From positions 32,001-96,000 of the IMG/VR virus record IMGVR_UViG_2671180292_000001: a stretch of 64,000 bases of DNA. One strand, 5' to 3'. This stretch comes from a virus (lineage: Duplodnaviria; Caudoviricetes). The translations under genes and the position numbers were made by a program. The notes under the pieces are model-generated. The model saw only the letters and a list, made by a program, of their open reading frames with translations. It had not been told where the DNA came from and did not search any database. This document shows positions 1-64,000 of this stretch, in pieces; position 1 is the stretch's first letter, and every line of letters starts with the position of its first letter.

Positions 1-273
1 GAGAAGCTCTGGACTCCAGAGCGTGCGTGGGCGGTCGAACGCCACGCCCTCGACGACCGCGCTGAACTGGAACAGATCGTGAGCAGTCAACTGCACGGCA
101 CGTTGACCTACGGACGGAACCCCTCCGACCACTTCGACTACGCCAACATCTGTGACCGCACCGACAAGGCGTTGGTCCCGCTCTGGGGCGGGGTGCTCGC
201 ACTCGCCGGCGAACTTGCCAGGCGGAAGACGCTGACCGGCGGCCAGGTCACAGCCGTCCTGGCCGCCGCATGA
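1..273 (+). CDS. Partial CDS (5' end outside window), C-terminus resembling M41/FtsH-like peptidase-domain proteins
   Basis: Frame open from base 1 (EKLWTPERAW...) to TGA at 273; ends LWGGVLALAGELARRKTLTGGQV, a pattern like M41-type C-termini. Confidence 0.4.
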   Translation, partial: EKLWTPERAWAVERHALDDRAELEQIVSSQLHGTLTYGRNPSDHFDYANICDRTDKALVPLWGGVLALAGELARRKTLTGGQVTAVLAAA

Positions 274-367
274 CGACGCGCCCCCACACCTAGCCGAGGC
301 CGCGACTACCAGAACACGCGCGGGCGGCACCAGGCCGCCCGCCCTACCCCGAGAAGTGAGGACACAC

Positions 368-847
368 ATGACCACCACCGCCCAAGCCGAGCGCGAGTAC
401 TCCATGTACGAGGCCGTCACCGAGGCTGCGATCAACAAGTTCGCTGGCGAGCGTGATCCCGCCCGTCGGGCAGAACTGCTGGACACGATGGCCACTGAGG
501 ACGAGCACCAGGCCCGCCTGCACACCGCAGCGTTCGGCCCCGAGCCCGTCCCCGGGGAGCCGGGCCGGGACATGTCCGAGGCGCTGGCGTCCTGTGCCGT
601 GCTGCACCGGGCGGTCGCCGCCACGGAGCGGGCACTGGCCACAGGTCAGCCGCGCGTCCCCGCCACCGACCCGCGGATCGAGGAGGTCGGGCGGGAGCTG
701 CTCGACCAGCTCGCCACAGAGCCCGACCCCGCTAAGCGGGCGGTGCTGTGCACCGCCCTGCACGACGTCGTGGCCCCGCTCGTCGGCGCGTGTGCGGCCA
801 TGACGTTGACCGGCCTGGCCGAACTGTATGAGGAGATCGCCAGCTGA
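368..847 (+). CDS. Hypothetical protein
   Basis: GAGGA RBS before ATG 368; GC3-biased; followed by hairpin. Confidence 0.75.
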   Translation: MTTTAQAEREYSMYEAVTEAAINKFAGERDPARRAELLDTMATEDEHQARLHTAAFGPEPVPGEPGRDMSEALASCAVLHRAVAATERALATGQPRVPATDPRIEEVGRELLDQLATEPDPAKRAVLCTALHDVVAPLVGACAAMTLTGLAELYEEIAS

Positions 848-856
848 CCCCCCCCC

Positions 857-886
857 GCGTCCCGTCCACTCCGGTGGGCGGGATGC
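857..886 (+). terminator. Intergenic stem-loop, copy 1 of a pair
   Basis: GCGTCCCGTCCAC-TCCG-GTGGGCGGGATGC; similar hairpin at 1327-1356. Confidence 0.5.
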
Positions 887-915
887 AATCTGCCGACACG
901 AACAAGAGGAATGAG

Positions 916-1320
916 ATGGCGGAGATCGACTACCACAACGCGCACGCCCCCTACACCGACGCCGTGGCCCACGCCCTTGAAGTCGCAGGCATCGAAGTGG
1001 ACGGCTGGTTCGCCGACGCCAACGACCCCAGGGACTCCTGCATCACCCTGGCCAGAAGCAAGCCGGGGCGTCAGCGAGTGGTCGCCTGGACCGAGGAGAA
1101 GGGCTGGATGTACGGCACCGGCCCCGAGAACGACTCCCTCAACGCGATCTACGGGATCTGCGACGGCGTACTGCCCGAACCGGCCGAGGTCGTCGAGGCC
1201 GTCCGTAGGTGTCTGGCTGGCGATTTCTCCAGCACCGACAGTTACACGGCCCGTCTCCGGGACTTCGAGGACGACGAGGACGGGTTCGAGGAACGTCTCG
1301 CCGCGTACGCGAAGGCGTAG
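916..1320 (+). CDS. Hypothetical protein, possibly DUF6292-like
   Basis: AGAGGA RBS; WTEEKGW and VLPEPAEV motifs. Confidence 0.7.
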   Translation: MAEIDYHNAHAPYTDAVAHALEVAGIEVDGWFADANDPRDSCITLARSKPGRQRVVAWTEEKGWMYGTGPENDSLNAIYGICDGVLPEPAEVVEAVRRCLAGDFSSTDSYTARLRDFEDDEDGFEERLAAYAKA

Positions 1321-1326
1321 CCCATG

Positions 1327-1356
1327 GTGTCCCGCTCGCTTCGGTGGGCGGGACGC
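1327..1356 (+). terminator. Intergenic stem-loop, copy 2 (TTCG loop)
   Basis: GTGTCCCGCTCGC-TTCG-GTGGGCGGGACGC. Confidence 0.5.
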
Positions 1357-1387
1357 TCCCCCATCTGCTAGTCCCGAGGAGGACTCC

Positions 1388-1615
1388 ATGGCCACGTACG
1401 AAAAGACCCTGGCCCAGGCCCGGAAGGTCGGCAACGCCAACGCAGACGACGCCGAAGCGATGGCGTTGTACTGCGCGGACATCATGCAGTTCATCGTGGG
1501 GGCCGCGTCCCCCAAGCTGGTCTGGGAGGGCGCCCAGCGCCGCGGCATGACGCACCTTGAGTTGGCGCGCTTGGCGCAGAAGGACCCCGCCGCGGTGCAT
1601 GACTTGATGTGGTGA
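1388..1615 (+). CDS. Hypothetical protein (75 aa, MATYEKTL...)
   Basis: GAGGAGG RBS before ATG 1388. Confidence 0.75.
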   Translation: MATYEKTLAQARKVGNANADDAEAMALYCADIMQFIVGAASPKLVWEGAQRRGMTHLELARLAQKDPAAVHDLMW

Positions 1616-1665
1616 CCTGCTGCGTCTTGCCCCGCCGGCCTTCTGGGAGGCGGGGCTTCCGCTGT

Positions 1666-2337
1666 CTACTTCTCCTTCAGTTCCTTCGGCTCCTTCACCC
1701 CACCCGACGACCGGCCGGTGAGAAAGGAGCGGATCAGCATGACGACCGGGAAGGAGAGCAGGGCAGTTCCTGCTATCCACTTGCCGATGGCGAAGAACAC
1801 GATGGAAGCGATCACCGCTATGAGGGTCAGCAGGAACGCGAACGCCTGCCCCTGTTTGGCGGAGTCGATCTCGGCATCGATGAGCTTGGCTTCGTTGTCG
1901 ATATGTCCGGTCGCGACCTTCTCCGTCATCGCCAGTATCCGCTCGGCGGCACCTGGAAGTACCGCCTCGTACTGGGCGAACACCTCAGGCGGCGGCAACG
2001 GGCCCTGGAAGGAGCTCGTCAAGACAAGCTCGGCTTGCGCGGTTTCGGGTTCCTCTACCTGGAGGTCCCTAAGTCCCGCGAGATCGATTTCATCGCGGTG
2101 ACCATTGCCTTCGCGATGACGCGCCACGCCTCGGCCATTGGCTCGCGCTGGGAGAGCTCCTGTCGGGTTGCCCTGAGATGAGGCGACGGGTCCAGGGTCA
2201 GCATGTCGAACCCCGTCGACAGACGCGACGTCTTCCTCCGCGCCGGACTCTTGCCCGTCGTTCTGTGAGTCGTCGTCATGACGCAACGGTAGCTCCCGAT
2301 GGGGGATGTGAACTATGCCAGGGTAGACAAGCGTCAC
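1666..2337 (-). CDS. DUF2335-like membrane protein (true start uncertain)
   Basis: FQGPLPPPEVFAQYEAVLPGAAERILAM motif and two C-terminal hydrophobic helices. Confidence 0.75.
   Translation of the reverse strand: MTLVYPGIVHIPHRELPLRHDDDSQNDGQESGAEEDVASVDGVRHADPGPVASSQGNPTGALPARANGRGVARHREGNGHRDEIDLAGLRDLQVEEPETAQAELVLTSSFQGPLPPPEVFAQYEAVLPGAAERILAMTEKVATGHIDNEAKLIDAEIDSAKQGQAFAFLLTLIAVIASIVFFAIGKWIAGTALLSFPVVMLIRSFLTGRSSGGVKEPKELKEK
2055..2279 (-). CDS. Small hypothetical protein overlapping/upstream of the DUF2335-like gene
   Basis: 74-aa ORF ending in amphipathic MAEAWRVIAKAMVTAM. Confidence 0.5.
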   Translation of the reverse strand: MTTTHRTTGKSPARRKTSRLSTGFDMLTLDPSPHLRATRQELSQREPMAEAWRVIAKAMVTAMKSISRDLGTSR

Positions 2338-2466
2338 TCAAGGTTTTGGCCGAAAGCGACAACTCGATGTGCTCTATTGCACACCACCTGCACGTCTAGC
2401 GTCGCCGCACCTTGTAGATCATTTGTGGCAGTTCTACGGCTGGGGTGTAAGTTTCTTCTCCTCAGG

Positions 2467-2760
2467 TCAATCCCAGACCCCCGCAACACGCCACTCGCCA
2501 CACTGCTCGACCAGTTCCAGGACGCCCGAGCCGTCTGGGCCGACCGCTCGGACGATGTAGTGCCGCACCGTGAGCGCCTCGATCGGCAACCCTGCGCCGC
2601 CCCCCGTCCACCAGGGATCCTGCGCCTCCCAGTACGGCTCCACCTGCTCGGCCACACGGTAGGTGCGGCCCCATGCCGTGATCGCGACCGGGAGCCCGTC
2701 AGGGCCGGTCGTGACCTGGGCCGGTTCGTTGTAGCGCCGCATCCAGCCAGTATCGCTCAT
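2467..2760 (-). CDS. DUF6504-like protein (resembles ImuB C-terminal region)
   Basis: WGRTYRV...W...PWW...GEWRVAGVWD; SOS-like box over the start. Confidence 0.7.
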   Translation of the reverse strand: MSDTGWMRRYNEPAQVTTGPDGLPVAITAWGRTYRVAEQVEPYWEAQDPWWTGGGAGLPIEALTVRHYIVRAVGPDGSGVLELVEQCGEWRVAGVWD

Positions 2761-2768
2761 GTGTTCGA
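2753..2768. promoter_or_regulatory. Putative LexA (SOS) box
   Basis: TCGCTC-ATGT-GTTCGA vs actinobacterial consensus TCGAAC-N4-GTTCGA (2 mismatches), overlapping ATG 2760. Confidence 0.55.
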
Positions 2769-2845
2769 TCCTGCAGGGGGCCGCCACCACCGTGCGCGGA
2801 CGCTCTTTGCTCCGCCTTGACCTGCGGTTTCCTACCATCTCCCGC

Positions 2846-3049
2846 ATGACACGCTGGGTAGGCACCGACGGGTGGGAGGTTGAGGGGATCGTCCTCGACG
2901 GCCGCCCGCTCTTGCGTGTCCAGCACCTCGGCTATCTGGTCGCGTACTGCCGCAACGTGGGTGAGGTCGCCCAGCACCTGGACTTGGCTGACCTCGTCGA
3001 GGTGGTTCCCCTCCCCCACCAGTCCGTCAGGACTGGGCCGCTTCCCTGA
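2846..3049 (+). CDS. Small hypothetical protein, probably leaderless
   Basis: TACCAT -10 seven nt before ATG 2846; MTRWVGTDGWEVEGIVLDGR. Confidence 0.65.
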   Translation: MTRWVGTDGWEVEGIVLDGRPLLRVQHLGYLVAYCRNVGEVAQHLDLADLVEVVPLPHQSVRTGPLP

Positions 3050-3308
3050 GCGCCATCCGCGCCGCGAACCAGTCGCTCTGCGGGATCTCCCCCCAAAAGG
3101 GATGGCCGTACAGCACGCTGATCAGGCGGAGCCGCTCGGCACGGGCCGCTTCCAGTTCCTGACGGAGATTCTCAGGCATGGCCGCGGTGCCTTCGACGAT
3201 GGCGGTCGCCGGCGGCCCCTGCTGGGCGAGTTCCTCGCATCGGGCGTCGGCGGCGAGGAATGCGCGCTGCGCCTCGATCAGATCAGATGGGAAGTCGTAG
3301 TCGGCCAT
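3027..3308 (-). CDS. Hypothetical protein (MADYDFPSDL...)
   Basis: GGGGGA RBS; helical protein with HPFW motif. Confidence 0.7.
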   Translation of the reverse strand: MADYDFPSDLIEAQRAFLAADARCEELAQQGPPATAIVEGTAAMPENLRQELEAARAERLRLISVLYGHPFWGEIPQSDWFAARMALREAAQS

Positions 3309-3498
3309 GAGTCCCCCGGTTGGTGTGCTGGTTCGGGGGATGATCTTACGAGGACGGCCCAGGCATGGCGGGCAGTACCCCTTGATTGCCGTCCCCCGGG
3401 TGATCGCCGTCGCATCGGGCGCGAGTAAACCCAGCCCCAATCACCTAATTGTGAACCCCCGCAACCTGTGAAGCGTCCTGTCCTCAACAGGAGGCCGC

Positions 3499-3681
3499 AT
3501 GGAACCACTTGAACGCCTCGTCGATGAACTCCGACTGGAGCTCACGCTGATTGATGCCCTGCACTGGGAGGCCATGCGCCTCACCAGTGCGCGTCGCCGA
3601 GAGAAACCACAACCCTCCGGCAGGAGAGCTTTCGAGCAGGTTTCAAGCAGCGGACGTAATCCCAGGTCAGTGACCAACTAG
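3499..3681 (+). CDS. Small hypothetical protein
   Basis: AGGAGG RBS before ATG 3499. Confidence 0.5.
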   Translation: MEPLERLVDELRLELTLIDALHWEAMRLTSARRREKPQPSGRRAFEQVSSSGRNPRSVTN

Positions 3682-4077
3682 CTTGGAAGCATATGGGGTT
3701 GGTGCAGGGGCTGGCGGGAGGCGATCCCCGCTCACGCCCGGCACCGCTGTGACCGGACCATCGTGGGTGTCGGGTTGCCCTTGCTTCCGTCCCGCTTATC
3801 CGGTCGCGGGAGTTGGGCAGCCTGGGCACCGTCTGCGCGGGCCAGGATACGCGAAAGGGCGCCGCGCTCGTGGGCAAAGGTGAGCAGGGCGCCCTCGCAT
3901 GTGGGGGGCTGACCGCCGTACGGCGCAGTCAGCCCGTGCGCCGGGTGTTGGAGTCCCCTGGACTCCTCACCGGGTCACGGGCCAGCATAAGCCGCCGCAC
4001 GTCCGGGTGCGCACCGAAAACCGGCGATATGTGAAACCGATATGGGTTAGCCCCGTCCTCGGACAGCTCGTGCCCGG

Positions 4078-4491
4078 TCAGGGTGCGATCAGGATGTGGG
4101 GGACGCTGGCGCCGACGTCCATCCGGTACGTCCCACTGGCCACCACCACCCCGTCGACCATGACCCAACCGTCTGCCGTGGCGTCCACCGAACACGGGGA
4201 GAGCACGGGAAGCTTGCCGAGCTTCTGGGCCTGGCGCTCGAGCGCGGCGAGGTACTCCGGATGCTCCAGCATCCGGATGTCCCCGACCCGGACACCTGCT
4301 TGGTCCTCGAGGTTGATGTAGATCGGTGCGTCGTGCCGCTGGCACTGCAGCACGTGCTGGGGTGAGAAGGTGGCGGTCACCCACTTGCCGCAGTGTCGCC
4401 GGATGATCCACGTGCACTGGGGCGCGTGGGCGTATGTGATCGCATCTGTGTGGCCGCCGTCTAAGCAGGCGACCCGTCCGGCCTTAATCAT
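4078..4491 (-). CDS. Hypothetical protein (MIKAGRVAC...)
   Basis: AGAGGA RBS; GC3-biased ORF. Confidence 0.6.
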   Translation of the reverse strand: MIKAGRVACLDGGHTDAITYAHAPQCTWIIRRHCGKWVTATFSPQHVLQCQRHDAPIYINLEDQAGVRVGDIRMLEHPEYLAALERQAQKLGKLPVLSPCSVDATADGWVMVDGVVVASGTYRMDVGASVPHILIAP

Positions 4492-4620
4492 GGTGGTTCC
4501 TCTCGCGTTGACGAGCCGATCGGGCCACGGTGCCGCATCGGCACGCCTACTGTCCGGTCCCGACCGCCAGGCCGGACCAAAACAGCCACCGGGGCTAACG
4601 TCGCGCCGGCCCATGGAACG

Positions 4621-4656
4621 AGAACGGCCCCGCGCACCGGAGTGGGCGGGGCCTTC
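4621..4656 (-). terminator. Probable terminator downstream of lysis genes
   Basis: Inverted repeat GGCCCCGC...GCGGGGCC. Confidence 0.4.
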
Positions 4657-4849
4657 GTGGTCCTCAAACGAACCATCAACTCAACAGCTCACGGGAACTG
4701 GCCCGTAGTCCGCGAGGTACTGCGGGTGCTGCGTCAGGACATGGCAGTCGCACAGGAAACCGCCATCGTGTAGGGCATAGGAGCATCGGGGGTCGTGCTC
4801 ACTTATCGGCGCGCTGCGGGCAATCGCCCACGCGGTCGGGAAGTCCACG

Positions 4850-5098
4850 TCAGGCCGCCAGGTCGTAGTCCGGCTGGCGCTTCGTGAGCCCGGCGGCGAG
4901 CCACCACCGGCCGACCGCTGGCCAGCGCGACTCGATCCACCTGCCGAGTGCGTAGTACGCCGCAGTGAAGACCACGGTCACCAGTTCGGTCAGCGGACCC
5001 TCGGGCAGGGTCAGGCCGATCCGGGCGGCCCAGCCGAGCAGCACGCCGACAATGACCGGGACCACCGTTCGAACGAGGCTTGGAAGGAATCCGTTCAC
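4850..5098 (-). CDS. Holin-like membrane protein
   Basis: Two TM helices, SLVRTVVP and YYALGRWIE motifs; downstream of endolysin; GTG overlaps HNH stop. Confidence 0.7.
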   Translation of the reverse strand: MNGFLPSLVRTVVPVIVGVLLGWAARIGLTLPEGPLTELVTVVFTAAYYALGRWIESRWPAVGRWWLAAGLTKRQPDYDLAA

Positions 5099-5619
5099 GT
5101 TGCCGCCTTTCTGCGGTTGTAGTTACGGCGCTGTCGCTCTCGGTCGCAGGCCTTGCAGTGGCGACGTCCGTTGCGTCGCGACGTGTTTTCCTCGGTGTAC
5201 TCGTGGCCTTGAGGGCAGTGCGTCTTGGCGGAGCTCATGTCGTGGGCGAGATCACGTCGGCGGACGTTGACCGACTGCGGCACAGGGTCGAGGTGACAGG
5301 GGTTCACGCACTTCTTGTTCTGGCAGAGGTGATCGAGAGTGAGCCCTTCGGGGATCTCCGCCACCATGTGCTCGTAGGCAAAACGGTGCGCCAGGAGGTC
5401 TCGACCACCGATCGAAACCTTGCCGTACCGCTGTCCACTGCCGGTCCAGATCCAGCAATCACCCTGTTCTACCACCTTGGCCCAGAACAGTTCTGCCGCC
5501 GATGGTGGACACCAGAGGGGATCTCCGTGTCGTCGCCAAACCATGTAGTGGCGGCTACAGAAGCCTTTTGAGTCATGCGGCTGCGGGCAGCCGTCTACGT
5601 TGCAGATACGCTTGCCCAT
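5095..5619 (-). CDS. HNH endonuclease, co-oriented, between endolysin and holin
   Basis: CWIWTG, AHRFAYE, LDHLCQNKKCVNPCHL...N motifs; KTHCPQGH zinc domain. Confidence 0.9.
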   Translation of the reverse strand: MGKRICNVDGCPQPHDSKGFCSRHYMVWRRHGDPLWCPPSAAELFWAKVVEQGDCWIWTGSGQRYGKVSIGGRDLLAHRFAYEHMVAEIPEGLTLDHLCQNKKCVNPCHLDPVPQSVNVRRRDLAHDMSSAKTHCPQGHEYTEENTSRRNGRRHCKACDRERQRRNYNRRKAAT

Positions 5620-5716
5620 GAGGGCACCTCCCAGAAGGTGTTCTCCACGCCCCGGGCCTGTTCCAGCAGGTGCCGGGGTCTCATTTCTATCGGATGCCAC
5701 CGACAAAACCGCTTGA

Positions 5717-6523
5717 TCAGGTGATGGGCCGCTCGAACGCGGCCTTCCAGGTGAGTGGCCCGACGATTCCGTCAGCCGCCAGCTGCCAGCCGTGCGCGGT
5801 GGAGTCCCGCTGGAACGCGACGCACACCGAGCGGGACTGCGGCCCGTACTTGCCGTCCACGTCGACCGCCCAGCCGCGTTCCCGCATACGGGCCTGCCAG
5901 GTGTACACGTCACTTCCGCTGGTGAGCGGCGGGTAGGCGAGCAGCCGGCCGGGCCAGGCCGGGGCCTTCACCCCGGGTTTGGTCGTGTTCCCGGCTGGCG
6001 GGGGTGTCGTGCTCCCGCCGGGTCTGGGCGCGCCGCGGCGGATCCACGTAGCGATGGGGTCGCCGGGACAGTCAGTGGGGTAGCCGTCTCGGTGGCCCTT
6101 GATCTCCGACCCGGCACCGCCCTTGGCGCGGAGGTAGTCGATCGCGTCGAGGATCCCCCAGAGCATGCCGTCGGGTGGCTGTACGAGGCCGGCGTTGCCG
6201 ACCAGCGCGAGCACCGCGTAGTGACCGCTGTTGAGGCCGGGACCGTTGGCGGCGGGCAAGTGCCCTGGCCCTCGCCCCATGAAGACTCGCCGGTGAGGAC
6301 AGCAGCACAGGCTGTAGCCGATATCCATCCACTGGTTGCCGTCCATGTGGTGGTTCTGGATGGACTTGACCAGGGCCACGCATTTGTTGTGGTCGTCCAC
6401 GACGCCCGGATCCACCCGGCCGCCCGTGTAGTGGACCTTCACCCCTCGGGTGGACCGCAGCGGCGAGTACCCGCCCTTCGGCCGTCGGGCACCCCACTGT
6501 GCGCGTGTCACAAGATCAACCAC
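5717..6523 (-). CDS. Endolysin: N-acetylmuramoyl-L-alanine amidase plus peptidoglycan-binding domain
   Basis: VHYT, WMDIGYS, GHRD..TDCPG motifs; C-terminal VDGKYGPQS/ADGIVGPLTW repeats. Confidence 0.92.
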   Translation of the reverse strand: MVDLVTRAQWGARRPKGGYSPLRSTRGVKVHYTGGRVDPGVVDDHNKCVALVKSIQNHHMDGNQWMDIGYSLCCCPHRRVFMGRGPGHLPAANGPGLNSGHYAVLALVGNAGLVQPPDGMLWGILDAIDYLRAKGGAGSEIKGHRDGYPTDCPGDPIATWIRRGAPRPGGSTTPPPAGNTTKPGVKAPAWPGRLLAYPPLTSGSDVYTWQARMRERGWAVDVDGKYGPQSRSVCVAFQRDSTAHGWQLAADGIVGPLTWKAAFERPIT

Positions 6524-6535
6524 GGCAGCCCTCCT

Positions 6536-6805
6536 CTACTTGACGATGAGCGTGATGATCGTCGCTACGACGGATCCGAGCGCGGTCAGCGCGGTCAACG
6601 GAAGCGCGTACCGGTACCGTTCATCACCCCGCTGCCGCCCCTCGAGGTCTTCGACGAGCTTGGGTAACGAGGACAGGGCTACCACGGCGGACTCCACAAG
6701 CCGCAACCGAGCCTCGTGATCGGTAATCCGGTCGTGGTCGGCCTGCTGCTGCGCCGAAACAACTGCCACCTGCGCGGCCAACTCGGTCTCAGATGAAGCC
6801 GACAC
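6536..6805 (-). CDS. Coiled-coil membrane protein of the lysis cassette
   Basis: DHEARLRLVE coiled coil plus C-terminal TM helix directly upstream of endolysin. Confidence 0.7.
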   Translation of the reverse strand: MSASSETELAAQVAVVSAQQQADHDRITDHEARLRLVESAVVALSSLPKLVEDLEGRQRGDERYRYALPLTALTALGSVVATIITLIVK

Positions 6806-6807
6806 GG

Positions 6808-8508
6808 TCAGATCGTGGTGCCGTGGTAGCGGACGTCACCGTTGATGCTGGTGAAACTCACCGGCCCGGCGACGCACTCGATATCCATCCGGAACTGATA
6901 GATGCGGCTGGTCCCGGGCGGCATGTTGAACTCGTGATCCACACCGCTGGCCGTGTAGACCCACGGCTTGGAACCCGGGCCGTTCCACACGTCCTCGAAG
7001 ACCACCAGGCCGAGTGGTGCCGCATCGACCGAGCAGACCGGCGACATGTACACCCGCCAGTGCGCACCCGCCCCGACAGTCAACGTCACCGTCGCCGACG
7101 CGACCCCCATCGTGTGCAGGCGGCGGCACTGTGACGGGTTCGCGTAGGACACGCCCTGCGTGAAGGTGTACACCTGCCCGGATGTCATGTCCAGAGGCGG
7201 ACCACCAGGCGTCGGCACATGCCGAAAACGCTCGAAGGTGCCGATGATGGTTGTTGCCTCGGGCCGGGAGTGCAGGGTGCCGTCGGCTGCGCAGTAGATC
7301 TCGGACGTGGTGTTGGTGTCGTCGCAGGCGAACGGCTGGCCGATCCGGTCGGCGAGCGGCCATACGCCAGAGGTGGCGACGATCAGCGGCGTGGAGGGGG
7401 TGCCGTCGCCGTCCAGGCCGCAGCCGACGCTCGGCGGGGGCGCTGGCGGGACGTACAGGCCGCCGTCAGCGCCGAACGCTGCCTGGTTGCCGGCATCGGC
7501 CGAGAGTCGTGCTGCGATCTCCCCGCTCGCGGGGGTGTAGGCGGCGCCGTCTCCTGCGGTCAGGCAGCCGCGAACATCCGCGCACTCGACATACAGCCCG
7601 TCGGGCCCCTCCTGTAGGAGGTTGCTGCCACCGCCCGGCGGGGCGGCGTCCATCCGTACCGCCCCGGTCACCTGGTACGGGGTGGCCGTAGACCCGTCGC
7701 CGGTCAGCATCAGGTCCAGCGTCGGGGAGTCTGCCACCTGCAGCGCGGTCGGGTCGCCGACACCCGGCGGGACCATCAGGCCCCCATCGGAGCCGATGGC
7801 GAGCGTGTTTCCTGCGTCGGTGGAGGGCCGGGCGGTGAACTCCCCTGTTCCCGGGTTGTAAGTGAGGCCATCCCCAGCGCTGAGGCAGGGGCGGACGTCG
7901 TCGCAGGACACCGCCCCAGGGGTGACGAGCAGACCCCCATCAGTGCCAAACCTGAGCGTGTTTCCCGCATCCGTGGACGGCCGGGCGGCGATCCCACCGG
8001 TAGCAGGGTCGTAGTCGACGCCGTCACCGGCCGACAGGCACCCGCGCACGTCACCACATTCGACGTACAGCCCGTCCGGTCCCTCGTGGATGAGGTTGGC
8101 TCCGCCGCCGGGCGGGGCCGGGTCAAGCTGCACGTCAGCCGACAGGCTGTAAGGGTCTGCAGGGGTGCCCGTGCCTGCCAATGTCAGATCCACCGTGGGG
8201 GTGTCTGCCACACCCAGCGCGGTCGGCACGGCCGAACTCGGCGGGACCATGAGCCCGCCGTCCGTCCCGATCTCCAGCGCGTTCCCGGCGTCCGTGGAGG
8301 GCCGGGCGGTAATCTCCCCCGTTCCGGGGTCGTAGTCGATGCCGTCGCCAGCGGACAGGCAAGGCCGCACGTCATCGCAGGACACTGTGCCGCCGCCGTC
8401 GGCGCTGATCACGTACGGGCTGGTGGTGCCGCCGTCACCGGTGACGGTGACTCCAGGACCAGCGGTGACGGTGCAGGTGCAGCGGCGGGCCCCGCAACAC
8501 TGAGCCAA
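6808..8508 (-). CDS. Tail fibre / receptor-binding protein with four internal repeats
   Basis: GGAGG RBS + TTG 8508; four CxDVRxCLSAGDG..Y.P.TG...ARxSxDAGN...GxDGGL units and a distinct C-terminal domain. Confidence 0.7.
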   Translation of the reverse strand: MAQCCGARRCTCTVTAGPGVTVTGDGGTTSPYVISADGGGTVSCDDVRPCLSAGDGIDYDPGTGEITARPSTDAGNALEIGTDGGLMVPPSSAVPTALGVADTPTVDLTLAGTGTPADPYSLSADVQLDPAPPGGGANLIHEGPDGLYVECGDVRGCLSAGDGVDYDPATGGIAARPSTDAGNTLRFGTDGGLLVTPGAVSCDDVRPCLSAGDGLTYNPGTGEFTARPSTDAGNTLAIGSDGGLMVPPGVGDPTALQVADSPTLDLMLTGDGSTATPYQVTGAVRMDAAPPGGGSNLLQEGPDGLYVECADVRGCLTAGDGAAYTPASGEIAARLSADAGNQAAFGADGGLYVPPAPPPSVGCGLDGDGTPSTPLIVATSGVWPLADRIGQPFACDDTNTTSEIYCAADGTLHSRPEATTIIGTFERFRHVPTPGGPPLDMTSGQVYTFTQGVSYANPSQCRRLHTMGVASATVTLTVGAGAHWRVYMSPVCSVDAAPLGLVVFEDVWNGPGSKPWVYTASGVDHEFNMPPGTSRIYQFRMDIECVAGPVSFTSINGDVRYHGTTI

Positions 8509-8534
8509 GGCTTCCTCCGATGTGTCGGAGTAGC

Positions 8535-8571
8535 GCCCGGCCCGCAACGCCAGCAGCTAAGGCGAGTCTAC
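8535..8571 (-). promoter_or_regulatory. Late-gene leader motif with upstream -10 (TAGACT)
   Basis: Minus strand TAGACT..TAGCTGCTGGCGTTGCGGGCCGGGC; one of six copies. Confidence 0.6.
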
Positions 8572-8593
8572 GACCCGACCACCTGGCAGGCGA

Positions 8594-9316
8594 TCAGCCG
8601 TGGAGTTCCACGATTACGAGTCCATGGCCGCCCTCGGCGCCGGGAACCGAGGTACCCGTGCTGAGCGCCCCGCCAGCGCCTCCGCCCCGGCCACGCGGCG
8701 CACTTCCCGGGCCTTCGCCACCGCGTTGGAAACCGCCATGCCCGAGGCGGCTTTCGCCTCCGACGCCGGACATGCCTTGGGTGGCGGACAGACGGATCGC
8801 GCCCCCGCCCGCGCCGCCACCTCCGGAGTTGCCATTGCCGGTGCCGACCAAAGGTCCGGGAATGCCCGTCGAGGTGGAGAAGGCGGTGCCTGTGGTCATG
8901 TTGGCAGTCCCGCCGTCACCGCCGAATGCGACCGCGAATCCGCCGAACGATGAGGTGCCGCCGTTGCCGCCGGGGTTGTTCCCACCACCAGCCGCGCCGC
9001 CCGCGCCGACCACGACGCTCTCTGTCGCGCCGAGGGAGGCCACCTCGATGAGCGCCTCCGAGTAGCCTCCGCCAGCGCCGCCTGGCCGGGCGATGAGTTC
9101 GCCGGCGGCGGCGTTCGCGCCGCCGCTGCCTCCGCCCGCGCCCTGCACCTTCACGTAAACACGAGCCAGCCACGGGTAGTCGGCTTTCCGGAATTGGTGG
9201 ACACCCGGCGTGGAGTAGATGAGCACCTGGCGCAGGCCGAGACTCCCCGGGATTACGCATAGCTCACCGGACGGGGTGACGGTGAGGCGGTCGTCACAGA
9301 CGCAGACCCTGGCCAC
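8594..9316 (-). CDS. Glycine-rich minor tail protein
   Basis: VKVQGAGGGSGG, GGAGGGY, GLVIVE motifs typical of Gly-rich tail domains. Confidence 0.75.
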   Translation of the reverse strand: MARVCVCDDRLTVTPSGELCVIPGSLGLRQVLIYSTPGVHQFRKADYPWLARVYVKVQGAGGGSGGANAAAGELIARPGGAGGGYSEALIEVASLGATESVVVGAGGAAGGGNNPGGNGGTSSFGGFAVAFGGDGGTANMTTGTAFSTSTGIPGPLVGTGNGNSGGGGAGGGAIRLSATQGMSGVGGESRLGHGGFQRGGEGPGSAPRGRGGGAGGALSTGTSVPGAEGGHGLVIVELHG

Positions 9317-9318
9317 GG

Positions 9319-9630
9319 CTACTCCCCTCCACCCGCGAGAGCGTTGAGCAGGTCGGCCAGGCCAGGCAGCTCGACATCGTTGGGGACGCCGAGGATCTGC
9401 CGGGCGGTCGCCTCATCCATGCCAAGCCGCATCAACTGCGCCACCGACGTGGTGAACCGCTCCCGCTCGGCGTCGAGGAGCTGCTGTCGATGCGCCGCAG
9501 TCTTCGCTTCGATGCTGTTCAGGACGCTCTCGTAGGCCTCGCGAGTGATTTCCACCGCGCCGGGAGGTGGGGGGATCTCCCGCTTGGAGACCGACCCGTC
9601 TTCGTACTGGTAGTAGAGGATCTTGTCCAC
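9319..9630 (-). CDS. Small tail-associated protein (possible fibre chaperone)
   Basis: AGGAG RBS + GTG 9630; PPGAVEITREAY motif; between tail genes. Confidence 0.6.
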   Translation of the reverse strand: MDKILYYQYEDGSVSKREIPPPPGAVEITREAYESVLNSIEAKTAAHRQQLLDAERERFTTSVAQLMRLGMDEATARQILGVPNDVELPGLADLLNALAGGGE

Positions 9631-9638
9631 AGGGCTCC

Positions 9639-10628
9639 TTAGAGGACGAACACGAATGCGCGCATGAACGACTGGATCCTGCTGTAGGTGGCCCCGCCGG
9701 AGCCGCGGCCCATTGTCACGTCGAGCGGCTCGTTCAGCGTGGCTCCCGGGGCGATCACCCGGTTGTAGACCTTCGTCGTCTGGCAGTGGACATTCGTCGC
9801 CGCGCTGCTGCCTCGGTTGGCGGTGTACACCATGCTGTCGGTGCTGATGCCGTACTCCGCCCCCGAGCTCGCGGGCAGGTCGAAAGCTACATCGACTTCG
9901 ACTTCGCAGACGACGAACGCCTCCCTGCACGGGTCGGGGTTGGTGATCGAAAGATGGCGTGTGGTGACGACGTTGTCGCTCCCGGTAGGTACGGCGGTGG
10001 CGGGGTAGGACTGGTTGACCGAGTCCTGCACATACGTCGCTCGACCCCTCGGCTCGGACCGGAGAGTGCCAGTCGAGTCGCAAAAAACACGGCCCGCGTT
10101 CGCGTCGACCGGGCACGAGTACGGCCACGGCGTGACCTTGGCCGCCAGCGGTGAGGCCGCCGCTCCCGTGCCGGTCAGGCCGCACGCGCCGACGGTGAGC
10201 GCCGCCCGGAGCCCAGTCGCAGTGCACGCGAGGAGCTGGCCTGGGTTGGGGTCGATGATCGGCGCCGCCGACAGAGGGGCTCCAGTGGTGCCCTGCCCGG
10301 ACAGGTCGATACACGGCGTGTCCTGGGTGGAGACGAACGTCAACCCACCCGAACCGCCACCGCCAGCGGCGTAGATCCCACCGTCCACCCCGATCGCCGC
10401 AGCGTTCCCAGCCGCCGTCGAGATCTTCACCCGGAACTGGTTCGCAGCGTCGTCGTACTCCAGACCCGGCCCGACAGCGGCACCGACGCAGTCTTGGATG
10501 ATCTCGCAATCGCTGGCGGCGCTCGCGCTGATGACGTACGGATTGGACGCGGAGCCGTTCCCACTAATAGTCACGCCAGGGCCAGGCGCTAACGAACAAG
10601 CGCATGATCCACTGCATCCGCAACGCAA
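9639..10628 (-). CDS. Cys-rich minor tail protein
   Basis: AGGAGG RBS + TTG 10628; shares CxCxxxxGPGVT.xG.G....PYVISA and GxDGG repeats with 6808-8508. Confidence 0.7.
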   Translation of the reverse strand: MRCGCSGSCACSLAPGPGVTISGNGSASNPYVISASAASDCEIIQDCVGAAVGPGLEYDDAANQFRVKISTAAGNAAAIGVDGGIYAAGGGGSGGLTFVSTQDTPCIDLSGQGTTGAPLSAAPIIDPNPGQLLACTATGLRAALTVGACGLTGTGAAASPLAAKVTPWPYSCPVDANAGRVFCDSTGTLRSEPRGRATYVQDSVNQSYPATAVPTGSDNVVTTRHLSITNPDPCREAFVVCEVEVDVAFDLPASSGAEYGISTDSMVYTANRGSSAATNVHCQTTKVYNRVIAPGATLNEPLDVTMGRGSGGATYSRIQSFMRAFVFVL

Positions 10629-10629
10629 A

Positions 10630-11511
10630 TTAAACCTCCTGTCCTTGTATAATTGTTAAATGACTCGGAGACTTACTCAAGAGGAGATCGACTCTCGTCC
10701 CCCACGTCTCTGCGCCTGCGGCGGCATAGCCCTGAACCGGACCGGAACCCCGCGATGCAGTGCTTGCAAGGAGGCATCGAAACAGGCTTCGCGAACGCGC
10801 TACAGGGACATCCGGCGCGCCAAACGGCCGCCTCGCATCTGCCCCCGATGCGATAAGGAAATCCCCTTCAACCCCGACCGTCCTCTCGCCGCCATTCACG
10901 AGGAGTGTCGCGTCCTTCCAACCAAGTCGAAGGCAGCCAAGAAGCGAGAACGCAAGTGCTGGAAATGCGGCACCAGCGAAGTTATCCACAAGATAGGCAG
11001 GCCGGTCTGCGCCGGTTGCTACGCGCTTGGAACGACCAAGCTGCGCAACTGCGTCGATTGCGATAAGCAATTCAAGACGCGTAACAACTCGACTCGCTGC
11101 AGCCAGTGCAGTTACCGGCGACGCAAGAAGCTGGCCGACCGCAAATGCTCTCGATGTGACACGCTGATCGACTATCGGTCCAGGAACTGCCCGAAGTGCC
11201 CCGCCAAATCTGTCCCTACGGCTCCGATCGGGCACCGGCGGAAAATGCGCTACGGCTACATCGAGATCAAGACCGAAAAAGGATGGCTGCGCGAGCACGT
11301 CCACGTCATGGAGGAGCACATTGGTCGTCGCCTGTTGCCGGGCGAGTCGGTACACCACAAGAACGGGATCAGAGATGACAACCGCATCGAGAACCTCGAA
11401 CTCTGGACCCGAGCCCAGCCCGCCGGTCAGCGCGTGACCGACATGCTCTCCTGGGCGTGGGAAATCATCGACCGGTATGGCGACATGCCGCTGTGACTCG
11501 CCGTGCTCCAT
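10630..11511 (-). other. Putative translated bridging ORF antisense to HNH, from host RBS/ATG to 1 nt before the tail-gene restart
   Basis: GGGAGG-N7-ATG at 11511; frame open to TAA 10632-10630; TTG at 10628. Confidence 0.4.
10660..11496 (+). CDS. HNH endonuclease with multiple CxxC fingers, antisense to the late operon
   Basis: [12 protein letters not shown]...[19 protein letters not shown]; TATAAT 10648-10653 six nt before ATG (leaderless). Confidence 0.9.
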
Positions 11512-11542
11512 GGCCGGGCCTCCCAGCGGATCCCAAGGGGTC

Positions 11543-11580
11543 GCCCGGCCCACAGCACTGCGGCGTCAAGGTCAAGCGTA
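11543..11580 (-). promoter_or_regulatory. Late-gene leader motif with upstream -10 (TACGCT)
   Basis: Minus strand TACGCT..GCCGCAGTGCTGTGGGCCGGGC. Confidence 0.5.
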
Positions 11581-11593
11581 CGGCTTGGCCGCG

Positions 11594-11794
11594 CTAAGGG
11601 CTGGCGACTACCGCGGCCCGGCCGGTGGTGGTGTTCGTTGCGACGAGCTGCCCGTCCTGGTCGACTGCCAGCAGGTAGGCGTTCGGTGGCACGCCGACCA
11701 CCACCGACGTGCGGTGCTCCAGCACGCGGATCCGGTCGTCCAGGTCCCGCAGCAGTTCCTCTGGCGTGCGTGCCCGGCGTGGTCTCCTCGCCAC
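11594..11794 (-). CDS. Small minor tail protein
   Basis: GGGAGGGG RBS; LRDLDDRIRVLE coil typical after tail hub genes. Confidence 0.7.
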   Translation of the reverse strand: MARRPRRARTPEELLRDLDDRIRVLEHRTSVVVGVPPNAYLLAVDQDGQLVATNTTTGRAAVVASP

Positions 11795-11807
11795 CGTGTC
11801 CCCTCCC

Positions 11808-12845
11808 CTAGATGTAGGCGGTGTCGATCCCGACTGGTGCCAGGGTGACGCCGACCCGCTCCCCGTTCTCGTCGAACGTCACGTTCACCCGCAGCAACCT
11901 GAGGTCGGTCGCGACGGTGCGGCAGGTCCGCTCACTCGCGACCGGGACGACCACACCGGGGACAAGGTCGTTGATCCCGACCGGGGCTTCTGGGGAGAGC
12001 TGCGTCCCGTCGGGCACCTCCACATATAACGGCGACGGGCTCCCGGCGGCGACGATCGCCTCCGCCTCGGCCTGGGCGGACCGTTCGTCGAGGATCTCCT
12101 CCTCCGTCACCAGGACCTCGAGCAGTCCGCACGGGCCGGTCCCGCCTGCTTGGCCGCGCACGCCCTTCCCAAGCACCACCGCATCGGTCACAGCGGCGAG
12201 GCCATCCTCAATCACGGTGATCGGCCCGGCGAAATCCTCATCGGTCAGCGTCGAAAGCCGGGCGAGTGGCGTCTCCCCCGTGATGAGGATCCGCCGGCCG
12301 AGAGCGGTCCAGTCGACGCCAGTGCGGGCGAGCTCGCGCAGCGCGTCGAGGACGTAGCCGGAGTCGGCGGCGTACTGGCGTGCGCCCACGATGCCTGTGG
12401 GGGTGACCAGCAGGTGCTCGAGGACGCCTGGGTCGTCCCGGGAGTAGCCGTGCCGGACGAGGGCCTCGGCGATGTGGGCGAGGTCGGCCTCAGCAGAGCC
12501 GGTGAAGTCCAGCAGGCTCGCGATCCGTCTGCGGTAGAGCCACTGGGAGACGTCGCGGGCGTTGATGGTGGTGGCGTCGTCGGTGTACTCCATCCGGACG
12601 ATCGGGCCGTCCCACACCAGGTTCCCGTCCCGGAAGATGTTGATGTTGTTGCACCACGACCGGGTGTTGCCGAGGAGCTCGCAGCAGTCCGGGCCGCTGT
12701 ACGGCACTGTGATCTGCGCCTCCGAGGTGTCGTCGAGCAGCCTGCCCCACTGCCCGGTCGAGGGTTCGACGGTGCCGTAGGCCGCCCGGCCTTCCCGGTC
12801 GCGGATCTCGACCACGTATTCGTCGGCGCACCCGAGCGGTCCCAC
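11808..12845 (-). CDS. Minor tail protein (ReqiPepy6 gp37-like / Tal position)
   Basis: WGRLLDDTSEAQI, IFRDGNLVWDGPI, INDLVPG motifs; second gene after TMP. Confidence 0.75.
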   Translation of the reverse strand: MGPLGCADEYVVEIRDREGRAAYGTVEPSTGQWGRLLDDTSEAQITVPYSGPDCCELLGNTRSWCNNINIFRDGNLVWDGPIVRMEYTDDATTINARDVSQWLYRRRIASLLDFTGSAEADLAHIAEALVRHGYSRDDPGVLEHLLVTPTGIVGARQYAADSGYVLDALRELARTGVDWTALGRRILITGETPLARLSTLTDEDFAGPITVIEDGLAAVTDAVVLGKGVRGQAGGTGPCGLLEVLVTEEEILDERSAQAEAEAIVAAGSPSPLYVEVPDGTQLSPEAPVGINDLVPGVVVPVASERTCRTVATDLRLLRVNVTFDENGERVGVTLAPVGIDTAYI

Positions 12846-12860
12846 GCTCGTCTCCTCTCA

Positions 12861-14186
12861 TCAGGTTTCGCGTACGACCGTGCGGAGCGTCACCGACGCG
12901 TCCTCAGCGATCAGGTCGGAGTCGGCGGACACACACACCGTGTAGGGGATGCCGCATTCCAGCACTGGCCAGGAGAACGGCCTGCCGTCCGGCCCGGAGA
13001 CGATCCCCGCCGCTGGTGTCTCAGCCCGGCCGGGGCATTGCACGTAGGCGGTGCGGCGGGTCCCGTCGAGCACCAGGTGCGCGTACTCCGGCAGATAGGA
13101 GATGTTGATCTCCGAGCACCACGAACAGGGATCCAACTCCGACGCAGGAACATTCCCAGGGTTCGGGTAGAACCGCGCCCTCACGCTCCGCAGCACCCCG
13201 CTCCCCGCATACAGCTCCAGTACAGGCACCATGTCCGCCCAGATCGGCGCCGTTGCCGGCGACACCGTGACACAGACTTCGCGGCGTTCCCACGGCTCGC
13301 ACTGGCAGTCATTCCTCGGCAGCGGCAGGTCCGGCACCACGGGGGGCGGGCAGTTGGGGTCCAGCGGGCAGGGCTGCGGTGCCTGAGCAGCGCATTCGCC
13401 GTACTCGTCCATGCACCCCGGGTCCGTCACCCATTCGACGCAGTCGTCGCCGCCGCTCGGGGGTGGCCAGGTGACCGCTTCAGCGATCGTGACCGGAGCC
13501 CTGAGCGCGTGCGGCCTGCCCGCGAGGAGGGTGAACTGGATCTGCAGGCCGGTGGCGGGGCAGCATCCGCAGCCGCCGCCGAACCGGCCGATGATGGTCG
13601 GGGCCTCGATCAGGGAGACGTCCTTGAGGGTGCGGAACACGCCCTGGGCGCATGTCTGCGCCGTGCACGGGCCGGGGCAGCACTCGGTGCTGCCGGTGGT
13701 GGTTGGGCAGCAGGTCATGTACTGCAAGTCGTCCCCGCCGCACGAACCGGAGCCGCAACCGAGCGACCCTTGCAACACCGATGACAGCCAGCGCAGGCCA
13801 TAGTCCACGCTGCACGAGGTCCGCCCGAGCAGAGCGCCGGTGACGACGATCGTCCGAGGCCCGTACCGGCGACGGCCGATCACCACCCCATCGCCGGTCC
13901 GCGGGGTCACCGCCCGTTCGACGGGGGCCGAGTCCAACCCGTCGATGTCCGTGATCAGCAGCCCGGCGAAATCCACGCTGTCGGGCTCTGCAGGATCTAC
14001 CCACGGCGCTTCATCCGGCCCCGGCAGCGTGTACGGCTCATCGCCGAGCATTCCGGCGAGGTCACCACAGCAGCAGTCCCCCACCTGCGTGGTGTGCGGT
14101 CGTAGTCCCGCCCGCGCGTAGGTGATCGTCCGGCAGGCGTTGGACACCTCCACGCCCCCCACACACAACCAGGACCGATCAGCCAC
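12861..14186 (-). CDS. Distal tail (Dit-like) minor tail protein, Cys-rich
   Basis: First gene after TMP; APWVDP..PDS.DFAG and GLRWL motifs. Confidence 0.75.
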   Translation of the reverse strand: MADRSWLCVGGVEVSNACRTITYARAGLRPHTTQVGDCCCGDLAGMLGDEPYTLPGPDEAPWVDPAEPDSVDFAGLLITDIDGLDSAPVERAVTPRTGDGVVIGRRRYGPRTIVVTGALLGRTSCSVDYGLRWLSSVLQGSLGCGSGSCGGDDLQYMTCCPTTTGSTECCPGPCTAQTCAQGVFRTLKDVSLIEAPTIIGRFGGGCGCCPATGLQIQFTLLAGRPHALRAPVTIAEAVTWPPPSGGDDCVEWVTDPGCMDEYGECAAQAPQPCPLDPNCPPPVVPDLPLPRNDCQCEPWERREVCVTVSPATAPIWADMVPVLELYAGSGVLRSVRARFYPNPGNVPASELDPCSWCSEINISYLPEYAHLVLDGTRRTAYVQCPGRAETPAAGIVSGPDGRPFSWPVLECGIPYTVCVSADSDLIAEDASVTLRTVVRET

Positions 14187-14198
14187 CTCTCCCCCCTC

Positions 14199-17100
14199 CT
14201 AGCGCACGGCGGCCAGTAGCCGCGTCTCGATCTGGTGGGCCACAGTGCGCGGGTCGTACGCCTGGTTGATCGTGAACTGGTTGTTGTGGTGGTGGACCTC
14301 ACGCGGCCCCGTCGGACGGGCGTACGCGGGCGCCCCTGCTGTGGCGGCTCTGGGCGGGGTCATGCGCGCCGCTGTCGCCAGTGCGGGCTGCACAGCAGTG
14401 GCAACGGCTGATCGCGCCCGAGCGGCCAGCTTGCGGATGCCGAGGATGTAACCCGCCATCGTGTTCATGCCGTCCCGTTCGAGAACCCGCGACGGCGACT
14501 TGATTTTCAGGGTTTTCTTGACGGTCTGAGAGACCGACTTCGCGATCTCCGTCATCAGTTTGATGATCTCTTTTTCCTCGGCCTTCAGCCCGGCCAGGAA
14601 GCCCTTACCTGCGGCGCGGCCCGCATCGAACAGCAGATCCGCGCTCTGCGTACCGAGGCTCTTGGTGGCCTTGTCGATCTGCCGCTGCAGCGAACTGATC
14701 TGGTTCAGCTCACCCTGCGAGGCGGTTGCCAGCATCCGCGCCAGGCTGCCGCCCTCGTCTACCCCGGCCTCCACGATCTGGCGGAGGGCGCCCTTGTCCA
14801 AGCCTTTCCGGGCGAGGGTTTCGATGTTCCGCTGGAAATCCTGGATGGCCCTGAGACGCTGGCGGAGGGTGTCGGCGATCGTGCGGGCGCTGGCCTGCTG
14901 CGCATCGTCGAAACGGGCCAGGTTGGCGAAGTCCCTAGCTCGGCTGGTGACGTCGGCGGCGAGCTGGGTCGCCTCCTCGATCTGCGCTCTGAGCTTGTCA
15001 CGCCGTTTAGCCAGGTCCGACAGCTTCTTGTTCTGCTTGTCGAGGCGGGCGACAAGCCGGTCATCCACGGTGGTGCGGATCCCCCGGAACGCCGCCGTGA
15101 TCCGCTTCTCAAGGGACCGGAACGCGGTGTTGATCTGCGACGCGCTACCCGTGGAGATCGTCTTGACGAAGTCGCGCCCGACTGACTCCCCGATCGCGAG
15201 CAGTTTCTTCTCCAGCGACTTGCGGATCCGCTCCACCTCAGCGGCGATCGCCTTCGCCGAACCGCGCAGCCCTCGGCGAATGTCCGCGCCGAGCAGTGCG
15301 CCGATGTCGACCATCGGCGCGCGGGTGACCTTCCCACTGATCTTTCCGCCCGTGGCGTACCCAGGGACACGACCCCTGACCTGCCCGCCCGACGCGAACC
15401 TGTCGGCGTTGATGGCCTGCAGCAACGGCAGATACTTGCGGGTGCTCTTCGCATTCACGATGAACTCGAAGTTGGACAGCCACGCCAGCCCACGCCGGCC
15501 CTTGTCGATCAACGCCAAGATGCTGTCCGACGTTCCGGTGCCCGGCCCTCGCAGCACCCCACCGCCACGCGGCTGCCGTACAGGACCGCCGCCAGCGCGG
15601 CGGATCACCCCGCTCGACAGCAGCCCGCCCGTGGCACCGGCGGTGCCGGGTGCGCGGATCGCTACCGGGATGGATGGACGCTGCTGCCCGATAAGCGCGA
15701 GGAAGCTGGCGAGCGCGCCCCGGGCGGGGGCGGTGTTCGCCGTGATGTCGATGCTCTTCGATTTGGGCAGGTTGTTGATCTGTGCGCCGAGTGAGCGGAC
15801 CTTCCCCGCAGCCGTGGCGGCTTTCCCGCCAGCCCCCTGGGCGGTCTGCGCGAGCGACCCGACATTGGCCGCCGCGGTGCTCGCTGTCCCGGACAGATGG
15901 CCAGCCTGCGCGGCGGCCTCGGACATCCCAGCGGCAGCAGACAACCCGCCCCTTCCGATGCGGCTGCTCTCCGCCGCGAGGAGCGCCGCCCGTGTCGCGG
16001 CTTCGCCCGCTTTCCCGGTCAGTCCTGCCGCCTGCTGCGCGGCAGCAGACAAACCTCCGGCGGCGGTCAGGCCGTTGCGCCCGGCACGGTCGGTCTGGGT
16101 CGCCAGGCCGCCCACGGGGCCTGCTGCCGTACTCGCCGACCCCGCGAGGTTGCCAGCCTGCGCGGCGGCCTCCGACAGGCCCAGAGCCGCATTCTTGCCT
16201 TTCTTGCCGGCCTTATCCGCCTCGATCGCCAGAGTGCCGACGTTCCCCGCTGCGCCTCCCGCGCTCGCGCCGAGCAAACCGGCCTGCGCGCCCGCCTCGG
16301 CCAGACCTCCAGCCACGTCCAACCCGGCCAGCTTCTCGACGGCATCTTTCGCGCCGCGTACACCCCCGGCAGCCTCCTCGGCCTTGACCCCCAGCCGCCC
16401 GAACGTCTCTTCAAGGGCCGCGAGAAGCTCAGGCCCCTCCCGAGTTTTGCGGAGGGCTTTTTCCAGCTCGACCCGGTTGTCCTTGTATGCCTTCTCGCTG
16501 CGGCGGGTCGACTCTGTGGCGGCGAACTCCGCCTCGGTGTACGTCAGGAGTGACCGTGCGTATTCGGTGGCTTTCTCCTGCCGCTGGTCGGCTGTCAGGT
16601 TGGTTTTCCGTAGGGCCTTCTCCAGGTCCGTCTCCGCTTTCCGCATCCGGACACCAGCGTCAGCGAACTGGACGGCAGGGTTGGCGAGGCGGTTCAAGGC
16701 CCCGTTGAGGGCATCGACCCGGTCGGCGGCGCCGAGCGCGGTGTTGCCCATCGTCTCGAACAGCTCGTCGAGGACCTCCGTCGAGGACTTGGCGACGTTG
16801 GCGGCGTCGCGGTATTGGCCGATCTTGTCGGCTGCGGAGGCGATCAGGCTTCCCGACTCGACCACGCCGCGCGACAGGTCAACCCCGGCGGCGTTCGCAA
16901 GTTGGATCGCCGCCTTCTGGGTGATGCCGTACTCCCGCGCCAGAAGTTTCGCGGCTTCGGTGACGTTGCGGAACTTTCGGTCGTTTTCCTCGATTTTCTG
17001 CCCGGCGGCGCGGTAGGTGGAGTCGAGGTTCTGGTTCGCCTGCGCGGCCTGCAGCATGGCGACGTTGTTCGCGTTCACCGACTGGTTCAGCTGGCCAAGA

Positions 17101-18806
17101 GCGTTGTTGACCGCAGTCACGGATGGCGCGTACTGCCCCCGCAAGAGGGCATTGGCTCGCCGGTAGCCCTCCAAATTGTTACCGACGGCCCTTGCGTTCG
17201 CGTTGATCGCTGCGGCGGCACGTTCGGCTGCGGTTTCCGTCTGCGCGACATGCAAGGCGAAGACGGCGAGCGCGGCACCGGCGGCGAGGTAAATGTTGGG
17301 CCCCGCGCGTGTGGCCGCGTTCAACAGCTTGGTCCCCAGACCCGCGCCCCGCGTGGCGGCGTTGAACTCCTTGACACCCTTCACGCTCCGACCGAGCATG
17401 CCGCCGATCGCACCCACCGGGGCACGCAGTGCCAGCGCCAGCACCGCGGCCTGTGTCAGCCCAGGCGCGAGATCATCCACGGCGGTGATCAGCTGCAGCA
17501 GCATGGTCACGGCACCCATGCCGACCGGGACCAGCGGACCCAGCGCAGTGATCAACGAGGCGACGGCTGCGCCGGTGTCCATGAGCAGCCCGGTGACGGC
17601 TTCCAGCGCGGGAGCGGCCTGCTGCTCCATGTCCCGGAAGAACTGCGTCGCCCGAGGGGAGTCCCACCCCCGCCCAAGATCAATCAAAGAGTTGGACAGT
17701 CCTTGGAACGCCGCCTTGGCCAGCGGCTCCAGCCGGGGCAGCATGCGGGCGGTCTCCGACAACACCCCGTTGTAGGCCCGCAAGCTGTCGGGGGCCAGCT
17801 CGGCAGAAAGATCCTTGAAATCATCCACCAACTGCCTGGTGGCGACCGACGCGATCCGCTCCTCACGCGACAGCGCGTCCCACAGGTCAGCCATCTCCTC
17901 CTGGCTCTTTATGACCCGTACCAGGGTGGGAATAGCCAGGCCGACCCCCGCGGCGAGCCCGAGGCCGCCTGCAGCCACCACAGGGGCCAGCGTCGCCGCA
18001 GCCGCGATAGCCGACACCAGCACCGCCAGTCGGCCGCTGAAGCTATCCAGGCTCAATCCAGCGCGGTCGGTGCGCCTACCCAGGTCCTCAACGCCGCGCC
18101 CGAGGTCCTCGAGGACGCCGCTGCCGCCGCGTCGGCCGAGGCCCTCGAACGCGTTCCGCACACCGACCACTGCGGCGAGCAGACGGGACCGTAGCGAGGT
18201 AGCAGCCCGATCAGAGGAGTGTGTGACGTTGTCGACGGAGCGTGTGACCTTGTCGATCTCCACTGTGTCGAGATCGAAAAGCGCCTCCTGAACTGCCTCG
18301 ACCTGATGCCGTAGTCGGACGATCTTGCCGTCGTCGATGTCGAACAGCATCCCCTGCCCATCGAGCATGGGAATGTCCCGGACCGCGTCGGCCGCCGCCT
18401 TCGTGCCCTTACGTGCCTTCTCCGCAGCCTCCGCAGCACCACCAAGGCTTTCCTTGGCCTTCTCAGCACCCTTCGCAAGATCCGTTGACGCTTTGGCGGC
18501 TTTCTCCGCAGCCTTCGCGGCGCGATCAAGGTTGGTACCGGCCTTCGCTGCCCCCTTGGCAAGATCCGAAGACGCCGCCTTAGCTGCCTTACGGATCGAA
18601 ACAGCAGCCTTCTCCGCGCTGCCGCCTACCTCCTTGTCGATGGTGTCACCGAGAGCAGCGGCAGCTAGCTCGGTGCGGTCGAGTTCGGCTTGAGCTTTCT
18701 TCGCAGCGGCGCGGACCCGCTTCTCAAGGCCACGCTTAATGTCCTCGTCGAGGTTGTCGAAATCAACCTCGAGCGCGACGTACGCCTTGGCGAGCTCCCC
18801 GGCCAC
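14199..18806 (-). CDS. Tape measure protein (1535 aa)
   Basis: Long Ala-rich helical ORF after chaperones; AYVALEVDF start; GPGTGTSDSI and IKSPSRV motifs. Confidence 0.93.
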   Translation of the reverse strand: MAGELAKAYVALEVDFDNLDEDIKRGLEKRVRAAAKKAQAELDRTELAAAALGDTIDKEVGGSAEKAAVSIRKAAKAASSDLAKGAAKAGTNLDRAAKAAEKAAKASTDLAKGAEKAKESLGGAAEAAEKARKGTKAAADAVRDIPMLDGQGMLFDIDDGKIVRLRHQVEAVQEALFDLDTVEIDKVTRSVDNVTHSSDRAATSLRSRLLAAVVGVRNAFEGLGRRGGSGVLEDLGRGVEDLGRRTDRAGLSLDSFSGRLAVLVSAIAAAATLAPVVAAGGLGLAAGVGLAIPTLVRVIKSQEEMADLWDALSREERIASVATRQLVDDFKDLSAELAPDSLRAYNGVLSETARMLPRLEPLAKAAFQGLSNSLIDLGRGWDSPRATQFFRDMEQQAAPALEAVTGLLMDTGAAVASLITALGPLVPVGMGAVTMLLQLITAVDDLAPGLTQAAVLALALRAPVGAIGGMLGRSVKGVKEFNAATRGAGLGTKLLNAATRAGPNIYLAAGAALAVFALHVAQTETAAERAAAAINANARAVGNNLEGYRRANALLRGQYAPSVTAVNNALGQLNQSVNANNVAMLQAAQANQNLDSTYRAAGQKIEENDRKFRNVTEAAKLLAREYGITQKAAIQLANAAGVDLSRGVVESGSLIASAADKIGQYRDAANVAKSSTEVLDELFETMGNTALGAADRVDALNGALNRLANPAVQFADAGVRMRKAETDLEKALRKTNLTADQRQEKATEYARSLLTYTEAEFAATESTRRSEKAYKDNRVELEKALRKTREGPELLAALEETFGRLGVKAEEAAGGVRGAKDAVEKLAGLDVAGGLAEAGAQAGLLGASAGGAAGNVGTLAIEADKAGKKGKNAALGLSEAAAQAGNLAGSASTAAGPVGGLATQTDRAGRNGLTAAGGLSAAAQQAAGLTGKAGEAATRAALLAAESSRIGRGGLSAAAGMSEAAAQAGHLSGTASTAAANVGSLAQTAQGAGGKAATAAGKVRSLGAQINNLPKSKSIDITANTAPARGALASFLALIGQQRPSIPVAIRAPGTAGATGGLLSSGVIRRAGGGPVRQPRGGGVLRGPGTGTSDSILALIDKGRRGLAWLSNFEFIVNAKSTRKYLPLLQAINADRFASGGQVRGRVPGYATGGKISGKVTRAPMVDIGALLGADIRRGLRGSAKAIAAEVERIRKSLEKKLLAIGESVGRDFVKTISTGSASQINTAFRSLEKRITAAFRGIRTTVDDRLVARLDKQNKKLSDLAKRRDKLRAQIEEATQLAADVTSRARDFANLARFDDAQQASARTIADTLRQRLRAIQDFQRNIETLARKGLDKGALRQIVEAGVDEGGSLARMLATASQGELNQISSLQRQIDKATKSLGTQSADLLFDAGRAAGKGFLAGLKAEEKEIIKLMTEIAKSVSQTVKKTLKIKSPSRVLERDGMNTMAGYILGIRKLAARARSAVATAVQPALATAARMTPPRAATAGAPAYARPTGPREVHHHNNQFTINQAYDPRTVAHQIETRLLAAVR

Positions 18807-18827
18807 CCGGCCCCCTCGGGAAGGGAC

Positions 18828-18862
18828 GTCCGGCCCTCAGCTCAGCGACTGCTCTAAGGCTA
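18828..18862 (-). promoter_or_regulatory. Late-gene leader motif with upstream -10 (TAGCCT)
   Basis: Minus strand TAGCCT..GTCGCTGAGCTGAGGGCCGGAC upstream of TMP. Confidence 0.5.
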
Positions 18863-19444
18863 CGCCGAACCCACGCGGGAGCCGCCGATCCTGCCGCCCG
18901 ACGTGGACAGGGCGGCCATGAACGCGTCGCCTTCCTCCTCCGGGGTCCACAACGGCGACACATCCAGATCCACCCCCGGTGGCGGGGTTTCGAGCTGTGC
19001 GTCGAACCGCTCCCGGCCCTGCTCGTCCGCCCCGGCCGTGAGCCACGCGTGCACCACGTTGCAGACCTTCGCCGGCCGGTCCAGCAGCCCCTGCAAGTCC
19101 ACACCCCGCAGCGCGAGCAGGCCGTCAAGGTCAGCCCACTCAACGGCGAGGGTGCCATACAGGCGCTGCGCGACCCACCATCGGCGGCCGGTCGCCTGCT
19201 CGACCACACGCTCGGCGACCCGCTGCACATCCCACAGCATCAGCGGGTCCTCATCGTCCTCCAGACGGTCGTCCAGAGCGTCAGCGTCCTCGACGTCGAG
19301 CAGCGCGTACAGCACGCCCGTGTGCCACCCGGCGGTGGGCAGATGCTCCAGCAGGCACGACCACGGGCCGGTCAGCTCGTACACCTCGTTGTCGAGTTCA
19401 AACGACTTGGGCGGTCCTCCCAGGGCCGCCCGCCACGCCTCCAC
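18860..19444 (-). CDS. Tail assembly chaperone, second part (gpT-like)
   Basis: Directly before TMP; ATGRRWW..RL...W..LDG motif; in frame with the preceding gene. Confidence 0.7.
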   Translation of the reverse strand: MEAWRAALGGPPKSFELDNEVYELTGPWSCLLEHLPTAGWHTGVLYALLDVEDADALDDRLEDDEDPLMLWDVQRVAERVVEQATGRRWWVAQRLYGTLAVEWADLDGLLALRGVDLQGLLDRPAKVCNVVHAWLTAGADEQGRERFDAQLETPPPGVDLDVSPLWTPEEEGDAFMAALSTSGGRIGGSRVGSA

Positions 19445-19885
19445 CTACCGGCGGGCCCGAGCCCGCGCCCTCGCCGGACGCGTCTCCTGGTTGTCCTTGG
19501 CGAGGACGTCGACGATCCGGCCGAGGATGTCGTACAGGTCTTCCAGCCGGAACGGGTCGGTGTCGTCGTCCAGGCGTGCCTGCAACCTGGACGCCGAGGA
19601 CGGGGTCAGGACCTTCCGTAGGAACGCCGACCCGGCATACAGGCGGTCGGCGATGGTCGCCCGCCGTGCCTCAGCCTCCGCCAGCGCCGCCATCGTTTCC
19701 TCGAGCTTGTGCGGGCGGACAACGTGGTAGATCTCCCCGTCTAGATCGAACGGGATCGTCCGCGCGGCGACGTCCTCGACCTTCTCGTCCCGCTTCGGTG
19801 TGGTGAACACCAACTCGGGTGCGACTACCACACCCTCGATCGCGTCCTCGTCTTTGGTCGCTACCGCGTTCTCGGCCACGCCCAC
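19445..19885 (-). CDS. Tail assembly chaperone (gpG-like)
   Basis: IPFDLDGE and RLDDDTDPF..EDL motifs; position in tail block. Confidence 0.7.
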   Translation of the reverse strand: MGVAENAVATKDEDAIEGVVVAPELVFTTPKRDEKVEDVAARTIPFDLDGEIYHVVRPHKLEETMAALAEAEARRATIADRLYAGSAFLRKVLTPSSASRLQARLDDDTDPFRLEDLYDILGRIVDVLAKDNQETRPARARARARR

Positions 19886-19907
19886 GCCCCCTCATTGTCC
19901 TGATCAG

Positions 19908-20351
19908 CTAGCGTTCGCGCACAGGGTACGGCGAAACCGCCTTGAAGGCGCGCACGAGCCACTTGTCGCCCTTGACGCCCGCCACGGACTTGGCGAACAC
20001 GACCGGCCTGCTGCCCTTCGCGGCCTTCCCGCTTTTGACCTCGAACCTCAAGAATTTCGCCCGCACTGGCGTGATCCGCCGCCGCTTCGGGCCGAACATG
20101 CCGGTGCCTTCGTGCTGCCAGTACATGTAGGTCAGCGGGGAGCCGATCCTGCTGATGACCCGTGTCGCGTGGATGTCGATGGTGTGGTGGATGCTCGCCC
20201 TGCCCTGGCCCTCGTCAACCCGCGCGTTGCGTTTGGCTTGGTTCACGGTGCGGCGGGAGATCCGATCGGCGTGCCGTACGACGGGCCCGCTCCGCGCCTG
20301 TGTCAACCGCCGGTACTCGGCCTGGTTGATCGTGACCCGGACCCTCGCCAC
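19908..20351 (-). CDS. Neck / tail-completion protein (HK97 gp10-like)
   Basis: VDEGQGRASI, YWQHEGT, ITPVRAKFLRF, VFAKSV motifs. Confidence 0.75.
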   Translation of the reverse strand: MARVRVTINQAEYRRLTQARSGPVVRHADRISRRTVNQAKRNARVDEGQGRASIHHTIDIHATRVISRIGSPLTYMYWQHEGTGMFGPKRRRITPVRAKFLRFEVKSGKAAKGSRPVVFAKSVAGVKGDKWLVRAFKAVSPYPVRER

Positions 20352-20368
20352 CGCAGCCCCCTCTCCTG

Positions 20369-20863
20369 TCAACCCGGGCAGCAGTCGCCGATGAGCACGG
20401 TCACGGTTATCCGCCCGCCGGCCATGCCACCCTGCGGGGGGATCGGCTCCCACGGACCGACGACCATCAACCGGTCGTCATCAGCGAAGCAGCAGTTCAC
20501 GGCTTGGCGCATCGCGGCGGCGTCATCGAGCTGCACCTCAACGTCACGCCGCACCTGGTCACACGACGGTGGTCGGCCGTCGTCGTCGATCGTCGCGACA
20601 CACCGGAACACGCCGAGCTCCAACTCGACGCCCCATTCGTTCGCCGGGCAGGACTCCACGTCGAACGCCTGCGCGGGGAACCGCCCCCCGGACGGGTAGA
20701 TGCGGACCACCCGCACCCACGCATGCTCCACGTCGGCGACGGCCGGGCCGAGAGACAGGCAGCAGCCGCACTCCGGCATCCCGCCGACCGTTTCGGCGAG
20801 CAGGGGGCAGAAGCAGCCCAGGAGTTCCTCGGCGAGGGGCAGCACAGCGGTGTCGAGGGTCAC
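20369..20863 (-). CDS. Tail terminator-like protein
   Basis: AWVRVVRIYP...ELGVFRC...PQGGMAGG; GTGA overlap with adaptor stop. Confidence 0.7.
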   Translation of the reverse strand: MTLDTAVLPLAEELLGCFCPLLAETVGGMPECGCCLSLGPAVADVEHAWVRVVRIYPSGGRFPAQAFDVESCPANEWGVELELGVFRCVATIDDDGRPPSCDQVRRDVEVQLDDAAAMRQAVNCCFADDDRLMVVGPWEPIPPQGGMAGGRITVTVLIGDCCPG

Positions 20864-21660
20864 GGCCACGTGGTCCGCCTCGGCGGGGTGTAGTCGGGGC
20901 TGAACACGCGGGATTTCCGCCGCAAGCCCGCAGGGTTGGTCGCACTCAGCCAAATGTCCACTTCGGGGATTCCGGTCCTGCCATGGTCGAGGAAGTCGAA
21001 GGGGTCGAGGAACGTCATCGTGACGCCCTCACGCGTCACCGACTGGACCCGCTTGGGCAGCCGACATCCGGACGCCCCGGTGCATGCTTTGATCAGCTCA
21101 CAGGCGTAGATGCCGTACGCCCACATGGCGGCGTCATCGAGAGGCAGCCCATGTAGGTAGGTCACGCAGAACCCGCCCGCGCCTTCCACGTCGCAGGGTG
21201 CGTGGAGGTCGGGGCAGCGCGGCCAGCACACCCCGTCCGTCCGTACCAACTCGCGATGGTTATCGACCCGGTACACCTCGGCCGGGATCTCGACTCCGTC
21301 CACGAGCACGCGGACGATGTCCTGGACCGGCCCGTCCAGCACGACGGAGCAGACCTTGCAGCAGGAGCAGGTGTCTTCGCAGTCGCAGTCGCCGGACCAG
21401 CAGTTGATCCACGCCCCCGCACTATTGATCATCGGCACGAATGGTGGACCGTACGAAGGCGTGTCGGCGCCGCCGCAGGACTTGCCGCACGGGCGAACGG
21501 TCACCTCGCACAGGCCGTAGCGGGCCCCCGATAGGCGATGCAAGATCTGGGCGGCGACCTTGCCCACCCGCTCCCTCAGCTCCGGTGCCGCCCCATCCCA
21601 GGCCTCGCAGCAGGTGACGTCCGGCTCTGGCCAGCACGGCGTGTGATCCCCGGTGCTCAT
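20860..21660 (-). CDS. Head-to-tail adaptor
   Basis: LHRLSG.RYG.C..TVRPC, CRLPKRVQSVTREGV, TGIPEVDIW motifs. Confidence 0.8.
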   Translation of the reverse strand: MSTGDHTPCWPEPDVTCCEAWDGAAPELRERVGKVAAQILHRLSGARYGLCEVTVRPCGKSCGGADTPSYGPPFVPMINSAGAWINCWSGDCDCEDTCSCCKVCSVVLDGPVQDIVRVLVDGVEIPAEVYRVDNHRELVRTDGVCWPRCPDLHAPCDVEGAGGFCVTYLHGLPLDDAAMWAYGIYACELIKACTGASGCRLPKRVQSVTREGVTMTFLDPFDFLDHGRTGIPEVDIWLSATNPAGLRRKSRVFSPDYTPPRRTTWP

Positions 21661-22349
21661 CGCGCCCCCTCATAGCGGCAAGGGCGGGGGAACCGCGCTC
21701 GTACATGCCGCCCGGCCTCGCCTCGCCACGCGGTGGGCAGCGTCGACAGGAACGTCCACTCCTCCGGCACCGCCGCGCGGGGGTCGATGAGTTTGACGTC
21801 GGCGGTCTGCTCGCCACCGATCCGACTGAGGTTCCCGTACATCGATCGTTTGTGTAGGACGTCCAGCCGCCGGCCCAGGTCGAGCGCTCGGAGCATGCCC
21901 GCCTTCGACACCGGGAGGGGGACGTGCAGCTCATACGACAGCGGATCCGGGCGGCCGAGCTCGGCGAGCAGCGCCCGGGTTTCGCGCATGCCCCGCAGGT
22001 ACGCCCCGGAGCTGCGGGCCTCGTAGTACGCCTCGACGTCGCGGACGGGGCCACGGTGCAGCACGGGCACCTCCGAGATCGGGCGGAGCACGAACATGTC
22101 GTCGTTGGCGAGGATGAACGGGTCGCTGATCTCCAGGTGCTCGCACGCCACCCGCACGGCGAGCGTGGTGTTCCGATATTTCGATCCGAGCTGCCTGGTC
22201 GGCACATGCCTCACCCCCCGGACCCAGGACGGGCGGTAGCCGACGAGCCAGACCCGGCCATGCGGCACATGCGCGGCGATGCTGCGTAGCGCGTACCGCA
22301 GTTCCTCGGCTGGCTCTCCGACTCGTACGGGGATCACCCAGTCCACCAC
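21657..22349 (-). CDS. Stealth/glycosyltransferase-like protein inside the virion operon
   Basis: EELRYALRSI and FILANDDMF resemble Stealth conserved regions; ATGA overlap with adaptor. Confidence 0.6.
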   Translation of the reverse strand: MVDWVIPVRVGEPAEELRYALRSIAAHVPHGRVWLVGYRPSWVRGVRHVPTRQLGSKYRNTTLAVRVACEHLEISDPFILANDDMFVLRPISEVPVLHRGPVRDVEAYYEARSSGAYLRGMRETRALLAELGRPDPLSYELHVPLPVSKAGMLRALDLGRRLDVLHKRSMYGNLSRIGGEQTADVKLIDPRAAVPEEWTFLSTLPTAWRGEAGRHVRARFPRPCRYEGAR

Positions 22350-22356
22350 TCGCCCC

Positions 22357-23061
22357 TTAGGAGGGGTCGAGGACGAGTTCCTGGCAGCCGCACTCCGGCT
22401 CGGGCGGCGCCACGCTGGTCGCGTGGATGTCGAGGTGGTCTTCCGGACCGATGGGGGTCAGCAGCGGGCCAGCGGTCGGCGGGGTCGCGTTGTCGGTGGG
22501 ATCCACCGCATACGGCCCGTTCTGCCAGTTGCCGCCCTTCTCCGTCCGGGCAGTGATCTCGAACGTCGCACCGTCGTTCTCGATCGCGAACGAGTTGAGG
22601 ATCGCCGACTTCACCCAGGGAGCGAGGAAGTAGCCGTACAGGCGGTTGCCGGTCTCCGCGCAGCGCTGCGACGGGATGTCCGACCACACCTCCAAGGCCA
22701 CCCCGCCATCGCAGAGGATTTTCTGCCCGATTCGGTTACCGACGGGGTTGCCCGCGTAGTCGAGGACCGTCTGGTAGCCCGTCATTAGCGTGAACAGGTC
22801 AGGGTCGACCCCACAGAACGTGATCGTGAGGTTGATCCACTTCAACTCGTCGCACGCTTTGTCCGATATGCACAGTTCACCGGCTGCATTTTTCACCTCC
22901 ACCTCGTCGCCTTCTGAAATTTCGGCGGAGTAGGCGACGGAGACGAAGCCCTTGGAGACGACCTGAGAGCACGGACCCTCGACCGGGGTGCCGCACTCGT
23001 CCAGCTTGGTGACCCGCATCACGCGGCCACGCACCGACTGCCAACAAGTCAAGTCGGACAC
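22357..23061 (-). CDS. Major tail (tube) protein
   Basis: MRVTKLDECG, KNAAGELC, FCGVDPD, ALEVWS, YGYFLAPW motifs. Confidence 0.88.
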   Translation of the reverse strand: MSDLTCWQSVRGRVMRVTKLDECGTPVEGPCSQVVSKGFVSVAYSAEISEGDEVEVKNAAGELCISDKACDELKWINLTITFCGVDPDLFTLMTGYQTVLDYAGNPVGNRIGQKILCDGGVALEVWSDIPSQRCAETGNRLYGYFLAPWVKSAILNSFAIENDGATFEITARTEKGGNWQNGPYAVDPTDNATPPTAGPLLTPIGPEDHLDIHATSVAPPEPECGCQELVLDPS

Positions 23062-23079
23062 TCCTCGACGGAGAAGAGC

Positions 23080-23114
23080 GCCCGGCCCTCGTACCAGCGG
23101 CTAAATCAAGATTA
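23080..23114 (-). promoter_or_regulatory. Late-gene leader motif with upstream -10 (TAATCT)
   Basis: Minus strand TAATCT..TAGCCGCTGGTACGAGGGCCGGGC. Confidence 0.65.
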
Positions 23115-23245
23115 CCGCCACGCAGGGCAGCGTGCCGAGAGCACAAACGGCCTCATTCCTCTGTCCACCAGGGTCTTTCGCAGGGTGCCCCGGCCTTCAG
23201 GCCGGGGGTGAATGCGACCCCTGCGGAGCAGGGCAAGGAAAGCCG

Positions 23246-23398
23246 TTACGCCTCTTGGGCGGAACGGCGTTCAGCCTCTTCGACGGCACGCCGCACTACG
23301 GCGATCAACCAGGAGTTCAGGGAGCGGTCGTCGGCGGCGGCAGCGGCCTTGGCGCGCTCGTGCAGATCGTCGGGCAGTCTCAGGTTCACATGCTTCAT
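23246..23398 (-). CDS. Arc/CopG-like ribbon-helix-helix protein (50 aa; not in ORF track)
   Basis: MKHVNLRLPDDLHERAKAAAAADDRSLNSWLIAVVRRAV; divergent from tnpB, 28 bp apart. Confidence 0.75.
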   Translation of the reverse strand: MKHVNLRLPDDLHERAKAAAAADDRSLNSWLIAVVRRAVEEAERRSAQEA

Positions 23399-23426
23399 GG
23401 GATCATTGTGATGCTAAGATGGTCCC

Positions 23427-24617
23427 ATGTCGAGGTTTCGGATGTACCCCACGCCGCAGCAGGAGCAGCAGATGCTTCTGCACTGCGCGCACGCCCGGTA
23501 CGTGTGGAACCTCGCTGTCGAACAGCAGTCGTTTTGGCGTCCGGGCCGCAGGTCCGCGCCAGGGTTCGCCGAGCAGTGCCGCCAGCTCACCGAGGCCCGC
23601 GCCGTGTTCGACTGGCTGCGCGCCGGGTCGGTGAACATCCAGCAGCAGGCGCTCAGGGACTTCGCCCAGGCGATGGCGAACTACTTCGCCGGGACGCACA
23701 GGCGGCCGACCTGGCGCAAGGCGGGACGGCATGAGGGATTCCGTGTCGTCGGCAAGGATTACCGCGTACGCAAGGTATCCCGGAAGGTCGGCGAGGTCTG
23801 GGTGCCCAAAGCGGGATGGGTGCGGTTCCGCCTGTCACGCCCGCTTCCACCGGAAGCGAAGTCGTACCGGATCACCCGGGACCGTGCGGGCCGTTGGCAC
23901 GTGGCGTTCGCCGTCGCGCCACACCCGATCCCCGCGCCGGGCACGGGCGAGATAGTCGGGGTGGACCGGGGTGTCGCCGTGTCGGTGGCGCTGTCCACCG
24001 GGGAACTGCTGACCGCGCCAGGCCTGCGCGAGACGGAGAAAGCACGGCTGCGCCGGTTGCAGCGGAAACTCGCCCGAGCTAAGCGAGGATCTAACCGGCG
24101 GGCGCGGGTCAAGCTGGCCATCGCCCGGCTGAGGGCCCGTGAGAGCGATCGGCGCAAGGACTGGGTGGAGAAGACCTCCACCGACCTCGCGCGCCGGTTC
24201 GACATGATCGTCGTCGAGGACCTGAAGATCTCCAACATGATCCGCTCGGCGAAAGGCACCCTCGACGCGCCGGGCCGTAACGTCCGGCAGAAGTCTGGGC
24301 TCAACCGGAGCATCCTCGCCGCCGGGTGGGGACAGCTCGTAACCCGCCTGGAGCACAAGGCTCCGGGAAGGGTCGTGAAGGTCAATCCCGCGTACACGAG
24401 CCAGCGTTGCTCGGCGTGCGGGATCGTGGACCGGGAAGCGCGCGAGAGCCAAGCACGTTACCGGTGCCGGTCCTGCGGATACGCCGCCAACGCTGATGTG
24501 AACGCGGCCAGGAACATCAGGGATACCGCCGCAGGGCATGCGGTGGCTGCGCGGGAAGGGCTTCGGGTTGCCGGGCCGATGCACCGCGAACCTCAGCCCG
24601 TCCTCCTCTCTGTGTAG
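23427..24617 (+). CDS. tnpB: RNA-guided endonuclease TnpB
   Basis: GVDRG, VEDL, TSQRCSACG..CRSCG, NADVNAARNI; RuvC D-E-D intact. Confidence 0.95.
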   Translation: MSRFRMYPTPQQEQQMLLHCAHARYVWNLAVEQQSFWRPGRRSAPGFAEQCRQLTEARAVFDWLRAGSVNIQQQALRDFAQAMANYFAGTHRRPTWRKAGRHEGFRVVGKDYRVRKVSRKVGEVWVPKAGWVRFRLSRPLPPEAKSYRITRDRAGRWHVAFAVAPHPIPAPGTGEIVGVDRGVAVSVALSTGELLTAPGLRETEKARLRRLQRKLARAKRGSNRRARVKLAIARLRARESDRRKDWVEKTSTDLARRFDMIVVEDLKISNMIRSAKGTLDAPGRNVRQKSGLNRSILAAGWGQLVTRLEHKAPGRVVKVNPAYTSQRCSACGIVDREARESQARYRCRSCGYAANADVNAARNIRDTAAGHAVAAREGLRVAGPMHREPQPVLLSV

Positions 24618-24782
24618 AGCGACGGGTTGGAATCCCCCGCCTTCAGGCGGGGGAGGATGTCAAGTCAGTATCACTGTGCCATCGCCGCTGGCAGGTTCGG
24701 CGAGTGTGATGTCACCGCTGCGGATCTCGTCCGGATCGCCGTCCTCGTTGCAGCTGCCGCTAGCGGCGGCGTGGCAAGCGAT

Positions 24783-24810
24783 GTCCTCCCCGGCGAGAAC
24801 CGGGGAGGAC
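24783..24810 (-). terminator. Strong hairpin after the 19-aa sORF
   Basis: GTCCTCCCCGG-N6-CCGGGGAGGAC, 11-bp perfect stem. Confidence 0.65.
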
Positions 24811-24818
24811 CACCCTGG

Positions 24819-24878
24819 TTAGAGGATGTTCACGAAGATCAGGATGTTGTTCAGCACGTCATTCAGCACGTTGATCAT
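24819..24878 (-). CDS. 19-aa peptide MINVLNDVLNNILIFVNIL
   Basis: GGGAGG RBS, ATG 24878, TAA 24819; nearly all codons end in G/C despite an AT-rich stretch; flanked by hairpins. Confidence 0.6.
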   Translation of the reverse strand: MINVLNDVLNNILIFVNIL

Positions 24879-24932
24879 CTTGTCCTCCCTTCCCTAGTGG
24901 ACCACTCTCCGAGGGCACACCTCGGAGAAGAC

Positions 24933-25238
24933 TTACGGCTCCACTGCGATGCAGTGCACCGTCACCCCCGAGGCCGCGGTTCCGACAGCGAGGACACCCA
25001 GCCCAAGCACCGTTACAGAGGCTGATTGCTGCACGTTGATCGTCGTCGAGTTGGCGGTGTTCGCCGCGATCCGTGCGGAGCGGAATCCGGCCCCGGCCTC
25101 GACCGCCAACGTGACGACCGGCGGCCCAGTGAACGCCCCTGCGGGCCAGTTGAACGTCACGTCCCCTGAGCCATTAGTGACGCCGCGGGCCCGCTCCGCT
25201 CGGGGGGCGGGCCGGGTGTACTCGCCTCCGGTGGGCAC
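24933..25238 (-). CDS. Small beta-rich virion protein (fibre-tip/lectin-like)
   Basis: VTFNWPAGAFTGPPVVT...VHCIAV; last gene of the decoration cluster. Confidence 0.6.
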   Translation of the reverse strand: MPTGGEYTRPAPRAERARGVTNGSGDVTFNWPAGAFTGPPVVTLAVEAGAGFRSARIAANTANSTTINVQQSASVTVLGLGVLAVGTAASGVTVHCIAVEP

Positions 25239-25241
25239 CGG

Positions 25242-25730
25242 TTAGACCTCGCGCGTGGACAGAATCATGAAGTCGGCCCCGGCCGCACCGGTGAACACGA
25301 ACTCGTCCTGGAGGGATTCGCCGGCCTGGCCGCCCTTGTCCACGCTCCAGGTCGCCGTCGCCCCTGCGGGGAGCACGACTGCTGGGCCGCCGCCGATGCT
25401 CACGGTGGGCGCCCCGGCGAACACCATGAACGTCACCGACCGGGCCCCGGACGGGATCGTCACCGTGCCAGCGCCGGTCTGCCGCTGCGCCGTGGATGCG
25501 ATCTCCGGGTCCGGGTTGGTCTGCTCGGCGCACACGCCCACGGTGCCGGTCGCCGTGTACTCGGTGACGCCGTCCACCTCGTAGTCCGCCGGGGTGACCG
25601 TGCCCGCGCTGTCGGACTGGTAGCGCCGCAAGAACGGTGTCACAGTGCCGTCAGCAGCCACGTCACAGAGGATCGTGAACTCGACGTCAGGTGCCGCAGT
25701 GCCAGAGATGCTGCCGTTGGTGCCGGACAA
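25242..25730 (-). CDS. Head-decoration family protein (one repeat module plus shared C-terminal domain)
   Basis: DVE..ILCD...PFLRRY...DG.T.YT.TGTVGVC plus RSVTF...TWSV domain. Confidence 0.65.
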   Translation of the reverse strand: MSGTNGSISGTAAPDVEFTILCDVAADGTVTPFLRRYQSDSAGTVTPADYEVDGVTEYTATGTVGVCAEQTNPDPEIASTAQRQTGAGTVTIPSGARSVTFMVFAGAPTVSIGGGPAVVLPAGATATWSVDKGGQAGESLQDEFVFTGAAGADFMILSTREV

Positions 25731-25831
25731 TGCTCCTCCTCAGGGATCTTCGCTGCCAGTGTTTTCGGGGCGATCGGCGGTCCTACGCGATCCGCCGGTA
25801 TCGGATGTTGGTGCCGTAACCGTGTTCGGCG

Positions 25832-26923
25832 CTAGGGCCGGTAGGTCCAGACCAGGAGGTACTCAGACGCGGCGTCCGCCCCCTGGAAGGAAGCGCCCGC
25901 CAGGGTGCCGTCGTCGTCCCCGACGATCGACCATGTAAGCGACGTCCCCGACGGGACCGGCACGGCCGCGCCATCTGTCATGGTCACCAGGACGCTGCCG
26001 GACAGGACGGTCAGGGTGACGCTCTGCAGGCCGGGGAACGCCGCTACCAGGTCCTGGGCGGACGTGCCGGTCACGCGACGTACCCCGGTGTTCAGCGGGC
26101 TGGGCGCCGGCGGGGTGCAGTCTCCACAGACGCCGACGGTGCCAGTCGAGGTGTAGGGCGTGCCGTCGATGGCGTAGTCCGAATAGCCGATGATCTGGCC
26201 GTTCAGGTCGCGCCGGTAGTCCCTGACGAACGGTGTGATCGTGCCATCGCCGGCGGTGTCGCACAGGGGGGTCAGGTCTTGTTCGGGCTGCTCCACCCCG
26301 GTCGGGCACATCGTGATGAACCCGGTCGGGGTGTAGGTGTCCCCGGTGACCGCGTCGACCAGGCGCACGCTGCTGATGGTGCCGTCCGCGGCGTAGGAGT
26401 ATTCGATCAGCACGAGGCCGAGGACCTCGCCTGTCGCCGCATTCAGGTCACAAAACGTCCCGGACACCTGGATCGAACGGGAGTCGCCGCAGGCGATCAC
26501 ACCGGTCGGTGGGGCACCAGCTGAGAACGCTCCCGTCGTGAGGTTGATCCACCCGGTCTGCGCCACCACCCCAGCGCAGTCCCGCACCACGGTGACCGCT
26601 ATCGGCGTCCCATCCGGCAAACAAAGACCCAGCGTGGCCACCGGCTCGGTCGGCTGCTCGCAATCCGACACGGTACCGCCGCCGCCCGACGCGCACGGGC
26701 CGAGCGTGCCCTGCGGCACATAATCGGCCCCGGTCGCCGGGTCCACCACCCGTGTGCCGACCCGCTGCCCGGTACTGGCGTCGTAAACCGGCTCCACTAG
26801 TACCGTCGCCGCCGTACTACCGTCGGGCAGGACGTCGCACAGGACGATCGCCTCCACGTCCAGCCTCGGCGTCGCGTTCGCGCCGGTGACGATGACCGGG
26901 CCCTGCCCGCAACAACCACTCAC
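25832..26923 (-). CDS. Head-decoration family protein (about four modules plus shared C-terminal domain)
   Basis: About 190-aa block homologous to the 1844-aa protein (GLCLPDGTPIAV...GVEQPE.DL..LCDTAGDG). Confidence 0.7.
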   Translation of the reverse strand: MSGCCGQGPVIVTGANATPRLDVEAIVLCDVLPDGSTAATVLVEPVYDASTGQRVGTRVVDPATGADYVPQGTLGPCASGGGGTVSDCEQPTEPVATLGLCLPDGTPIAVTVVRDCAGVVAQTGWINLTTGAFSAGAPPTGVIACGDSRSIQVSGTFCDLNAATGEVLGLVLIEYSYAADGTISSVRLVDAVTGDTYTPTGFITMCPTGVEQPEQDLTPLCDTAGDGTITPFVRDYRRDLNGQIIGYSDYAIDGTPYTSTGTVGVCGDCTPPAPSPLNTGVRRVTGTSAQDLVAAFPGLQSVTLTVLSGSVLVTMTDGAAVPVPSGTSLTWSIVGDDDGTLAGASFQGADAASEYLLVWTYRP

Positions 26924-27005
26924 CGAAACCTCCGGAGGAAGCCCGACCCTTCAGAGCCGGGAGGAATCTGGACCCCGCAAGGGGTGGAAGAGGAGCCCAT
27001 GCCGG

Positions 27006-28685
27006 TCAGCAGGGGTCAGGCTCGTAGGTGACGTAGCAGGTGTAGTCGCACATGGACACGCCGGTCGGGGGGCCCGCCGGAAGCGCCGTCACCTGCACCG
27101 GCGTCGGGTTGGTGGCCGCGGCGCCGCCGTTGCCCATCTGCCCTGACCCGCCGTACCCCCAGGTGTAGATACGCCCGTCTTCCAGCATCGCGATCATCGA
27201 GTCGTAGCCGATGTCCGCATCGGCCACCGGCCCCGGCAGCGGCACCTGCACCGCGCACGGGGTCGTGCCGCCGGAGGTGCCCTGGCCGGTGTTGCCGAAA
27301 ACGTCGCTGCCCCACACCCACATGTCGCCGGATGGGGTCACGAACCCGCCGGAAGGGAACCCGGCCAGCGCGGTCGCCGCTGTCACACCTGGCGGCATCG
27401 GGATCTGCGACGGGACCTGCTGCGTCGCGGTGTCCGGGTTGCAGTCGCCCAACTGCTGCCAGTTGTCGATGCCCCACGTCCACACCTGGCCGCCGTCATC
27501 AACCGCCACGTTGTGGTATCGCCCGGCTGCGATGGACGTGATCACCGTCCCGGCTGGGAACGGCGTCTGAACGGGGGTCAGTTTGTTGCTGCTGGTCGTG
27601 GTGCCGGACGCCTGCCCGTATCCGTCATAGCCCCAGCCCCACACCTCGCCATCCTCCGTCAGGACGATCATGTGGTCGAGGCCGCACGCGATCTGTGTCA
27701 CCGACGCTGGCAGCGTCACCGCCGCCCACGTCGTCCGGTCCGAGGTGCCGCCGGTGCCGAGCTGCCCCAGCCCGCCCTCGCCCGTCGTATACACCTGGCC
27801 ATCGCTGCCCAAGAAAGCCCCGGTGTACTGCATCGCGTCCACCGCGATGGCGGTCACCCCCGGCGGCATCGTCGACGGAACCGGGGTGCTGGACCAGTTG
27901 GTCGTGCCGTCGCCGAACCCGCCGGACCCGTTGTACCCCCACGCCCACACCCGGCCTTCGGTGTCGATCGCCAGGCTCAGCGCCTCCGCACCACCCCCGA
28001 TCGTCACCAGCTGGGTGTCTCCGGTCGCCTGCGGCACGGGCGTGAGCCGGTTGGTGGACGCCCCGTCACCGACCCGCCCCCACGCCCCATACCCCCACGC
28101 GTACGCAGGCGCGGCCTCCGCCCGGGTGGTGTACGGGTCGGACGTGTACGACCCCGCAGGGTCCGCGCAGCCGTTCACCGCGACGGGCCACACCGTCGCC
28201 GTCACCGTCTCGCACGGCGACAGCGGCTCCGCCACCACCACCCGGTAGGTGGCCCCCGCCACGTGCGACAGCGACGCCGGCTGGCCGCCCACCGCGACGA
28301 GCGTGTCGACCGGCGACACCGGCTGGCCGAACGTGACAGTAAGCGGTGTGGTCCGGCGCACTGTGGTTTCCGAGGCTGGCGGGTCATACACCGGCGTCCA
28401 CTCCGGTTCCAGCGCCCCGGCGGGCACACCCGCGCACGGGTCAGGCGCCGGGGAAGGCGCCGAGGTGGAGCAGTCCGCGATGATCGTCCCTACCGGGGTG
28501 TAAGGGGTGCGGCCGTCGAGCTGGTAGTCCACCGCCGTGGTGGTCTGCTGCCCGTCCCGGTCGACCAGGTAGCGGCGCAGAAACGACACCGACGAGACGA
28601 CCTCACCGCTGGCGTCCACGGTCTGGTCGCAGAGCTTCTCCTGGACCAGGTGGGCGCCGGCCCCGATGGCTCCGTGCGTTGACAT
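27006..28685 (-). CDS. Repeat module + Ig-like + RCC1-repeat beta-propeller protein
   Basis: AGGAGG RBS, ATG 28685; about seven GxVWxWGxxxxGQLG repeats. Confidence 0.85.
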   Translation of the reverse strand: MSTHGAIGAGAHLVQEKLCDQTVDASGEVVSSVSFLRRYLVDRDGQQTTTAVDYQLDGRTPYTPVGTIIADCSTSAPSPAPDPCAGVPAGALEPEWTPVYDPPASETTVRRTTPLTVTFGQPVSPVDTLVAVGGQPASLSHVAGATYRVVVAEPLSPCETVTATVWPVAVNGCADPAGSYTSDPYTTRAEAAPAYAWGYGAWGRVGDGASTNRLTPVPQATGDTQLVTIGGGAEALSLAIDTEGRVWAWGYNGSGGFGDGTTNWSSTPVPSTMPPGVTAIAVDAMQYTGAFLGSDGQVYTTGEGGLGQLGTGGTSDRTTWAAVTLPASVTQIACGLDHMIVLTEDGEVWGWGYDGYGQASGTTTSSNKLTPVQTPFPAGTVITSIAAGRYHNVAVDDGGQVWTWGIDNWQQLGDCNPDTATQQVPSQIPMPPGVTAATALAGFPSGGFVTPSGDMWVWGSDVFGNTGQGTSGGTTPCAVQVPLPGPVADADIGYDSMIAMLEDGRIYTWGYGGSGQMGNGGAAATNPTPVQVTALPAGPPTGVSMCDYTCYVTYEPDPC

Positions 28686-28693
28686 CGATCCTC

Positions 28694-31600
28694 CTAGCTG
28701 GCCGTGATGCGGGTGTAGGCGACGGTGACGGTGCCCGGACCCGCCTCGGTCATGAAAGTCCCGGTGAGGGCCGCATCCTCGTCCCGGACGACGGACCACG
28801 TCACCGACTCCCCCGCGTACAGCGTTGATGTGCCATCCGCGGTGGTTATCAGGGCGGTACCGCCGTGCGCAGTGACGGTGACCGACTGCACAAGGACATG
28901 GGCCGACAGGTCCCACGTCTGCCCGGGGGCGAGTTCCACCCGGTGGGCCTGCACCCCGCGCGCTGAGGGTGCGCCCCCGACCGGGCACTCCACAGGCGCG
29001 ACGGGCTCGTACGGGCCAGTCAGGTCCGGCAGGTAGGTGCCCAGACTGGCCAGCTCACCAGAGCAGGAATCCACGGCGATTAGTTCGACGTAGTCGACAT
29101 CGCCGATCCCGTCGCCATCTGTGTCGTCGCAGCGGCACGCCTCGATGACGTGCTGCGCCGTGCACTCGGGAGCCTCACCCTCCGCGGTGGCGCATTGGCC
29201 GGGCTCTCCGGTGACGGTGTAGGGGGTGGTGCCGTCCAGAGCGGTGTCGGCCGAGGCGATGACCTCCCCGGCCGTGTTGTACCGCAGGTGCCGCAGGAAC
29301 GGCGTGGTGCCGTCCTCCGTGACGTCGCAGAGCGCCAGGAGCTCCACGTCCGGACCGGGCTCCGGGTCCGGGCACGTGGTGATGCTCGCCCCGCCCGGGA
29401 CCGGTACGGGCCCCCACGTGAGCGGGTCCACGTAGTCGACGGACAGCCGCTCCCCGGTGGCGGTGTCGTAGGTGACCTCGGCGAGGATGCGCGCGAGGAC
29501 GCTGCCCGTGGTGTTGTCGACCACGCACATGGAGACCAGCTCGACGTCCCGGCCCTCGGCTGGGTCCGGCTGGCACCGGCCGACGGTCCCGGTCGGCACG
29601 TAGGGCGTGGCACCGTCCAACGCAGTGTCGATGACCCCTGCGACCTGTCCGGCGCTGCCGTAGGAGAAGTGCCGCAGGAACGGGACGCTCGGCCCGTCCT
29701 CGGGGGTGTCGCACAGGACGACGGGCTCGACGTCGAGGCCCCGGCCGCCGCCCGCGCTGCAACCGGTGCCGCACGGCACCTGCTGGCCCTCCGGGGCGTC
29801 CGTGGCCACGCCGTCCGCGTCCAGCCACGACACGCTTACCGTGCCGTCGCACCCCTGGCTGTAGACCTTCGTGACCTGCGTCTCCTGGCAGGACTGCGCG
29901 GGGGTGAGCGTCCACTCCCGGCCGTCGACGTCCTCCACCACCATCGGCCCGTAGACGGTCTGTGTGCCGCCGGTCGAGCCGACGAACCACGCGCAGCCCG
30001 GCTGATTCTGCGCGGACCAGGTCGCCCCGGACGGGTCGAGGTTGGTGAGCGCGAGCGCCCAGTTGTGGTGCATCCCGAGATTGCCCGGGGTGCCCTCGCC
30101 GCAGGGGCCGCCGGCGAACGACCGCCCGCCGTCCCCAATGACCTCCTCCCCGTTCACGATCCAACTCGTGATGGTGAGTCCGCCCGTGGTCGGCTGGCAC
30201 GGGAACTGCCCGCCCGGGCCCTGGATACCGCCGCACTGGCCCGGCACGCCGCCAATCAACGAGGTGTTGTCGTAGCTCGCCTCGGAGCGCTCCACGATGC
30301 CCACGCACTCCGTGGAGAACGCGACCGGGCACGCGAGCTCCTGGCAGAGGACCAGTTCCGCGCCGGCCGGGAGCTCCACCTCGTCCCCGGTCGTCGGGTC
30401 GGTCAGCCGCTGCACCACCCGGTCGCCCGTCTGGTCGTCGTAGACGCGCTCCACCAGCACCTGGCCGAGGATTTCGCCGTCGGCGTCCTGGATGCACAGG
30501 ACGTCCGGCTCGACGTCCACGCGATGTTCCGGCGGCGGGGGCGGGCAGCACTCCCCGCCTCCCGCAGCCTGGCACTGGCCGACCTGCCCGGTCACCTCGT
30601 ACGGGGCGCCGTCCAGGGTGGTGTCGCTGACCTGGACGACCTCGCCGGTGGCGCAGTCGACGGTGAGCGTGCGCAGAATCTGGGTGGCGCACCCGGCGAC
30701 GTCGTAGGCGTAGCTGATGTTAAAGGCGTCGGCGGTCCAGGACTTGCGTGTGACGCCGTGGCCGGTCTCCAGATCGAGGTGCACGCCGATCTGCCCGGCT
30801 GCGAGCTGGACGGCGGGGACGCTCGCTGTCACCGTCAGGACGCCGTCCCAGCCCGCAGGCACATCAGTCGGCACGCTGCGGTTGCCCAGCATCTGGCGGC
30901 CGGCGTCGAACAGCCTGAGCGCGCCGGAGTACCCGACTCCGGCGTCCGGCCCGAGCTGGGTGACATGCACCGACACGGTGACGGTGGCGGTGCCGTCGTC
31001 GCAGGCAGGCCGATCGGCCTGCACGCTCGCCTCGACCGTGCGGTAGGTCTGCTCAATGTTCCCCGTGCCGGGCTCGGCCGGGAAGGCCAGGCTCCCGCCG
31101 GACCACAGGGCGGCGCCGCCGCCCGCAAGTGCGCGGTAGGTGCCGGTGCCGCCGATCGGCGGGAACATGCCGCCGGGCGGGGCGGGCAGGTCGGTGACAG
31201 TGGGCTCGCCAGCAGCGCCGTCGGTGGGGATGTCGCACAGCAGGACCGTGGTGGAGTTACGGCACGGCTCTGCCGGGCAGCACTGGCCGCCTGCGGTGGT
31301 GCAGGCGCCGATCTGTCCCACGGGGTTGTACGGCTGCCCGTCCGAGGTGGTGTAGGTGACAGAGGTGACCTCGCCGCTCTGGCAGTCGGTGACCACGGTG
31401 GCCAGGACCTGCTGGGCGCAGCCGTCCTGGTCGTAGGCGACGGTGACGGTGGCCTCGTCGAGCACCCAGCCGCCGACGCGGGCGCCGCCGGGGCCGCTGC
31501 CGGGGCAGGCGGCCAGCGCGAGCTGGTAGGTCTCCATCAGGCCGAACAGGCGGACGGTCCCGGCGGCGAGGTCGGCGGCGGGCACCTGCCCGGTGACCGT

Positions 31601-34228
31601 GAGGGTCTGGACGGTGCCGACAGGGATGCTGCTCGGCGTGACACCGGCGGCGGCGATCTGTGTCCCGCCCACGAGCATGCGGAAGCTGCCCGTGCCCTGG
31701 CAGCCGTCGTCAGGACCGGTCCGCTCGACGCGGATGCTGGCGGTGACGGTGGCGGTCCCGGCGTCGCATGCGGGCCGGTCGGCCTGCACGCTCGCGGCGA
31801 AGGTGCGCACGAGCTGGGAGGTGCCGTCGCCGGGTGGGGCGTCGTCGGGCGGGATGATCAGACTGCCGCCCGACCACAGGGCGGCGGCGCCGCCGGCGAC
31901 GGGTTCCTGCCCGGTGCCCGGGAAGACGCCGGCCGGATCATTGTCGGTGACCGTGGGGGCAGGCCCACCGTCGCCCGGCAGGTCGCACACCAGCAGCGTC
32001 GAGGTGTCACGGCACGGCTCGGGGCACACGCCAATGGTCGCGCCGCCCGGGACCGCGACTGGCCCGCCGGTGACGGCGTCGACCAGCCGCGGCGGCCCGG
32101 CCGGGTTGCCGTCGCCGTCGTAGACCTGCTCGGCGCGGATGTGCTGCAACACGCTGCCGTCGGTGTTGATGACGCACAGCGGCCACGTCTCCACATCGGC
32201 GCCGCCGGTCTCGGACCGGCAGGCGACCAGCTCGCCGCCGTCGGGGAGGTCGGCCTCCTCGCCCGTGGACAGGTCGATCAGGCGCTGGACGGTCAGCTCG
32301 CCGGTCTGGTCGTCGTAGACGCGCTCTGCGAGCACCTGCCCGGTGATCCCGCCGCCGGCGTCCTGGATGCACAGCAGCACGGTCTCGACGTCGAGGCGGG
32401 TTTCCGGAGGCGGCGCGGGGCAGCATTCGGCGACCGGCTCGCACAGGCCGACCTCGCCGGTGGGGGTGTACGGCTCACCGTCGAGGGTCGTGTCCGTGGT
32501 GGCGACCACCTCGCCGCTCTCGCAGTCGACGGTGACGGTGCGCATGAACTGGCGCGTCTGGACCATGGCGATGTCGAGACGGCCGGTGATCCAGTTCGCG
32601 CCGCCAATGTCGCGGACTTCGATCTCGATGGTGTTGGGGCCGGCGGTGACGGGGATCTGCGCCGTTCCCGAGGTGGCGGGCTGGTTCCACTGCCCGTACA
32701 TGCCTGCGTCGGTGTTGTTCACTCGCACCCGGGCGCCGCCGTCGCCGCGGAACCCGACCGAGGAGACCGTCGCGACCCCGTCCTGCGGCGCGAGGAAGGT
32801 CTTGCGCATCACCCACCGCAGCGGGGCGCTCTCATACCCGGCCCAGGGCCCGACGTTGGGCCCGGCCGACATGTCGGAGCGGGCGCCCATGTAGGCGGGG
32901 TTCCCGGGCGGGTGCACGGCCGGGTACGGCAGCGGCTGCTCGGGGCCGAAGCCCGGCTGGCCGGTGAAGGCCACGATCTCCCAGCCGTCGTCGCCGGGCC
33001 GGTTGATCGGGTCGAACACCGTCAGGGCTTCCTGCTCGGCGGTGTCGCACAGCAGGACGGTGGTGGTGTCGCGGCAGGGTTCGGCGTCGGGCTGGCACAG
33101 GCCAACCTCGCCGGTGGGGGTGTAGGGGGTGCCGTCCAGCAGGTAGTCGGAGTGCCCGGTGATCTGCCCGTTCTCGTCGCGGGCGTAGTCCCGCACGAAC
33201 ACCGTCACGCCGCCGTCGCCGGCGGTGTCGCACATCTGCAGCAGGTCACGCTCGGGCTGCTCCACCCCGGCGGGGCAGGTGGTCACCTCGCCCTGCGGGA
33301 CGTAGGTGGCGCCGCTGGTCGCGTCGACCAGCCGCACGGACGCGACGTCGCCGTCCGGGCCGTAGGTGTACTCGACCAGCACCAGGCCCAGCACGTCGCC
33401 GGTGACGGGGGCGACGTCGCAGAAGACGCCGGCGGTAGTGATGTTGCGCGGGTTGCCGCACGCCATCGTCCCGGCCGGCGGATCCCCCGCGCTGTAGGCG
33501 CCGGTGGTGAGGTTGAGCCAGCCGTCCTGTCTGACGGTCCCGTCGCAGTCGCGGGTGACCACCACCGCGATCGGCGTGCCGTCCGCCAAGCACAGGCCCA
33601 CGGTCGCGGTGGGGGTTGTCGGCTCTTCACACTCGGTCGAGGTCGCGCACACCCGCACGGTGCCGGTGACCAGGTGCGGGGCCTGCCCGTCCAGCGCGAC
33701 GTCCTCATAGCTGGCCGTGCCCGCCAGGAACGTGTACCGGCGGAGGAACGGCCCCGAGTCGTCACACAGCTGCAGCGTCTCCGACTCCGGGCAGCCGTAC
33801 GTGCACTCCACTGGCGACACAGGCGCATACGGCGTTGAGGGGTCCGACTGGTAGGTCAGGACCAGCTCAGCCGTGCCATCCGCGTGCACGCACCACAGCT
33901 CGCTGTAGGTGGCGTCAGCGGCGCCGTCGCCGTCGGTGTCATCGCACCGCTGCACACAGATCGTGTCGACGCAGCCCGTCTCGCATGGCCCGGCATCGGC
34001 GGGGAGCACACCCGGGGTGAACACGCCAGCGGTGTCGAGCCAGCCGACAACAGCGGGATCCTCGGCCTCCTGACCGCATTCGACGCAGCCGGAGCGGACG
34101 ACAGCGAGGATCGTGGTACCGTCCGCCCGGCACAGCGCGGTCGAGGCGATCGACGGGGCGCAGCAGGTCGTGACCTCAACCGGCTCACCGCCCCCGCCAG
34201 GCGAGCAAGGAATCGGCTCTACGGCCAC
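28694..34228 (-). CDS. Giant Cys-rich modular protein (1844 aa), probable capsid decoration / head fibre
   Basis: Many ~55-60-aa modules (DVE..LC...LDG.PY.P.G.VG.C) with inserted beta-sandwich domains; between capsid and tail genes; no signal peptide seen. Confidence 0.7.
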   Translation of the reverse strand: MAVEPIPCSPGGGGEPVEVTTCCAPSIASTALCRADGTTILAVVRSGCVECGQEAEDPAVVGWLDTAGVFTPGVLPADAGPCETGCVDTICVQRCDDTDGDGAADATYSELWCVHADGTAELVLTYQSDPSTPYAPVSPVECTYGCPESETLQLCDDSGPFLRRYTFLAGTASYEDVALDGQAPHLVTGTVRVCATSTECEEPTTPTATVGLCLADGTPIAVVVTRDCDGTVRQDGWLNLTTGAYSAGDPPAGTMACGNPRNITTAGVFCDVAPVTGDVLGLVLVEYTYGPDGDVASVRLVDATSGATYVPQGEVTTCPAGVEQPERDLLQMCDTAGDGGVTVFVRDYARDENGQITGHSDYLLDGTPYTPTGEVGLCQPDAEPCRDTTTVLLCDTAEQEALTVFDPINRPGDDGWEIVAFTGQPGFGPEQPLPYPAVHPPGNPAYMGARSDMSAGPNVGPWAGYESAPLRWVMRKTFLAPQDGVATVSSVGFRGDGGARVRVNNTDAGMYGQWNQPATSGTAQIPVTAGPNTIEIEVRDIGGANWITGRLDIAMVQTRQFMRTVTVDCESGEVVATTDTTLDGEPYTPTGEVGLCEPVAECCPAPPPETRLDVETVLLCIQDAGGGITGQVLAERVYDDQTGELTVQRLIDLSTGEEADLPDGGELVACRSETGGADVETWPLCVINTDGSVLQHIRAEQVYDGDGNPAGPPRLVDAVTGGPVAVPGGATIGVCPEPCRDTSTLLVCDLPGDGGPAPTVTDNDPAGVFPGTGQEPVAGGAAALWSGGSLIIPPDDAPPGDGTSQLVRTFAASVQADRPACDAGTATVTASIRVERTGPDDGCQGTGSFRMLVGGTQIAAAGVTPSSIPVGTVQTLTVTGQVPAADLAAGTVRLFGLMETYQLALAACPGSGPGGARVGGWVLDEATVTVAYDQDGCAQQVLATVVTDCQSGEVTSVTYTTSDGQPYNPVGQIGACTTAGGQCCPAEPCRNSTTVLLCDIPTDGAAGEPTVTDLPAPPGGMFPPIGGTGTYRALAGGGAALWSGGSLAFPAEPGTGNIEQTYRTVEASVQADRPACDDGTATVTVSVHVTQLGPDAGVGYSGALRLFDAGRQMLGNRSVPTDVPAGWDGVLTVTASVPAVQLAAGQIGVHLDLETGHGVTRKSWTADAFNISYAYDVAGCATQILRTLTVDCATGEVVQVSDTTLDGAPYEVTGQVGQCQAAGGGECCPPPPPEHRVDVEPDVLCIQDADGEILGQVLVERVYDDQTGDRVVQRLTDPTTGDEVELPAGAELVLCQELACPVAFSTECVGIVERSEASYDNTSLIGGVPGQCGGIQGPGGQFPCQPTTGGLTITSWIVNGEEVIGDGGRSFAGGPCGEGTPGNLGMHHNWALALTNLDPSGATWSAQNQPGCAWFVGSTGGTQTVYGPMVVEDVDGREWTLTPAQSCQETQVTKVYSQGCDGTVSVSWLDADGVATDAPEGQQVPCGTGCSAGGGRGLDVEPVVLCDTPEDGPSVPFLRHFSYGSAGQVAGVIDTALDGATPYVPTGTVGRCQPDPAEGRDVELVSMCVVDNTTGSVLARILAEVTYDTATGERLSVDYVDPLTWGPVPVPGGASITTCPDPEPGPDVELLALCDVTEDGTTPFLRHLRYNTAGEVIASADTALDGTTPYTVTGEPGQCATAEGEAPECTAQHVIEACRCDDTDGDGIGDVDYVELIAVDSCSGELASLGTYLPDLTGPYEPVAPVECPVGGAPSARGVQAHRVELAPGQTWDLSAHVLVQSVTVTAHGGTALITTADGTSTLYAGESVTWSVVRDEDAALTGTFMTEAGPGTVTVAYTRITAS

Positions 34229-34231
34229 TGG

Positions 34232-34720
34232 TCACCCCTCAGTGTCGGTGTGTGCCTGGCGGCGGTGCGCGGACGCGCGTCCTTCGGTTGCGTAGGTGCG
34301 TTCGCAGATCCCGCAGGGATACCGCTCGGTGGTCTGCTCGGCCGCCGCGGTGTCCTCGGTGGGTTCTGGTGTCACCGCAGGCTCGGGATGCAGCCCAGCC
34401 TCGCCCGCAGGCACGGGCTCGATCACGTGCTCGATCACGGGCTCGACATCCCGCCCGGGCTCGGCCTCCCCGTCGGTTGGTGGTGGTGCCTGGCCCCGGC
34501 TGTCCCCCTCCCAAGGCACGGCAGCAGGACCAGGCACCACGTACGGACGGCCATCCACTAGGGCTTCCGTGAGCAATGCCTCGGGGATGGCCGTGAACAA
34601 GGCGGCCGGGACGCCAAACTCGGTCTCAGACACAGTCCGCAGCTTGGGGGTCTGAGCCACGGCCCACCGGGCGAACTCCCGCCGCAGATGCCGGGCAGGC
34701 TGAACACGAATCATGCTCAT
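34232..34720 (-). CDS. Head-region protein with C-terminal C2H2 zinc finger
   Basis: ATGA overlap with small capsid stop; YPCGICERTYATEGRASAHRRQAH. Confidence 0.7.
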   Translation of the reverse strand: MSMIRVQPARHLRREFARWAVAQTPKLRTVSETEFGVPAALFTAIPEALLTEALVDGRPYVVPGPAAVPWEGDSRGQAPPPTDGEAEPGRDVEPVIEHVIEPVPAGEAGLHPEPAVTPEPTEDTAAAEQTTERYPCGICERTYATEGRASAHRRQAHTDTEG

Positions 34721-35535
34721 GGGCAGGTCGTCACCTTCACCGCGCACACAACGCACGTCGTCGCCGGAACATAAGTCCTCTCAGCTAAGACGCGCCTGTC
34801 GTTAAACCGAAGATCAAGAGATGCGCCGCTGCTGTTCGGGATGATGTCCAGCGGCCCCCGCCGAACCTCCACCGGACCAGAGATGTACAGCCACGCCGTA
34901 CCCGGCTCCGCCGGAGTCCCATCGGGGCCAGTGTTCGCCGCCGAATACCCGGCGCCGACGACGACGCAATGCCCGGTGAGCGTCCGCAGCCTCTCCCCTT
35001 CCCGGTGGGCGAGGTTGCAGCAACCCAGCAATGCCGCCGCCCCGGCCGGAACGTGCAGCACGCCAGTACCGCCATAGGACTCGGCTAGGCAGCCCTCCAA
35101 CGCGGCCACCCCTTGGGCGATGTTGACCGGCCCACCAGCCGGGGTCAGATCAACCGCATCAGGAGCGAGGACGTTCGTCCAGAACCACTCCTCCAACGCG
35201 TGCTGTTCCCCGAGCAGCATCATCGCCCGGACGTGCTCGATCGCTTCCTCGTAGCCCAGGCCGAACGTTGAGCACTCCACCCCCGCGTACAGCGTGACCG
35301 GCCCGGCCGATTCGACCTCGGGCCGGCAGAACTCTTTCGCGGGGACCGGGCCACCGTCTGGAGGGCACCAGTCAGTGTCACGGACGGGGCAGCACCCGAG
35401 ACCGAGCCACTCGACGCCGAGCAGCTCGTGTGGGTCGTCCACGTCGATGACCCTGGTACAGCCGCCGAGAATGCCGTCTGGCAGCGGCGTCCCCGCAATG
35501 GCCTCGACGCGGCGGCGCATTCCAGCAGGGGGCAT
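34717..35535 (-). CDS. Small capsid protein (major capsid pentamer-like)
   Basis: EQHALEEWFW, GVAALEG.LA..YGG.GVLH, VVVGAGY, LAERTY motifs; next late gene after the large capsid. Confidence 0.75.
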   Translation of the reverse strand: MPPAGMRRRVEAIAGTPLPDGILGGCTRVIDVDDPHELLGVEWLGLGCCPVRDTDWCPPDGGPVPAKEFCRPEVESAGPVTLYAGVECSTFGLGYEEAIEHVRAMMLLGEQHALEEWFWTNVLAPDAVDLTPAGGPVNIAQGVAALEGCLAESYGGTGVLHVPAGAAALLGCCNLAHREGERLRTLTGHCVVVGAGYSAANTGPDGTPAEPGTAWLYISGPVEVRRGPLDIIPNSSGASLDLRFNDRRVLAERTYVPATTCVVCAVKVTTCP

Positions 35536-35537
35536 CG

Positions 35538-37073
35538 TTACCCCCCCGCAATCTGTCGGTCGAAACCTCTATGAATAGAGGAGCGTTCAACAGAATGAGG
35601 GGGCCGACGGCGTTGCGACCGCCGCCGACCCTGACCGAACCCTTGTGTGGAAGGAGTCCGGCCATGAGCGAGCTTACGCTGCCTGGAAACACCACAGCGG
35701 ACAGCCCTGCCGTGAACGGCAAGCCCGCAGTGAACTGTGGTGACTGCGGCGTCGTCATCTCCGCTAAGACGCGGAAAGCTCACGCAAACTGTTTCCGGCA
35801 GTACCGGAACCCGGAATGGATCGCCGCCGACCCCAATCGCTGCGCTATGCCCCTCCTGAGCGGGGAACGCTGCCCCGAGCCGATCAAAGGCCGCGACTGG
35901 TGCAACAAGCACCTGCAGCGGTGGAATAAGCATGGCGACCCCACCGACACCAGCGGACGCCGGGAGAAGGGCGAACTCCTCGCCTTGGTCCAGCAGGCCG
36001 CCAAGGGAGACACCGACGAGTGCATCCTCGCCCCGTGCGAGCGCAGCAGGCCGAGCCTGATGTACCGGGGTAAGCCCATGGGGGCGGCTCGCGCCGTCTG
36101 GTGGGAAGCCAACGGCAGCGACCCCGGAGACAAGCACCTGCGGTTCACGTGCGGGCGCGGCGACGACGGCTGCATCAATATCCGGCACCTTGAGCTGGAC
36201 GTCCCCGACGCGGATGCAGTCTGCGATGTGTGCGGCGATCCCCCTACGCCGGACAACCGGCTCAAGGGCGGCAAGCACATCAACTACTGCTACCAGTGGG
36301 CTCGCAGGAACAACGCCAGCAACCCACAGTGCATCACCCCAGGCTGTGATCGCCCCTCGAAGGGCGGTGAGATCAAGGTCTGTGACCGCTGCTACCAGCG
36401 CATCCAGCGCGGAAACGACCCCGCCGAGCGGCCGTTCCACCAGCAGAACAAGGGGAAGCAGTGCAAGGTCTCCTGGTGCGAGGAAGATGCCGAGGTGCTC
36501 GGCTGGTGCCGAGACTGCTACGGCTGGTGGTGGCGTAACGGCGGCGACCCGAATGATCGTCGCTACCGGTACAACCGCAGCGTTGACGACATCATGGCGA
36601 TCGTCATGGGCATCACCCCAGACCCTGCGACGGGATGCCGGGACAGCACGGGCATTTTCCCCCAGGATCCGTGCGGGTATCCGGTGACCAGCGTCGAAGG
36701 CAAGAGCGGCGTGAGGGTCACGCGACTGGTGCTCAGCCTCAAGCTGGGCAGGCCGCTGAAGCGTGCCACGCATGCCTGCCATACGTGCGATTACCCGCCG
36801 TGTGTCGAGCCGTCCCACCTGTGGGAAGGCACCCCGGCCGCCAACAGCCATGACCGGGACGCGAAGGGCCGGGGAGCTCGCGGGGAAGGCAACGGCCGGT
36901 CGCGTCTCAACAAGGGCGCGGTCCGGTTCATCCGGGACACGTGCATGCTCGGCACGCACCAGTTCGACAGCAACGTCGCCGAGTTGGCGCACATGTTCGG
37001 GGTCAAGCCGCAGGCGATCCGGGATGTGGTGCATCGCCGGACGTGGCGTGACGTGCCGTAGAGCATTCGGCAT
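35538..37073 (-). other. Putative translated bridging ORF antisense to HNH, from host RBS/ATG to 2 nt before the small-capsid start
   Basis: AGGAGGTGA RBS + ATG 37073 (MPNALR); frame open to TAA 35540-35538; ATG at 35535. Confidence 0.4.
35664..37061 (+). CDS. HNH endonuclease with zinc fingers, a degenerate and an intact HNH domain, C-terminal HTH; antisense to late operon
   Basis: AAGGAG RBS; CINIRHL (degenerate), CHTCDYPPCVEPSHLWEGT..N (intact); ELAHMFGVKPQAIRDVVHRRTW. Confidence 0.88.
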   Translation: MSELTLPGNTTADSPAVNGKPAVNCGDCGVVISAKTRKAHANCFRQYRNPEWIAADPNRCAMPLLSGERCPEPIKGRDWCNKHLQRWNKHGDPTDTSGRREKGELLALVQQAAKGDTDECILAPCERSRPSLMYRGKPMGAARAVWWEANGSDPGDKHLRFTCGRGDDGCINIRHLELDVPDADAVCDVCGDPPTPDNRLKGGKHINYCYQWARRNNASNPQCITPGCDRPSKGGEIKVCDRCYQRIQRGNDPAERPFHQQNKGKQCKVSWCEEDAEVLGWCRDCYGWWWRNGGDPNDRRYRYNRSVDDIMAIVMGITPDPATGCRDSTGIFPQDPCGYPVTSVEGKSGVRVTRLVLSLKLGRPLKRATHACHTCDYPPCVEPSHLWEGTPAANSHDRDAKGRGARGEGNGRSRLNKGAVRFIRDTCMLGTHQFDSNVAELAHMFGVKPQAIRDVVHRRTWRDVP

Positions 37074-37144
37074 CTGCCCTTCACCTCCTCTCATAGGCAT
37101 GGGGCCCCGTCCGGCAGATTCGGGCGGGACCCTGTGCGGGGAGA

Positions 37145-38785
37145 TCAGGGGATGGGGCAGGTGAGTTCGGTCTGCGCGCCGGTGGCACCGGACGGGCAGA
37201 TGGGGAGGGTGATGAGGCGCAGGTCCGGCCCCCTGTTGATCAAGGCGACGCACTCTTCGCTAAAGATTGCGGTGTAGTCGTTCGTCTTGAACTTCTCCTG
37301 CGAGTGGATCACGCCGAGGCTGATCTCACCGCCACGGCCGATCTGCAGCGACCCCGCCACGTACATCAGCATCTGGATCTCAGCCGGCCATACCGTCGCC
37401 GGAGTAGGACCGCCGATCTCGTCCGGGACTGCCGGACCCAGACCGCGGGCCCACTGGATACCGACACCCAGGGTCGCGAACAGGTTGACGAGGTCCTGCA
37501 CGCGGACCTCGGACAGGGAGCGGCCGTTCTGCCGGGCCAGGTCCGCCAGCATCAGTGAGCGGGACCACCAGGGCAGGACAACCTCGATGTTGATGCTGTC
37601 ACACAGGGAGTGCCGCTCCACCATGTCCGCGGCCTGCAGCGCGATAGCCGCGTAGATCGCGCTGAGGGCGCCGAAGGTCTCCGGGAGCGCGACCGGGGTT
37701 GCCTGCGCGACGGCCTGCTCGAACAGGTGCTGCCGGATCCGCAGCTCGTGGGCGACCATGACGGCCTTCTGGTACCAGGCGACCAGCTCAGGGAAGTGCC
37801 GCTGCGTCAGAATGCCCGATTCGAGACAGACACCGACGGCGTCACATCGGACTTCGACGGGCTCCGGGCAGGGGATCTTGAAGCAGGGCTTCTCTGTGCC
37901 CGCAATGTCGTCCGCCTCGGTGTGGACGAACGTCATGCTGGCGACATCCAGCGACGGGATCGGGAAGTAGCGCAGCCCGCCCCGGGCGAGCTGGATCTCC
38001 GGCGCGTCCCACAGCATCTCCGGGCAGGCGACCTGCGCCAGGTCGTACACCGTCTCCGACGGCGCGCACCAGCCGCCGGACGCGACGATGTCCCCGCCAG
38101 ACAGGCGGGACTGGTCGGCGGCGAGGATGACCGCCCGCGTGCCCTCCGTACCACTGGAGGAGTCGTTGATGATGAGGGATTTGTCGAACGGCAGCCGGTA
38201 CGACGCGGTCAGACCGACGCCCCCGCCCGCCGTTTTGAGGGCGTTGGCGCGGCGGATGATGCCCTCGGTGACGCCGTCCATGTCCAGCGCCTGGCCCGGC
38301 TGGTAGCCGGGGACGTCCACGCTGGCGGTGATCTCCGGGCGCGGGTTCGGGTCCGGCGGCAGCACACGCGGCTGCCTGCGGCGGACCCCGGACAGGTCCA
38401 GCACCGGCCGGCGCGGGGCGATGACGGCGGTGGCAGCGACCTCGCGGGGCTCCGGCTCCGGGTCGGGGGTGGCGGCGGCTTCCACCTCGCCCTCCCCCTC
38501 GCCGTCCTCGGCCTCATCGTCGTCGTCGGGGGTGGTGCCGCGGACCTGGGCGGCGAGGGCGTCGATCTCGGCGGCGGCCTGCTCGGCGGCTTCCCTGCGG
38601 GCCTGCTGCTCGGCGCGGATGTCGTTCACCGCCGTGGCGAGCGTGCGGAGCTGCTCCAGATCGTCGGGGGTGACGGTGGAGGAGTTGGAGCGGGCGTCGA
38701 AAGCCTGGACCGCGCCGTCAAGCAGCGCGGCGAGTTCGTCGTCGGGCAGGCTGGTGATGTCCTCGGGGAGCTCGAATGCGTCCAC
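37145..38785 (-). CDS. Major capsid protein (hexamer-like) with N-terminal scaffold region
   Basis: ASGGWCAPSETVYD, PEIQLARGG, KPCFKIPCP, NDYTAIFSEE motifs; acidic helical N-terminus. Confidence 0.9.
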   Translation of the reverse strand: MDAFELPEDITSLPDDELAALLDGAVQAFDARSNSSTVTPDDLEQLRTLATAVNDIRAEQQARREAAEQAAAEIDALAAQVRGTTPDDDDEAEDGEGEGEVEAAATPDPEPEPREVAATAVIAPRRPVLDLSGVRRRQPRVLPPDPNPRPEITASVDVPGYQPGQALDMDGVTEGIIRRANALKTAGGGVGLTASYRLPFDKSLIINDSSSGTEGTRAVILAADQSRLSGGDIVASGGWCAPSETVYDLAQVACPEMLWDAPEIQLARGGLRYFPIPSLDVASMTFVHTEADDIAGTEKPCFKIPCPEPVEVRCDAVGVCLESGILTQRHFPELVAWYQKAVMVAHELRIRQHLFEQAVAQATPVALPETFGALSAIYAAIALQAADMVERHSLCDSINIEVVLPWWSRSLMLADLARQNGRSLSEVRVQDLVNLFATLGVGIQWARGLGPAVPDEIGGPTPATVWPAEIQMLMYVAGSLQIGRGGEISLGVIHSQEKFKTNDYTAIFSEECVALINRGPDLRLITLPICPSGATGAQTELTCPIP

Positions 38786-38811
38786 GGGTCTCTCCCTCTT
38801 GCGGGGTGAGA

Positions 38812-38852
38812 GCCCGGCCCACATACCAGCGGCTACCTAAAAGTTCATGCTA
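38812..38852 (-). promoter_or_regulatory. Late-gene leader motif with upstream -10 (TAGCAT)
   Basis: Minus strand TAGCAT..TAGCCGCTGGTATGTGGGCCGGGC. Confidence 0.65.
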
Positions 38853-38899
38853 ATGCTATCGGTCCGGGTCCTGCTTGCGGCAGAACCCGGACCGCATGG

Positions 38900-39289
38900 T
38901 CAGGTGCGGGCGCCGGTCCGCTCCAGCTCGTCAGCGACGCCTCGCAGCGCTCCCGCCACACGGCTCCAGAACTCGGCCTGGTCGAAGTCGGCGCTGACCC
39001 CGAGGGCATGGCCAGCGTCTGGCTTGCCGGTGAGAGTGATCGGAACGTCGACGGTGGCGACCTCAGCCTCCTCGGTGTTGCCGATCCGAAGGTAGATCGG
39101 GAGGGTGCCGACGTTGACCGCCTGCCCGGCCGGGGACGGCTGCTCGACGGCTTCCATCCCGGCGTCCCCTCCGGCTTCCTCGCGGCAGACCTTGCACAGG
39201 CCGAGGCCGCCGCACCGGGCGACAGCGGTCGGCTTCGGCTGGCTGGTATCGATCACCCCGTACGGGTGGCCGTGCCTGGTATACGGCAT
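38900..39289 (-). CDS. Hypothetical protein
   Basis: GGAGG RBS; HGH...VARCGG.GLCKVC motif. Confidence 0.7.
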   Translation of the reverse strand: MPYTRHGHPYGVIDTSQPKPTAVARCGGLGLCKVCREEAGGDAGMEAVEQPSPAGQAVNVGTLPIYLRIGNTEEAEVATVDVPITLTGKPDAGHALGVSADFDQAEFWSRVAGALRGVADELERTGART

Positions 39290-39301
39290 CGCCGCCTCCT
39301 A

Positions 39302-39586
39302 TCAGATGAAGTCGGTCTCGGACACGGGTGCCCATGCGACGCTGTCTTGCCGGTATGCCGTCCGGATCTCCGTCAGGGCGGCGCGGAGACTGTCCACCTC
39401 GTGCTGGTGGATGCCAATGCACCAGCAGCAGTTCTGCCACGGCACGGCCGGCGCCGAGAACCAGTGCCCGTACATCTCGGCCGCGTGCGTCCTGACCGTC
39501 GTGTCGATCTCGTTGACGAACGCGGCCCACTCGCGCTGGGCGAGCTTGTCGTCGCTGTTGCCGATCGACACGTACACGGTGAGCAT
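39302..39586 (-). CDS. Hypothetical phage protein
   Basis: VYVSIGNSDDKL.Q.EW...YRQDSVAW; TGATG overlap. Confidence 0.75.
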   Translation of the reverse strand: MLTVYVSIGNSDDKLAQREWAAFVNEIDTTVRTHAAEMYGHWFSAPAVPWQNCCWCIGIHQHEVDSLRAALTEIRTAYRQDSVAWAPVSETDFI

Positions 39587-39786
39587 CAGCCGGCCCGGGC
39601 TTCCGTAGAGAGCTGGTGCAGCGCCTGCTCGGCGGCCTTGCGGCGTTGCGCGGGGATGCCGGTATCGCAGCACGCCTCACGCCGGAACAGGCCATCCGGC
39701 GGGTCGGTGTTCTCGCCGTGGTACCGGCACTGCGCGGGAAGGGACTCCAACGCGGCACGGATGACAGCGAGATGCTGTGCGGTCAT
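39586..39786 (-). CDS. Hypothetical protein
   Basis: TGATG coupling at both ends; CRYHG..CCDTG. Confidence 0.65.
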   Translation of the reverse strand: MTAQHLAVIRAALESLPAQCRYHGENTDPPDGLFRREACCDTGIPAQRRKAAEQALHQLSTEARAG

Positions 39787-40034
39787 CAGGTGGGGTTCCC
39801 TTCCTCGTCGAGCTGGTCTGCGTGAGCAATGATCCACAACGCCTGGTAGGACCCGGTCTCGTACAGGTGCGGGGACTCGCCGAGTGCGTAGAACGCGCCG
39901 GACTGGCCGTGCCAGCCGACCTGACGCAGCACCATGCGGTACGTCTCGCCGTTGGAGTGGACATGGGTGACGGTCCGTTCCTCGCCGGGCTCGTGCTGGC
40001 CCCGGTACGGGCGGCGGTCCTCAGGCGTGGCCAT
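39786..40034 (-). CDS. Hypothetical protein (MATPEDRR...)
   Basis: TGATG coupling at both ends. Confidence 0.65.
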   Translation of the reverse strand: MATPEDRRPYRGQHEPGEERTVTHVHSNGETYRMVLRQVGWHGQSGAFYALGESPHLYETGSYQALWIIAHADQLDEEGNPT

Positions 40035-40360
40035 CAGACGCGCTCCGGCCAGTGCCACGTCCCAGGCAGGTACCGGCCCTCGACCGGCTCGTGATGCTTG
40101 CACGTGTTGAAGAACAGCCCGGTCGGGTTGTGCACCTCCAACACGCACGCGTCCGGGTGCCACTGCTCGGTTACTTCCCGCAGCTTCACGTTGTCCTCGG
40201 AGATGTACGGTGCGCGGACAACCGCGGGGACCCACGCGCCGACCTCGGTGATGACGGCGGCCCGGCACACCGACTGGTACGCCTGGCTGCCGTCCTCCCG
40301 CACGGGCGTGCCGTGGGACACGTAGTGGACGACGCGGCCGACGCTCGGCGTCTGGCTCAT
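40034..40360 (-). CDS. Hypothetical phage protein
   Basis: PSVGRVVHY...RAAVITEV...GTWHWPERV; ATGA overlap. Confidence 0.75.
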   Translation of the reverse strand: MSQTPSVGRVVHYVSHGTPVREDGSQAYQSVCRAAVITEVGAWVPAVVRAPYISEDNVKLREVTEQWHPDACVLEVHNPTGLFFNTCKHHEPVEGRYLPGTWHWPERV

Positions 40361-40629
40361 CGGGCATCCTCCTTGACTGGTGTGCCGATCGTGGCTTCCA
40401 TCCACACGCCGTCGTCGTACACGTGGGCGGTGAACGGAAGCCCTTTCGCTTCCGCCATCCGCATCACCATCTCCGCTGACCGCGCATGAATCAGGCCATG
40501 CGCCCACCCTTGGAGCTCCAGCGACTTCCACATCTCGCCGAGCGCCCACCCGCGCACGAACTCCTCGTTGTCGGTGTCGAACGGCAGGACGAGGCCGTAT
40601 TCCTTCTCGTCGTTGCTTTCGCTGCTCAA
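40357..40629 (-). CDS. Hypothetical protein
   Basis: Coupled to neighbours; LVLPFD..EFVRGW. Confidence 0.65.
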   Translation of the reverse strand: MSSESNDEKEYGLVLPFDTDNEEFVRGWALGEMWKSLELQGWAHGLIHARSAEMVMRMAEAKGLPFTAHVYDDGVWMEATIGTPVKEDAR

Positions 40630-40805
40630 CGGGGGTCTCCGGTCGTCTGCGCGGTCTGGGGCTTGCCCTTTTCCCGCACGGTGGCGCCCTGGTAGCGCTT
40701 GGCGACCGCGTCAGCGGCGGGCTTCGAGGGGGTGGTGTACGCGATCCGGCCGTCGGCGGTGACGACCTCGTACTGCTGCCTGTTCTTGTTGCACCCGCAT
40801 CCCAT
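40626..40805 (-). CDS. Small Cys-motif head-region protein (MGCGCNK...)
   Basis: Follows the protease-fusion stop; MGCGC start common in this head architecture. Confidence 0.7.
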   Translation of the reverse strand: MGCGCNKNRQQYEVVTADGRIAYTTPSKPAADAVAKRYQGATVREKGKPQTAQTTGDPR

Positions 40806-40807
40806 GA

Positions 40808-43800
40808 TCAGACACCTTCCTTCACCTTGGCCGCCAGGTTGGCGGCGAGTTCTGCACGAACGGGCGCGAGTTCGGCGGCCATGCGTTCGATCTCGGCCCT
40901 CACCTCGGCACGGCGTTCCATCTCGTCCACCACCGCGGCGGCGAGCGTCCCGTAGTCCACCGCAGGCGCCGCTGGCTGTCCGGGGGTAGGCGCTGCGGAC
41001 GCGGTGAGCGCGAGGTTGGCCCGGCCGATCACCGCCGACGCGGCCAGCTTCGACGGGTGACCCGGCACCGGGACGGACAGCACGGCGCGGAGGGACCACT
41101 GCCCGTTGCGTTCCTGCCGCATGTGATAGCTCGGCTGGCAGGCCGCGAAGACCATCCGGTCCCACTCGCTGAGCCAAGGGGCTGCCGCTCCGGAAAACCA
41201 CAGGCCGCCCTCGGACATACCGACGGTGACGATCCCGGCCACGGTGCGCGTGTCATCCCATTGACACGCTGCGGTCTCACATTCAGCGCCGTCTCTGTGG
41301 TGGCCCACGTTCATGGTGAACGCCCCCACCTTCGCGTAGGTGCCATCGTCCAGCAGGAACCGCGTCCGGAGGAACGCCGTGGTGTCGACATCCCCCAAGC
41401 TCTCGATCGTCAGGTTCCGCCCGGGGTAGGCCTCATGCGGGACACCGGCCTGAGCGACCCACCCGTAGATCCTGCCGTCCGCGTAGTGCACACCGCCCGA
41501 GCCCGGTGGCAGTTCCTCCGGAGTCGGCTCGCGGAACCACGCGGCGGGCATCGGCGGAAGGGACTGCATCTCCTGCCAGGCTGACGCTTCGAGCTCGTCC
41601 ATCTCGTCCTCGTCTTCGTCCCATGGCGCGACCATCCGCTCGTCGAACGCCTCGCCCATGCGCCGGTAGAGGGCGCTGACCCGCTCGCGGAGGGCGTCCT
41701 GCTCGTCTTCGGGGATGTCGACCCCGCCCCGGCCGCCGGACAGGACGTTGGCGACGGCGAACACGCCATGGGCGACGATCTCCAAGCGCTGCCCGCCGTC
41801 CCCGTCATAGACACTGGCGACGCCGAGCTTGTACGCCGAAAGGGTCGCCGGATCCTTGTCCGGGTCTCGCCACAGGAACGCCGCGCCGAGCCGGTCAGGG
41901 TCTACGGTGCCGTCGCCATCGGTGGCCCAGGCGAGCACCCGTGATCCGGCGGCGTCTCCGTCCCATTCGGCGTCCCGCTCCGAGTGGATCGGCAGCTCGA
42001 GGTCGCCGGACATCGCAGCGACGATTTCAGGCCGGTCCTCCGGCAGTGTGGAGGCGCCGACGTACAGGCCACGGGACAAGCGGACGATGTGCCCGGCCTC
42101 GCACGCGCGGGCGAGGTAGTCCCGTGCCTGGGTGGTGGTCATCTCCAGCGCGGTGGCGACGTCGTCGGCTGCGACGGGGATGGGGCTGGTCGCGACGTAG
42201 GCGATGACCTCACGCATCCGGCCCCGCTCGGGAGCCCCGTCTGCGGTCACTTCCGCCGCGTCGAGGGTGATCCGCGCGCCTGCGAACGCCGGCATGCTGA
42301 CGAGGGTTGCGCCTCGCAGGCGGCCTCGGGTGATCCGCATCAGGAAATCGCCCGCGCGTTCGGCCATCAACACCTCGCCTCGGGCGTCGTCGGCGTCCCC
42401 GGCTGCGGCGGTAACGACCCCGGCAGCGGTGAGAGCTGCGTGGAGCGCGGCCCCGGCGACCAGCCCGGCCGGGCTGGTGGTCCACTCGACGGTGTGGTCT
42501 GCGCGGACTGCGGTCCCGCTGGCGGTGTGCTCAACCCGGTGGGTCGCCCTCACCCGGTACCCGCCCTCGGACAGGGGGGTGATCGTGGTGTGGGCGAGGG
42601 AGGCCAGCAGCACCACCTCATCCCCGCTATCGGGTTCCTCGCGCTCTTCTGGCGGGCGGGCATCCACGAACTCCACATCGACGTCGTCCAAGTCCACGGA
42701 CACGCCCAGGGGCGCGCCTTCCTCAAGGAGGCGGATCGCCTGCGCCCCTGCCGGTTGGGAGGGGTAGAGCACTCCGGTGCCGGGGATACGGTCGCCGTCC
42801 CGGTCGAGCGTTTCGATCGCCCCGGCGAGCTCCGCGCCTTCATGCCCGGAGAGCATTTCGTCGGCGTACTGCAGCGGCCACGGACCGTCCTGCCAGTACA
42901 GCGCGCCCGGCGAGAAGATACGGCCGTCGCCGGTCTGCTGGTTCTCGAACGCCAGCGCGTCACTGCCGGGTGTGGACCAGCGGCGCGGCGTCGGGGTCGT
43001 TTCGGTGGCGTCGGCGGTCACAGCGGACTCCTCCTGCGAAAGGGAGAGCGGGATATCGGTGATGTCACCGGCGTAGGCGATGCGGAGCCGGTCGAACGTG
43101 ATTGGGCCGACCCTGTCGGCCAGGCCTGGCAGCTGGGTCAGGTCATCGGTGTAGGTGAGCGTGACGTGGGGCGCCCACGGGTCGTGCTGCTCCGGGTACG
43201 CGAACACCTCGAGCACCATCCCGGCCACCGCGTCATGGATCGCCGACAGTTCGCCACCGCCGACACCGAGCACGATGCACGGCTCCTCACCGCCGGGATT
43301 GAACACGCTGATCGCGAACCCGTTCGCCTCCACCGGGCCGTTCCCCGCGGTTTGGGCTTCCTCGACATGCGAGCGGAGACGGTCCACGATCGCCGCCCGC
43401 GCCTCATCCGGGATGTCCTCAGCCGGGCCGAGGAACAACAGCGTCAGGTGCAGCTCCTCCGGCGGCAGGCCGCCCTCCACGGCAAGCCGCTCAATGTCTT
43501 CCTGGGTGGGCACCAGCGCCACCATCGCACCCGAATGCGGACCCCCAGCAGCGGCGGTCACCTCAGACTGCTCGTCGATCTCCCGCACGATCCCTCTCTC
43601 CTCGAAATCGCTGACGACGGCGGCTATCTCGTCTTCGGTGAGGAACTGCCGGCCTCGGTCCCGATCGGCCCCGCGCGGCACGGTCTCTTCGTCCCAGTCC
43701 ATGACCATCGAGCAGCGGCAATTGATCACGTTTTCCGGTCCGCCGAGCGGGTCGCCCGGGAACATCAACATGGCGCCGCCGACCAGGAATGGTTCGTCGA

Positions 43801-44617
43801 GCAGCACCCGGGCGCCATCGGCACGCCAGTGCGCCGCCCTGGTGCGGGTGTCGAGAGTAGAGATCCACTCCTTGACCGTGGGACGGTCCTCGTCGGGCAG
43901 GTCCCATGCCTCGTCGTACGCCGCGGTGTGCCAGGCCGACAGGACCTCGGTGCGGGCGATCCTCCGCGCCCGCACATCGCCAAGCTCGGTGCCGTGTGCG
44001 GCGAACGTCTCCTTCAGCCGGTCGCGGAGCTCGTCCATGTCGTCGCCCTCGGCCACGCCCTGGGCGAGAGTCTCCCGCGCGGCCTTCCACAGGTCGTCAC
44101 CGACGTCCCGCATCCGGTTCTCCGCCATGCGGAGGTAGCGCTGCACCCGCTCCGGGAGGGTCTCGGGGTCCCGCAGGTAGGCGTCTACGAGGTCGACGGA
44201 GCGGTCGACGGGGTCCGCGCGGGCGTCCTCGTCGTCGCGATCAGGCTCGGCGGGCGGGACCGGCCGCTCATCCTCCGGCACCTGGTCATCCTCGAGCCGA
44301 CGCTCGGCGAGCCAGCGGAGCATCGCCCCTGCCCCCGCCCCGTACACCGCCACCAGCGGCGCCAACACGGAGGGGATCTGCGCCCACCACAGCGCGGCCA
44401 CGGCCTGCAGGTCCGCCTCTTCGACGGGTTCGCCCTGGGCGACCAGCACGCGCGGATAGCCGGAGGCGGTCAGGTGCGCGGCATACTCCTCCGCGACCTG
44501 GTCGAGCGCGGCCTGCACCACCCGCTCGGCCATCGGTTCCAACCCGCGCAGCGTCCGCTCGGATGCCACTCGCAGCCCGTCACGATGGTCACGCTCAGCC
44601 ATCTTGGACTCAGCCAC
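40808..44617 (-). CDS. Fusion: MuF-like minor head domain + 2H phosphoesterase + wHTH + capsid maturation protease-like region
   Basis: ARRIARTE..KEW..TLDTRTR..H..INCRC; LHLTL..PHVTL; TGDGRIF..ATLVSMPAF; DDVATALEM..IVRLSRGLY; GAGGAGG RBS + GTG 44617. Confidence 0.85.
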   Translation of the reverse strand: MAESKMAERDHRDGLRVASERTLRGLEPMAERVVQAALDQVAEEYAAHLTASGYPRVLVAQGEPVEEADLQAVAALWWAQIPSVLAPLVAVYGAGAGAMLRWLAERRLEDDQVPEDERPVPPAEPDRDDEDARADPVDRSVDLVDAYLRDPETLPERVQRYLRMAENRMRDVGDDLWKAARETLAQGVAEGDDMDELRDRLKETFAAHGTELGDVRARRIARTEVLSAWHTAAYDEAWDLPDEDRPTVKEWISTLDTRTRAAHWRADGARVLLDEPFLVGGAMLMFPGDPLGGPENVINCRCSMVMDWDEETVPRGADRDRGRQFLTEDEIAAVVSDFEERGIVREIDEQSEVTAAAGGPHSGAMVALVPTQEDIERLAVEGGLPPEELHLTLLFLGPAEDIPDEARAAIVDRLRSHVEEAQTAGNGPVEANGFAISVFNPGGEEPCIVLGVGGGELSAIHDAVAGMVLEVFAYPEQHDPWAPHVTLTYTDDLTQLPGLADRVGPITFDRLRIAYAGDITDIPLSLSQEESAVTADATETTPTPRRWSTPGSDALAFENQQTGDGRIFSPGALYWQDGPWPLQYADEMLSGHEGAELAGAIETLDRDGDRIPGTGVLYPSQPAGAQAIRLLEEGAPLGVSVDLDDVDVEFVDARPPEEREEPDSGDEVVLLASLAHTTITPLSEGGYRVRATHRVEHTASGTAVRADHTVEWTTSPAGLVAGAALHAALTAAGVVTAAAGDADDARGEVLMAERAGDFLMRITRGRLRGATLVSMPAFAGARITLDAAEVTADGAPERGRMREVIAYVATSPIPVAADDVATALEMTTTQARDYLARACEAGHIVRLSRGLYVGASTLPEDRPEIVAAMSGDLELPIHSERDAEWDGDAAGSRVLAWATDGDGTVDPDRLGAAFLWRDPDKDPATLSAYKLGVASVYDGDGGQRLEIVAHGVFAVANVLSGGRGGVDIPEDEQDALRERVSALYRRMGEAFDERMVAPWDEDEDEMDELEASAWQEMQSLPPMPAAWFREPTPEELPPGSGGVHYADGRIYGWVAQAGVPHEAYPGRNLTIESLGDVDTTAFLRTRFLLDDGTYAKVGAFTMNVGHHRDGAECETAACQWDDTRTVAGIVTVGMSEGGLWFSGAAAPWLSEWDRMVFAACQPSYHMRQERNGQWSLRAVLSVPVPGHPSKLAASAVIGRANLALTASAAPTPGQPAAPAVDYGTLAAAVVDEMERRAEVRAEIERMAAELAPVRAELAANLAAKVKEGV

Positions 44618-46025
44618 AGCGCACCTCCTCGCCAGCAGCGGAGGAGGGCAGTGTGTCCGGCGGCTCCGTGGTCTCGTCCACCGGCAGCGCCGGGGCGGCC
44701 GGCAGCCGCTCCCCCCGCTCCTGCTGTCGTTGGCGGCGCGCGGCCTGCTCGTTAGCGTCAGGGGCGTCGGTGTCGTCGAACCCGGTCTCCCGGCGCAGCG
44801 CCTCCGCGCTGATGACACCGCGGTCGTACACCTCGAGTGCGGTCTGGGAGCGGTTGGCGTAGACCCGCAACTGGCTGGTTTCGTACCACACCAGCACGTC
44901 ATCAGCGTCTGCGATGTTCTCGGATTGGAGGAGGGGGCGGAGCCACTGCCCGGTGAGGGCGTCCGAGACGGTCGCTAGCCGGGGCTCGATGCCGAGCCGG
45001 ATCGCTTCCTGTTGAAGGCTCCACTGCCCCCAGTGGTTGACATCACCTAGACCGAGGAGGATTTCTGCGGGGACCTCCAGCCCAAGGGCGAACCGGCGGA
45101 TGGCTTCCTCTCGCAACTTGATCGCGATCTCATCGAACTCCGACTCGAACGTGATCCGCTGAATCTGCCCGATGGCCTCGCCGGGTACTTCCAGGATGAT
45201 CGGCACTGCCGCCGCAGCGCTTTCGGGGTCCTTATAGGCGGTTTCGGCGACGGTCATGAAAACTTCGATCAGGTCGTCTTCGCCCTCGTCTCCCGGCTGA
45301 CCAGTCGAGGGGAAGCGGACGCCGTGCGGGACGAGCAGCACCCCACGCCCGTGCAAGCGGGAACGGGCGATCGCCGCAACGGAGGCGTTCAGCAGCCGCA
45401 GCTCTTCCAGTAGGCCGAGGGATGACCGGACGGGTGAGTCGGCTTCGATGTACCGGCGCGGGTGGGGTTGCCAGACGCGGATCGCCACTGCTGCTGTTGG
45501 ATCGGCTGGTGCGTCGGGGTCGTCACCTGGGATGACGACCTTCTCCCCGTCGATTTCCGCTTCGAGGTTCCGGCCGGCGCGGGTGACTTCCTCCGTGGAC
45601 AGGACCCGCCAGTCCACCTCGGCGCGTTCCCCCGTCGGGTCGGTGGGGCGGATGACGATCCAGCCCTCACCGGGCACCACCAGGTGCGGGCCGAAAGCCT
45701 TCAACATCTCTGATTGCCCGGCCGGGCCGCCCGCGATCGTAGCGACGAGCTCGGCCGCACGGTGACTGTCCGGGAGGGGGTCGACGGTGCCGTCTGGGGC
45801 GCGTACTCCCGCGATGAGGCGGGCCTTGCTCATGGCGTTCGCGACCCAGGTGGCAGCGAACCTGACCTCCGGAACCGTGTCGTAGAAGGCCCAGGCTGTG
45901 TGCTGCCAGGACTGGTCAGGGGCTTGCGCCTGGCCACGAAACCGGCGGGTGGTCCAGCGGGCAGCCGCAGCCGCCAACTCGCGGACGCCACGGCTTCCGC
46001 GTCTGCTGGCAGGGGTGGACGGCAT
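44610..46025 (-). CDS. Portal protein
   Basis: WQHTAWAFYDTVPEVRFAATWVANAMSKARL, VWQPHP..ADSP, GLGDVNHW motifs. Confidence 0.9.
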   Translation of the reverse strand: MPSTPASRRGSRGVRELAAAAARWTTRRFRGQAQAPDQSWQHTAWAFYDTVPEVRFAATWVANAMSKARLIAGVRAPDGTVDPLPDSHRAAELVATIAGGPAGQSEMLKAFGPHLVVPGEGWIVIRPTDPTGERAEVDWRVLSTEEVTRAGRNLEAEIDGEKVVIPGDDPDAPADPTAAVAIRVWQPHPRRYIEADSPVRSSLGLLEELRLLNASVAAIARSRLHGRGVLLVPHGVRFPSTGQPGDEGEDDLIEVFMTVAETAYKDPESAAAAVPIILEVPGEAIGQIQRITFESEFDEIAIKLREEAIRRFALGLEVPAEILLGLGDVNHWGQWSLQQEAIRLGIEPRLATVSDALTGQWLRPLLQSENIADADDVLVWYETSQLRVYANRSQTALEVYDRGVISAEALRRETGFDDTDAPDANEQAARRQRQQERGERLPAAPALPVDETTEPPDTLPSSAAGEEVRCG

Positions 46026-46055
46026 CCCGGCACCTCGGATCAGGTGTGGAGTCCG

Positions 46056-46087
46056 GCCCGGCCCGTAGCCAGCAGCCCGCGATGGTA
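46056..46087 (-). promoter_or_regulatory. Late-gene leader motif with upstream -10 (TACCAT)
   Basis: Minus strand TACCAT..GGCTGCTGGCTACGGGCCGGGC upstream of portal. Confidence 0.6.
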
Positions 46088-46115
46088 CTCATGTAAGCCT
46101 AGCGACGGCCCATGG

Positions 46116-46475
46116 TCAGGAGCAGATCTCCGCGCCTTGGAGGGCAGCAGCGAGCCACCGCAGCTCGTGCGGCACACCCGAGCGGAGCAGCGCGCGAACG
46201 TATTCGTCGGCCGCGCGGATCAGCCGGTCCTTGTCCACGCTCCCGCCGGGGGTAGCGGCGAGGGCTTGGCGGAGGCACGTCCACGCACCGGTGAGGAGCC
46301 GATCCAGGTCGTCGTCATCCACCCGGATCTGCGTGTGCAGCAGGTACGGGGGGATGTGCTGGTAGCGGGACCGCCGGTCACGGGTGAGGAGGCGTTTGCC
46401 GCTGACTTCGAGTGCGCGCCAGACCGCGACGTCGGCGGCGAGGATCACCTCATCCACGCACGTCGTGGCGCTCAT
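46116..46475 (-). CDS. Hypothetical protein
   Basis: ATGA overlap with upstream gene; VWRALEVSGKRL. Confidence 0.7.
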   Translation of the reverse strand: MSATTCVDEVILAADVAVWRALEVSGKRLLTRDRRSRYQHIPPYLLHTQIRVDDDDLDRLLTGAWTCLRQALAATPGGSVDKDRLIRAADEYVRALLRSGVPHELRWLAAALQGAEICS

Positions 46476-46807
46476 ACCGCGGCCCGGGTGTCGTCCCACC
46501 GGTTGAGGAGGACCGCACCGCCGGCGATCGCGAACCACTCGACGCCATGCAGCAGCCAGTGCGCGTCACCCCAGGTGCCCGTGCAGGTGAGGTAGACGGC
46601 GAGGATGATCCCGGACAGCCAAAATCCCATGCAGTATGGGCAGCTGATGAGGGTGGTGATCAGCTCGCGGGGTCTCGATTCGGGGCGGTGTGCCTGCCAC
46701 AGGTGGATGCGGTCTCGGATCGGGTCCAAGATCGAGTCCCAGACGATCAACTGGGTTGATCGGTAACCAGCGAGCGCGAGCACGGCAAGCACGGCGATAT
46801 TGATCAC
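46472..46807 (-). CDS. DUF1360-like membrane protein
   Basis: YRSTQLIVWDSI..P.R and LISCPYCMGFW motifs; TM helices. Confidence 0.75.
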   Translation of the reverse strand: MINIAVLAVLALAGYRSTQLIVWDSILDPIRDRIHLWQAHRPESRPRELITTLISCPYCMGFWLSGIILAVYLTCTGTWGDAHWLLHGVEWFAIAGGAVLLNRWDDTRAAV

Positions 46808-46938
46808 GGGCAACCCCCCAAGATCTCCCGATTTGCCGCCAATCATAGGGGTCAAGGTCGTGATTCCTTGTTCGTCAAGCGACCTGCCAGAAAAGTAATC
46901 CCTGTGACGGTGTCAGTCCTGGTTGTTACCGTGGGTGA

Positions 46939-47244
46939 ATGGCCCCCTCCACGCCTCGACGCGCGCACACCCTGCGCCGCCTCGGCCGGCGCACAGCCGA
47001 CCCGCCGCTCAGCGTGCTGGACGTCGCTCTCCGCCTCGACAACTCCCGCGTGGTTCACCTGGCCGGGACCGCGACCGACCACCGCGGTGAGACCTTGCCC
47101 GCCCCGGCCTGTCACGTCGGCGTCGCCGGATGGGACCCCCGCCGGTTGCACGTGTCGGAAGCGCCGGTCACCTGCCGCCGCTGCCTCCACCTTCTGGAGG
47201 CGAGGCAGATCCCCGCAGTCCCTCTGCAAGAGCCGCTGTTCTAA
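46939..47244 (+). CDS. Hypothetical Zn-binding protein ending in QEPLF
   Basis: VH..PACH..VTCRRC; C-terminal clamp-like pentapeptide. Confidence 0.55.
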   Translation: MAPSTPRRAHTLRRLGRRTADPPLSVLDVALRLDNSRVVHLAGTATDHRGETLPAPACHVGVAGWDPRRLHVSEAPVTCRRCLHLLEARQIPAVPLQEPLF

Positions 47245-47316
47245 CCGGACGGTTTTCCCTACTTCCCGTGGGCTCCGCTGCGATACTGGGGCATCCCAGC
47301 CCTCGAGGAGCCTCCC

Positions 47317-47685
47317 TTGTCCTTCAAATCCGCCGCCGCTACCACTGCTGCCGCTGTCATGGCGTTGACCGCATGCAGCAGCCCGGCGACGTCGGAGGAG
47401 GAAACCGGACGCCACGTCACCTCAGCTGAAGTGACACCCTGGCCTTTCGCCGCCGGAGCTGGGCGGCTGGCATGCCCCTTCGGAAACGAAGTGGTATTCA
47501 CGCCGGACGGGTCCTCGACGACGTACGCGCTGAACGGCCGAGCCATGGGAACCGGCAAGTACCGGCGGCTAGAGCCCGATGACCCGATGTGGCTGAGCGA
47601 CGAAACCGTACCGGTCGAGATCGGCCCGCCGATAAAGATCACTACTCACCGTTTGATCGAAGAGGGCTTGAAGCTCTGCCAGTAG
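47317..47685 (+). CDS. DUF2511/YebY-like lipoprotein
   Basis: Lipobox ALTAC; WPF..L.C..YALNG.A..GLKLC; GAGGAG RBS. Confidence 0.75.
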   Translation: MSFKSAAATTAAAVMALTACSSPATSEEETGRHVTSAEVTPWPFAAGAGRLACPFGNEVVFTPDGSSTTYALNGRAMGTGKYRRLEPDDPMWLSDETVPVEIGPPIKITTHRLIEEGLKLCQ

Positions 47686-47709
47686 GAGCGCGGCTCGACG
47701 AGGTAACCG

Positions 47710-48795
47710 TCACTGCTGCTCCTCGGGGTCAAGCGAGGGGAGGCTCAGCCGGTCTGTCGCCTCCCGCCGGCGCCGCTCCGGCCGCCGGTCGTACCGCGCG
47801 GTTGTCGCTGGGGATGCGTGGCCGACCAGCGCCTGAGCCGTGGCGAGGTCCACCCCGGCGTCAAGCAGCTCCCCGACGTAGGTGCGGCGGAAGTCGTGCG
47901 GGGTCCGGCGGGCGGTCTTGGCTTTGCCGAACCGGCGGTCGTGGACGACGCCGAGCGCGCGGGGGGTCATGTGTTTCATCCGGCCGCCGTCGTCGTAGAG
48001 GATCTGGCCGCTCTTGCGCAGCGCGGGGAACAGGGCGCCGGGGGCACGGCCGCGTGCGGCGAGCCAGGCTTCGACTCGGGCCATCGCGTCGGGGATGAGG
48101 TAGACGAGGCGTTCCTTGTCGCCCTTGCCGCGGACTTTGAGGGAGCGGGTGCCGGGGTTGTAGTCGGCGAGGGTGAGACCGACGAGTTCGGCTCGGCGGC
48201 AGCCGGTGGAGAACAGGGTGGCGAACAGGGCACCGTCGCGGAGGCCGATCACGCGGTGTCCCTCAGTTTCGGCGTCGGCGTCGCAGCTACGGAGCACGGC
48301 GGCGAGGCTTTCGCCGGGGACGTCCTTCCCGGCGGGGACTCGACTCCCGCTGACGGTTTCGAGGTCGGCGGCGCGCTGGTATGTCTCGGCGTCCATCAGG
48401 CCGAGCTTCCATGCTTCCTTCAGGACGCGGCGCAGCGCCACGAGGTGCTTGTTCACATGGCTGGGGGACCAGCCCTGTTCCAAGAGCTTCGTGCGGATCT
48501 TGACGGTGTGGCCGTAGGTGAGGCGGTCCCAGCCCAGGGTGGCGCCGAAGTTCTCCCGCTCGATCGTGGGCATGGCGTTCCACTGTTCGTCGTCGAGTTC
48601 GGCTATGAGGCGGGCGATCCGGTTCAAGCAGCCGCGCATCGTCCGCTTGGACTCCTCGCTCTTGAGGTTGTCCAAGTAGACATGGAACGGGTTACACGCG
48701 GGCGCGGCCGGGACAGCAGGCAGATGGGCGTGCTCGACGACAACGGGGACGAGGCCGGTCGCGTCATCCATTGTTGGCGGCTCAAGGTCGGTCAT
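47710..48795 (-). CDS. Tyrosine recombinase (XerC/D-like resolvase or integrase)
   Basis: TGCRRAE, VRGKGDKER, PHDFRR, GH..TT.RY catalytic residues. Confidence 0.92.
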   Translation of the reverse strand: MTDLEPPTMDDATGLVPVVVEHAHLPAVPAAPACNPFHVYLDNLKSEESKRTMRGCLNRIARLIAELDDEQWNAMPTIERENFGATLGWDRLTYGHTVKIRTKLLEQGWSPSHVNKHLVALRRVLKEAWKLGLMDAETYQRAADLETVSGSRVPAGKDVPGESLAAVLRSCDADAETEGHRVIGLRDGALFATLFSTGCRRAELVGLTLADYNPGTRSLKVRGKGDKERLVYLIPDAMARVEAWLAARGRAPGALFPALRKSGQILYDDGGRMKHMTPRALGVVHDRRFGKAKTARRTPHDFRRTYVGELLDAGVDLATAQALVGHASPATTARYDRRPERRRREATDRLSLPSLDPEEQQ

Positions 48796-49315
48796 CGGCC
48801 ACCGCCTGCCGCACCCTGGCCTCCGCCAGTTCCTCGAACCTCGCGATGTCCTCCGGGGCCATCGGACGCACGGCTCGACCACTGATCCTCAACGCCAGGT
48901 TGTACAACTCGCGATGCCGTACGTCCCACTTGACGTCGCTCTCGTTCAGTAGGGCCGTGGCCAGTTCGACCGTGGGCGAAACGTAACGGCCGTCGACCAT
49001 CGCGGAGCTGTACAGGCCGTCGATCAATTTCTCGACGAAGCCCTCGCCGTGGACCGAACAGATGATCGACTCCTCGATGACGTCGTCATCGTCGTCGGTC
49101 CAGTCGTAGTGGTCGATGACTCCTTTAGCGCTGACCGGGCCGTGCGCCACGACATGCGTCCAGGCGTACAGGCGGGTGCCGTCACCGCATTCCGCGCATC
49201 TGTAGACACTTGTTGCTGGAGTGGCAGCAGCGGCCTTAACTGCCGCCCTGGCGTGGCGTGATCGTTCAGCCTGAAACGATCTCCGGTCCAGCTTGGAGCG
49301 GGACTTGAGGCTCAT
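48782..49315 (-). CDS. Hypothetical protein
   Basis: AGGAG RBS; CAECG..CSVH; overlaps recombinase start. Confidence 0.6.
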   Translation of the reverse strand: MSLKSRSKLDRRSFQAERSRHARAAVKAAAATPATSVYRCAECGDGTRLYAWTHVVAHGPVSAKGVIDHYDWTDDDDDVIEESIICSVHGEGFVEKLIDGLYSSAMVDGRYVSPTVELATALLNESDVKWDVRHRELYNLALRISGRAVRPMAPEDIARFEELAEARVRQAVADDRP

Positions 49316-49324
49316 GGGGGACTC

Positions 49325-49516
49325 CTACGGGATCTTGTAAGGGCTGATGTCCAGGTCGAGCCTGTCGGCGATCGGTGCGAGTGCCGGGTCGGCACGTAGT
49401 TGCTCGAAGGTTTCCCGGAGCCGAGCTTGCAGCGTCTCCCATGCCTGGGCTTCGTCGTCATGCTCGTCCGGTTCGAGCCAGGCGGAGATCTCGATTGAGT
49501 GTTTCTCTCGGGCCAT
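49325..49516 (-). CDS. Small hypothetical protein (MAREKHSIE...)
   Basis: GGGAG RBS; first gene of the recombinase block. Confidence 0.55.
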   Translation of the reverse strand: MAREKHSIEISAWLEPDEHDDEAQAWETLQARLRETFEQLRADPALAPIADRLDLDISPYKIP

Positions 49517-49755
49517 GGTGATCGTTGCTCCCGTTGGTCTTGGGGTCGGGTGGCTCGACTCTAGCACGCTTAGGTTCCGGGAATTGGCATTCCGTGAATC
49601 TAAAATCGGGCCAGAAAACAGCAGCTTTGAAGCGCCGCAGTCAGAGATATTTCGCCCCACAACTATCCGCACAGGGAACAGTTCGCGTCCGGATCCGTCC
49701 GGGAGCGTCCGCTGCCGTCCAGCCGGGCCCGGAAGCGCCCAGCGTGGATCAGCTT

Positions 49756-50250
49756 TCAGGCGACCTCGTCCTGATTTCGTTCCTTCTGCCCGTAGACGGC
49801 CGGATGACCGAACACGTCGTCAAACTGATGGGCCAGCCTGCCGTTGATGAGGTAGTACGAGCCCCCAAGACCACGAGGCCCGCGAGACCCGTAGGCCATC
49901 ACCTCCTGCGGCGTGAGAACGCCGAGGTTTCCGAACACATAGAAGATCGGCACACCGAACGCGGCGATGAACTGGAGCCCGAAGCTCACACACTTCTGGG
50001 AGACGGCGTACCGGCCAGTGTCTGCGCTGCTCATGCGGTCCTTCGCATCGATCGCAACCAGATCACCGTCTCGTACTGCGACCAGGTCAGGAAAATTGGC
50101 CCAGCGGGTACGTGCGATAGCGCGTCTGATTTCTTCGCGGAGGATGGACTGCCCCCATGGGTTTACAGCCCAGTTGCGTGTCTCCAGTTCTGCGCAGATG
50201 CGGAGTTCGTGGGCTTCTCCAAAGCTTTTCCGATCATGGAATGAGTGCAT
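49756..50250 (-). CDS. PD-(D/E)XK nuclease-like protein
   Basis: GEAHE helix, FPDL...IDAK pattern; lower GC than flanks. Confidence 0.55.
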   Translation of the reverse strand: MHSFHDRKSFGEAHELRICAELETRNWAVNPWGQSILREEIRRAIARTRWANFPDLVAVRDGDLVAIDAKDRMSSADTGRYAVSQKCVSFGLQFIAAFGVPIFYVFGNLGVLTPQEVMAYGSRGPRGLGGSYYLINGRLAHQFDDVFGHPAVYGQKERNQDEVA

Positions 50251-50293
50251 AGGCCAACGATGGGTGATGCCCTTGAGCTGCCGCAACTCGTGT

Positions 50294-50373
50294 CTCGTGG
50301 GGTCTGGTGAGCGCTCGTGGAGTCTGGCGAGCGCTCGTGAAGTCTCGTGAGCGCTCGTGGGGCCTGGTTAGTC
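50294..50373. repeat. Four 20-bp tandem repeats with 10-bp sub-period
   Basis: CTCGTGGGGTCTGGTGAGCG / CTCGTGGAGTCTGGCGAGCG / CTCGTGAAGTCTCGTGAGCG / CTCGTGGGGCCTGGTTAGTC. Confidence 0.85.
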
Positions 50374-50433
50374 TTCAAGCGTTATCAAGCTGGTACCTCT
50401 AGCGCCGTTCACCATCCGACGCGGGCACAGCCG

Positions 50434-50622
50434 TTACTCGATGAGGTTGTAGGACAGCAGGGACATGGTCACGGTGAGCGCGGCCCACCCGCCGAGGCCC
50501 ACGCCGAGCGCGAGCAGTCCCCGGTCCCGCACGAGCAACAGGTCGAAGACGAGCCACGCCCACGCGCCGGTCACGAGAAGGAACGGCCCGCCGAACACGG
50601 CGAGGAACATGCCGGTGCTCAT
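50434..50622 (-). CDS. Small two-TM membrane protein
   Basis: ATGA overlap with terL stop; hydrophobic. Confidence 0.65.
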   Translation of the reverse strand: MSTGMFLAVFGGPFLLVTGAWAWLVFDLLLVRDRGLLALGVGLGGWAALTVTMSLLSYNLIE

Positions 50623-52097
50623 CGCTTGCCGCCTCCGGTGACTGGCCGGCCGTACCGAGCAGCAGCGCTCCCTCGGCCCGTCCTCGCCTCAGTCGGCCGC
50701 GCCCGGGCGGGTGAACGGACGACGCTGGAACCGACGAGATCGCGAGCAGCAACGACGTACCTCATCGCGTCAGCACCGTGATCATTCTCCTTGACCGGGG
50801 CCTCCTTCGGCGGCTTACCCGGCGAGGACTGCCACACGTACCCCGGGATCTCCTCGGCAGTGCAGCAGGGGCGTTTCGCCTCTTCCAGCTTCGGATCACG
50901 CTCTACGAGGGCGTCGCGCATGATGAGGAGCCGAGGCCGGCGATCCCCCGCGACTCGGAAGCGGGCTTGCGCGGCTTGGATGCCGTCGGTGACGGTCTTC
51001 TTCGCTGGGGCGGTGGGGATGCCGAGGTGGCGTTCCAACGTGGCACGGTCTTCGGCGTCGTGGTCGCAGATCACCGCCCGAGGCCGCGGTTCGGCCCACA
51101 CGAGGCGGCATTTACGGCAGTCGTGGCAGTCGTGGTCTGCGGCCTTAGACCCGCAGCACTGCTCGCAACGTCGCACGAGCCGGAGGATCTGCCGGGCGTG
51201 GTCTTCCACGAGGCGGCCGGAGTAGTAGATCTCCCGGTACAGGTAGAGCCTGCCGTCGCCGTCTTCGGCCCAGAACTGGCAGACGAACGGGTTGGTGTAG
51301 CCGAAGTCGACGGACCACCAGCGAGGCCAATCGTCGGGCGGCGTAAACCGGTCGACGAGGTGCACGACGGGGTCGAACTCCTCGTACACCAGCCCTTCGG
51401 CGGCGGCCCACAACCCGTCGCGCAGCCGAAGTCGACGCACACCGGTGAGAGCGTCGAGCTTGGCCATGTAGTCCCGGCCCGCTTCGGTGAGGGTGCCGTC
51501 CTCGTTGACGTAGGCGGGGTTGTCCCGGTGGCGGGAGTTCAGCATCACCATCGCGCCGCGGTCGGCACGCTGCTTGATCCAATGGGTGGGGTGGACGGGG
51601 TTGCACGCGGCGATCTGCTGCTGCCACGACAGCACCTGATTTCGCAGTCGGGTACCGAGGGTTTCCCAGTCAGTCTCGGTCAGCTCGGTCGCCTCGTCGA
51701 CGAACACCAGGTCGAACTCTGAGGACAGGACGCGCTCAGGGCGGTCCATGCCTCCGACGACGATGACGCTGCCGTTGGAGTACCGGTAGGAGGCGGCTTC
51801 CCGGGTGCTGCCGCCGTACCAGCGGACCAGCCCGGCGGCGAGTGCCTCGGCGGCGACCTTCCGCTCGAACGTCACCAGCGTGGTGGCGCCGAGCGAAACC
51901 GCGGTCTTCCGGACGATCAGGCACCGGATGCCCGGCGTGGACAGCGCGGCGAGGTGGACACGGAACAACGCCGCGAGCGATTTCCCGGTCCCAGCGGGAC
52001 CGGCGATCACGACTTCGGATGATCTTTCGGTGAACAGGGCACGGGCCGCGCCACGCGGCTCGTACCGCACCACCAGGTGATCAGACGTGGTGGTCAT
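50619..52097 (-). CDS. terL: Terminase large subunit
   Basis: GPAGTGKS Walker A, VFVDE Walker B, VDFGYTNP and DHGADAMRY nuclease motifs. Confidence 0.95.
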   Translation of the reverse strand: MTTTSDHLVVRYEPRGAARALFTERSSEVVIAGPAGTGKSLAALFRVHLAALSTPGIRCLIVRKTAVSLGATTLVTFERKVAAEALAAGLVRWYGGSTREAASYRYSNGSVIVVGGMDRPERVLSSEFDLVFVDEATELTETDWETLGTRLRNQVLSWQQQIAACNPVHPTHWIKQRADRGAMVMLNSRHRDNPAYVNEDGTLTEAGRDYMAKLDALTGVRRLRLRDGLWAAAEGLVYEEFDPVVHLVDRFTPPDDWPRWWSVDFGYTNPFVCQFWAEDGDGRLYLYREIYYSGRLVEDHARQILRLVRRCEQCCGSKAADHDCHDCRKCRLVWAEPRPRAVICDHDAEDRATLERHLGIPTAPAKKTVTDGIQAAQARFRVAGDRRPRLLIMRDALVERDPKLEEAKRPCCTAEEIPGYVWQSSPGKPPKEAPVKENDHGADAMRYVVAARDLVGSSVVRSPARARPTEARTGRGSAAARYGRPVTGGGKR

Positions 52098-52567
52098 TTC
52101 AACTGGGCAGGGTCGACACCGACGACCTCGTAGGTCACCCCGCCGGACAGGCTGACCTTCTTCTCCGCGTCCAACCCCAGCAGCGCCGCACGCCGGGCCT
52201 GGATCTTCAGCATCCGATCCACCGCCGCGAGCACCGGCCCGTCATCGATCAACGGTTGCCCGTCCCACATGACAACCTTGCCCTTGTCCACCACGTAGTG
52301 CGTGGCCTCCAACACGCCCAGCGCGGCGCGGTGCATCTCGTCCAAGCGGACAAGCTCGAGCTGTCGGACCTCCTCGGCTGGCTCGCGGACGATGTCGGCG
52401 ATGGCCCGTTGCACAGCCAGATAGGCGTTGCTTCGCGATACGCCGAGCTGTTCGGCGATCTGCTCATACGACAGGCCACGCGCCCGTAGCCGGCAGGCTT
52501 CCGCGTCCCGGACGGCAGTCTCAGGGTCGCGCGTGTAGCGGCCGTCACCGCCTCTCACACCGGACAA
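52094..52567 (-). CDS. terS: Terminase small subunit (HTH)
   Basis: LRARGLSYEQIAEQLGVS, RRAALLGLD; ATGA overlap with terL. Confidence 0.8.
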   Translation of the reverse strand: MSGVRGGDGRYTRDPETAVRDAEACRLRARGLSYEQIAEQLGVSRSNAYLAVQRAIADIVREPAEEVRQLELVRLDEMHRAALGVLEATHYVVDKGKVVMWDGQPLIDDGPVLAAVDRMLKIQARRAALLGLDAEKKVSLSGGVTYEVVGVDPAQLK

Positions 52568-52650
52568 TGCGTGCCCCTCCCCCGATCACGGATCTTGCCT
52601 CTCAAGTGTGCCTGCCCGTCGGTGTTCTGCTGGCCTAGCGTTCTGCTGGT

Positions 52651-52962
52651 TCAGCCGGGAACGTCCGGTAGGCAGAACTGCGACGGGCGCCCAGGCTGGC
52701 AGTCGCAGACACCGGGGTTCTCCGCATGCCAGCGTTCCCACGCGGCACGGCCTGGGCGCCAGTGGCGGCGTACGGCCTCGGCGAGTGGGAGCGGTTCGGG
52801 TGGGTTGGCGAGGAACGCGGTGAGGGTGCGTTCGCGTTCGCGTGTCCACTCCTCCTCGGTGTACGGGGGCAGGCCGGCGCGGGCGGCCCGCTTGGTCGCG
52901 TAGACGCTGTCGATGCCGCCGCCCTGGTGGAACTCGCCACTCTGGGTCACCCAGACGTACAT
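52651..52962 (-). CDS. Hypothetical protein
   Basis: GGAGG RBS; YVWVT...IDSVYATK. Confidence 0.6.
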   Translation of the reverse strand: MYVWVTQSGEFHQGGGIDSVYATKRAARAGLPPYTEEEWTRERERTLTAFLANPPEPLPLAEAVRRHWRPGRAAWERWHAENPGVCDCQPGRPSQFCLPDVPG

Positions 52963-52992
52963 GGTGTTTCCTCCCTGATCGACGGTGCGGTC

Positions 52993-53670
52993 TTAGTCGA
53001 GGTCGGCTACGAGGACGGTCGCGTTGTCCGCGTGCCGGGTCGCGTGCCCGATCGCGGCGGTGGTCAAGGCACGGGCGGCGGTACGCGGGGAGCCCGTCAG
53101 GTAGGAGGCGAGGTCGCAGCCGTCGTCCTCGAGCGGCTCGTACGCGCCGTCGGACGCGAGCAGCAAACGGCCATGCTGGGCGGTGCTCCGGGCGCCGATG
53201 GCGGGGGCGTCCCTGGAGTCGCCCAGGTAGGAGGTGACGTGGTTACGGGCGTACTGGTCGGGCTCCTGACCGAGGTCTAGCAGCGTCTGGCGCATGTTGT
53301 GGTCCTTCGTCAGCCGCTCCAGCGTGCCGTCGGCCGTGAGGAGGTAGGCGCGGGCGTCGCCACACCACGCGACCTCCAACGGCTTGCCCGGGGCGGCGAC
53401 GGCGACGACTGCGACAGCGGCTGGCGCGCCGTAGTAGTCGCACTCGGCGGCGGCGACCGCGTGGATCGTGCGCAGGCCGCCCTCGGCGCTGGCTTGGAGG
53501 GCCGCGGCGCGGGCCAGGCGTCGGGCTGCGGTACGGGTCCACTCCCGCACGGTGTCGGAGGAGCCGATGCCGTCGAGCAACACGTACGCGCGGGTGCCGG
53601 CGTGGGTGTGGGTGGCGGTGGCGTCGCACTGGTGCGAGCGGCTGCCGATGAGCTGGGCTGTGGCGTGCAT
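52993..53670 (-). CDS. PP2C/SpoIIE-like Ser/Thr phosphatase
   Basis: QCDA, LLDGIG, WCGDARAY, LTKDH, LASDG, DNAT motifs. Confidence 0.85.
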   Translation of the reverse strand: MHATAQLIGSRSHQCDATATHTHAGTRAYVLLDGIGSSDTVREWTRTAARRLARAAALQASAEGGLRTIHAVAAAECDYYGAPAAVAVVAVAAPGKPLEVAWCGDARAYLLTADGTLERLTKDHNMRQTLLDLGQEPDQYARNHVTSYLGDSRDAPAIGARSTAQHGRLLLASDGAYEPLEDDGCDLASYLTGSPRTAARALTTAAIGHATRHADNATVLVADLD

Positions 53671-53719
53671 CGCGTTTCCTCGTTCTCTCAGCGGGGGTGC
53701 AGGGGGACGGGGCAGGGGG

Positions 53720-53869
53720 TTAGTTCTGCTGGTCGCGCAGGGCCGCGCGACGGGCAGCTGCGCGGGTGCGGGCGCGGCGGGGCCGGGGGTCGTGGCGGCC
53801 TGAGGCGTTGGAGCGGCGCAGCTCGACCAGGCGGGCGCCCGTGCGAGGGGCGGGGGTGTTCTTCGGCAT
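53720..53869 (-). CDS. Small Arg-rich protein (MPKNTPAPRTG...)
   Basis: AAGGA RBS; LRRSNASGRH..RARTRAAARR. Confidence 0.55.
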   Translation of the reverse strand: MPKNTPAPRTGARLVELRRSNASGRHDPRPRRARTRAAARRAALRDQQN

Positions 53870-53940
53870 CGCGGGGTTCCTTCCGAAGGGGGTGGGCCCC
53901 GGAGGGGGTCGGGCCCTGGGGGGGGCTATTGGCCGTAGTA

Positions 53941-55310
53941 GTGAAGGCTCCCCCAACTGAAGGCGGGGGCTTCCAGCGAATGCCCGTTCATGAGACGGGT
54001 TCCCTTCGCTTCGGTTGACGCTTCGTCGCCCCGCCCAACGGCTGGAGGGCTCCGCGTCCTGCCACGCCGCTTCCCGGCGCGGTTGCCGCCCTTACGGCGG
54101 CGTGATGGATGTTGCGGGCGGCGTTGAGGTCAGCGTTCCCGGCCCAACCGCACTGGGGGTTCTTACACACGAACCGCGCTTGGCTCTCACGCGATCCGGG
54201 TGTGATGAACCCGCAGACGTGGCACCGCAGGGAGGTGCCGGGAGCGGGAACGCGGACGATCGTGCCGCCACGTTCGGCGGTCTTGTAGGTGAGCTGCTCG
54301 GCGAGCTGGCCCCATGCCTCGCTTTGAATGGCTCGATTGAGCCCGGCCTTGGCGCGGACGTTGCGGCCCGGGTGGGCGACCGTGCCGCGCGCCGAGCGGG
54401 TCATGCCAGCGATGTTGAGGTCTTCAACGCCGATGAGGCTGTAGGTGTCAGCCAAACGGCGGGTGGTCTGGTGCTGCCAGTCGGCACGGCGACGCGCGGC
54501 ACGCCCCCGAAGATCAGCGATCTGGTCGTAGGTACGGGTCAGCCGCTTGGAGTCGGCCTCGCCTCGCACGCGGGTGCGCCTCCGGCGGGCGGACTGGCGC
54601 TCCAGCCGCAGCAGCCGTTCAGCTTCCTTCGGGCGAAGCCACGGCCCGTGATGCTGGTGGTTGCCGTCCGACAACGCGAGTGGGACGGCGATACCCCGGT
54701 CGATGCCAACCGATGGGCCAGCGTGCGGGGCGGGGTCGGGCTGCTCCCAGGTGGTACGGAAGACGATGTGCCAGCCGTTCGCCTCGTTCACCAGCCGCGC
54801 CCCGGTGACCCTGCCGGGGATAGCCCGGTGGGCGCGGAAGCGAACCACGCCAACCTTGGGGATCTTCACGGTGGCCCAGCGGCGTGACAGCTTCGTCACG
54901 TCCAGGTCGCGCCCCTGGGGAACGTCGATGACCATGCGGGACCGGATACGGGACTTGAAGCGCGGCGGCTTGGCGCGGCCATCCCAGAAGTTCGCCCACG
55001 CCCGCGTGTAGTGCTTGAGCACCTGCTGTGCCGCTTGGGCGGGAAGTACGGTCAGCCAGTCGATTTCCTTACGTGCCTGGCGGATCGCCTCGTCAGCCTG
55101 CTTCAGGCTCGGGCGACGGTGACGCCCACCCCACGTCCACCACTCGTGCAGAAGGTTCCACAACCCACGGGCTGCGTGGCCTTGCTCCTCCAAGATGGAG
55201 GCCTGCTCAGGGGTCGGGTAGAGCCGAAACTTGGTGCCGCGCTGGATCTCCACATCAACCTCCTCCCGTACGTATGGCACTCTCACAAAGCAAGATCATT
55301 CGCCGTAGTA
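53941..55310 (-). mobile_element. tnpB-only cassette with right end but no recognisable left-end hairpin or tnpA
   Basis: Right hairpin CCCCCGCC-TTCA-GTTGGGGG then TCAC at 53944-53941; flanked by imperfect 15-bp repeats of the host gene end. Confidence 0.7.
53988..55253 (-). CDS. tnpB: RNA-guided endonuclease TnpB
   Basis: KFRLYPT, GIDRG, VEDL, TSLRCHVCG, NADLNAARNI; GGAGG RBS + GTG 55253. Confidence 0.95.
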   Translation of the reverse strand: MEIQRGTKFRLYPTPEQASILEEQGHAARGLWNLLHEWWTWGGRHRRPSLKQADEAIRQARKEIDWLTVLPAQAAQQVLKHYTRAWANFWDGRAKPPRFKSRIRSRMVIDVPQGRDLDVTKLSRRWATVKIPKVGVVRFRAHRAIPGRVTGARLVNEANGWHIVFRTTWEQPDPAPHAGPSVGIDRGIAVPLALSDGNHQHHGPWLRPKEAERLLRLERQSARRRRTRVRGEADSKRLTRTYDQIADLRGRAARRRADWQHQTTRRLADTYSLIGVEDLNIAGMTRSARGTVAHPGRNVRAKAGLNRAIQSEAWGQLAEQLTYKTAERGGTIVRVPAPGTSLRCHVCGFITPGSRESQARFVCKNPQCGWAGNADLNAARNIHHAAVRAATAPGSGVAGRGALQPLGGATKRQPKRREPVS

Positions 55311-55412
55311 GTAGTCCGGGTCTTCGTCGTAGTCCTCGTCGTCGTAGGGGCCGTCGTAGTCGGCCTTCTCCAGCGCGTACTCCCACTCGGCGTAGGTGGT
55401 GAGGTCAGTCAT
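55296..55412 (-). CDS. 38-aa acidic Tyr-rich peptide
   Basis: MTDLTTYAEWEYALEKADYDGPYDDEDYDEDPDYYYGE; AAAGGGA RBS; GC3 codons. Confidence 0.65.
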   Translation of the reverse strand: MTDLTTYAEWEYALEKADYDGPYDDEDYDEDPDYYYGE

Positions 55413-55444
55413 GGAACGTTCCCTTTCTGCTCGTTTTCTGCTCG

Positions 55445-55816
55445 TTAGGCGGCGCGGCGGGCCGGGGCGGCGGCGGTCAGGATGCGGGCTGCTGCCGTGT
55501 GGTAGCAGCGGCGCTGGTGGCGGCCTGCCTTGCAGGTGCACTGTGCGGAGTGGGTGAGGTAGGTGGTGGTGCCGTCGGAGGCGACGGTGAGGTAGATGCC
55601 GGGGCGGCGGGTGGGGAGGATCGCGCCCTGCTCGATCAACTCGCGGGCCTTGTCGGCCTGGGCAGGCTTGTAGTCGGTGAGGTCGACCACGTTGGCGGCG
55701 GCGGCGACCTTGGCCTGGCAGCGGGGGCCGCGGCCGTTGGCGATGGAGCGGGCGGAGCGGAGAGGGCGGTGGCAGCTGAGGCACCGGGCGGTGGTGGTGT
55801 TCTGCGTGGTGGTCAT
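55445..55816 (-). CDS. DUF6011-like + SWIM-like zinc finger protein
   Basis: CLSCHRPL...SIANGRGPRC and CTC...CYH. Confidence 0.75.
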   Translation of the reverse strand: MTTTQNTTTARCLSCHRPLRSARSIANGRGPRCQAKVAAAANVVDLTDYKPAQADKARELIEQGAILPTRRPGIYLTVASDGTTTYLTHSAQCTCKAGRHQRRCYHTAAARILTAAAPARRAA

Positions 55817-55843
55817 GGCCCTTCTCCAATCACTTGCTGTCCC

Positions 55844-55907
55844 GTTCAACAGGACTAAGTTTTCCAGAGAGGGAAGACAGTATCAAGCCGAACACGACAA
55901 AGTTTTA
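55844..55907 (-). promoter_or_regulatory. Early promoter/operator cassette 1
   Basis: TTGATA-17-AAAACT with two AAACTWWGTCNYGTT boxes. Confidence 0.75.
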
Positions 55908-55989
55908 GGCTGTGACCCCAACAACATCAGCGCAAACAAAAGAGCCGCCCGCGACCACCACGCGAACGGCTCCACAAACCCCGGTCCGG

Positions 55990-56271
55990 CTACCCCTCGG
56001 CAGGCTTCTTCCGAGGACGCCCACCACCAACACCCCGCCCCCGCCGGCGCTTCTTCCACTCCACGATCGTCTCCGGACGCCACACCGGGGTACGTCCCAT
56101 CATCTGATCCTCCATCGGGAGAGCACCAGCAAGCTGCGTCGGCGTCACCTCCTCACCAGCGGCCTGCCGCTTCCGGAGGTCATCGCTACGGACCCGATAC
56201 CTGTGCACGGTCTGCGGCTTCACGCCCAGATACTCCGCGACTTCCTTCGGGCTCCAAAAATCTGCGTCCAT
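55990..56271 (-). CDS. HTH DNA-binding protein (excisionase/AlpA-like), candidate repressor
   Basis: WSPKEVAEYLGVKPQTVHRY...GRTPVW....IVEW..RR.GRG. Confidence 0.8.
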   Translation of the reverse strand: MDADFWSPKEVAEYLGVKPQTVHRYRVRSDDLRKRQAAGEEVTPTQLAGALPMEDQMMGRTPVWRPETIVEWKKRRRGRGVGGGRPRKKPAEG

Positions 56272-56287
56272 GTCAACCACACAAGGA

Positions 56288-56614
56288 TTATGGCGTCCCA
56301 TCGCCCGGCCCCGCTGTGCACCCTGGCACATTGAGGTCTACCCGGCGAGGACACAGACGCCGCCACTGCTCCCGTGAAACACACGAGACGCGATCCCCCG
56401 CGGGGACGTGCAAGACGCCGGTGGACGGCTCACGCGGGCCGACGGGCACGGCGATGTCCCAGCGGATCCGCCACCCGGCGGGGTACCGCTTGATGGCGCG
56501 GACGATGCCGTACAGGTCGCTCGCGGCCAGCGGCCCGTCAGTGACGCGGATGATATGCCCCGGCTTGAGCGCGGACGGGTCGACGTGGTGAAGGTCAGGC
56601 AGAACGATCATCAT
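56288..56614 (-). CDS. Hypothetical protein
   Basis: ATGA coupling; GGAGGGAG RBS. Confidence 0.55.
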   Translation of the reverse strand: MMIVLPDLHHVDPSALKPGHIIRVTDGPLAASDLYGIVRAIKRYPAGWRIRWDIAVPVGPREPSTGVLHVPAGDRVSCVSREQWRRLCPRRVDLNVPGCTAGPGDGTP

Positions 56615-57051
56615 GTCTCTCCCTCCAACGCAGAGTGGATCGCCGCGACAGGAACCGAGGGAATTGCGTTAGGTCCGCACATCACCGGATGCGCGATAGC
56701 GGCCCGGACACGGGCGATAATGGCCTCAGCCTTGGACAGCGCGGCGTCTAGTTCCCACGCTGCCGCCTCCAGGTCCCCATGCCGGGGGCAGGACCGGTGA
56801 GCACGGGCCACGGGATTCCCGACGACACGGCTCAGGTCGTCGAGCACGTCCGAGGCGCGGAGACAGATGCCGTTGCACTGCGGCAGCGCGGCCTCGGCCT
56901 GCTCGGCGCGCTGTATAGCAGCGGTCAGCTCGTCGTCCCGTACGGCCAGCAGTGCGGATAGGACGCGGTCGCGGTCTTCTTGCCGTCTCGGATGCCATTG
57001 GGCGCCCAGGAGTGTGTCTTCGTACCGCTGGCGGAGGTCGTTGTCAGCCAC
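56611..57051 (-). CDS. Hypothetical protein
   Basis: GGAGG RBS; LLAVRDDEL, shared with 60663-61121. Confidence 0.65.
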   Translation of the reverse strand: MADNDLRQRYEDTLLGAQWHPRRQEDRDRVLSALLAVRDDELTAAIQRAEQAEAALPQCNGICLRASDVLDDLSRVVGNPVARAHRSCPRHGDLEAAAWELDAALSKAEAIIARVRAAIAHPVMCGPNAIPSVPVAAIHSALEGET

Positions 57052-57256
57052 GGTCGCCTCCGAGGATCACGCGAGCCACGGCCAGCTCGTACTGGACGGT
57101 CGGGAGCGCCTTCTCGCTGAACCTCGCGAAGAATTCGAGCCTGGCCGCCGCATCGTCGAGCAGGGCGGCGAGCGGCTCGTCTACGGGGCGCTCCGGGTTG
57201 GCGCGGAGCTTGGTGGCGGCGGCGCGCAGCTGCTCAGCGGACGTCTTCTCAGTCAC
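57044..57256 (-). CDS. Hypothetical protein
   Basis: GAGGAG RBS; LRAAATKLR..LA.LLD..AVARVIL. Confidence 0.7.
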   Translation of the reverse strand: MTEKTSAEQLRAAATKLRANPERPVDEPLAALLDDAAARLEFFARFSEKALPTVQYELAVARVILGGDRG

Positions 57257-57294
57257 AGTGTTACTCCTCTTTTCGGTTTGTCAGGGTTCTCACG

Positions 57295-57513
57295 TCACAG
57301 GGTGGGGCCGGAGTCCACGTCGGCCACGGCCTGCGCCGTGGCCTCGAACTGCTCGCGGGTGGCGTACGTCTCGTGGTGAGGGTCGCCGAGCATGCCGCGC
57401 AGGCCGGGCGCAGAGCAGGCGCAGATCGTCCAGGACTGGTAGACGACGCTGCCGTCGGGCAGGTGCTCGGTGAGGCTGAGCGTGGCGTCGGGGTGGTTGT
57501 CGTGGCTGGTCAA
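57295..57513 (-). CDS. Hypothetical protein
   Basis: AAAGGA RBS + TTG. Confidence 0.55.
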   Translation of the reverse strand: MTSHDNHPDATLSLTEHLPDGSVVYQSWTICACSAPGLRGMLGDPHHETYATREQFEATAQAVADVDSGPTL

Positions 57514-57592
57514 GTGCGTCCTTTCGGAGCATCGGGAATGGAGGGGCGCTGGTGTCGCATCCGACAGGGTGCGGCACCAGCGCCACGATGGG

Positions 57593-58129
57593 TTAGTCCT
57601 CGTCCTGCTGCATGATGGTCAGCACCAGTTCGCCGTCATCACCAGGGCCGGCGACCACGTCAAGACGGACCATGCGGGGTGCGCGAGCCCGGCCGGGGCG
57701 CGGGGTCCGGTACAGCGGGAAGCTGATCCGGCTCGTGCTGCCGGGGGCTCGGCGGATCCCAGCGGCGGCCATCCAAAGGACGTCCCACAGGCGGCCGTCC
57801 TCGTCCTGGATGGTGCCCTTGCGGCGGTTGTCCGCGTCGTCCCAGGCGACGCAGTCCTCCCACGCGGCGCGGGTGATGGCGACGGGGGCGCGGAGCCCGG
57901 CCTCACGGGCGAGGCGTTCGGGGACGGCGACGAGGGTGCCGTCGGCGAGGGCCTGGGCGCGGGTGTAGGTGTGGATGACCTCGCCGAAGATGTCGTCGAG
58001 CTCGTCGGGCTCGTTGTGAGGTTCGGGGGTGGAGCGCATCGCGTCGTCGCTGACCGTGAGGTCGTGGGTGGTGTAGCCCTCGACGAGGGTGTCGATCCGG
58101 TTGATCAGGTTGTTGGTGTCGAGGGCCAT
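57593..58129 (-). CDS. DUF6573-like protein
   Basis: VIHTYTRAQALADG..QDEDGRLWDVLWMA..GPGDDGE.VLTIM..ED. Confidence 0.8.
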   Translation of the reverse strand: MALDTNNLINRIDTLVEGYTTHDLTVSDDAMRSTPEPHNEPDELDDIFGEVIHTYTRAQALADGTLVAVPERLAREAGLRAPVAITRAAWEDCVAWDDADNRRKGTIQDEDGRLWDVLWMAAAGIRRAPGSTSRISFPLYRTPRPGRARAPRMVRLDVVAGPGDDGELVLTIMQQDED

Positions 58130-58155
58130 CCTGGTTCTCCAATCGCCTTTATCGC

Positions 58156-58219
58156 GTTCAACATGACATAGTTTCCCGGTCGATACGTCCACCGTCAAGC
58201 CGAACACGACAAAGTTTTA
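58156..58219 (-). promoter_or_regulatory. Early promoter/operator cassette 2
   Basis: TTGACG-17-GAAACT; 25 bp identical to cassette 1 (TCAAGCCGAACACGACAAAGTTTTA). Confidence 0.75.
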
Positions 58220-58259
58220 AGGGAGACCCCACACGACACGGCAAAACCCCCGCTCCGAG

Positions 58260-58676
58260 TCAGCAACCTGGGGCAACGCGAGCACCGAGTTGCGCGTGGA
58301 CTGCCGCCTCCGCCTCGGAATTGAGGTCCCATAAGCCGAGCCGTCCCTTGCAAGGCACCGGGTCGGGCAGTTCGCGCGCGTTCGCGAACTGCCAGTGGAG
58401 TTGCCCAGGTACCGCCCAGGGTCCGCACTCGCAGTCTTGGGCGGTGCAGACGTCCACCAGGTCAACGACTGCGACGATCGCCGACGCGGGTGACTTCAGG
58501 ACGTACGCGCCGGTCAGTTCGTAGACGCGGGCGAACGCATCCTCACGGTCGGGTCGTGCGGCGGCGTGGATCGCTAAACGGCCCCGGTAGGTGGTGTTCC
58601 AGGTGCGGTTCTCGATGGTCTTCACGCCGTGGGCGATGGCCCACGCCCACGGGTTCCTCACAGTCAGGGCTTTCAC
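58260..58676 (-). CDS. ASCH domain protein
   Basis: KALTVRNPWAWAI..G.KTIENR.W...YRG.LAIHA...G.LGLW. Confidence 0.9.
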   Translation of the reverse strand: MKALTVRNPWAWAIAHGVKTIENRTWNTTYRGRLAIHAAARPDREDAFARVYELTGAYVLKSPASAIVAVVDLVDVCTAQDCECGPWAVPGQLHWQFANARELPDPVPCKGRLGLWDLNSEAEAAVHAQLGARVAPGC

Positions 58677-58724
58677 CGGCTGCTCCCCTTGGCCCTGGCG
58701 CGGCCGAGCACGCGGGGCATGACC

Positions 58725-58907
58725 TCAGCCTCCCACCGGGCGCGGGTCATCAACTCGGCCCGTTGACGCGCTCCCCAGCCTGAAGGCTGGGGATTCAGCC
58801 CGTGCCGCGTGTGCGGCGGCCTGGTGGTGGAAGTGGATAGGGCCGATGCGGACGGTGTCGTATCCGGGCTTGGTGATGATGACGGCCTCGGGCGTGGTGG
58901 CGGTCAT
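58725..58907 (-). pseudogene. Small gene apparently disrupted by an orphan IS right end
   Basis: GGAGAGG RBS; the frame runs through the IS hairpin (ESPAFRLGS). Confidence 0.4.
58763..58802 (-). mobile_element. Orphan IS200/IS605 right end
   Basis: GAAT-CCCCAGCC-TTCA-GGCTGGGG-AGCGCG-TCAA, same architecture as the ends at 24663 and 62533. Confidence 0.75.
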
Positions 58908-58927
58908 GGCCTCTCCTTCAGAGGTGG

Positions 58928-59104
58928 TCAGGTCTGGTCGGTCTCGCCGCGGAGCTGGGCCAGCAGCACGGGGAACTCAGGGTCGGTGTCGTGGGTCTCC
59001 TGCAGGGCTAACCAGGCCTCAGCCTGGGCCTGGGTGCCGGGGTAGAGGATCCGTCGGCCGTCGGGGGCGGTGATACGGGTGAACGTCCTGGTGGCGGTGC
59101 TCAT
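58928..59104 (-). CDS. Small hypothetical protein (58 aa, MSTATRTF...)
   Basis: GAGGAGG RBS; ATGA overlap; below ORF-track cutoff. Confidence 0.65.
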   Translation of the reverse strand: MSTATRTFTRITAPDGRRILYPGTQAQAEAWLALQETHDTDPEFPVLLAQLRGETDQT

Positions 59105-59547
59105 GCGACCTCCTCGGTCGAGTGGTTGCGGTAGCCCGTGCAGGACGGGCAGTCGTCCTCGTCGTCTTCGTGCCAGGCGGAGCAGTTCCAGTGGTAGACG
59201 CCCACGGTGTGGACGAACCGGCCGTCCATGCCGGCGACGGCACGCTCCCCAGTGGGCCGGTACTCGACCTCGATCCGGGCCTCGGGGTGGAGGTGGTCGG
59301 CGGAGCGCGCGGCGACGATGGCAGCGAGGCGGTTGATCGCGAAACGGACGGGGCGGTCGTCGGCGAGGATCAGGTACTTCGTCGGGGTGAAGCCGAACCG
59401 CATGACGGCCTGCACGTCGGTGGGAGTGGGGGTGCGGCCGATCAGGGCAAGCTCGGCGCGGAGGAGCTCCACCACGTCGGCGGTGTTGACGGTAGCGGTG
59501 GTCATCGTCTCCTCCGGGTCGGTCGAGCGGTTACCGATGGTGGTCAT
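59101..59547 (-). CDS. Hypothetical protein (start 59547 or 59505)
   Basis: Coupled to neighbours; C-terminal C..H..CPSC. Confidence 0.65.
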   Translation of the reverse strand: MTTIGNRSTDPEETMTTATVNTADVVELLRAELALIGRTPTPTDVQAVMRFGFTPTKYLILADDRPVRFAINRLAAIVAARSADHLHPEARIEVEYRPTGERAVAGMDGRFVHTVGVYHWNCSAWHEDDEDDCPSCTGYRNHSTEEVA

Positions 59548-59717
59548 CGGGCGGGTTTGATGGCGAGCCATGCCTTGCGGTGCCGGGGCGAGGCGTACTC
59601 CCCCGTCGCGGCCATCTCCTCGAGTTCGGCCTCGGTGCAGCCGAGCCGGTCGAGCGTCGCGGACTTCCCTGCCTCCCACTCCTGCTCGGTCAGCTCGTGG
59701 ATCTCGATCTCGGCCAT
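59544..59717 (-). CDS. Small acidic protein (57 aa, MAEIEIHEL...)
   Basis: AGGAAGG RBS; LDRLGCT.AEL.EMA..G. Confidence 0.65.
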   Translation of the reverse strand: MAEIEIHELTEQEWEAGKSATLDRLGCTEAELEEMAATGEYASPRHRKAWLAIKPAR

Positions 59718-59778
59718 TGGTGCCTTCCTGGTTGCGTATTGATCGGGGGCCGCCCTGGGAGGGGTGGGGGTGGCGGGG

Positions 59779-59994
59779 TCATGCCTGGGCGTCGAGGACG
59801 GCCAGGGAGCGGACGTACGCCCCGAACGCGGTCGGCCGCTCGGCGGCCATCCGGGTGAGGACGTAGTCGGTCGCGGCGTCGATGGCGCGGCCTCGGTGGG
59901 CGCCGTCGGCGACGAGCCGGTCAGCGATCCGGGTGATGGCGCTGTTGACGGTGTTCACCGTGGCCTGGGCGGTGGTGATGTCCGTGGTGGTCAT
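59779..59994 (-). CDS. Hypothetical protein
   Basis: GAGGGGG RBS; first gene after promoter cassette 3. Confidence 0.7.
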   Translation of the reverse strand: MTTTDITTAQATVNTVNSAITRIADRLVADGAHRGRAIDAATDYVLTRMAAERPTAFGAYVRSLAVLDAQA

Positions 59995-60023
59995 CGCGTC
60001 GTCCCCCTCAATCGCTCTGTCGT

Positions 60024-60088
60024 GTTCAACGTGACTTAGTTTGCCCTTTGGGCGGCATCGCTGTCAAGTTCAACGCGACATAGTTTTA
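60024..60088 (-). promoter_or_regulatory. Early promoter/operator cassette 3
   Basis: TTGACA-18-CAAACT; boxes AAACTATGTCGCGTTGAAC and AAACTAAGTCACGTTGAAC. Confidence 0.75.
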
Positions 60089-60346
60089 CCTTTGGGTGGG
60101 CTTCCCGTCCCCGCCGTCCTCGAACAGGTCGAGCTGCCCGTCCACGTCCACCCAGGCCCGGGCCCGGCCGAACCGCACCCGAGGCGTGGTGAGCGTGATG
60201 CCACGTTTGGCTGCGCAGTCCCGGCCCAGTCGCATGGCGATGGATCGCGGGTCGGTGAGGCGCCGGTGGCAGTCCTCGCACTTGCCGACCGGGCACGGCT
60301 CGACCGGCTCAGAGTCGAGCGGGACCAGGGCTAGCGGGGTGTCCAC
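60086..60346 (-). CDS. DUF6011-like protein with QLDLF motif
   Basis: CEDCHRRLTDPRSIAMRLGRDC; GQLDLF near C-terminus. Confidence 0.7.
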   Translation of the reverse strand: MDTPLALVPLDSEPVEPCPVGKCEDCHRRLTDPRSIAMRLGRDCAAKRGITLTTPRVRFGRARAWVDVDGQLDLFEDGGDGKPTQR

Positions 60347-60666
60347 GGCAGCGCGAGCCCATCACCCTGACGTCGGGGAACCACATGCCAATGCAGGTGA
60401 TAGACGGATTGGGTCGCCTCGGCTCCCCGGCTGGTGATGACGTTGCAGGCGTCCCACCCGCCGGCCAACTCCGCCGCAGCGCGAGCGGCTGTCGCGGAGA
60501 CGGCGGGGTCGTCAGCCACGTCCTCGACGTGCACCCGGGGCACCACCAGCGTGTGCCCCGGCGTGACCGGGCCGAGGGGGACGAACGCGACCGCGTCCGA
60601 CCACCAGCGGACCACCTGGGCGGGCGCATCCCCCGCGATGATGGCGCAGAACACGCACGCGCTCAC
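60331..60666 (-). CDS. HIT family nucleotide hydrolase
   Basis: CVFCAI, GHTLVVP, QSVYHLHWHVVPR. Confidence 0.92.
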   Translation of the reverse strand: MSACVFCAIIAGDAPAQVVRWWSDAVAFVPLGPVTPGHTLVVPRVHVEDVADDPAVSATAARAAAELAGGWDACNVITSRGAEATQSVYHLHWHVVPRRQGDGLALPWTPR

Positions 60667-61121
60667 GGTGCCGTCACCTCCCGCCCGGGAGCCTGCTCGG
60701 TGGTGGCTTCGTCCCAGGCGTAGGAGCAGTTGCCGCCGATGCGCTCCAGCTCGGCCACGCGCTCGCGCAGCCGCTCCAGCTCGGCGTCTCGTACGGTCAG
60801 GACGGCGGCGGTGAGGTCGTCAGGTCCAAGGTTCGTGACGATCCGCTGCTCGGAAGCGAGGCGGGCCCATTCGGCGTTGAGCGCGGCCGCGTACCGGTGG
60901 CGGTCAGCATGCTCATTGGCATGCGCGTTAGAAAGCTGATGGGCATGCTCGGTCTCGTCGGCCAGGGCGACCGCGAGGACCCGGCGCACGTCCCCCTGGC
61001 AGACCGCACACTCAATGTCGAACCGGTGCTCGCTGTGTGCGCTCCACGGGCCGGACCCCCACGGGTGGGACAGCACCGCCCGCGCAGCCAGCTCCAACGT
61101 GGTCGACGGGAGGTCAGGCAT
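60663..61121 (-). CDS. Hypothetical protein
   Basis: Coupled; VLTVRDAELERLR coil. Confidence 0.6.
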   Translation of the reverse strand: MPDLPSTTLELAARAVLSHPWGSGPWSAHSEHRFDIECAVCQGDVRRVLAVALADETEHAHQLSNAHANEHADRHRYAAALNAEWARLASEQRIVTNLGPDDLTAAVLTVRDAELERLRERVAELERIGGNCSYAWDEATTEQAPGREVTAP

Positions 61122-61668
61122 CGGAGGCGTCTCCCTTCGACTGCGCGACGAACTCCGCTTCCTCAGCGGTCCACCGCCACGACGGCAGCAGCCCCGTCAT
61201 CGTCAGCACGTCGCCTTCGACGAGCTTGACCGCGTTGTCGAACGCTGCCGCCTCGACCAGCAGCGCCCGGCGAGCTTCTACGGGTGCGCCCTGGGCGTAC
61301 TCCCGTCGGCCAGCGGCGGCGCGTCGGAGGTCGGCGATGATGCGGGCACGCTCCTCAGCGCGAGCCTGCTCAGCGATGGCAACTGCCCGCTTCGCCACGG
61401 CTTCGTCGGTGACCTGCTCAACCGCGGCGAGTAGCTTCGGCCGCTCCTCGTTGATGGCCTCGGCGGTGATAGTCCGGATCATCGCTTCGTGCTGTTCGCG
61501 GGTCGCCGTCCGGAGTGCATGCTCGGCGATGAACGGTGCGGCGGCCTCGATTGCAGCGCGTGCGAAGTCTTCGTCGCCCTTGAAGAACGGGTCAAACGGG
61601 CGAGATCTCAACGCCGCCTCGATCGCGTGCTCGGTGGCTTGTACGGCTTCCGCCGGGATCTCAGACAT
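61114..61668 (-). CDS. Hypothetical helical protein (MSEIPAEAV...)
   Basis: GGAG RBS; 8-bp overlaps with neighbours. Confidence 0.65.
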   Translation of the reverse strand: MSEIPAEAVQATEHAIEAALRSRPFDPFFKGDEDFARAAIEAAAPFIAEHALRTATREQHEAMIRTITAEAINEERPKLLAAVEQVTDEAVAKRAVAIAEQARAEERARIIADLRRAAAGRREYAQGAPVEARRALLVEAAAFDNAVKLVEGDVLTMTGLLPSWRWTAEEAEFVAQSKGDASDA

Positions 61669-62140
61669 CGGCGTCTCCGCTGGCGATGATGAGGGCCGCC
61701 ACCCACAACCAGCCGATGTGCCACGCCTGATCCAACGCGTAGGAGCCCGTCCCCAGGGTGGGGTTGTCATCGTGGCCAGGGCGAGGCCTGCCGAGTCGGT
61801 AGAACTCGCCCGAGCCGAGCCGCGCGGCCAGAGCGGCCAGGGTGTAGCGGCGGTCTGCCCAGTAGTGGCTGACCGCGTCCAGGGTGAGCGCGAGGGCGGT
61901 GCGGCCGAGCGGAAGCCGAGTCCTCGTCACCTTCGCGGTAACGCCGAGCACGACTGCCTTCGTGAGCGTCATCGTCGCAACGTGACGGGCGCACGCCGCC
62001 TGACCGGCACGCTGCTGTGCTCCCGTGCCGCCTTTCGCGCTCGCCTGCGCATGCGTCTGAACCCAGTGATCCCCGACCTCGTGGGCGGCGTACAAGGCCG
62101 CCAGAGCGGCAGCGAAACGGACTGCGGAGTGAGTAGCCAT
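61661..62140 (-). CDS. DUF3307-like membrane protein
   Basis: HEVGDHWVQT, HYWADRR, LDQAWH motifs. Confidence 0.8.
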   Translation of the reverse strand: MATHSAVRFAAALAALYAAHEVGDHWVQTHAQASAKGGTGAQQRAGQAACARHVATMTLTKAVVLGVTAKVTRTRLPLGRTALALTLDAVSHYWADRRYTLAALAARLGSGEFYRLGRPRPGHDDNPTLGTGSYALDQAWHIGWLWVAALIIASGDADV

Positions 62141-62532
62141 CAGATGGTCCCTTCGGCACCGAAGTCCGGCAGGACCCGCGCGCCATCTGCTCTGCCCCAC
62201 AGGTGAAGGGCATGAAGGTGGATGTTCACGTGCCGGCGCTTGCTGGGGAACACCTGGTACGCCTCGCGGCGGTCCCCGAACACGGCCTGCTTGAGCATGG
62301 TCAGGTCCTCGTAGGAGGGCATCCGGGTGTTCAAGGCGATCGACGCGTGGATCCACTGCACGCCATCGATCTCGGCCTGAGACACGATCACCGACCCTGC
62401 TGCCCAGTCGCCGAGGACGACCTTGATTCCTGCCGGACCGTACGGGACAGGCGGCCACGGGTTGAGCCCGGCACGGCGCAGCGTCTTGTACACGCGGACG
62501 GGGTCCACGTCCAGCAGGGCGAGATGGGAGAG
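62140..62532 (-). CDS. Conserved phage protein, N-terminus probably cut off by the IS insertion
   Basis: WIHASIA...MPSYEDL..LK..VFG...HVNIH..LHLW; frame open up to the IS right end, no RBS before GTG 62508. Confidence 0.6.
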   Translation of the reverse strand, partial: LSHLALLDVDPVRVYKTLRRAGLNPWPPVPYGPAGIKVVLGDWAAGSVIVSQAEIDGVQWIHASIALNTRMPSYEDLTMLKQAVFGDRREAYQVFPSKRRHVNIHLHALHLWGRADGARVLPDFGAEGTI

Positions 62533-62584
62533 TTGACTTCCTCCCCACGCCTGAAGGCGGGGGATTCCCGTGGCTGAGGCGCGT

Positions 62585-63778
62585 TCACGCTGCCTCTACC
62601 TTGGGTGGTTGGCGCTTCACAGACCGCCCAACGGCGAGGTCTCCACGCCCTGTCACCGCCAGCCCGGCGGCGAGGATGTTCTTCGCGGCGTTCACGTCGG
62701 CGTTGGCCTGGTGGCCGCAGGCGCGGCACCGGAACACCGCTTGGCTCTCACGGTTGTCCGGCGCGCAGTGCCCGCAGGCATGGCAGGTCTGCGATGTGAA
62801 CGCAGGTGGCACCCGCAGAATACGGGAGCCGTTGTAACGAGCCTTGTGCTCTAAGGCGGTCAGCAGACCGCCCCATCCCTTGGCCAGGATCGCCCGGTTC
62901 AGCCCAGCCTTGGCGGCGACGTTCCTCCCCGGCTCGGCAAGCGTGCCTTTGGCAGAGGCGGTCATGTTCCGGATGTTGAGGTCCTCCACAACGACCAGTC
63001 CGTGGTCACGGGTGAGGCGGTTGGCGGTCCACGCCAGGAAGTCGGTACGCCGGGCGCGGATGCGGGCGTTCAGCTTGGTCAGCTTCGCCCGGGCGGCCGC
63101 GCGCCGGTTGGAGCCCTTCCGCTGCCGGGCGAGCTGCTGCTGAAGACGCTTGAGCCGTACCGCCTCCCCTGGGGTGACGACCTCGCGGTCACGCATCCAC
63201 CCGGACGAGGTAGCGACTGCGACAGTGACACCACGATCCACCCCCACCGGGGGTTTGCCATTCGGTGCGGACTCCATCAGCCCGTCTTCGACGCAGAAGG
63301 AGATGTACCAGCGCCCACCGTCCTTGAGCACGGTGGCATTGCGAAGTTGCCCGCCGAGCGGGCGTGTCCACCGGAAGCGGGTCCAGCCCAGCTTGGGCAG
63401 CTTGACCCGGCCCCAGCGACGGGAGATTCGCTCCACGGTGATCTGCTTGGGATCGGGGAAGCGGAACGTCGGCGCGTTTTTCCGCTTGGAGCGCCAGCGG
63501 ACCTTGAACGTGCCGTGCGTCTTACATGCCCGCTCAAGGTCGCGCAGCGTTTGCTGAAGCGTGTGCGACGGGGCCTCGGCCAGCCACGGGAACTCGCGCT
63601 TGGCTTCGGCCATTTGCCGCGCCTGCTCTACGTAACCGATGAACGCGCCGCGCCGCCGGTACTGTCGGCGCTGCTCCAGCGCGGTGTTCCACACAACCCG
63701 GCAGGCGTCACCGATCTTCTCGGCGAACTCCTCCTGCTCGGGGGTGAAGGCCAGCAGGTAGCGGCGGCCGGTCAGCAT
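62585..63778 (-). CDS. tnpB: RNA-guided endonuclease TnpB
   Basis: GVDRG, VEDL, TSQTCHACG, NADVNAAKNI. Confidence 0.95.
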   Translation of the reverse strand: MLTGRRYLLAFTPEQEEFAEKIGDACRVVWNTALEQRRQYRRRGAFIGYVEQARQMAEAKREFPWLAEAPSHTLQQTLRDLERACKTHGTFKVRWRSKRKNAPTFRFPDPKQITVERISRRWGRVKLPKLGWTRFRWTRPLGGQLRNATVLKDGGRWYISFCVEDGLMESAPNGKPPVGVDRGVTVAVATSSGWMRDREVVTPGEAVRLKRLQQQLARQRKGSNRRAAARAKLTKLNARIRARRTDFLAWTANRLTRDHGLVVVEDLNIRNMTASAKGTLAEPGRNVAAKAGLNRAILAKGWGGLLTALEHKARYNGSRILRVPPAFTSQTCHACGHCAPDNRESQAVFRCRACGHQANADVNAAKNILAAGLAVTGRGDLAVGRSVKRQPPKVEAA

Positions 63779-64000
63779 TCAACGGCCCTTCTGCTGCTCG
63801 ACGTACCGCTTCACCACATCCAGTGGCGCGCCGCCGACCGTGGCTACGAAGTAGGAGTTCGTCCACAACGTCGGCAGCCGGGACTTCAGGTGCGGGAACT
63901 CCTCCCGCAGCACGCGGGACGAGCGGCCCTTGATGGCCTTCACCAGACGGTGGATGCCGTACTGCGGATCGACTTCAACCAGGAGGTGGACGTGGTCGGG
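63779..64000 (-). CDS. tnpA: Y1 HUH transposase TnpA (partial)
   Basis: PDHVHLL..KGRSSR.LR.EF..LWTNSYF..VKRYVEQQ; stop abuts tnpB ATG. Confidence 0.93.
   Translation of the reverse strand, partial: PDHVHLLVEVDPQYGIHRLVKAIKGRSSRVLREEFPHLKSRLPTLWTNSYFVATVGGAPLDVVKRYVEQQKGR

Follow-up and report, generated by a model that had tools for sequence, protein, structure and literature searches.

Free-standing HNH homing endonuclease genes of phages, such as the T4-type mob and seg genes, must fit into host expression to persist, and the examples of coupling described for them, including the nrdA/mobE overlap, concern translation of the endonuclease itself (PMC2988022). Homing endonuclease ORFs in group I introns and inteins represent other ways in which a selfish nuclease gene avoids harming the host gene it invades, and these rely on RNA or protein splicing. 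Adjacent genes can also be translationally coupled through overlapping or adjacent stop and start codons (ATGA, TAATG, GTGA), and GC-rich genomes contain shadow ORFs and long antisense ORFs (PMC3454372, PMC8850804). The locus analysed here touches on each of these systems. As with free-standing homing genes, an HNH-type nuclease gene lies between conserved essential genes and is present in some relatives and absent in others at the same site, but it is antisense to the operon and is spanned by an operon-strand ORF that joins its neighbours. Nothing is spliced; ribosomes are instead proposed to read across the insert on the other strand. The ends of such bridging ORFs show the stop/start motifs of coupled genes or gaps of 1-3 nt, although coupling would be passed through a 200-500 codon ORF with no evident protein function, inserted together with a mobile gene. 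The frame relation and composition signature are those of shadow ORFs, and GC richness is what makes a stop-free frame cheap to attain, yet the lack of stops depends on orientation and the ends are tied to neighbouring gene boundaries. Our literature searches found no description of such an arrangement.

We examined a 64,000-nt window of a Caudoviricetes genome (Duplodnaviria; IMG/VR record IMGVR_UViG_2671180292_000001, positions 32,001 to 96,000). The original prediction, that a ribosome-binding site and ATG near the stop of an antisense HNH gene open a 511-codon frame running to the start of the small capsid gene, is correct in all its stated features (Table 1). The HNH stop codon TAG (37059-37061) lies 9 nt from the bridge ATG and reads on the - strand as a CTA codon of the bridge, whose product begins MPNALR. 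About 126 nt of the open frame lie upstream of the likely HNH start, ATG 35664, which is preceded by GGAAGGAG 6 nt upstream and shares its start and SD with two homologues. The "small capsid gene" belongs to a family annotated as major capsid pentamer protein in several Microbacterium phages. HNH no.1, the first such cassette named in the prediction, was likewise confirmed.

Table 1. Features of the two antisense HNH loci in the window.
Position	Strand	Feature	Supporting observations
37145..38824	-	Major capsid (hexamer) gene; stop TGA 37147-37145	phrog_777 major head protein, E 2.5e-155; relatives annotated "major capsid hexamer protein"
37102..37132	-	Predicted stem-loop between the hexamer stop and the SD	Window z -1.4 (weak); related loci L007 z -6.6, L014 z -3.2; empty allele L002 z -6.5; in relatives the SD also pairs with a CCUCC-like stretch just after the hexamer stop
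37081..37090	-	GAGGAGGTGA Shine-Dalgarno, 7 nt before ATG 37073; relic or duplicate of the pentamer gene's start region	Same position after the hairpin as (G)GGAGGTG + 5-7 nt + pentamer start in most of the 10 empty alleles (not L010 or L012); L004 ctatGAGGAGGTGggcaagGTGCC vs window ctatGAGAGGAGGTGaagggcagATGCC
35538..37073	-	Bridge (relay) ORF: ATG 37073-37071, 511 codons, stop TAA 35540-35538; codon-aligned antisense frame of the HNH gene	No internal stop, against 7 and 23 stops in the other two frames (22 internal, not counting the hexamer TGA); no Pfam or PHROG match
35664..37061	+	HNH homing-endonuclease gene no.2, 465 aa from ATG 35664 (the longer ORF starts at 35571); stop TAG 37059-37061	phrog_1872 E 9e-22, phrog_59 E 2e-14, phrog_6254 E 4e-13, over residues 333-495 of the 496-aa ORF; GC3 0.85; homologues at the same site in L007 and L014
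35536..35663	+	128-nt HNH leader between the HNH start and the pentamer start; open in the bridge frame	The ~70 nt nearest the HNH start are conserved in three alleles
35538..35547	-	G-run (SD-like GGGGGGG) plus bridge stop TAA, 2 nt (CG) before the pentamer ATG	Predicted to be paired in the late-strand RNA (z -3.6); L007 GGGGTGATTTAAgagATG, L014 GGGGTGATCTGAcGTG
34717..35535	-	Capsid pentamer-type gene, 272 aa, start ATG 35535	phrog_779 E 2e-70; tblastn hits annotated "major capsid pentamer protein" in Microbacterium phages
10660..11496	+	HNH endonuclease gene no.1, 278 aa, antisense among tail genes	PF13392 47.3 bits; phrog_20891 E 9.5e-20
10630..11511	-	Bridge ORF of HNH no.1: GGGAGG + 7 nt + ATG 11511, 293 codons, TAA 10632-10630, 1 nt before TTG 10628	No aligned antisense stop in 278 HNH codons
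9639..10628	-	Late-strand gene downstream of HNH no.1, 329 aa, TTG start	AGGAGG upstream; no PHROG match

Assignment of gene no.2 to the HNH endonucleases (HNH_3-like homing type) rests on the PHROG profiles and on tblastn hits to annotated HNH endonucleases in 447 phage records. Pfam searches (E ≤ 0.01) gave no match for the HNH, the bridge, or the hexamer and pentamer proteins, and a genome search with PF13392 (HNH_3) at E ≤ 0.1 found HNH no.1 and a sense-oriented HNH but not this gene; the L007 homologue reached only 16.6 bits. A pattern that may correspond to the HNH_3 motif, H..C.H...C..P.HL..GT...N, is visible in the sequence. Megablast of the region against phage records found only a 47-nt match. 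A scan of viral contigs with the single HNH protein found no relative, whereas profile scans did; a scan of metagenome contigs with the HNH profile found none, and a viral-contig scan with HNH no.1 gave one partial relative.

Taken alone, the window does not exclude chance. In a genome of 67% GC the codon-aligned antisense frame of a Leu- and Ser-poor gene is often open, and a rival view is that the bridge is a chance shadow ORF on which no selection acts, with the SD and ATG left over from the pentamer start and the stop falling in the SD/spacer because that region is richer in A and T and SD-like sequences contain TGA. The bridge carries the composition signature of such a frame (GC1 0.83, GC3 0.61) and has no match in Pfam or PHROG. 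Only sense TTA, CTA and TCA codons create stops in this frame; these make up 0.50% of 22,742 codons in 60 confident genes, and the HNH is poor in Leu and Ser, so that from its Leu/Ser content and genome codon usage the probability of no stop is about 0.18 (0.18-0.45 per allele). Of the 60 confident genes of at least 150 aa, 14 also have no aligned antisense stop, and 2 of 15 crude ORFs of at least 300 aa in the window are fully open, a statistic that does not separate chance from selection. Many lone antisense genes other than HNHs in the sequences designated G000 to G003 are also spanned by open aligned frames, although these end 6 to 465 nt from the next start. Up to 59 of 460 frames (12.8%) have a stop within -4 to +3 nt of a gene start, an upper bound since this null was contaminated by real upstream genes.

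Comparison with related loci argues against chance. In 10 of 14 related loci the hexamer and pentamer genes are adjacent, 3 carry the HNH and 1 carries another gene, which is the presence/absence polymorphism expected of a free-standing homing gene. The empty alleles are mostly arranged as stop, hairpin, (G)GGAGGTG, 5-7 nt and start, and the left junction of the window matches this through the start codon, marking the SD and ATG of the bridge as the old pentamer start region. The other two HNH-bearing alleles, L007 and L014 (60-62% amino acid identity), share the design: the HNHs of the three alleles are 60-74% identical in amino acids and 66-74% in nucleotides, with only 54-60% identical codons at identical residues, and each allele has GAGGAGGTGA, a start, 3 codons and then CTA. 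There is no internal stop over 511, 336 and 340 codons, against 7-23 stops in the other frames, and the stops lie 2, 3 and 1 nt before the pentamer start (TAA-CG-ATG in the window, TAA-GAG-ATG in L007, TGA-C-GTG in L014), although leader lengths differ by non-multiples of 3. Phage Mischief19 carries a different antisense gene at the same site, with a terminator-like hairpin and an own SD for the pentamer rather than a clean bridge.

The layout also recurs. HNH no.1 has the same design (TAA-T-TTG), and a third cassette in this phage group lies in G002 between the major tail protein gene and the phrog_7999 gene and reads TAA, 5 nt, ATG ... GTGA, and the three empty alleles at that site read TGAccATG, TGATG, and TAA + 7 nt + GTG, with motifs of the same kind directly between the two host genes. 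All 3 antisense HNH cassettes of this phage group are stop-free. GTGA is the stop/start overlap recorded at L022. Among unrelated contigs, L055 reads TAA-ac-ATG, 195 codons, TAATG, with an HNH GC3 of only 0.61, and L057 ends in ATGA. Over 7 alleles, a neighbour-based expectation was 6.03 stops and none was observed.

To ask whether openness depends on orientation, we surveyed 76 usable homologous HNH loci from viral contigs. No aligned antisense stop was found in 6 of 14 antisense-embedded HNHs, against 3 of 62 controls (Fisher p 8e-4). A GC3-calibrated Poisson model expects 0.78 for the antisense-embedded genes, where 6 were observed (P 1.5e-5), and 3.02 for the controls, where 3 were observed; openness of the antisense-embedded genes is more frequent than codon usage predicts. 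The stop-free genes include genes with GC3 of 0.49 and 0.53, where 4.4 stops are expected, and five of the six have stop/start overlaps or gaps of at most 33 nt at both junctions (TGATG, TAATG, GTGA). Orientation classes were derived from our own crude gene caller, and flanking genes were checked by PHROG for only 7 loci. Three sense-oriented HNHs in G000, G002 and G003, one of which had an aligned antisense stop inside the likely gene, were too few to serve as a separate control. A quick, poorly resolved tree (53 of 79 forks open) scatters the bridged HNHs, with 9 changes for 12 rows. On balance we consider a chance shadow ORF unlikely. The layout is not universal, however: eight of the 14 antisense-embedded homologues have antisense stops, including the tight insertions L073 (8 stops) and L090 (2 stops) in contigs of 59-64% GC, and a bridge is therefore not required for viability.

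We propose, with moderate confidence, that a free-standing HNH cassette inserted backwards exactly at the translation start region of the pentamer gene, leaving the ancestral SD and start codon on the hexamer side, where they now open a frame kept free of stops by the absence of TTA, CTA and TCA codons from the HNH. Late-operon ribosomes would start at the old site, travel 1.5 kb across the insert, terminate within the second SD-like G-run and reinitiate at the pentamer ATG. Such a relay would preserve the ancestral hexamer-to-pentamer translational link and keep the late mRNA covered by ribosomes, limiting Rho-type polarity, decay and pairing with HNH mRNA. Our analysis establishes the anatomy, its conservation and recurrence, and the orientation-specific lack of antisense stops; translation of the bridge, reinitiation, dependence of the pentamer on upstream translation, the fitness benefit, and cleavage of the empty allele by the HNH with copying of its own gene remain inferences. 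Support for coupling is in silico only: the downstream start region is predicted to be paired in the late-strand RNA in the window, L007 and L055 (z -3.6, -3.0 and -4.0), but the fold of L014 is not better than shuffles (z +1.3), and these structures could equally serve the HNH mRNA on the other strand. It is also possible that the pentamer initiates independently from its own SD-like G-run, and a 511-aa nonsense polypeptide made at capsid-operon level is a cost.

Two other views of the open frame appear very unlikely. The first is that it encodes a functional antisense protein, a true overlapping gene born de novo. The bridge has an SD and start and is conserved as open in three alleles, and translated long antisense ORFs are reported in GC-rich Pseudomonas (PMC8850804). 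However, its length varies from 336 to 511 codons with the domain content of the HNH itself, and bridges of different cassettes are unrelated because they mirror different HNH sequences, sharing only their positions, a start at the upstream stop and an end at the downstream start; with only three alleles, any constraint on the bridge protein cannot be separated from that of the HNH. The 511-aa product is probably a by-product. The second is that the frame serves control of the HNH, with ribosome-covered late transcripts running antisense to shut off or limit its expression late in infection. Antisense orientation places the HNH under convergent late transcription, and homing genes are noted to need tight regulation, antisense segD being probably barely expressed (PMC2988022). 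Yet antisense transcription alone would do this without an open frame, and this view explains neither the stop/start overlaps with both neighbours nor why the bridge begins at the relic start of the downstream gene.

The original prediction interpreted the locus as one instance of a general, possibly undescribed strategy in which homing endonucleases invade start codons of essential operon genes in antisense and keep a translated bridge that preserves coupling and creates de novo overlapping proteins. This interpretation is partly supported: independent recurrence, conservation across diverged alleles, insertion at the start region of the downstream gene and the specificity of stop-free frames for antisense-embedded HNH genes agree with it, whereas translation, preserved coupling and a functional de novo product remain conjectural and the arrangement is not a universal rule. 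In its broadest form, which we regard as about as likely as not, antisense-inserted homing endonuclease cassettes in phage late operons carry an evolved ribosome relay frame, kept stop-free across the whole selfish gene and tied by stop/start overlaps to both neighbours, so that ribosomes pass from the upstream to the downstream host gene as if the insert were not there. This would be a general, undescribed way for a mobile gene to be non-polar in the "wrong" orientation, and a steady source of long translated nonsense proteins from which new genes could arise.

If the relay is real, it explains how selfish nuclease genes can settle backwards between tightly coupled essential phage genes without starving the downstream gene. 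It would add a rule to phage genome annotation, where long antisense ORFs over homing genes are now discarded as artefacts, and would give a natural design for inserting cargo in antisense without polar effects. It would also show selection acting on a frame only to keep it open, a clean case for studying how overlapping and de novo coding sequences begin.

The late genes of this 118.5-kb, 67% GC provirus record, of which the window covers bases 32001-96000, run on the - strand. Reading along that strand, the major capsid hexamer gene is followed by a stem-loop, the sequence GAGGAGGTGA, a 7-nt spacer and an ATG, from which the frame stays open for 511 codons and closes with a TAA separated by CG from the ATG of the next gene, whose relatives are annotated 'major capsid pentamer protein' in several Microbacterium phages. 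An HNH endonuclease gene (no.2) occupies the opposite strand, with GGAAGGAG lying 6 nt upstream of its likely start and its stop lying 9 nt from the ATG of the spanning, or bridge, frame. The original prediction had described a ribosome-binding site and ATG next to an antisense HNH gene and an open frame running to the start of a small capsid gene, and every element of that observation is confirmed.

Coordinates of the features discussed (positions in the window unless a locus is named)
Feature	Position	Strand	Description
Major capsid hexamer gene	38824..37145	-	phrog_777, E 2.5e-155
Stem-loop region between hexamer stop and pentamer-type SD	37074..37147	-	corresponding regions: L007 2901..2983; L014 4367..4448; L002 6903..6985
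SD of the bridge	37090-37081	-	GAGGAGGTGA
Bridge frame over HNH no.2	ATG 37073; TAA 35540-35538	-	511 codons
Capsid pentamer-type gene	ATG 35535	-	272 aa; phrog_779, E 2e-70
HNH gene no.2	likely start ATG 35664; stop TAG 37059-37061	+	phrog_1872 E 9e-22; phrog_59 E 2e-14
Extra N-terminal module of HNH no.2	35664..36200	+	178 residues
Serine codons of HNH no.2 counted over	35664..37058	+
HNH gene no.1	10660..11496	+	PF13392 47 bits; phrog_20891
Bridge frame over HNH no.1	ATG 11511; TAA 10632-10630	-	293 codons
Gene downstream of HNH no.1	TTG 10628	-
Sense-oriented HNH gene	5116..5490	-	PF13392 34.9 bits; phrog_1872 E 7e-25
Transposase gene	23427..24617	+	phrog_506, E 8e-82
Major tail protein gene	22357..23061	-
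Cys-rich repetitive protein gene	28694..34228	-	1844 aa; phrog_18824 (unknown function)
Smaller paralogues of the Cys-rich protein	25832..26923; 25242..25730	-	phrog_18824 (unknown function)
Antisense gene gp15 of Streptomyces phage Mischief19 (L003)	L003 4291..4854		187 aa, hypothetical
Bridge start junction of L055	L055 3262..3270

Understanding whether such a frame is more than a by-product of composition requires comparison beyond this window. The bridge is the codon-aligned antisense frame of the HNH gene (GC1 0.83, GC3 0.61, with an HNH GC3 of 0.85), and in that frame only the sense codons TTA, CTA and TCA give stops. In 60 confident genes of the genome (22,742 codons) these codons make up 0.50%, and 14 of the 60 genes (4 of the 29 with at least 300 aa) have none. 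Since the HNH has few Leu (24) and Ser (20) residues, the probability of finding no stop is about 0.18. Long shadow ORFs are also carried by the hexamer gene and by the gene for the 1844-aa protein, which lies with its two smaller paralogues downstream of the capsid genes and has a 1562-aa shadow ORF on the + strand. Taken alone, the bridge could therefore be an artefact of a GC-rich genome. The serine codons of HNH no.2 are AGC in 15 of 20 cases, while AGC and AGT together make up 33% (AGC alone 29%) of Ser codons genome-wide; avoiding TCN keeps Ser codons one step further from an antisense TGA, which could be part of stop avoidance or simply inherited.

Our comparison of 14 related loci (the window, phages TurkishDelight and Mischief19, ten IMG/VR loci and a Streptomyces carpinensis contig) indicated where the start of the bridge came from. 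In ten of these loci the hexamer and pentamer genes are adjacent, with 64-151 nt between them, and most are arranged as stop, stem-loop, (G)GGAGGTG, 5-7 nt and pentamer start. The left junction of the window (ctatGAGAGGAGGTGaagggcagATGCC) matches that of the closest empty allele, L004 (ctatGAGGAGGTGggcaagGTGCC). So the SD and ATG of the bridge are the old pentamer start region, left on the far side of the insert, and the pentamer gene now starts behind a second, SD-like G-run.

Two other loci carry a homologous HNH gene at the same site: L007, in a 101.7-kb provirus designated G002, and L014, from S. carpinensis. The three HNH alleles are 60-74% identical at the amino-acid level and 66-74% at the nucleotide level, yet only 54-60% of identical residues use the same codon, and many Leu and Ser positions are not shared. 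AGC accounts for 6 of 8 Ser codons in L014, and AGC or AGT for 9 of 13 in L007. All 3 HNH-bearing alleles have the same design, in which a hairpin, GAGGAGGTGA and a start codon (ATG, GTG and ATG) are followed by three codons and then CTA, the TAG of the HNH read backwards. No internal stop occurs over 511, 336 and 340 codons, while the other two frames hold 7-23 stops, and the bridge stop lies 2, 3 and 1 nt before the pentamer start. The HNH leaders are 128, 126 and 124 nt long, and the frame therefore survives length changes that are not multiples of three. It also stays open across an N-terminal module of the window's HNH no.2 that L007 and L014 lack, which is rich in CxxC pairs and contains a weak second HNH-like match (phrog_4842, residues 160-216 of the 496-aa ORF).

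The layout recurs at other sites in this phage group. HNH no.1 sits antisense among tail genes and is spanned by GGGAGG, 7 nt and an ATG that opens its own bridge, whose TAA lies 1 nt before the TTG of the next gene. In G002, a third cassette sits antisense between the major tail protein gene and the phrog_7999 gene. Its HNH has 216 aa and is 30% identical to no.2, and the layout reads TAA, 5 nt, ATG, 273 codons and a TGA that overlaps the next GTG (GTGA). The three empty alleles of that site join the two genes directly as TGAccATG, TGATG, and TAA + 7 nt + GTG; again, a start codon coupled to the upstream stop now opens the bridge. Other genes offer a contrast. An antisense transposase gene in the late operon of the window, just upstream of the major tail protein gene, has one aligned antisense stop and no full bridge, and may be a recent arrival. 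A further HNH gene of the window, in the same orientation as its neighbours, has at least one TCA codon, an aligned antisense stop, inside the likely gene. In Mischief19 a different antisense gene occupies the hexamer/pentamer site, with a terminator-like hairpin, no SD for the spanning ORF and a 25-nt run into the pentamer gene, and this junction seems to be a hot spot for antisense inserts.

To ask whether the absence of stops depends on orientation, we carried out two surveys with controls. A profile of the HNH domain found 27 further viral-contig loci, and two of the GC-rich ones were antisense-embedded. One, L055, has an HNH GC3 of 0.61 and an upstream gene of phrog_5107, and reads TAA-ac-ATG, 195 codons, TAATG. 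The other, L057, has an open aligned frame ending in ATGA on the next start, although its first ATG lies about 150 nt after the upstream stop. From the codon usage of neighbouring genes, the seven antisense alleles identified at that stage should carry 6.0 antisense stops and have none (P 0.0024), whereas ten other homologues in loci of at least 60% GC, most of them sense-oriented and none antisense-embedded, have 13 where 7.5 are expected.

A second profile returned the best 80 of 594 relatives, from which we dropped L071, which is L055 itself, and L086, where the ORF call was only 15 aa; two controls were duplicates. With orientation assigned by a simple gene caller based on GC3 or ORF length, the 79 loci fell into 43 sense-embedded, 14 antisense-embedded, 17 at strand switches and 5 without both flanks. 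No aligned antisense stop occurred in 6 of 14 antisense-embedded genes, against 3 of 62 controls (one-sided Fisher p 8e-4) or 2 of 41 when only sense-embedded genes were considered (p 0.002). A Poisson model of stops against GC3, fitted on the controls, predicts 3.02 stop-free controls, and 3 were seen; for the antisense set it predicts 0.78, and 6 were seen (P 1.5e-5). Two of the six have an HNH GC3 of 0.49 and 0.53, where 4.4 stops are expected. Five of the six are tied to both neighbours: L072 starts at TGATG and ends 13 nt past the next ATG, L076 has TAG + 8 nt + ATG and ends in TAATG, L081 runs from GTGA to GTGA, L103 starts 33 nt after the upstream stop and ends in GTGA, and L117 reads TAA-ac-ATG and ends TAA-t-ATG. 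The sixth, L139, is partial. In contrast, eight of the 14 antisense-embedded genes do have stops. Three of these lie in 38-44% GC contigs, three have large gaps to a neighbour, and two are tight insertions in 59-64% GC contigs, L073 with 8 stops and L090 with 2. The layout is therefore common but not obligatory. Flank genes gave PHROG matches for 6 of 10 proteins tested and lie at different sites, except for L072, which shares its upstream gene family with L055. A quick, poorly resolved tree scatters the bridged genes, with 9 changes for 12 rows and end branches of about 0.9 changes per site.

Predicted RNA folding adds weak support for a ribosome relay across the insert. A conserved stem-loop lies between the hexamer stop and the pentamer-type SD, with the loop ACCUGAA in L007 and in the empty allele L002, and around it an outer stem is predicted to pair the SD with a CCUCC-like stretch right after the hexamer stop in L007, L014 and L002 (z -3.2 to -6.6); the fold of the window is weak (z -1.4). 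This may be a coupling or dosage device for the hexamer:pentamer ratio. The pentamer start region is predicted to be paired in the window, L007 and L055 (z -3.0 to -4.0), but L014 is no better than shuffles, and it is equally possible that these structures belong to the HNH mRNA. In L055, L117 and L139 the bridge ATG is the reverse complement of a conserved His codon (CAT) two residues from the HNH C-terminus, so the family may be predisposed to this layout. In L055 the two stops also overlap as TTAA.

By PHROG profiles the gene is an HNH homing-type endonuclease, although it does not reach Pfam HNH_3, and it shows the presence/absence pattern of a free-standing homing gene. The frame has the composition of a shadow ORF, but the expectation that it be no more open than chance allows does not hold. 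A review of T4 mobile elements states that invading endonuclease genes must fit the expression programme of the host, and discusses coupling only for translation of the endonuclease itself (PMC2988022). Searches of the literature, which beyond that review extended to listings and abstracts, found no description of an operon-strand ORF bridging an antisense homing gene. What appears to be new is the combination of three familiar elements, a free-standing homing gene, translational coupling and an antisense overlapping frame.

The proposal that homing endonucleases invade operon start regions in antisense and keep a translated bridge that preserves coupling is supported in part. Recurrence, conservation and orientation-specific avoidance of stops are demonstrated by the comparisons, whereas translation of the bridge and its function are inferred from sequence alone. 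The best-supported account is a relay, in which ribosomes finishing or loading at the end of the upstream gene would start the bridge at the displaced start codon, read across the backwards HNH gene in the only frame that can cheaply be kept open, stop on top of the start of the next gene and reinitiate there. In this view, the relay would restore the direct coupling seen in empty alleles and would also spare 0.6-1.5 kb of late mRNA from being untranslated, untranslated stretches of this kind being known in general to be subject to Rho-dependent polarity.

What the first reader, a model, noticed from the sequence alone, without database searches (positions are those of the whole stretch)
53926..55316. 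tnpA-less TnpB cassette flanked by a recoded copy of its own predicted target
Seen (minus strand): the upstream gene ends GACTAC-TACTACGGCGAATGA (YYGE*, 55310-55296), and directly after the right-end TCAC comes TACTACGGCCAATAG (YYGQ*, 53940-53926): 12/15 identical, both ending in a stop. Only 42 bp separate the gene from tnpB, with no left-end hairpin. Known: the TnpB guide is the sequence just 3' of the right end, and IS200/IS605 insertion makes no target duplication. Inference: the cassette homes into the last codons of this gene and supplies a recoded 3' end that repairs the gene and escapes cleavage (mismatches at guide positions 10, 14, 15). The 9-nt seed match beside its own start could also give autorepression. 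It would act as an RNA-guided homing endonuclease against cassette-free sibling phages.
Basis: partly seen in the sequence, partly recalled or inferred. Interest (0 to 1): 0.78.

Follow-up and report, generated by a model that had tools for sequence, protein, structure and literature searches.

The report
Truncated TnpB module in a prophage
A guide-RNA nuclease gene (TnpB) that has lost its transposon left end sits at the tail of a small phage gene with a 15-base copy of that tail on each side, and related phages without it exist, so it is a natural candidate, still untested, for RNA-guided "homing" between phages.

Summary
On the minus strand a 38-aa acidic gene ends TACTACGGCGAATGA (55310-55296). 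An intact tnpB follows 42 nt later (55253-53988). The omega-RNA/right end stops at TCAC (53941) and is followed by TACTACGGCCAATAG (53940-53926).

Four relatives (two at 94% and 80% protein identity, two at 73% nucleotide identity) fix the right end exactly. They also show what a complete element looks like: YYAC | left-end hairpin | small reverse repressor-like gene | tnpB | right end. The window copy lacks the hairpin and the reverse gene. Its inferred target does have the family's CTAC motif.

Metagenome contigs show the filled allele in two further studies. They also show a probable empty allele (gene end TACTACGGCGAATAA joined to the right flank), and a third allele that shares the gene end plus 14 downstream bases and then diverges, with no cassette sequence.

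The "recoding" does not. All four protein variants end YYGE, the left copy differs from the empty allele by one base, and the guide-side copy is the one that drifted (positions 10 and 15).

Best reading: a canonical IS605-family insertion whose left part was later replaced by recombination with a sibling phage, which restored the gene. Homing is plausible but unshown.

The parts
55296..55412 (-). Small acidic gene (38 aa, ...DPDYYYGE*). Its last 15 nt (55310-55296, TACTACGGCGAATGA) are the left copy of the repeat. CTAC at 55314-55311 is the TAM-like motif.
   Evidence: Homologues P0001, P0002 and P0004 all end YYYGE and differ in the number of DEDYD-like repeats.
55282..55295 (-). 14 nt after the stop codon (TCTTGCTTTGTGAG). 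This is phage sequence, shared with a contig that then diverges and holds no cassette sequence.
   Evidence: X3 record 21 (711 nt) matches 55282-55787 and then runs on for 190 nt unlike the window.
55254..55281 (-). Left junction and ribosome-binding region. Homology to the L008 and L009 elements begins at about 55275 and 55268. GGGAGGAGG lies at 55267-55259.
   Evidence: BLAST limits; alignments: no family homology further upstream.
53988..55253 (-). tnpB, 421 aa, GTG start, intact.
   Evidence: Pfam OrfB_IS605, Cas12f1-like_TNB and HTH_OrfB_IS605. Alignment to solved TnpB structures keeps GIDRG, VEDLN and NADLNAARN. dN/dS about 0.2. The exact protein is in the public collection.
53941..54160 (-). 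omega-RNA scaffold / right end, overlapping the tnpB 3' end and finishing ...GGAAGCCCCCGCCTTCAGTTGGGGGAGCCTTCAC.
   Evidence: Conserved in 5 of 5 members; 53 predicted pairs, 3 with compensatory changes. The window's terminal hairpin has one broken pair and one wobble pair. No Rfam family matched.
53921..53940 (-). Predicted guide / target relic, TACTACGGCCAATAGCCCCC. The first 15 nt are the right copy of the repeat, a relic of the gene's original end including a stop codon.
   Evidence: These are the only two YYAC+TACTACGGCSAAT sites in the 118-kb record.
53720..53869 (-). Downstream 49-aa arginine-rich gene. It is the right homology arm for any recombination with cassette-free phages.
   Evidence: Variants P0005-P0008.

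Best explanation
The locus is a 5'-truncated copy of an IS200/IS605-family, TnpB-only (IS1341-like) element.

Complete members of this sub-family read: YYAC motif | left-end hairpin | a small reverse-strand DNA-binding gene | tnpB | omega-RNA/right end ending TCAC.

Inferred history:
1. One such element inserted in the canonical way, 3' of CTAC, inside the last five codons of a small acidic phage gene. This left TACTACGGCGAATAA... as its right flank and hence as its guide.
2. Later, recombination with a sibling phage replaced the element's left end and repressor gene. That phage carried an intact gene end and a different downstream sequence. The event restored the gene and left the 15-nt relic behind the right end as a direct repeat.

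What remains is an intact tnpB with a strong ribosome-binding site, transcribed with the phage genes, plus a conserved omega-RNA. TnpA cannot move it because it has no left end.

It could still spread, or exclude rivals, by cutting cassette-free phages at CTAC+target and being copied in by homologous recombination (non-restorative homing).

Shown: the anatomy, the boundaries, the motif, the filled and other alleles, and purifying selection on tnpB. Inferred: the order of events, nuclease activity, and any homing.
For: - Right end: it is exact in 5 of 5 members.
- Complete relatives: 4 of 4 share YYAC, 16 nt, the hairpin GGCCCCGGCC-TTCA-GGCCGGGGG-TGAATCG and a reverse gene (PhdYeFM in L008, HTH_17 in L052), all within about 1.56-1.58 kb.
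- Window homology: the window copy is homologous to them only from about 55275 to 53941. It has no hairpin.
- Motif: CTAC precedes the left copy.
- Right flank as relic: it is a near-copy of the gene's end, with an in-frame stop, followed by the intergenic run that leads to the next gene. This is what a canonical insertion into an empty allele leaves.
- Empty allele, run X1: two contigs run from the right flank into ...CCCTGGGGG-TTATTCGCCGTAGTAGT, which on the minus strand is ACTACTACGGCGAATAA-CCCCCAGGG.
- Empty allele, contig lengths: a 1790-nt Logan contig length is shared by an acidic-gene variant (P0001) and a variant of the downstream gene (P0007). None of the 5 members of the 90%-identity TnpB cluster is on a contig of 1790, 3579 or 10062 nt.
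- Third allele: X3 record 21 carries the gene end plus 14 nt and then 190 nt of unlike sequence, with no cassette sequence.
- Filled allele elsewhere: the X2 2449-nt contig spans 53433-55886 with 16 substitutions. X7 contigs cover both junctions without a difference. The X2 TnpB differs from the window's by 1 of 421 residues.
- Selection: dN/dS is 0.20-0.30 in all 10 pairs, and the RuvC motifs are kept.
Against: - The X1 loose ends stop at ...GTAGTAGT, one base short of the position that would separate 'empty' from 'filled with a less diverged right copy'. Linking P0001 and P0007 by equal contig length is an inference, so the empty allele is probable but not proven.
- The direction of descent between the window allele and the X3 allele is unknown. 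X3 could derive from the window type by loss of tnpB.
- The left junction would need an illegitimate or microhomology join (around GCCAT / CC(A/T)TACG), for which I have no independent evidence.
- Against present-day homing: the guide has two mismatches (positions 10 and 15 of 20) to the only empty-type sequence seen, and the terminal omega-RNA hairpin has lost one pair.
- No RNA data were obtained. No run on record as RNA held the stretch.
Confidence: 0.5

Rival explanations
1. The unit is an evolved homing cassette that includes the left 15-mer. It targets the last codons of the gene, brings a recoded gene end that repairs the gene and escapes its own guide, and spreads among sibling phages by an RNA-guided cut plus recombination. 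The 9-nt seed match next to its start may also repress it.
For: - The guide position, the CTAC motif and a probable single-copy empty site are all as predicted.
- The gene is intact only because of the left copy.
- The filled allele recurs in two other studies with nearly unchanged tnpB.
- The guide matches its own left copy at 13 of 20 positions and the empty-type site at 18 of 20 (and the X1 loose ends).
- The element has lost the repressor gene that its complete relatives carry, so another form of control would make sense.
Against: - The left copy is the gene's ordinary end. 4 of 4 protein variants end YYYGE.
- It differs from the empty-type 15-mer only at position 14, far from the motif.
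- The change at position 10 lies in the guide copy, so it separates the guide from empty sites as much as from its own left copy.
- The gene end plus 14 nt is followed in X3 by sequence that is not the cassette.
- 0 of 4 complete relatives show a duplication.
Confidence: 0.2
2. A decaying relic with no current activity. After the left end was lost, the module persists only because too little time has passed, and the guide and hairpin are drifting.
For: - The guide copy carries 2 changes relative to the empty-type sequence.
- The terminal hairpin has one broken and one wobble pair where L008 has perfect pairs.
- There is no left end and no TnpA in the unit.
Against: - The tnpB frame is open over 421 codons with all catalytic motifs.
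- dN/dS is about 0.2.
- The X2 copy differs by 1 residue on a contig with 16 substitutions in 2449 nt.
- L053 also has one broken pair in the same hairpin.
Confidence: 0.2
3. The 15-nt repeat is a scar of the founding event itself. TnpB cut a cassette-free phage 15-21 bp from the motif, and a tnpB-containing fragment copied from a filled genome was joined to the left break end by end joining. This duplicated the 15 nt between motif and cut and truncated the element's 5' part.
For: - The repeat length (15 nt) equals the distance from motif to the non-target-strand cut reported for ISDra2 TnpB (passages of PMC8612924).
- The element is truncated on exactly that side.
Against: - The window shares at least 29 nt after the motif with the X3 allele. 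That is more than a break end cut at 15-21 nt could keep, unless X3 derives from the window type.
- This is a single case: 0 of 4 relatives show it.
Confidence: 0.08
4. Chance similarity between two short Tyr-codon-rich stretches.
For: In the loose repeat test another locus (L066) reaches 11 nt and two reach 10.
Against: - The match starts exactly at the right-end boundary and ends exactly at the gene's stop.
- 81 of 20,000 random 15-mers do as well.
- The right copy keeps an in-frame stop.
- An intermediate 15-mer (GAATAA) is found joined to the right flank.
Confidence: 0.02

Closest known systems
ISDra2 / IS200-IS605-family TnpB with its omega (right-end) RNA
   Same: - Same protein family and domain set.
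- The guide is taken from the DNA just 3' of the right end.
- A 4-5-nt motif lies 5' of the left end and marks the target.
- These points for ISDra2 come from passages of PMC8612924.
   Different: - No TnpA and no left-end hairpin in the unit, and a different motif (YYAC, against TTGAT in ISDra2).
- It sits in a phage genome, flanked by a 15-nt direct repeat. The family does not normally make such a repeat, according to a passage of the review PMC13565253.
IS1341-type TnpB-only elements with an Arc-like repressor gene
   Same: The complete relatives (L008, L009, L052, L053 and the element at window 23.16-24.66 kb) carry a small reverse-strand DNA-binding gene between the left end and tnpB. This parallels the Arc repressor described for IS605-family elements (abstract of 10.64898/2026.09.24.754181).
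   Different: - The window copy has lost that gene and the promoter region.
- In the relatives the slot is filled by unrelated folds: PhdYeFM, HTH_17 and Arc.
TnpB 'gene drive' in plasmids / transposon non-restorative homing
   Same: Spread that needs TnpB but not TnpA, by cutting element-free copies of the same replicon. See the abstract of PMC11870625; the review PMC13565253 lists coinfected phages as possible targets.
   Different: There the element is a complete IS. Here it is an immobile fragment, and the replicon is a temperate phage. No experiment exists for this locus.
Free-standing homing endonuclease genes of T-even phages (Seg, Mob; intronless homing)
   Same: A nuclease gene lies between conserved phage genes, with a present/absent polymorphism among relatives. 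Self and non-self are told apart by a few substitutions near the cut site (passage of PMC13565253).
   Different: Recognition here would be by a guide RNA that is a frozen copy of the target, not by protein. The self/non-self differences lie mostly beyond position 13 of the target.
TldR-type domesticated TnpB (RNA-guided repressors, some in prophages)
   Same: A prophage-borne TnpB relative with a fixed guide that has a partial match next to a gene (PMC10705468: search listing and start of abstract only).
   Different: The RuvC motifs are retained here. That TldRs lose them is recalled, not checked. No conserved promoter target was identified.

Membership tests
TnpB (IS200/IS605-family RNA-guided nuclease) | OrfB_IS605 RuvC core, zinc-ribbon (TNB) and N-terminal HTH domains | tested here: met
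   PF01385 1.6e-13, PF07282 8.7e-18, PF12323 4.9e-08, all above the curated cut-offs; 20 solved TnpB/Cas12f-type chains matched, the best at 4.8e-31.
TnpB (IS200/IS605-family RNA-guided nuclease) | RuvC catalytic Asp-Glu-Asp retained | tested here: met
   GIDRG, VEDLN and NADLNAARN align with the same motifs of a solved transposase/TnpB chain and are invariant in the 5 cluster members. Which residues are catalytic is recalled; D191 of ISDra2 is named in PMC8612924.
TnpB (IS200/IS605-family RNA-guided nuclease) | Conserved structured RNA scaffold overlapping the gene's 3' end and stopping at a sharp right-end boundary, followed by a variable guide | tested here: met
   5 of 5 members are alike up to CTTCAC and unrelated after it; 53 predicted pairs, 3 compensatory. 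No Rfam model matched.
TnpB (IS200/IS605-family RNA-guided nuclease) | RNA-guided, motif-dependent DNA cleavage | not testable with these tools
   Needs biochemistry or an interference assay.
Complete IS200/IS605-family transposable element | Subterminal hairpin at the left end | tested here: not met
   the family's left-end hairpin motif is found only at 23194-23213; no stable fold at the left junction.
Complete IS200/IS605-family transposable element | Target motif directly 5' of the left end | tested here: inconclusive
   CTAC lies 5' of the left 15-mer and matches the YYAC seen at 4 of 4 complete relatives. The original left end itself is gone.
Complete IS200/IS605-family transposable element | No target-site duplication | tested here: not met
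   A 15-nt direct repeat (12 of 15) flanks the unit. I read it as secondary.
Complete IS200/IS605-family transposable element | Y1 transposase TnpA in the element or available in trans | tested here: inconclusive
   There is none in the unit. A 132-aa ORF adjoins another tnpB at record position 95779-96177 (window 63779 onward). I read it as TnpA from its position and sequence without a family search. It belongs to a different element.
Free-standing homing endonuclease cassette (intronless homing) | Presence/absence polymorphism between otherwise homologous phage genomes | tested here: met
   Filled: the window, X2 and X7. Without cassette sequence at the junction: the X3 contig. Probable empty junction in X1.
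Free-standing homing endonuclease cassette (intronless homing) | The nuclease cuts the cassette-free allele and spares its own genome; biased inheritance in mixed infection | not testable with these tools
   Sequence only: the guide matches the empty-type site at 18 of 20 positions and its own left copy at 13 of 20.
TldR-like nuclease-dead TnpB repressor | Loss of RuvC catalytic residues | tested here: not met
   The motifs are intact.

The most novel reading that the evidence does not exclude
A phage has turned a TnpB-omega-RNA pair into a free-standing RNA-guided homing endonuclease. Having lost the transposon left end and the repressor gene, the module spreads or excludes rivals by cutting cassette-free sibling phages at CTAC+TACTACGG.... 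The 15-nt repeat is the scar of the founding cut-and-repair event, its length being the distance from motif to cut. The seed-matched left copy 42 nt upstream of tnpB now serves as a binding site through which the complex limits its own expression, replacing the lost Arc-type repressor.
Probability: 0.15. Interest if true: 0.8.

Novelty: new variant of a known kind. Interest (0 to 1): 0.5.

Why it matters
TnpB is understood as a helper of TnpA-driven transposition. More recently it has been shown to act as a gene drive in plasmids. Spread into coinfecting phages has been named as a possibility in a review (passages of PMC13565253). My three literature searches found no worked natural example in a phage.

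This locus offers one to test. It is an immobile tnpB/omega-RNA under purifying selection. The target site, the filled alleles and probable empty alleles co-occur in manure, compost and soil metagenomes. The locus also keeps the interrupted gene intact.

It also shows how a canonical IS605-type insertion can be reshaped by phage mosaic recombination into something that looks like a target-site duplication. That is a caution for annotating solo TnpB genes.

Tried and rejected
- Rfam scan of 53500-55600 at E up to 1: no match.
- Phage collection: no near match, and only 3 distant partial matches, to a phosphatase gene and to Thermobifida phage P1312 hypothetical-protein genes.
- IMG/VR relatives of the neighbouring DUF6011 gene (3 loci, 65% or less) and of the PP2C gene (14 loci, 61% or less, one partial at 76%): none has the small acidic gene at this position. 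One distant look-alike lies elsewhere (L021).
- Exact-pattern scans for the right junction (viral and metagenome collections), for a back-translated piece of the acidic gene (metagenomes) and for the X3-type downstream 30-mer (window and viral contigs): zero matches.
- A degenerate pattern for the left or empty junction gave 4 unrelated chance hits.
- The genome search with the left flank (401 genomes, class level) and the right flank (401, family level): only about 70% matches (G332; G533, G742), with no acidic gene there. Nothing in this report rests on the four genomes flagged unpublished.
- A PP2C search to tie the 1790-nt contig to a full phosphatase gene: none of the 120 listed hits is on a 1790-nt contig, so that stricter proof of an empty allele failed.
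- Depth in the Logan contigs. In X1 and X3 the flanks have much higher contig depth than the tnpB region, and X3 has no cover at 53916-54042.
- Shares of words in the 20 holding runs do not separate filled from empty: the filled X2 has 0.62.
- Homology of the 42-nt spacer to the relatives' tnpB-upstream regions: none beyond the ribosome-binding region.
Supplementary files were not asked for.
- No structure or complex prediction was run. None would bear on the question.
Full report
**Setting**

The window is bases 32001-96000 of a 118,494-base IMG/VR record classed as a provirus. It is G+C-rich. Its nearest relatives are actinobacterial (Streptosporangium and Streptomyces hits; a Thermobifida phage hit).

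The finding lies on the minus strand, upstream of the small and large terminase genes. The gene order is:
- DUF6011 gene, 55849-55445
- 38-aa acidic gene, 55412-55296
- tnpB, 55253-53988
- 49-aa arginine-rich gene, 53869-53720
- PP2C phosphatase gene, 53670-52993
- terminase genes

- The acidic gene ends GAC TAC TAC TAC GGC GAA TGA. Its last 15 nt (55310-55296) match TACTACGGCCAATAG (53940-53926) at 12 of 15 positions. That second 15-mer starts immediately after ...GCCTTCAC.
- The spacer between the stop codon and the tnpB GTG is 42 nt. GGGAGGAGG lies 5 nt before the start.
- In a chance test, 81 of 20,000 random window 15-mers matched the 100 nt upstream of tnpB as well, and 13 had the first nine bases exact.
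- A looser test is less striking. It takes the longest exact repeat between the 150 nt upstream and the 300 nt downstream of tnpB. Over the 32 TnpB loci that could be scored, the window reaches 11 nt, one other locus also 11, and two reach 10.
- The strength of the observation therefore lies in position: the match starts exactly at the right-end boundary and ends exactly at the stop codon.

**What the gene is**

- The 421-aa protein carries the three TnpB Pfam domains.
- It aligns with solved TnpB and Cas12f structures and keeps the GIDRG, VEDLN and NADLNAARN motifs.
- Its exact sequence is on record in NCBI, UniRef and Logan.

**Relatives define the element**

- Close relatives are L008 (an IMG/VR phage contig, 94% protein identity), L009 (Streptosporangium violaceochromogenes, 80%), and L052 and L053 (two genomes of the same order, 73% at the DNA level).
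- All five copies are alike up to ...GGGAG(C/A)CTTCAC and unrelated afterwards. The right end, and hence the guide, is fixed to the base.
- The last 220 nt are strongly conserved. They have 53 predicted pairs, 3 with compensatory changes. The window's terminal hairpin has one broken pair and one wobble pair.
- To the left, the four relatives share an architecture that the window lacks:
  - a YYAC motif (GTCAC, TCTAC, ACCAC, TCTAC);
  - 16 nt, then the hairpin GGCCCCGGCC-TTCA-GGCCGGGGG-TGAATCG;
  - a small reverse-strand gene whose last codons (…DSPPA or …DSPAA) lie in the hairpin;
  - a 60-80-nt divergent intergenic region, then tnpB.
- The reverse gene is a PhdYeFM-type protein in L008 (L009's 55-aa protein is closely similar by eye; it was not scanned) and an HTH_17 protein in L052. 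L053's was not scanned.
- A more distant, complete element elsewhere in the window (about 23.16-24.66 kb) has an Arc-type gene in the same slot. This recalls the Arc repressor recently described for IS605-family elements (abstract of 10.64898/2026.09.24.754181).
- The window copy is homologous to L008 and L009 only from about 55275/55268 to 53941. It has no left-end hairpin and no reverse gene. It is a 5'-truncated copy.

**The target**

- If a complete element once inserted canonically 3' of its motif, the left flank should end YYAC and the right flank should be the rest of the target.
- In the window, CTAC (55314-55311) precedes the left 15-mer. The right flank is a near-copy of the gene's last five codons plus a stop, followed by the C-run and the intergenic sequence that leads to the next gene.
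- That is the signature of an insertion at GGACTAC|TACTACGGCGAAT(A/G)(A/G) in an allele where the gene end abutted that intergenic sequence.
- These are the only two sites of this kind in the 118-kb record.

**Alleles in nature**

Twenty public runs from 11 studies hold parts of 52900-56700. I laid four of them on the window.

- Filled alleles:
  - X2 has a 2449-nt contig spanning 53433-55886, with 16 substitutions and 5 gaps.
  - X7 has short contigs identical to the window across both junctions.
- Probable empty allele:
  - X1 has two contigs that follow the right flank and then leave the window at 53899 and 53922.
  - On the plus strand they continue GGAGGGGGCGGGCCCTGGGGGTTATTCGCC and TTATTCGCCGTAGTAGT.
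  - On the minus strand this reads ACTACTACGGCGAATAA directly joined to CCCCCAGGGCCCGCCCCCTCC.
  - I read this as the empty allele. However, both contigs stop one base before the position that would tell it from a filled allele with a less diverged right copy.
- Independent support from the protein collection:
  - The acidic protein has three variants besides the window's own (40, 42 and 43 aa), all ending YYYGE.
  - The 40-aa variant lies on a 1790-nt Logan contig. A variant of the downstream 49-aa protein also lies on a 1790-nt contig.
  - The same logic identifies the X2 contig: a 49-aa variant and a TnpB both sit on a 2449-nt contig.
  - The 90%-identity TnpB cluster has five members, on contigs of 921,894, 26,555 (L008), 4553, 1616 and 2449 nt. 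None is on a contig of 1790, 3579 or 10,062 nt.
- Third allele:
  - X3 has a 711-nt contig that carries the 43-aa variant of the gene.
  - It matches the window down to 55282, which is the gene end plus TCTTGCTTTGTGAG.
  - It then runs on for 190 nt unlike the window, so the gene end is followed there by sequence that is not the cassette.
- In X1 and X3 the tnpB-like contigs leave the window at 55267 into the L008-type upstream sequence. Complete elements therefore live in the same communities.

- The anatomy, the guide, the motif and the single-copy empty site are as predicted.
- The empty-type 15-mer is TACTACGGCGAATAA. The left copy differs from it at one position (14). The right copy differs at two (10 and 15).
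- The conserved protein end is E, not Q.
- So the gene-side copy is not recoded. The guide-side copy is the one that drifted.
- The mismatch at position 10 separates the guide from empty sites as much as from its own left copy. Discrimination rests on positions 14 and 16-20. The guide matches the empty-type site at 18 of 20 and the left copy at 13 of 20.
- The 14 nt after the stop are phage DNA shared with the X3 allele.
- None of the four complete relatives has a flank duplication: the best match is 9-10 of 15 in about 580 nt.

**Most likely history and mechanism**

1. An L008-type element inserted canonically into the gene's last codons in an 'empty-type' phage.
2. Recombination with a sibling phage of the X3 type replaced the left end and the repressor gene. 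The join lies between 55282 and 55275. This restored the gene and left the 15-nt relic as a direct repeat.

What remains:
- It cannot be moved by TnpA.
- tnpB is open and keeps its catalytic motifs.
- dN/dS is 0.20-0.30 in all ten pairwise comparisons.
- It differs by one residue from the X2 copy.
- One further cluster member (P0131) is a mosaic of the window type and the L008 type, which suggests gene conversion among copies.

Transcription would come from the phage operon; no promoter-like or terminator-like site was found in the spacer.

The module is flanked on both sides by homology to cassette-free phages. A cut at CTAC+target in such a phage could therefore copy it in. For ISDra2, guides are about 16 nt and the cuts fall 15-21 bp from the motif (PMC8612924). 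This would be the 'non-restorative homing' that a 2026 review lists as theoretically possible for coinfecting phages (PMC13565253), and that has been shown for plasmids (abstract of PMC11870625).

I hold the history at about 0.5 and present-day homing at roughly 0.3.

**Rivals**

- An inert relic (0.2).
- A founding cut-and-join scar whose 15-nt length equals the motif-to-cut distance (0.08). The 29 nt shared with the X3 allele count against it.
- Chance (0.02).

**Novelty**

- TnpB genes in phages are known. The cyanophage A-1(L) preprint, read in passages, only speculates on a role.
- A search for TnpB together with 'actinobacteriophage' found no paper.
- Searches for TnpB with homing, phage, prophage or gene drive listed no worked phage example.
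- This locus is a new variant of a known kind. It is of moderate interest as a ready natural test case, and as a warning that secondary recombination can mimic a target-site duplication at IS605-type insertions.

Noticed in passing
window 23160-24660 (+): A second, complete TnpB-only element. It reads CCAC | left-end hairpin (23194-23213) | reverse-strand 49-aa Arc/HicB-like ribbon-helix-helix gene (23398-23252) | tnpB (23427-24617) | right end ...GGGGGAGGATGTCAA.
   Followed up: partly
window 62585-64000 and beyond (record C1 94585-96177), minus strand: A third element: a 132-aa ORF that I read as an IS200-type TnpA (from position and sequence, no family search), directly upstream of a 397-aa tnpB. 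This is a possible source of TnpA in trans, though for a different sub-family of ends.
   Followed up: no
L008 2751-2918, L009 2251-2418, L052 about 1267-1458, L053 about 1253-1450: In close relatives of one TnpB sub-family, the small reverse-strand gene between left end and tnpB is filled by unrelated DNA-binding folds (PhdYeFM in L008, with a closely similar unscanned protein in L009; HTH_17 in L052; L053 not scanned). All four end ...DSPPA or ...DSPAA, encoded inside the left-end hairpin.
   Followed up: partly
window 55296-55412 (-) and proteins P0001, P0002, P0004: The small acidic protein varies only in the number of DEDYD-like repeats (38, 40, 42 and 43 aa). It has no homologue outside these four variants in the 5.8-billion-protein collection.
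   Followed up: partly
protein P0131 (Logan contig of 4553 nt): A TnpB that is window-type at both ends and L008-type in the middle. This suggests gene conversion between truncated and complete copies. Its genomic context could not be read.
   Followed up: no
L008 about 2980-2990 and about 4334-4343: The 10-mer CGTACGGGGA occurs both just upstream of tnpB and 21 nt beyond the right end, ahead of the terminase start codon. This may be chance; about one such case is expected among 32 loci.
   Followed up: no
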